Source of the DNA: a virus
DNA: 5,904 nt
Reading direction: 5' to 3' (one strand)
UHGV virus genome: UHGV-1342932
This document shows, in pieces, positions 1 to 5,904 of this stretch. How positions within the stretch are numbered: position 1 is the first letter of the stretch; the number at the start of each line of letters is the position of its first letter. The translations under genes and the position numbers were made by a program. Under the pieces are notes generated by a model. The model was not told the DNA's origin, did no database searches, and saw only the letters and a program-made list of their open reading frames with translations.

Positions 1-49
1 TTAAATACTATTTATTTCGATGTAAAAGCCGTCCGGAATCTTTCTCGCG

Positions 50-235
50 ATGGTATGCCGTATTAATATGAAAAAAGAATATATCTGGCTTATAATAGCC
101 GCTTTATGTTTGGTAGTAGGTGCATGCACCATTACCATTCAAGTACAGAAGAATAATACAAACAGTAGTTTTGAAAATTCTTCTACGAGTTCAAATAGCG
201 CAGATTCTGCAAGTGTTGACTTAAAAATTAATTAA
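50..235 (+). CDS. small secreted lipoprotein, function unknown; the likely true start is the ATG at 68, giving MKKEYIWLIIAALCLVVGAC...
   Basis: The N-terminus has an n-region (MKKEY), a hydrophobic h-region and a lipobox-like VVGA|C (PROSITE PS51257 pattern). The predicted mature part (~35 aa) is Ser/Asn/Thr-rich. The region upstream of ATG 68 is A-rich with no SD, as for the other genes here. The stop codon is 1 nt before the next gene's start. Confidence 0.5.
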   Translation: MVCRINMKKEYIWLIIAALCLVVGACTITIQVQKNNTNSSFENSSTSSNSADSASVDLKIN

Positions 236-236
236 T

Positions 237-686
237 ATGTTTCAAGAAATTAGGCCCTTTGGCACAATCATTCAAGACCCTGTTGGTGTAGATTCGATAT
301 CTATTACAACCCAACCCACCGAGTTGGACGATTTTTATCATGAGAAAATCGAGGTGCTTCCAGGTGAGTCCATAACCTTTATTACTACGGACATTTCGCT
401 TTTGTTTAATCAACAGCGTTTAATGCAAGCTTCCCCCTTAGCTTTAGACCGTTTGGTGAACAATCTTAAAAGCGCCCGTCCTGACGCCCTGAAAGGTTAT
501 ACTGATGAACAATTAGCTTCTGCCGTCAAATCTCGTTATATACAGTCTGCCGCAGATATGCAAGACTATATGCGCACTGTCATGATGAATATGGATGAGG
601 AAGTTGCTAACATTCAAATGAAACTCGCAGAACAACAAAATGCTCAAGGTTCTACGTCTCAGGAATCTGAGAGCTCCACTGAATGA
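237..686 (+). CDS. putative internal scaffolding protein (VP3-like), 149 aa; the functional call is tentative
   Basis: The ORF is packed tightly between the lipoprotein stop (235) and the VP2 start. Its stop overlaps the VP2 start codon as ATGA at 683-686. Its size (~150 aa) and acidic C-terminus fit Microviridae VP3 scaffolding proteins. I believe the SRYIQ-containing segment resembles a motif in gokushovirus VP3 but I cannot verify this here. Confidence 0.55.
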   Translation: MFQEIRPFGTIIQDPVGVDSISITTQPTELDDFYHEKIEVLPGESITFITTDISLLFNQQRLMQASPLALDRLVNNLKSARPDALKGYTDEQLASAVKSRYIQSAADMQDYMRTVMMNMDEEVANIQMKLAEQQNAQGSTSQESESSTE

Positions 687-1786
687 GTTTCTGGACAGCC
701 CTGGGCGCTGGTGTCTCTGGCCTTTTTGGTATAGGAAATTCTTTACTGAATGCATCCTCTCAAAATCAAGCCAACAAATACAATCTTCAAGCACAGCGTG
801 AGACGAACCAAGCTAACATGGCGATTAACCAATCGCAACTTGATTATGCAAGTAAGATGTACCAAGACCAAGTCGCCCAGCAATGGAAAATGTTTAATAC
901 AACCAATGCATACAATTCACCATCAGCGCAAAAACAAAGGTATCTTGATGCCGGATTGAACCCTTATATGATGATGGGCAATCAACCCGCAGCTTCAGCC
1001 TCTTCTATGCCTGCTGCAGGTGTTCCTAGCCAATTGCCTATGCAGGCTGGTCGTATTGAAGCTTTCAATCAATGGAACCTAGGTAAAGGCTTAAGTGATG
1101 CAGGCATGTTTGCAAACATAGACGCTACCATGGCATCTGCAGAGAAGTCTAAGGAGGAAACCCATGGTATAGCTCTTCAAAATGAGTATTTCCGCCGCAA
1201 TCAAGAAGCTGACCTTGCAATAAAAATTTTAACAGCTAAAAATCTCGACAAGGATGATAAGCGTAAATTGCTAAGTAATAACCTTTTTGAAGATACTTAT
1301 TACTCTCAGGTGCTGAAATCTAGGTTAGAGCCGCATATGATGCAATATACGATGAATCATCTACAGTCTCAGATAGATTTGAATCAGATAGAGACTCAGA
1401 TTCAGAATCTTAATCTCGATACTGGTCGCCAAATGCAACCATTGCAGCTCAAACGTGCAGCTCGCGAAATTGAGGAGATATGCTCCCGTCGCGATTTGAA
1501 CTACGCTCGAAAAAAGGAAGCTGTTGCAAACGCTCTTGTACAAGGCCAAAATTACAAGAATATGCCGAAATACAAAAAAGAAGACGTTCAAAAAATGGCC
1601 AATTCTATCGTGTCAGAATATGTAGTTATGCCTGAAGAGTGGAATCAAACATTTCGTGGTATTAATGATGTACTGAACGCCGCAGGAAAAGCCGCTGATA
1701 TTTTCTCTATCGGCCGATTTTTCCGCCCAAAAGGCAAGAAATCTTCGCCTGTTGAAGGAATTCCCGCTCCTGTTTGGTATCAGTAG
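683..1786 (+). CDS. DNA pilot / minor capsid protein (VP2/H-like), 367 aa
   Basis: The N-terminus is Gly-rich and hydrophobic (MSFWTALGAGVSGLFGIGNSLLN). A conserved-looking block (NAYNSPSAQKQRYLDAGLNPYMMM) resembles the AGLNP-containing core of Microviridae pilot proteins. A Gln-rich predicted coiled-coil (LQSQIDLNQIETQIQNLNLD...) follows. The start codon overlaps the upstream stop (ATGA). Confidence 0.78.
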   Translation: MSFWTALGAGVSGLFGIGNSLLNASSQNQANKYNLQAQRETNQANMAINQSQLDYASKMYQDQVAQQWKMFNTTNAYNSPSAQKQRYLDAGLNPYMMMGNQPAASASSMPAAGVPSQLPMQAGRIEAFNQWNLGKGLSDAGMFANIDATMASAEKSKEETHGIALQNEYFRRNQEADLAIKILTAKNLDKDDKRKLLSNNLFEDTYYSQVLKSRLEPHMMQYTMNHLQSQIDLNQIETQIQNLNLDTGRQMQPLQLKRAAREIEEICSRRDLNYARKKEAVANALVQGQNYKNMPKYKKEDVQKMANSIVSEYVVMPEEWNQTFRGINDVLNAAGKAADIFSIGRFFRPKGKKSSPVEGIPAPVWYQ

Positions 1787-1799
1787 TTTCGTTTCGTTG

Positions 1800-1830
1800 A
1801 GTAGGAGAGCATTTCGCCCTCCTACTTTTG
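1800..1830 (+). terminator. rho-independent terminator after the pilot gene
   Basis: An 8-bp perfect stem (AGTAGGAG 1800-1807 pairing with CTCCTACT 1819-1826) encloses an 11-nt loop. It is followed immediately by TTTTG and sits 14 nt after the VP2 stop codon. Confidence 0.55.
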
Positions 1831-1925
1831 TATGGTGTCGCCAACTGCATAGCCCCCAAATTTTTTTTCTTTTTTCTTTTGACAAGCTAAAATTTGGCAT
1901 GGAGTAGATTAGGACAATCAGTTGG

Positions 1926-1962
1926 CATAATTTAATAGAAGCGTAGCGCCTGTTAAATTATG
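1926..1962. promoter_or_regulatory. 10-bp perfect inverted repeat (CATAATTTAA ... TTAAATTATG, 17-nt spacer): candidate protein-binding palindrome or ssDNA hairpin
   Basis: Reading the sequence directly: 1926-1935 is the reverse complement of 1953-1962. Flanking direct repeats TTGGCATAAT (1922-1931) and TTGGCCTAAT (1973-1982) overlap or bracket the palindrome. Confidence 0.35.
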
Positions 1963-1971
1963 GTAACGCCT

Positions 1972-2002
1972 ATTGGCCTAATATACGGAATACCTACCTT
2001 TG
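1972..2002 (+). promoter_or_regulatory. candidate Bacteroidetes-type promoter: -7 TACCTTTG at 1995-2002, weak -33 ATTG at 1972-1975
   Basis: There is an exact TAnnTTTG match at 1995-2002. A TTG-containing element lies 19 nt upstream. The motif sits in the long non-coding region and is oriented toward rep. Confidence 0.3.
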
Positions 2003-2069
2003 CTTTTCAAAATAAATAAGAAATAAAATTTACCATCAGCACACCATATTTAAGAGTAAATTCAGCGCC

Positions 2070-2153
2070 GCCGGAGTGCGAAAAAGGAAATGTCAAAAAC
2101 GTAAAGCAAGCCGTCGTAGCGGCGTGCGTTTTTGATATTTCCCGCGCTCCGGC
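2070..2153 (+). promoter_or_regulatory. GC-rich nested stem-loop element (outer 11-bp stem enclosing a GC hairpin flanked by A5/T5)
   Basis: The outer stem GCCGGAGTGCG (2070-2080) pairs with CGCGCTCCGGC (2143-2153), with one T.G. The inner hairpin is GCAAGCCG (2106-2113) / CGGCGTGC (2120-2127) with loop TCGTAG. AAAAACG (2095-2101) is the reverse complement of CGTTTTT (2127-2133). This is a local GC island in an otherwise AT-rich spacer. Confidence 0.45.
2095..2133 (+). terminator. intrinsic-terminator-like hairpin with T5 (and symmetric A5) inside the rep leader: possible attenuator or bidirectional terminator
   Basis: A GC-rich stem (2106-2127) is followed by GTTTTT (2128-2133). The matching A-tract upstream makes the element symmetric. 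Confidence 0.35.
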
Positions 2154-2273
2154 TAAGCCTCTTCTTACCCTTGTATTTGGATTGTGAAACCACCACTATT
2201 TCCGGAACGGCAAAATCTTCCCCCATCAATTTTGCTCTCTCCTCTTGGCCTACTTATGAAATAGTGACTAACT

Positions 2274-2305
2274 CTTGCATATTTAAGATGTATTTCCTAT
2301 CTTTG
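2274..2305 (+). promoter_or_regulatory. candidate Bacteroidetes-type promoter abutting the rep start: -7 TATCTTTG at 2298-2305, -33-like CTTG at 2274-2277
   Basis: The TAnnTTTG match is exact and ends 4 nt before the rep ATG at 2310. Spacing to the upstream TTG is 20 nt. This would imply a leaderless or near-leaderless rep mRNA. Confidence 0.3.
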
Positions 2306-2309
2306 CACC

Positions 2310-3896
2310 ATGAGTTGCTTGCATCCTATAGAAATTGTAAATGCAGCAGGGAATTTGCTTCATGTTCCTTGTGGAAAGTGTTATGCATGTTTGAATAAGA
2401 AACGCTTTGATAATCAAGCAAAGGTTGACCTTCACATGCAAAAGCACAAGTACAATTTATTCTTCACTGCAACATATTCCGATAGGTATCTCCCTACGTA
2501 CAAAGTGTCTCGTGTGTCTAATTCTCGTATGGTGATAGAGCAAAAAACAGAACGTCAACTTTTTAACGACCCGTTCATGCATAAGCTTTGTTTTACGTAC
2601 AAGTCAGAGGAAGATAAGCGTTTATATGAACTCCCCTTTCAGCGCAAATATCATCCTACTCGTAAAAATAGGCGTGCTCATGTAGGCACTCATTTTGATT
2701 TGATTCATCAACACGACTCCTTCGGTGTTCTTTCAAAAAGAGATATTCAATTATTTTTAAAATCAATACGAAATGAAACAGTTAGAAAACAAAAAGGTGG
2801 AATTCTCCGAGGTTCTTGTAAGTTCTCCTACTATATTTGTGGCGAATATGGACCCGAACGCTTTCGCCCGCATTACCATGGTATCATCAGCACCAACGAT
2901 GAAGAGTTCGCAAAGTTCCTATCCGAAGCTTTACCTAAAATTTGGACATTGGGTGATTTGCGTATCGAGTATTCCAAAGGAAGTTCCGCTGGAAACTATT
3001 GTGCGGGATACGTTAATAGCTTTGCACGTTTACCTAAAATATACAGCTACAAACGTTTTCGGCCTTTCGTCCTCCATTCTACGTACTACGGTTATTCACC
3101 GGCTGAAGACCTTAATAAAGATATCGCAGAAATTACCTATCAATATCTTGCTGAACGAAACTATCTCATTAATGGTAAGTTACGTACAATTTCTCCCTCC
3201 CTTTCGTTTCAACATCATTTATTCCCCCGATGTTTTAGATATGACGAAAGCCCTGGGTATGTCCTTTTCTTACGGTATACACTCGTATCTCGATTGGCTG
3301 ACGCGATTAGGCGCGAATCAGGAGTCTACCCTGAGTCAATCTCTGAAATGATTTCTTATTTAAATACAGGTAGGACAAAATATGATATATCTATTGCTTC
3401 TGGAGGTTATACTCTCAACTATCTTTTTCGTGGCAGCTCTAATATTTCTAGTGCTGTCCGTTCGGCGCTCTATTTATCTTCCCGATTTTTTCGGTTGTGT
3501 GACCGCTACAATCGTTCTCCTCGTGAGTATTTTGATATTATACGACGATATTATGAGGACAAGTCATCCGCAGACTATCTTCGATTTTGTAGGAGTAGAG
3601 CTTCTAGGCCTATAGACTATCCTCTCGAGGACTATGTATTTGATTACACAAATATTTCATCTGAATCTGACCCCGCAATGTATTTGAAATCCGATATTCC
3701 GGACAAACGTTCTTCTTTTAAGCGGCTTTTTTATCTATCTTCATTTCTTGGTAAGGATTTCTACGATTTAGCTAGACATAATTCATCCTTCCAGAATAGC
3801 TATAGGTATAAGGAGCTATATATGAATCATTCTCGCACTTTTGAGAACTCTATAAAACATAAAAAACAAAATGAAAAAAATTGCATTTTTGAATAA
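2310..3896 (+). CDS. rolling-circle replication initiation protein (VP4 / protein A-like), 528 aa
   Basis: The N-terminus carries a Cys cluster (PCGKCYAC). RCR motif 1 is FFTATY (aa 51-56). The HUH motif RPHYHGII (aa 187-193) is at nt 2871-2888. The catalytic YCAGYVNS (aa 230-237, nt 2997-3020) is close to phiX174 A's YVAKYVNK. This is the largest ORF in the window. Confidence 0.9.
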   Translation: MSCLHPIEIVNAAGNLLHVPCGKCYACLNKKRFDNQAKVDLHMQKHKYNLFFTATYSDRYLPTYKVSRVSNSRMVIEQKTERQLFNDPFMHKLCFTYKSEEDKRLYELPFQRKYHPTRKNRRAHVGTHFDLIHQHDSFGVLSKRDIQLFLKSIRNETVRKQKGGILRGSCKFSYYICGEYGPERFRPHYHGIISTNDEEFAKFLSEALPKIWTLGDLRIEYSKGSSAGNYCAGYVNSFARLPKIYSYKRFRPFVLHSTYYGYSPAEDLNKDIAEITYQYLAERNYLINGKLRTISPSLSFQHHLFPRCFRYDESPGYVLFLRYTLVSRLADAIRRESGVYPESISEMISYLNTGRTKYDISIASGGYTLNYLFRGSSNISSAVRSALYLSSRFFRLCDRYNRSPREYFDIIRRYYEDKSSADYLRFCRSRASRPIDYPLEDYVFDYTNISSESDPAMYLKSDIPDKRSSFKRLFYLSSFLGKDFYDLARHNSSFQNSYRYKELYMNHSRTFENSIKHKKQNEKNCIFE

Positions 3897-4128
3897 AAAG
3901 TCTATTGTATTTGACTTTAATGAATACCCCGATAGGGAGTCTATAGAATATCTGGTCCATGTATCATTTAAAGGTAAGCCTTATGATTGCATGATTTTTT
4001 CAGATTTTGAAGATTTGATTACGTATGCCCGTTCTCATGAATCTTACGGACTGACTTACGAAGTTGTGATGCGCGCCACCACAGAGTATCAGTGCAAGAT
4101 TTCTTTTGATGGCGAGCTACCTTTTTAA
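3871..4128 (+). CDS. hypothetical small protein (85 aa, mildly acidic) between rep and capsid
   Basis: The ORF is on the + strand. A-rich sequence without SD (AAAACAAAATGAAAAAAA) precedes its start, like the other genes. Its first 26 nt overlap the rep 3' end in another frame. It ends 21 nt before the VP1 start. I recognise no motif in it. Confidence 0.5.
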   Translation: MKKIAFLNKKSIVFDFNEYPDRESIEYLVHVSFKGKPYDCMIFSDFEDLITYARSHESYGLTYEVVMRATTEYQCKISFDGELPF

Positions 4129-4149
4129 TAACTATTTAATTTTTATTTT

Positions 4150-5904
4150 ATGGCAAACATCATGGATTTTAAGTCGGTGAAAAATAACGTTCACCGCGCC
4201 GGGTTTGACCTTTCCTCCCGTATGTGTTTTACTGCAAAGGTTGGAGAGATGCTTCCGGTTAAGTATTGGGATTTATTACCTGGTGACTCCTTTGAAATTG
4301 ATGGTAAAAGTTTTATGCGAACTCTCCCGGTCCAGAAGGCTACATTTGGACGTATTCGCGAGTATTATGATTTTTACTTTGTTCCATACAACCTTCTTTG
4401 GGATAAATTTGAATCATGGATTGTTCAAACTAAAAACGCCTATCACGCTAAAAGCAACCTAGCTGCTGCGGATAATTTTACCACATCTCCGTATTTGACG
4501 GATACTGATATTGTAGGCGCTCATTCTTCAATGGGCTCTAATGAATCTCAAGCGTATCTTGATTATTGGCATGTAGGTACGGATAAAGCAAAATATGCTC
4601 AAGGAGATATGTCAAAACTTCTCACTTATCTTGGCTACCCTGTGACTATAGCTCCTTCCGGTGTAGAGAATGTTGCATTATCCCCATTCCCCCTTTTGGC
4701 ATATCATAAGATATACCAGGACTATTTCCGTTTTTCTCAATGGGAAGACGCTGCTCCTTGGACTTATAATCTGGATTATATCCTATCCGAAGATAAACTC
4801 CATATGGACATACCCGGCATGATGAAAGGCCGTACAGGTAATACGCCGACAATTTTCACTCTCCATCATGTAAATTTTGACAAAGACCTTGTAAATGGTA
4901 TGCTTCCTCAGCCCCAGTATGGCGATGTTGCTATAGCTGGTCCACTTACAGGTGATTTTTCAGGACTTAGTGCTGTTTGGGCTACATCTGGCAATTCTAA
5001 AGACCTTGTAGTTAACGCTTCTGCACATCAATCTGGCCATGAATTCTTCCCGGCAGGTTATGATTCAAAATCTACTACTACTGGATCCGGTATAGACCCG
5101 GTTAAATTCCGTTTAAATGGGTATTCCGGCTCGCCTGTTAATGTTGTATTAAATCAGGTTCACCCCCATAATACACCATTTAACCTTCCTATTTCTGGCT
5201 CAAATATCTCTGCTGGTCTTTCAATACTTGTTCTCCGTCAAGCTGAAGCCCTCCAGAAGTGGAAGGAAATTACGCTTTCTGGAGACTCCGATTATAAAGA
5301 ACAGATTAGCAAGCATTGGAATGTTCCATCGTCTCAGTATAATTCATATCGTTGTCAATATCTCGGTGGTTTCGCCCGTAATCTTGATGTATCCGAGGTA
5401 ATTAATACCAATCTTCAAGGAGAAGAAGGCGTTGCCGATATTGCCGGTCGAGGTCTTTCTGCTTCTAATGGTAAGATTCACTTCAAAAACAATGACCTTT
5501 ACGGTATAATAATGTGTATCTATCATGCAAAACCTCTTGTAGAATGGAATTCATTGAATATACTCCATCCCTGCTTGACAAAGGTAAAATCTACGGATTA
5601 TGCTATTCCTGAGTTTGATAGTATTGGTATGCAGCCTCTTCTTCGTTTGAATATTATGTACGCTGGAAATTCTCCTACGGTTCCCGCAGGTTATGTTCCT
5701 CGCTATGCTGAATATAAGACGGATTTGGATATGTACAAAGGTTCTTTTGCAACAACGAATGTGAATTGGATTCTGCCCCACACCCTTACTACGGTTAGTC
5801 AGACACAAGCCCCACTCACTTATCGTGCGTTCAAGGTACCCCCTACGATTTGTGATAATATGTTTATCGCAAAAGTTGATAATACAACAAGTACAGACCA
5901 ATTG
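4150..5904 (+). CDS. major capsid protein (VP1/F-like), 3'-partial; at least 585 codons open to the window edge; alternative start at 4162
   Basis: The frame is stop-free from the ATG at 4150 to the last base of the window. Characteristic Microviridae VP1 blocks are present: LPGDSFEIDG, FPLLAYHKIYQDYFR, SILVLRQAEALQKWKEI, GVADIAGRG and YGIIMCIYHAKPLVEW. The ORF is absent from the supplied ORF track only because no stop occurs inside the window. Confidence 0.93.
   Translation, partial: MANIMDFKSVKNNVHRAGFDLSSRMCFTAKVGEMLPVKYWDLLPGDSFEIDGKSFMRTLPVQKATFGRIREYYDFYFVPYNLLWDKFESWIVQTKNAYHAKSNLAAADNFTTSPYLTDTDIVGAHSSMGSNESQAYLDYWHVGTDKAKYAQGDMSKLLTYLGYPVTIAPSGVENVALSPFPLLAYHKIYQDYFRFSQWEDAAPWTYNLDYILSEDKLHMDIPGMMKGRTGNTPTIFTLHHVNFDKDLVNGMLPQPQYGDVAIAGPLTGDFSGLSAVWATSGNSKDLVVNASAHQSGHEFFPAGYDSKSTTTGSGIDPVKFRLNGYSGSPVNVVLNQVHPHNTPFNLPISGSNISAGLSILVLRQAEALQKWKEITLSGDSDYKEQISKHWNVPSSQYNSYRCQYLGGFARNLDVSEVINTNLQGEEGVADIAGRGLSASNGKIHFKNNDLYGIIMCIYHAKPLVEWNSLNILHPCLTKVKSTDYAIPEFDSIGMQPLLRLNIMYAGNSPTVPAGYVPRYAEYKTDLDMYKGSFATTNVNWILPHTLTTVSQTQAPLTYRAFKVPPTICDNMFIAKVDNTTSTDQL

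What the first reader, a model, noticed from the sequence alone, without database searches (positions are those of the whole stretch)
1787..2309. Unusually long (~520 bp) structured non-coding region between the pilot gene and rep
Microviridae genomes are normally packed almost without spacers, and here every other junction is 25 nt or less or overlapping. This 523-bp gap, about 9% of the window, contains a terminator, a pyrimidine tract (T8CT6CT4, 1861-1880), a perfect 10-bp palindrome, direct repeats, two TAnnTTTG motifs and a GC-rich nested hairpin. It is the obvious place for the things gokusho/alpa-like phages must have but which are poorly mapped. Those are the complementary-strand (ss-to-ds) priming site, the rep promoter and regulation, the Rep binding site or origin, and possibly a prophage attachment or recombination site.
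Basis: partly seen in the sequence, partly recalled or inferred. Interest (0 to 1): 0.6.

Follow-up and report, generated by a model that had tools for sequence, protein, structure and literature searches.

The report
Structured replication-control spacer of a microvirus
The 523-base gap between the pilot and replication genes of this small gut phage is a real, conserved, non-coding control region made of DNA hairpins, and it contains a three-stem motif shared by all related Bacteroidales microviruses examined, which is a testable candidate for their unmapped replication origin.

Summary
The window is a complete circular 5,904-nt microvirus genome from a Bacteroidales-associated, Alpavirinae-like group. 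The gap 1787-2309 is real and non-coding. It folds far better than chance (z = -9.9 as DNA). It is modular:

- a conserved terminator hairpin (1800-1830);
- a 197-nt cassette, "block 2" (1839-2035), forming a long AT-rich hairpin capped by a GCGTAGC mini-hairpin. It is 97% identical in a phage whose genes are only 65-78% identical;
- a variable GC-rich hairpin (2066-2155);
- an 80-nt three-way-junction motif, "motif M" (2193-2272);
- a Bacteroidetes-type Rep promoter (2274-2305) ending 4 nt before the ATG.

A covariance model finds motif M once per genome, always on the + strand, in all 22 or so lineages where the spacer was available. 15 of 18 pairs show compensatory changes. Rfam has no match, and I found no paper describing it.

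Best reading: an RCR-plasmid-like layout. The hairpin cassettes would be the complementary-strand origin and motif M the Rep-cognate viral-strand origin. The swapped assignment is a serious rival.

There is no dif-like attachment site here, although relatives integrate through this spacer. Long pilot-to-rep spacers are normal in this group. The reported 10-bp palindrome does not exist.

The parts
1800..1830 (+). Intrinsic-terminator-like hairpin (AGTAGGAG...CTCCTACT) followed by TTTTG. It closes the MCP-to-pilot transcription unit.
   Evidence: Fold z = -4.7. Inverted repeat I8. Conserved in all clade members, with a compensatory double change in L002. Also present in L135.
1839..2035 (+). Block 2, a horizontally shared cassette. 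It forms a 174-nt imperfect hairpin (arms 1858-1890 and 1999-2031, inner hairpin 1921-1967).
   Evidence: DNA fold -34.7 kcal/mol, z = -6.6; the minus strand gives -30.2. Nearly invariant in 10 of 11 clade genomes and replaced by a different GC-rich hairpin cassette in L003 and L027b. 97% identical over 198 nt in L135, whose MCP and pilot are 65-78% identical. Seven pairs show compensatory changes.
1861..1880 (+). Polypyrimidine tract T8CT6CT4. It is the 5' arm of the block 2 hairpin and pairs with the A-rich arm 2007-2031.
   Evidence: (I1).
1941..1947 (+). GCGTAGC mini-hairpin (GNA triloop) at the apex of block 2.
   Evidence: It is the only GCGNAGC on either strand of the whole genome. The N position varies (T, G, C) among clade members while the flanks stay invariant.
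1972..2002 (+). Bacteroidetes-type promoter-like element, ATTG-N19-TACCTTTG, on the 3' arm of block 2.
   Evidence: In the folded ssDNA the -33 element is paired, the -7 element lies at an internal loop, and the downstream arm pairs with the T-tract. Conserved across the clade; L004 has TATCTTTG. Function is inferred.
2066..2155 (+). Block 3, a variable GC-rich nested hairpin (arms 2070-2085/2138-2153 and 2086-2101/2127-2142). Its apex 2110-2123 contains C-GTA-G at 2115-2119.
   Evidence: -31.5 kcal/mol, z = -5.9; the minus strand gives -27.1. Relatives carry a different, longer sequence at this position that also forms a 25-bp hairpin capped by GCGNAGC, with 7 compensatory pairs. Block 3 is absent in L135.
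2193..2272 (+). Motif M, a conserved three-way junction. P1 is 2194-2202/2258-2266. P2 is the mini-hairpin CCG-GAA-CGG at 2202-2210. P3 is 2210-2216/2229-2235 with a pyrimidine-rich loop at 2217-2228. The single-stranded J3/1 at 2236-2257 carries the conserved CTTGGC at 2244-2249. TGAC at 2265-2268 follows P1.
   Evidence: Invariant across the clade; identity 0.96 in 2202-2251. Covariance model R1 gives one hit per genome, + strand only, 35 hits plus 13 more. 93.7% of cells are paired against 62.7% when shuffled, and 15 of 18 pairs have compensatory changes. RNAalifold independently recovers P2 and P3.
2274..2305 (+). Rep promoter, CTTG-N20-TATCTTTG. The last base lies 4 nt before the Rep ATG at 2310, which predicts a leaderless or near-leaderless mRNA.
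   Evidence: Relatives have the full consensus TTTG-N20-TATATTTG at the same place. The transcription start position is inferred from the published Bacteroides promoter consensus, recalled from my own knowledge.

Best explanation
The gap is the phage's non-coding replication and transcription control region. It is organised like the control region of a rolling-circle plasmid.

Reading 5' to 3' on the packaged (+) strand:
1. A terminator ends the late MCP-to-pilot operon.
2. One or two large, exchangeable hairpin cassettes follow (block 2 at 1839-2035, block 3 at 2066-2155). Each is capped by a GNA-triloop DNA mini-hairpin. They fold in the incoming single-stranded genome, stay free of SSB, and recruit host enzymes to prime complementary-strand synthesis. 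In other words they behave like a single-strand origin (sso). For block 2 the folded hairpin rebuilds a Bacteroidetes -33/-7 promoter whose template arm is the T8CT6CT4 tract. Host RNA polymerase could therefore make a polypurine primer that is extended leftwards.
3. Motif M (2193-2272) follows. It is a three-way junction that diverges together with the rest of the phage genome. I take it to be the Rep-cognate viral-strand origin, behaving like a double-strand origin (dso). The two-tyrosine HUH Rep would nick in an exposed single-stranded segment, either the conserved CTYGKC of J3/1 or the TGAC at the foot of P1.
4. Directly downstream, a Bacteroidetes-type promoter starts a leaderless rep mRNA.

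What is shown: non-coding status, modularity, conservation, strand specificity, covariation, cassette exchange and promoter conservation.

What is inferred: every biochemical role, and in particular which element serves the (+) strand and which the (-) strand.
For: - Structure. The gap folds at z = -9.9 as DNA. The individual hairpins fold at z = -4.7 to -6.6, and the + strand is 4-4.5 kcal/mol more stable than the minus strand.
- Non-coding. There are no family hits. Cassettes are replaced wholesale and the reading frame is not kept.
- Motif M. One copy per genome, + strand only, always between pilot and Rep. It is found in the window clade, 9 of 9 GenBank relatives, 4 IMG/VR relatives, L029 and 7 prophages. 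No hits occur in host flanks or unrelated loci. 15 of 18 pairs have compensatory changes, 93.7% of cells are paired against at most 50.5% in slid controls, and the covariation score is 0.714 against 0.178.
- DNA-level signature. P2 loops are GNA or GNNA in most instances by my reading of the alignment. This matches the rule for extraordinarily stable DNA mini-hairpins, which occur at G4, St-1 and alpha3 priming sites and in ssiA (PMC13037366). Such heptamers are 5.5-fold enriched on the + strand of the spacers: 5.4 per kb against 0.98 elsewhere and 1.5 on the minus strand.
- Cassette against backbone. Block 2 is 97% identical in L135, whose MCP and pilot are 65-78% identical and whose motif M is strongly diverged. 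Alternative cassettes occupy the same slot within the clade. Exchangeable, host-restricted sso lying upstream of a Rep-specific dso next to rep is the established plasmid pattern (PMC5703833, PMC10378824).
- Rep is a gpA-like HUH protein with two tyrosines. The conserved CTYG resembles the CTTG core of the pC194 nick site (PMC10378824) and of the phiX174 nick site (own knowledge).
- A promoter lies 26-124 nt downstream of motif M in 16 of 22 lineages.
Against: - There is no experimental evidence.
- The CTTG core is CTCG in 4 lineages. The 30-nt phiX174 origin is absent.
- A three-way junction is harder to extrude from a supercoiled duplex than a simple cruciform.
- The GNA mini-hairpin in motif M is itself the hallmark of primase-dependent (-) origins. 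This favours the swapped assignment.
- Conservation of motif M across Reps that are only 25-35% identical could equally reflect recognition by a conserved host enzyme.
- The ssoA signatures are missing. There is no RSB, and CS-6 is only approximated in the window (TAGCGC and TAGCGG).
- The block 2 promoter has an imperfect -33 (ATTG), and in the folded form it points away from the apex, unlike ssoA.
- Block 3 is dispensable: it is absent in L135.
Confidence: 0.45

Rival explanations
1. Swapped assignment. Motif M is the complementary-strand origin, a G4- or ssiA-type single-strand initiation signal. Host primase or a PriA primosome would recognise the SSB-free three-way junction and start a primer in the conserved single-stranded CTYGKC segment 3' of hairpin P3. 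The Rep nick site would lie elsewhere, possibly inside rep as in phiX174. Blocks 2 and 3 would be accessory or redundant priming sites, terminator back-ups or recombination cassettes.
For: P2 is a GNA or GNNA mini-hairpin, including exact GCGAAGC in L020 and L025. The same motif occurs at the G4, St-1 and alpha3 primase start sites and in RSF1010 ssiA as CCGAAGG (PMC13037366). A conserved trinucleotide-containing single strand lies 8-10 nt 3' of a hairpin, as with CTG in G4 (own knowledge). The sequence is conserved across Reps that are only 25-35% identical, which fits a conserved host enzyme. The structure is + strand specific and single copy. Hairpins upstream of rep in other microvirus clades were also read as candidate (-) origins (PMC9865509).
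Against: It leaves the large, conserved, exchangeable hairpin cassettes without a role in a 5.9-kb genome. Motif M always abuts the rep promoter or attP, which is typical of a dso and has no obvious rationale for a (-) origin. Motif M diverges with the backbone while block 2 does not. No other candidate nick motif is found: CTTGATA or CTTG[GT]CC occurs only in motif M.
Confidence: 0.3
2. RNA-level function. The structures act in transcripts, either as a long structured leader from the 1972-2002 promoter that regulates rep translation or stability, or as a small non-coding RNA.
For: The region also folds well as RNA, z = -8.7. A promoter-like element at 1972-2002 could transcribe block 3 and motif M. 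GTAA loops in some P2 instances are GNRA tetraloops in RNA. Covariation cannot by itself tell RNA from ssDNA.
Against: There is no Rfam match at E <= 1. A transcript from 1972-2002 would lack the 5' arm of block 2, so the most conserved hairpin could not form in it. The conserved Rep promoter lies downstream of motif M, so the main rep mRNA excludes every structure. The GNA triloop preference with N free to vary is a DNA rule (PMC13037366). The upstream terminator limits read-through.
Confidence: 0.1
3. Prophage attachment or recombination site. The spacer carries a XerC/XerD dif-like attP used for chromosomal integration, as in Bacteroidales microvirus prophages.
For: In distant relatives the prophage ends fall in this spacer, downstream of motif M, at dif-like repeats. 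L118 has TCATAATGTGTATTAT and L119 has CATAATACCGATTATAT. Published for BMV proviruses (PMC3091885).
Against: The window gap has no match to the Bacteroidales dif-like sequence (<= 3 mismatches) or to the CATAA-N6-TTATG core (<= 2 mismatches). All contigs of this clade are about 6 kb or a concatemer. No close relative occurs in 185,579 species-representative genomes. The only integrated phage that shares block 2 recombined inside rep, not in the spacer.
Confidence: 0.03
4. Hidden protein-coding sequence. In many relatives the Rep frame is open for 159 nt upstream and gene callers report a 587-aa Rep. Small ORFs also overlap the gap.
For: 8 of 11 relatives have the extended ORF. Many database entries are 587 aa.
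Against: The extension is closed or out of frame in the window, L002, L007 and many 534-aa clusters. The 85-nt core is invariant at all codon positions, so the constraint is at the nucleic-acid level. The conserved promoter lies inside the supposed extension. There are no family hits for any gap ORF. The region's pairs covary.
Confidence: 0.02

Closest known systems
Control region of rolling-circle plasmids (sso upstream of dso upstream of rep; pC194/pUB110, pMV158, pT181 families)
   Same: A large orientation-specific imperfect palindrome of about 150-200 nt lies in a non-coding region upstream of a Rep-specific origin next to rep. The sso-like part is an exchangeable cassette while the origin travels with rep. 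The Rep is an HUH protein. A CTTG-like core resembles the pC194 nick CTTGATA (PMC5703833, PMC10378824).
   Different: The host is Bacteroidales, not Firmicutes. There is no RSB and no exact CS-6 in the window. The candidate dso is a three-way junction rather than a simple hairpin with bind repeats. The replicon is a phage, not a plasmid.
Primase-dependent complementary-strand origins of microviruses G4, St-1 and alpha3, and ssiA of RSF1010
   Same: Clustered + strand hairpins lie in an intergenic region of a microvirus. GCGNAGC/GCGNNAGC-type mini-hairpins sit at their tips. A conserved single-stranded segment lies 3' of a hairpin (PMC13037366).
   Different: There is no sequence similarity. 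The location differs (pilot-rep rather than F-G). The architecture is a three-way junction. The host primase specificity is unknown.
phiX174 viral-strand origin (30-nt site in gene A, nick CAACTTG|A)
   Same: The Rep is gpA-like with HUH and two tyrosines. The candidate site has a pyrimidine-rich run followed by CTTG on the + strand.
   Different: The 30-mer is absent. The candidate lies outside rep and is embedded in a conserved secondary structure. The core is CTYG, not strictly CTTG.
Ff (M13) minus-strand origin, F plasmid Frpo and ssoA: promoters rebuilt by ssDNA hairpins
   Same: Folded block 2 places a -33 element in duplex, a -7 element at an internal loop and a template arm downstream. 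This resembles ssDNA promoters used by host RNA polymerase for priming (own knowledge; PMC5703833).
   Different: The promoter elements are of the Bacteroidetes type. The direction is away from the apex. Nothing has been tested.
dif-like attP of Bacteroidetes-associated microvirus proviruses (Alpavirinae; Krupovic and Forterre 2011)
   Same: The gene order and spacer are the same. Relatives carry the dif-like site 34-251 nt downstream of motif M (PMC3091885).
   Different: The window clade has no dif-like site and no upstream DUF5675-like ORF, and it has not been seen integrated.
Conserved hairpins upstream of rep in reekeekee- and roodoodooviruses
   Same: Intergenic hairpins next to rep with conserved loops and compensatory stem changes, proposed as possible (-) strand initiation sites (PMC9865509).
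   Different: These are different microvirus clades with simple hairpins of 13-64 nt. Here there is a multi-element 0.5-1.5 kb region and a family-wide three-way junction.

Membership tests
ssoA-type single-strand origin | Large imperfect palindrome of about 160 nt in a non-coding region, functional in one orientation | tested here: inconclusive
   Block 2 is a 174-nt hairpin with z = -6.6. The + strand is 4.5 kcal/mol more stable than the minus strand, and the GNA apex exists only on the + strand. Functional orientation dependence is not testable here.
ssoA-type single-strand origin | RSB consensus TTATGCCGAGAAAATTT | tested here: not met
   No match with up to 3 mismatches anywhere in the window.
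ssoA-type single-strand origin | CS-6 (TAGCGT/A) in the apical loop | tested here: not met
   No TAGCGW in the gap. The apices read TAGCGC (block 2) and TAGCGG (block 3). Relatives' block 3 apex does read TAGCGT.
ssoA-type single-strand origin | RNA-polymerase-dependent primer synthesis | not testable with these tools
   Only a promoter-like geometry in the fold is available.
G4-type primase-dependent (-) origin / ssi signal | SSB-resistant hairpins with GCGNAGC/GCGNNAGC-type mini-hairpins on the viral strand | tested here: met
   GCGTAGC at 1941, C-GTA-G at 2115 and CCG-GAA-CGG at 2202. There is 5.5-fold + strand enrichment in the spacers of 14 genomes.
G4-type primase-dependent (-) origin / ssi signal | Defined primase start trinucleotide 3' of the hairpin, and primase dependence | not testable with these tools
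   A conserved CTYGKC lies 8-10 nt 3' of P3. The Bacteroidales primase specificity is unknown.
phiX174-type viral-strand origin | 30-nt consensus CAACTTGATATTAATAACACTATAGACCAC | tested here: not met
   The first 18 nt have no match with up to 3 mismatches. Only a CTTG core is shared.
phiX174-type viral-strand origin | Cognate gpA-like Rep with HUH and two catalytic tyrosines | tested here: met
   PF23343 and phrog_942 hits. Invariant HxH and YxxxY columns in the Rep alignment.
phiX174-type viral-strand origin | Origin located inside the rep gene | tested here: not met
   The candidate lies 38 nt upstream of the Rep ATG.
XerCD/dif-type attP of Alpavirinae proviruses | 28-bp dif-like site in the phage genome | tested here: not met
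   No dif-like match in 1787-2309.
XerCD/dif-type attP of Alpavirinae proviruses | Integrated copies flanked by dif-like direct repeats | tested here: not met
   None found for this clade. Met in the distant relatives L118 and L119 and, inside rep, in L135.
Rfam RNA families / tRNA | Covariance-model match | tested here: not met
   Nothing in the gap at E <= 1. No tRNA or tmRNA.
Bacteroidetes sigma-A-type promoter (TTTG / TAnnTTTG) | -33 TTTG and -7 TAnnTTTG separated by 19-21 nt, upstream of a gene | tested here: met
   2274-2305 reads CTTG-N20-TATCTTTG. Relatives have a perfect TTTG-N20-TATATTTG. Transcription itself was not tested.

The most novel reading that the evidence does not exclude
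Motif M is a previously undescribed, group-wide replication origin of Bacteroidales (Alpavirinae-like) microviruses. It would be a three-way-junction ssDNA structure lying outside rep, in which the HUH Rep nicks an exposed CTYGKC or TGAC segment. That would differ from the unstructured, intragenic phiX174 paradigm.

Block 2 would be a horizontally exchanged single-strand-origin cassette. It would rebuild a Bacteroidetes promoter in the folded viral strand so that host RNA polymerase primes on a polypyrimidine template.
Probability: 0.3. Interest if true: 0.75.

Novelty: new variant of a known kind. Interest (0 to 1): 0.6.

Why it matters
Microviruses of this kind are among the most abundant ssDNA phages of the mammalian gut. 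In the searchable library I found no paper that mentions both Alpavirinae and an origin of replication.

This analysis turns an unannotated 0.5-1.5 kb stretch into a set of defined, testable parts:
- an 80-nt covarying three-way junction, found in every related lineage tested where the spacer was available;
- exchangeable hairpin cassettes capped by GNA mini-hairpins;
- a leaderless rep promoter.

It gives a covariance model that marks the element and the genome orientation. It flags the 587-aa Rep gene calls as probable over-extensions. It shows that the modular sso/dso logic of plasmids may also apply to phages of Bacteroidales. The elements are obvious starting points for building replicons or reviving metagenomic microviruses.

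Tried and rejected
- Megablast of the whole genome and blastn of the gap against GenBank phages and PLSDB plasmids gave no match.
- Rfam at E <= 1 gave only a chance snoRNA hit outside the gap. ARAGORN found nothing.
- The sigma-70 promoter and terminator scans were no better than shuffles and are the wrong model for Bacteroidetes.
- Exact-word scans of IMG/VR for block 2 and motif M returned only the clade itself.
- A gapped pattern, CCGGAACGG-N45-65-TGACTAA, returned mostly random large contigs and was abandoned in favour of a covariance model.
- Searches for dif-like sequences, RSB, the phiX174 origin and CS-6 were all negative in the gap.
- L121 was first taken for a circular form of the L119 prophage, but it is only a fragment of the same locus.
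- The idea that the inner hairpin of block 2 mimics dif, in the manner of CTXphi, was rejected because only 8 nt match.
- The 11-nt direct repeat CATATTTAAGA is not conserved and was dropped.
- The 587-aa Rep extension was rejected as coding sequence; the reasons are given under the hidden-coding rival.
- The host of L135 was not identified.
Full report
**1. What the window is.**
The 5,904-nt window closes into a circle. The major capsid ORF runs from about 4150 across the end to 66. The gene order is MCP, a small lipoprotein-like ORF (50-235), a scaffold-like ORF (237-686), pilot (683-1786; PHROG pilot families), the gap, Rep (2310-3896; PF23343 and phrog_942), an 85-aa ORF, and back to MCP. 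Rep is gpA-like, with an HxH motif and a YxxxY pair that are invariant in an alignment with distant relatives.

There is no near match in GenBank phages. IMG/VR holds 11 genomes with 83-100% identical Rep, one of them being the window itself. Public protein collections hold 36 clusters at 78-96% identity, then a jump to 35% and below. Several clade contigs come from human gut assemblies.

**2. The observation.**
The gap 1787-2309 is exactly as described in size and position. It folds at z = -9.9 as ssDNA and -8.7 as RNA. The pyrimidine tract, the terminator-like hairpin, the TAnnTTTG motifs and the GC-rich nested hairpin are all present. The perfect 10-bp palindrome is not; the longest is the 8-bp TTCCGGAA. 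The direct repeats are not conserved.

The premise that such a spacer is exceptional fails within this phage group. Nine GenBank relatives have 1.0-1.5 kb between pilot and Rep, with few or doubtful small CDS. The closest relatives have 665-833 nt, so the window has the shortest version.

**3. Anatomy from comparison.**
An alignment of the spacer in 11 clade genomes and a whole-genome identity profile resolve five modules.

- **Terminator hairpin (1800-1830).** It is conserved, with a double compensatory change in L002.
- **Block 2 (1839-2035).** This is a 174-nt AT-rich imperfect hairpin whose 5' arm is the T8CT6CT4 tract. Its apex is GCGTAGC, the only GCGNAGC in the genome. It is nearly invariant in 10 genomes. 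In L003 and in the second copy of L027 an unrelated GC-rich hairpin cassette replaces it.
- **Block 3 (2066-2155).** This is a GC-rich nested hairpin unique to the window. L002 has a third version. The other relatives have a longer sequence with a 25-bp hairpin capped by GCGNAGC.
- **Motif M (2193-2272).** It is invariant in the clade; identity is 0.96 where coding DNA is typically 0.78-0.93.
- **Rep promoter.** A -33/-7 promoter of the Bacteroidetes type ends 4 nt before the Rep ATG. It is a perfect TTTG-N20-TATATTTG in relatives.

Block 2 and the relatives' block 3 each show seven pairs with compensatory changes. The N of their GNA apex varies (T, G, C, A) while the flanks do not.

**4. Motif M is a group-wide structured element.**
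Comparison with L029 (Rep 35% identical) and with prophages first showed that both stems change sequence but keep pairing. A covariance model built from 12 instances then found exactly one hit per genome, always on the + strand and always between pilot and Rep. The hits cover:

- the clade;
- all 9 GenBank relatives fetched;
- 4 distant IMG/VR genomes and L029;
- 7 prophages, including Prevotella and Muribaculum MAGs.

There were no hits in host flanks or in unrelated loci.

On the model-derived alignment, 93.7% of cells pair against 62.7% in shuffles and at most 50.5% in slid controls. 15 of 18 pairs carry compensatory changes, and the covariation score is 0.714 against 0.178. The alignment is fitted to the model, which inflates these figures somewhat. 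RNAalifold nevertheless recovers P2 and P3 on its own, with all nine pairs compensated.

The consensus has these parts:
- P1, CACTTTTG/CAAAAGTG (CACTATTT/AAATAGTG in the window);
- P2, a 2-3 bp mini-hairpin with GAA, GGA, GTA, GCA or GTAA loops;
- P3, a 7-9 bp stem of free sequence with a pyrimidine-rich loop;
- J3/1, a single strand of about 22 nt containing CTYGKC;
- TGAC at the foot of P1.

**5. DNA or RNA?**
Three points argue that the structures act in single-stranded DNA.

- GNA triloops closed by C-G, with N free, follow the rule for extraordinarily stable DNA mini-hairpins. These are found at the primase start sites of microviruses G4, St-1 and alpha3, in ssiA of RSF1010 and in N4 hairpin promoters (PMC13037366). 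In 14 genomes such heptamers are 5.5-fold enriched on the + strand of the spacer, relative to the rest of the genome and to the minus strand.
- The conserved Rep promoter lies downstream of every structure.
- A transcript from the internal promoter-like site (1972-2002) would lack the 5' arm of block 2.

**6. Cassette against backbone.**
A metagenome scan for the block 2 apex found 14 further clade genomes and one 410.9-kb bacterial contig, L135. L135 carries an integrated, clearly different microvirus: MCP and pilot are 65-78% identical at the nucleotide level and its motif M is diverged. Its block 2, however, is 97% identical over 198 nt. It has no block 3.

So block 2 moves between phage backbones or is under extreme constraint. 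Block 3 is dispensable. Motif M diverges with the backbone. This is the pattern described for rolling-circle plasmids, where host-restricted sso cassettes are shuffled while the dso stays with its rep and lies next to it (PMC5703833, PMC10378824). It is the main reason I assign the hairpin cassettes to complementary-strand priming and motif M to the Rep-cognate viral-strand origin.

Supporting details:
- The only CTTGATA- or CTTG[GT]CC-like site in the genome is in motif M. This resembles the CTTG core of the pC194 nick (PMC10378824) and the phiX174 nick (own knowledge).
- In folded block 2 the -33 element is duplex, the -7 element sits at an internal loop and the T-tract is the downstream template arm. 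This is the geometry of ssDNA promoters used for priming.

All of this is inference.

**7. The main rival.**
The mini-hairpin in motif M, its conservation across very divergent Reps, and a conserved single strand 3' of a hairpin also fit a G4- or ssiA-type priming signal. I give the swapped assignment 0.3 against 0.45. The weaknesses of my preferred model are that CTTG is CTCG in four lineages, that the phiX174 30-mer, RSB and exact CS-6 are absent, and that a three-way junction is not easy to extrude from a duplex. I am confident (about 0.85) only of the general statement that this is a cis-acting, ssDNA-level replication and transcription control region.

**8. Attachment site.**
In the distant prophages L118 and L119 the phage ends lie in this spacer, 59-178 nt downstream of motif M, at dif-like direct repeats. 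This agrees with Krupovic and Forterre (PMC3091885). The window gap has no dif-like sequence. Its clade has never been seen in a contig longer than a concatemer. No close relative is present in 185,579 representative genomes. In L135 the crossover (TCGGCATTAT, within a dif-like site) is inside rep. The attachment-site idea is therefore not supported for this genome.

**9. Coding potential.**
Gap ORFs have no family hits. The 159-nt upstream extension of Rep seen in 8 of 11 relatives is closed in the window, L002 and L007. It contains the promoter and motif M. It is invariant at all codon positions. It is best treated as an annotation artefact.

**10. Novelty.**
Hairpin-rich origins, sso/dso modules and mini-hairpins are all known kinds. 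Hairpins next to rep have been noted in other microvirus clades (PMC9865509). The specific three-way-junction motif, its distribution across the group and the exchangeable block 2 cassette were not found in Rfam or in the literature I could search. I rate this a new variant of a known kind, with interest 0.6.

Noticed in passing
window 2773-3351 (+), inside rep in another frame: A 192-aa ORF overprinted on rep stays open in every clade member, and at 181-233 aa in distant relatives. It is 37% identical over 180 aa between the window and L029, whose Rep is 35% identical. It could be a real overlapping gene, as B and K lie within A in phiX174. It has no PHROG family.
   Followed up: partly
L135 6700-7210 and 13100-13200 (410.9-kb metagenome contig): An integrated microvirus whose recombination crossover (TCGGCATTAT in a dif-like site, GAATCTAA-TCGGCA-TTATATTGAAT) lies inside rep. 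The gene is therefore split between the two prophage ends and would be restored on excision.
   Followed up: partly
window 50-235 (+): A conserved 61-aa ORF with a lipoprotein-type signal (MKKEYIWLIIAALCLVVGAC) between MCP and scaffold. It has weak PHROG hits, including a superinfection-exclusion family (E = 0.06). Relatives place a small membrane ORF after pilot instead.
   Followed up: no
L027 1977-2126 (-); remnants in L028, L011 and L135: A 49-aa minus-strand ORF (METVKLSSEEWMDVCYALSSKKRQLEEMGLEEEAKNMERIRMLISVQLL) is inserted between the terminator and block 2 in some clade members and decayed in others. It would be the only minus-strand gene in these genomes.
   Followed up: no
L027 (9,505-nt JGI contig): A 1.5-unit concatemer whose two spacer copies carry different cassettes (block 2 type and GC-rich L003 type). 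It is either a chimeric assembly of co-occurring variants or a recombinant multimer.
   Followed up: no
L119 15530-15587 and 15946-16003: A perfect 58-nt inverted repeat flanks 358 nt of hairpin-rich spacer that contains that phage's motif M. Two assemblies break at it.
   Followed up: no
relatives L003-L011, about 159 nt upstream of the Rep ATG: Many public Rep entries for this clade are 587 aa because gene callers start at an upstream ATG. The extension contains the promoter and motif M and is probably not translated.
   Followed up: yes
window 4378-4411 (+), inside the MCP gene: A second full TTTG-N18-22-TAnnTTTG promoter consensus is conserved in most clade genomes within the 5' part of the capsid gene. 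TAnnTTTG is enriched genome-wide: 14 found against 6.2 expected.
   Followed up: no
window about 4400-5900 (MCP gene): Nucleotide identity among clade genomes appears to fall from 0.8-0.9 to 0.2-0.6 across the capsid gene. This may be a hypervariable region, or partly an alignment or rotation artefact of my whole-genome alignment.
   Followed up: no

What the first reader, a model, noticed from the sequence alone, without database searches (positions are those of the whole stretch)
2065..2153. GC-rich nested hairpin: candidate complementary-strand origin or rep leader attenuator
The outer 11-bp stem (2070-2080 with 2143-2153) encloses a perfect inner hairpin (2106-2127) bracketed by A5CG / CGT5. 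The local GC content is far above that of the surrounding AT-rich spacer. In ssDNA phages (phiX174 n' / primosome assembly site, filamentous-phage minus-strand origin), stable hairpins in the packaged strand recruit host priming machinery for second-strand synthesis, and this is the only strongly structured element in the window. The element also lies downstream of a TAnnTTTG motif (1995-2002) and upstream of rep. The inner hairpin plus T5 could therefore act as an intrinsic terminator or attenuator limiting rep expression, or mark the 3' end of a ~120-nt leader or small RNA.
Basis: partly seen in the sequence, partly recalled or inferred. Interest (0 to 1): 0.6.

Follow-up and report, generated by a model that had tools for sequence, protein, structure and literature searches.

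The report
Swappable long hairpin upstream of microvirus rep
The hairpin is real and is the most stable fold in this small gut-phage genome; related phages keep a long hairpin at the same spot while changing or replacing its sequence, which best fits a start signal for copying the packaged single strand, though this is untested.

Summary
The window is one complete 5904-nt circular Microviridae genome from human gut. Positions 2070-2153 form a single 34-pair interrupted hairpin. As ssDNA it folds at -31.5 kcal/mol (z -5.9), and it is the most stable 100-nt window in the genome.

About 25 distinct relatives (Rep 78-100% identical) all carry a long hairpin in the same slot, in three mutually unrelated sequence versions of similar stability. 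In the commonest version, 99% of pair cells stay paired and 8 pairs show double changes (0/500 shuffles). G.T wobbles outnumber mismatches, so the + (viral/mRNA-sense) strand is the one that folds.

A canonical Bacteroides-type promoter sits directly before rep, downstream of the hairpin. Relatives have no T-run after their hairpins. There is no dif-like site, no prophage copy and no Rfam match.

Best reading (about 0.4): a structure-specified signal for complementary-strand synthesis on the SSB-coated viral strand, like a primosome assembly site or a plasmid single-strand origin. It lies just upstream of a conserved candidate + origin.

Caveat: a neighbouring 175-nt hairpin (1858-2031) matches single-strand-origin architecture even better, and an RNA-level role is not excluded. 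The attenuator/terminator reading is not supported.

The parts
2070..2153 (+). The finding: long interrupted hairpin ('H2, type A'). It has 34 pairs, three of them G.T wobbles.
   Evidence: It is the most stable 100-nt window of the genome and is identical in 3 further independent assemblies.
2070..2080 (+). 5' arm of the outer 11-pair stem. It pairs with 2143-2153. The flanks appear homologous to sequences that lie about 250 nt apart in relatives.
2081..2085 (+). A5 bulge on the 5' arm.
2086..2101 (+). 5' arm of the 16-pair middle helix. It pairs with 2127-2142 and includes the A5CG/CGT5 pairing.
   Evidence: (I2).
2107..2126 (+). Apical hairpin: 2107-2108/2125-2126 plus 2110-2114/2119-2123, with loop 2115-2118. 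It carries CGTAGCG (2115-2121).
   Evidence: In one search, CGTAGCG occurs twice in the window against 0.26 expected, both times at a hairpin apex.
2032..2047 (+). ACCATCAGCAC-ACCAT, a conserved motif 13-37 nt 5' of the hairpin in all relatives. It is expanded to 6-8 tandem 11-nt copies in type B genomes.
1858..2031 (+). Neighbouring ~175-nt imperfect hairpin ('5' module'). The inner hairpin 1921-1967 has AAGCGTAGCG (1939-1948) at its apex. The 3' arm carries the -7 box TACCTTTG (1995-2002). This is a rival or partner candidate for the complementary-strand origin.
   Evidence: I1, I3.: -34.7 kcal/mol, z -6.0; minus strand -30.2; 97.5% identical among relatives, against 88-91% for coding DNA.
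2194..2266 (+). Conserved structured block 'H3': outer stem 2194-2202/2258-2266, CCGGAACGG at 2202-2210, inner hairpin 2209-2216/2229-2236 with loop CTTCCCCCATCA (2217-2228). It is a candidate + strand origin / Rep site, lying 40 nt downstream of the hairpin.
   Evidence: 98% identical; compensatory GCGAAAT/ATTTCGC, and the same architecture in L044 whose Rep is 35% identical; not coding.
2274..2305 (+). Promoter-like P2: CTTG-N20-TATCTTTG, ending 4 nt before the rep ATG at 2310 (TTTG-N20-TATATTTG in relatives).
1800..1830 (+). Terminator-like hairpin plus T-run directly after VP2, conserved in all relatives.
   Evidence: I14; 97% identical.
2310..3896 (+). rep (HUH replication initiator, PF23343).

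Best explanation
The hairpin is a structure-specified signal on the packaged (+) single strand that helps start complementary-strand synthesis.

Proposed mechanism (all steps inferred):
1. After entry, host SSB coats the ssDNA circle.
2. The 34-pair hairpin stays duplex and, with its single-stranded flanks, looks like an abandoned fork or a duplex landing pad.
3. Host priming machinery binds there: most likely a PriA-type restart primosome, alternatively primase or RNA polymerase.
4. That machinery lays down the primer that converts the circle into the double-stranded replicative form.

What is shown here: the fold, its strand specificity, its conservation by structure alone, its cassette-like replacement, and its position just upstream of a candidate + origin. 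What is inferred: the recruitment of priming proteins and their identity.

The hairpin may act together with, or as an alternative to, the neighbouring 175-nt hairpin at 1858-2031.
For: 1. Stability is far above chance, and the hairpin is the top-ranked fold in the genome.

2. All ~25 distinct relatives have a long hairpin in the same slot, in three unrelated sequence versions of similar stability: -27 to -31.5 kcal/mol, z -5.9 to -8.

3. Type C alignment (15 sequences): 99% of cells are paired, 8 pairs changed on both sides, and 0/500 shuffles reach this. Slid registers pair only 24-44%. Yet the stem's nucleotide identity (87.6%) is no higher than coding DNA (88-91%). Structure is selected, not sequence.

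4. In the 20 core stem pairs, 10 columns carry G.T wobbles against 2 with mismatches. The window hairpin is 4.4 kcal/mol better on the + strand. The + strand folds, so this is not a dsDNA palindrome and not the minus strand.

5. PriA recognises the phiX174 pas as a fork-like hairpin structure (PMC5778457). This fits an element whose sequence is free but whose shape is not.

6. Known single-strand origins lie upstream of the double-strand origin and are strand-specific cassettes (PMC5703833; PMC10378824). Here the hairpin lies 40 nt upstream of the most conserved non-coding block, H3.

7. The apex carries TAGCG(G). Type C apices carry TAGCGT, which equals CS-6 of ssoA.

8. In 82 diverse microvirus contigs, 39 of the 42 strongest hairpins (z < -4) lie in non-coding DNA, which makes up about 20% of those genomes. 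Long hairpins upstream of rep with compensatory changes were reported in other microvirus clades (PMC9865509).
Against: - There is no experiment, and the host is unknown.
- The same region holds a 175-nt hairpin (1858-2031) with TAGCG at its apex and a promoter box in its stem. It matches single-strand-origin architecture better and could be the real minus-strand origin.
- Type B hairpins lack the TAGCG apex motif.
- RS_B of ssoA is absent, and there is no alignable similarity to the phiX174 or G4 origins.
- The hairpin is on the mRNA-sense strand and may be transcribed from the TACCTTTG box or by read-through. The five apex-proximal pairs of type C are mostly G.T, which are better pairs in RNA than in DNA.
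- Type A itself is invariant in 4 samples, so its own stems cannot be tested for covariation.
- Template-switch correction within quasi-palindromes can mimic compensatory change.
Confidence: 0.4

Rival explanations
1. RNA-level element. The hairpin is transcribed, from the TACCTTTG box at 1995-2002 or by read-through from the structural genes. As a 25-35-bp RNA duplex it would act as an RNase III processing site, a stabiliser, or an insulator between the late genes and rep.
For: - The folded strand is mRNA-sense.
- The RNA fold is -53.9 kcal/mol, z -6.8.
- A conserved TAnnTTTG box lies 68 nt upstream.
- All three versions exceed two helical turns, which is what RNase III needs (established knowledge).
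- G.U-rich apex-proximal pairs are kept in type C.
Against: - Genomes with the alternative 5' module have no TAnnTTTG box upstream of the hairpin apart from the one overlapping the VP2 terminator.
- A conserved terminator-like hairpin follows VP2.
- rep has its own canonical promoter downstream of the hairpin.
- There is no Rfam family.
Confidence: 0.22
2. Part of the + strand origin architecture. The hairpin, together with the adjacent ACCATCAGCAC repeats, would help Rep bind or melt the origin (a cruciform or iteron-plus-stem-loop arrangement as in pMV158, pT181 or CRESS-DNA viruses).
For: - The ACCATYAGCAC motif always lies 13-37 nt 5' of the hairpin. It is amplified to 6-8 tandem 11-nt copies in type B genomes.
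- The candidate origin block H3 is close by.
Against: - The loops and stems of types A, B and C are unrelated, although Reps of A and B genomes are 96-97% identical. No shared nick or recognition sequence therefore exists in the hairpin.
- The wobble pattern shows single-strand folding, not a dsDNA palindrome.
- The distance to H3 varies from about 35 to about 190 nt.
Confidence: 0.12
3. Intrinsic terminator or attenuator limiting rep expression. The inner hairpin plus T5 would stop transcripts coming from upstream.
For: The consensus scan flags GCCGTCGTAGCGGC followed by GTGCGTTTTT.
Against: - Two such sites were found in the region, against 0.9 +/- 1.1 in shuffles.
- T5 is paired with A5 in the full hairpin.
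- The full hairpin is followed by TAAGCCTC.
- Type B and C hairpins have no T-run.
- The rep promoter is downstream of the hairpin.
Confidence: 0.07
4. No dedicated function. The element would be a quasi-palindrome created and kept perfect by template switching during rolling-circle or lagging-strand synthesis, or an inserted selfish palindromic element in a tolerant spacer.
For: - There is cassette-like turnover and neighbouring deletions and insertions.
- The hairpin's sequence divergence is about the same as coding DNA.
- Type A is confined to one strain.
Against: - Every one of ~25 genomes keeps a hairpin of similar size and stability in the same slot, even where the adjacent 140 nt are deleted (window, L033, L029).
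- Wobbles are tolerated on one strand only.
- The type A sequence was not found elsewhere in IMG/VR.
Confidence: 0.08
5. Folded attP for host XerC/XerD, as in CTX phage, allowing integration at dif as proposed for Bacteroidetes microviruses.
For: - Alpavirinae-type prophages have their att site in the VP2-rep spacer (PMC3091885).
- A distant relative, L041, is integrated with dif-like att repeats in that spacer.
Against: - The window's best match to the dif consensus has 6 mismatches, no better than shuffles. The L041 control scores 4.
- No integrated copy of this clade was found in 185,579 species genomes, either by the conserved DNA block or by Rep.
- The hairpin sequence is not conserved.
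Confidence: 0.03

Closest known systems
phiX174 primosome assembly site (n'/PriA recognition hairpin, F-G intergenic region)
   Same: Both are stable hairpins on the packaged strand in a non-coding spacer of a microvirus. Recognition of the phiX174 site is described as structural, a fork-like hairpin (PMC5778457). That matches conservation of shape but not sequence here.
   Different: - There is no alignable sequence similarity.
- The phiX174 hairpin is shorter and weaker: the F-G intergenic region (2285-2394) that holds the 44-nt hairpin folds at -17.1 kcal/mol over 110 nt, against 84 nt of hairpin and -31.5 kcal/mol over 101 nt here.
- It lies between the capsid and spike genes, not upstream of rep.
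- The host here is probably Bacteroidales, inferred from promoter boxes.
- Function here is untested.
ssoA-type single-strand origins of rolling-circle plasmids
   Same: Both are strand- and orientation-specific imperfect hairpins in non-coding DNA upstream of the double-strand origin. Both are exchanged between replicons as cassettes. Both carry a TAGCG-type motif at the terminal loop (CS-6 = TAGCGT/A).
   Different: - This element is 84 nt rather than ~160 nt.
- RS_B is absent.
- The window apex is TAGCGG (5 of 6 positions), and type B has no such motif.
- ssoA is known from Firmicutes and is primed by RNA polymerase.
- The neighbouring 1858-2031 hairpin fits this family's architecture better than the finding does.
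Long hairpins upstream of rep in reekeekee- and roodoodoo-microviruses (PMC9865509)
   Same: Both are long predicted ssDNA hairpins between the last structural gene and rep, with compensatory substitutions. The authors proposed, and could not certify, a role in negative-strand initiation.
   Different: The clades are unrelated. There, the loop sequence is conserved and the stems are 72% identical. Here, whole hairpins are replaced by unrelated sequences among genomes with 83-100% identical Rep.
Filamentous-phage minus-strand origin and ssDNA promoters (M13/f1 ori(-), F plasmid Frpo)
   Same: In both cases hairpins stay duplex on SSB-coated ssDNA and recruit host RNA polymerase to make a primer (established knowledge).
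   Different: No promoter-like boxes were found in the stems of the finding. Such a box (TACCTTTG) is present in the stem of the neighbouring 1858-2031 hairpin.
Rho-independent terminator
   Same: A GC-rich hairpin, and in this genome an inner stem followed by T5.
   Different: The T5 is paired, there is no T-run after the complete hairpin, and none exists in relatives.

Membership tests
ssoA-type single-strand origin | Extensively paired, strand-specific hairpin on the displaced strand in non-coding DNA upstream of the double-strand origin. | tested here: met
   Fold. Plus-strand-specific wobbles. The hairpin lies 40 nt upstream of the conserved block H3; that H3 is the + origin is an inference.
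ssoA-type single-strand origin | RS_B consensus (TTATGCCGAGAAAATTT). | tested here: not met
   No match with up to 3 mismatches anywhere in the window.
ssoA-type single-strand origin | CS-6 (TAGCGT/A) in the terminal loop. | tested here: inconclusive
   The window apex has TAGCGG (2117-2122). Type C apices have TAGCGT. Type B has none. The motif is only 5-6 nt long.
ssoA-type single-strand origin | RNA-polymerase-dependent primer RNA made on the folded strand. | not testable with these tools
   This needs in vitro priming.
phiX174-type primosome assembly site | Stable hairpin giving a fork-like structure on the SSB-coated viral strand. | tested here: met
   Structure only. SSB resistance is inferred from the stability.
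phiX174-type primosome assembly site | Sequence relatedness to the phiX174 pas. | tested here: not met
   The two sequences were compared by eye only; no alignment tool was run, and no alignable similarity was seen. Only the short motif AAGCGNAGCG is shared, and with the neighbouring hairpin H1 and type C loops, not with this hairpin.
phiX174-type primosome assembly site | PriA binding / ATPase activation and DnaB loading. | not testable with these tools
   This is biochemical.
Intrinsic terminator | U/T-run immediately 3' of the hairpin. | tested here: not met
   The full hairpin is followed by TAAGCCTC. The inner T5 is paired to A5. Relatives have ATGAGTTC / ATGACTTC.
XerCD dif-like attachment site | 28-bp dif-like motif, and integrated copies flanked by repeats. 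| tested here: not met
   Best dif-consensus match has 6 mismatches, equal to shuffles, while the L041 control scores 4. No integrated relatives were found.
Stem-loop + strand origin (CRESS / pMV158 type) | Conserved nick sequence in the loop, shared by genomes with the same Rep. | tested here: not met
   The loops of types A, B and C are unrelated, although the Reps are 96-100% identical between A and B.
Described structured RNA family (Rfam 15) | Match reaching the family's gathering score. | tested here: not met
   Nothing in the region at E <= 1. In relatives there were only far sub-threshold generic hairpin (miRNA model) matches. No tRNA or tmRNA.

The most novel reading that the evidence does not exclude
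The VP2-rep spacer of this gut microvirus clade may carry two interchangeable kinds of complementary-strand origin cassette.

1. A 175-nt hairpin (1858-2031) whose stem turns a Bacteroides -7 box (TACCTTTG) into a double-stranded promoter on the folded single strand. The box is oriented so that the other arm is the template, which would make it an ssDNA promoter/primer start.
2. The long hairpin of the finding, acting as a fork mimic.

In this reading, a loop motif of tandem NAGCG pentamers (AAGCG-N-AGCG) is a priming-related signal shared with the phiX174 primosome-assembly region and CS-6 of plasmid ssoA. Swapping these cassettes would tune host range.
Probability: 0.12. Interest if true: 0.7.

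Novelty: new member of a known kind. Interest (0 to 1): 0.42.

Why it matters
How gut microviruses (Alpavirinae-like and other uncultured clades) convert their packaged single strand into duplex DNA is unknown. All mechanistic knowledge comes from a few coliphages.

This clade offers a natural experiment. The same genome backbone carries three unrelated hairpins of equal stability at one position, and two alternative upstream modules. That makes the requirement directly testable with synthetic genomes or ssDNA priming assays: is it shape only, shape plus an apex motif, or host specificity?

If the hairpins are host-machinery entry sites, they may be host-range determinants. They would also be useful markers for annotating non-coding control regions in the thousands of metagenomic microvirus genomes.

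Tried and rejected
- Rfam scan of the window and of four relatives: nothing meaningful.
- tRNA/tmRNA scan: none.
- Megablast and blastn against GenBank phages: no DNA match. The nearest named Reps are below 30% identical, so no annotated homologue exists to borrow from.
- Exact search for the type A hairpin in IMG/VR: only the source contig. Look-up by the exact VP2 gave three more assemblies, but they are the same strain (99.9-100% identical), so covariation cannot be tested on type A itself.
- dif-consensus scan: no better than shuffles.
- Prophage searches in species-representative genomes, by conserved DNA block and by Rep: none.
- RS_B search: none.
- Family-wide strand asymmetry: the + strand is the more stable at the top hairpin in only 37 of 82 diverse microviruses, so the asymmetry seen in this clade does not generalise.
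- Unbiased 5-mer enrichment near the top hairpins of 61 diverse genomes is dominated by GC-rich words. AAGCG is enriched only 2.2x and TAGCG 3.6x, with their reverse complements similar. The apex motif is therefore not a family-wide signature at that resolution.
- The 10-mer AAGCGNAGCG occurs 8 times on the + strand and 0 on the minus strand, against 2.4 and 1.0 expected. Coding bias may contribute, so I kept it as a lead only.
- My recollection that PriA effector sites share AAGCGG could not be confirmed in the paper library.
- Reading the conserved 3' block as an N-terminal extension of Rep (587-aa gene calls in relatives) was rejected. Spacing to the ATG is 116 nt in some genomes and 118 nt in others, and in the window and the type B genomes the in-frame translation has stops.

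Full report
**What the window is.** The 5904 nt are one complete circular Microviridae genome.
- Genes, all on the + strand: a Phage_F capsid gene (4150-5904, continuing 1-66), a 149-aa ORF, a 367-aa VP2-like ORF (683-1786), an HUH Rep (2310-3896, PF23343) and an 85-aa ORF.
- Three other assemblies join position 5904 to position 1.
- The finding lies in the only long non-coding stretch, 1787-2309, between VP2 and rep.
- GenBank phages hold no DNA match, and their Reps are below 30% identical.
- Close relatives come from human-gut metagenomes.

**The observation.** Positions 2070-2153 form one interrupted hairpin of 34 pairs.
- Anatomy: 11 pairs (2070-2080/2143-2153), an A5 bulge, 16 pairs (2086-2101/2127-2142), a 5-nt internal loop, then 2 + 5 apical pairs around loop 2115-2118. 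Three pairs are G.T.
- Energy as DNA: -31.5 kcal/mol against -15.8 +/- 2.7 for shuffles (z -5.9, 0/200). As RNA: -53.9 (z -6.8). The minus strand gives only -27.1.
- Among all 100-nt windows of the genome it ranks first (mean -7.8 +/- 3.2).
- GC is 56%, against 29% just upstream and 40% genome-wide.
- It is not the only strong structure: 1850-2040 folds into a single ~175-nt hairpin at -34.7 kcal/mol, z -6.0.
- The sequence is identical in three independent assemblies, so it is not an artefact.

**Relatives.** Protein- and DNA-pattern searches gave about 25 distinct genomes with Rep 78-100% identical. Their VP2-rep spacers are mosaics of units:
- a terminator-like hairpin after VP2;
- a ~190-nt '5' module' (window 1845-2031) that is 97.5% identical among 12 genomes whose coding DNA is 88-91% identical, but which five genomes replace with an unrelated, GC-rich multi-hairpin module;
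- a short conserved motif ACCATYAGCAC;
- a long hairpin;
- an optional ~140-nt segment, the least conserved (79%), absent from the window and from L033;
- an 80-nt block, H3, that is 98% identical;
- a promoter-like element abutting the rep ATG.

**The hairpin slot.** Every genome has a long hairpin here, in three versions that share no sequence:
- type A: the window's strain only;
- type B: GACACTCGGGGTGGGGC...GCCCCACCCCGAGTGTC;
- type C: the majority, with a 25-pair stem.

All three have similar stability as ssDNA: -27.4, -30.0 and -31.5 kcal/mol per 100 nt, z -5.9 to -8.1.

For type C (15 distinct sequences), 99% of pair cells are standard pairs. Eight pairs have changes on both sides (17 cells), and no shuffle in 500 reaches these values. 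Registers slid by 1-3 columns pair only 24-44%. The stem's nucleotide identity (87.6%) is like that of coding DNA, so shape is kept, not sequence.

In the 20 core pairs, 10 columns carry G.T wobbles and only 2 carry mismatches. Transitions that would be wobbles on the minus strand are avoided. The + strand therefore folds as a single strand. This excludes a dsDNA palindrome or a minus-strand RNA. It does not separate packaged ssDNA from mRNA-sense RNA.

One caveat: template switching within quasi-palindromes can produce paired changes without selection. It does not explain three unrelated hairpins of equal strength kept in one slot.

**What it is not.**
- Terminator or attenuator. The tool flags the inner stem plus GTGCGTTTTT, but that T5 is paired with A5 and the complete hairpin is followed by TAAGCCTC. 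Type B and C hairpins are followed by ATGACTTC and ATGAGTTC.
- rep leader. rep has its own canonical Bacteroides-type promoter downstream of the hairpin: TTTG-N20-TATATTTG in relatives and CTTG-N20-TATCTTTG in the window, ending 4 nt before the ATG. rep mRNA made from it does not contain the hairpin.
- Rep nick site. Type A and B genomes have 96-97% identical Reps but unrelated loops.
- dif-like attachment site. The best consensus match (6 mismatches) equals shuffles, whereas an integrated distant relative, L041, scores 4 at its att repeat. No integrated copy of this clade exists in 185,579 species genomes.
- Known RNA family. There is no Rfam family, tRNA or conserved ORF.

**Most likely mechanism.** The pattern is free sequence, fixed shape and strength, + strand specificity, cassette exchange, and a position in the control region. 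That is what is expected of a host-machinery entry site for complementary-strand synthesis.
- PriA is described as recognising the phiX174 primosome assembly site as a fork-like hairpin (PMC5778457).
- Plasmid single-strand origins are strand-specific hairpin cassettes placed upstream of the double-strand origin (PMC5703833, PMC10378824).
- Here the hairpin lies 40 nt upstream of H3.
- Across 82 diverse microvirus contigs, 39 of the 42 strongest hairpins lie in non-coding DNA, which is about 20% of those genomes.
- Similar hairpins upstream of rep, with compensatory changes, were reported in other microvirus clades and tentatively linked to negative-strand initiation (PMC9865509).

I put this reading at about 0.4. 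The binding proteins are inferred, not shown.

**Why not higher.**
- The neighbouring 175-nt hairpin (1858-2031) is a better architectural match to ssoA-type origins. It is about 175 nt long. TAGCG sits at the apex (GCG-TAG-CGC, 1940-1948). A -7 box, TACCTTTG, lies in the 3' arm, becomes double-stranded on folding, and points so that the 5' arm is the template. It also favours the + strand (-34.7 against -30.2). It may be the real minus-strand origin, leaving the finding as a second origin or something else.
- RS_B is absent.
- The apex motif is short. CGTAGCG occurs twice in the window against 0.26 expected, both times at hairpin apices, but type B lacks it.
- An RNA role (RNase III site, stabiliser, insulator) remains open, because the strand is mRNA-sense and a TAnnTTTG box lies upstream. 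I give it about 0.22. It is weakened because genomes with the alternative 5' module have no such box.

**Side findings.**
- H3 (2194-2266) has an outer stem CACTATTTC/GAAATAGTG, an invariant CCGGAACGG, and an inner hairpin whose stem shows a compensatory change (GCAAAAT/ATTTTGC to GCGAAAT/ATTTCGC) in three lineages. The same architecture with different stem sequences occurs in L044, whose Rep is only 35% identical.
- The H3 loop CTTCCCCCATCA resembles loops such as CTTCCTTGATA in L090 and the phiX174 origin context CCCCCAACTTGATA. I take H3 as the candidate + origin. It is not coding, because its frame relative to rep differs between genomes.
- The 10-mer AAGCGNAGCG sits at the apex of H1 and of type C hairpins. 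It occurs once in phiX174, on the + strand just 3' of the F-G hairpin. It lies next to strong non-coding hairpins in several unrelated microviruses. It occurs 8 times on the + strand and 0 on the minus strand, against 2.4 and 1.0 expected, in 80 diverse contigs. An unbiased 5-mer test did not single it out, so it stays a lead.

**Verdict.** The origin-type interpretation is plausible and is the best available. The attenuator interpretation is not supported. This is a new member of a known kind: structured non-coding hairpins of ssDNA replicons, most likely priming signals. The unusual and testable feature is the cassette-like replacement among near-identical genomes.

Noticed in passing
window 1858-2031 (inner hairpin 1921-1967; apex 1939-1948; box 1995-2002): A ~175-nt imperfect hairpin on the + strand (-34.7 kcal/mol, z -6.0) with AAGCGTAGCG at its apex and the Bacteroides -7 box TACCTTTG in its 3' arm. 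On folded ssDNA the box would be double-stranded and oriented to copy the 5' arm, which is possible ssDNA promoter/primer-start logic. It is 97.5% identical among relatives, more than coding DNA, yet five genomes replace it wholesale with an unrelated GC-rich multi-hairpin module.
   Followed up: partly
window 2194-2266 (CCGGAACGG 2202-2210; loop 2217-2228): This is the most conserved non-coding block (98%). It is a nested hairpin with a compensatory change in three lineages, and the same architecture occurs in a genome whose Rep is only 35% identical (L044 about 3222-3301). The loop CTTCCCCCATCA resembles nick-site-like loops in L090 and L104 and the phiX174 origin context. It is a candidate + strand origin.
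   Followed up: partly
window 2274-2312: A canonical Bacteroides-type promoter (TTTG-like box, N20, TAnnTTTG) ends 4 nt before the rep ATG. This implies a leaderless or nearly leaderless rep mRNA and points to a Bacteroidales host.
   Followed up: no
L002 2580-2665, L040 1-70, L035 ends; window 2032-2047: The 11-nt motif ACCATCAGCAC is amplified to 6-8 tandem, slightly diverged copies immediately 5' of the hairpin in type B genomes. The window has about 1.5 copies. The array is iteron-like, and contigs tend to break in it.
   Followed up: no
L127 (phiX174) 2356-2365; L060 138-147 and 185-193; L062 6922-6931; L092 2856-2865; L104 582-591; L083 1790-1799: AAGCG-N-AGCG (tandem NAGCG) lies next to strong non-coding hairpins in unrelated microviruses, and once in phiX174 just 3' of the F-G hairpin. 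L092 AAGCGTAGCGCGCTAGGG closely resembles phiX174 AAGCGAAGCGCGGTAGG. Counts in 80 contigs: 8 on the + strand and 0 on the minus strand, against 2.4 and 1.0 expected.
   Followed up: partly
L041 7588-7658 and 14020-14090; 13530-13587/13946-14003: A distant relative (Rep 33% identical over half its length) is integrated in a bacterial contig. It is flanked by 71-nt direct repeats that contain a dif-like site (TTTTCATATAATCGGTATTATGTAAAAT). A perfect 58-bp inverted repeat and CAGTTGTAAGTCT repeats lie next to attR. Assemblies break at the repeat.
   Followed up: partly
L068-L120 group (Rep about 24% identical), e.g. L091 about 1230-1330: In this group the strongest hairpin lies about 1 kb after the rep start. 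It is up to 10 kcal/mol more stable on the minus strand than on the gene-sense strand, the opposite of the clade studied here.
   Followed up: no
L033 ends; L042 end: Assemblies terminate inside the long hairpins or inverted repeats, so such elements are probably under-represented or truncated in metagenomic microvirus contigs.
   Followed up: no
relatives' rep gene calls (P0003 and others, 587 aa): Public gene calls extend Rep by 59 residues across the conserved block H3 in type C genomes. The extension is an artefact of an accidentally open frame (116 vs 118 nt spacing).
   Followed up: yes
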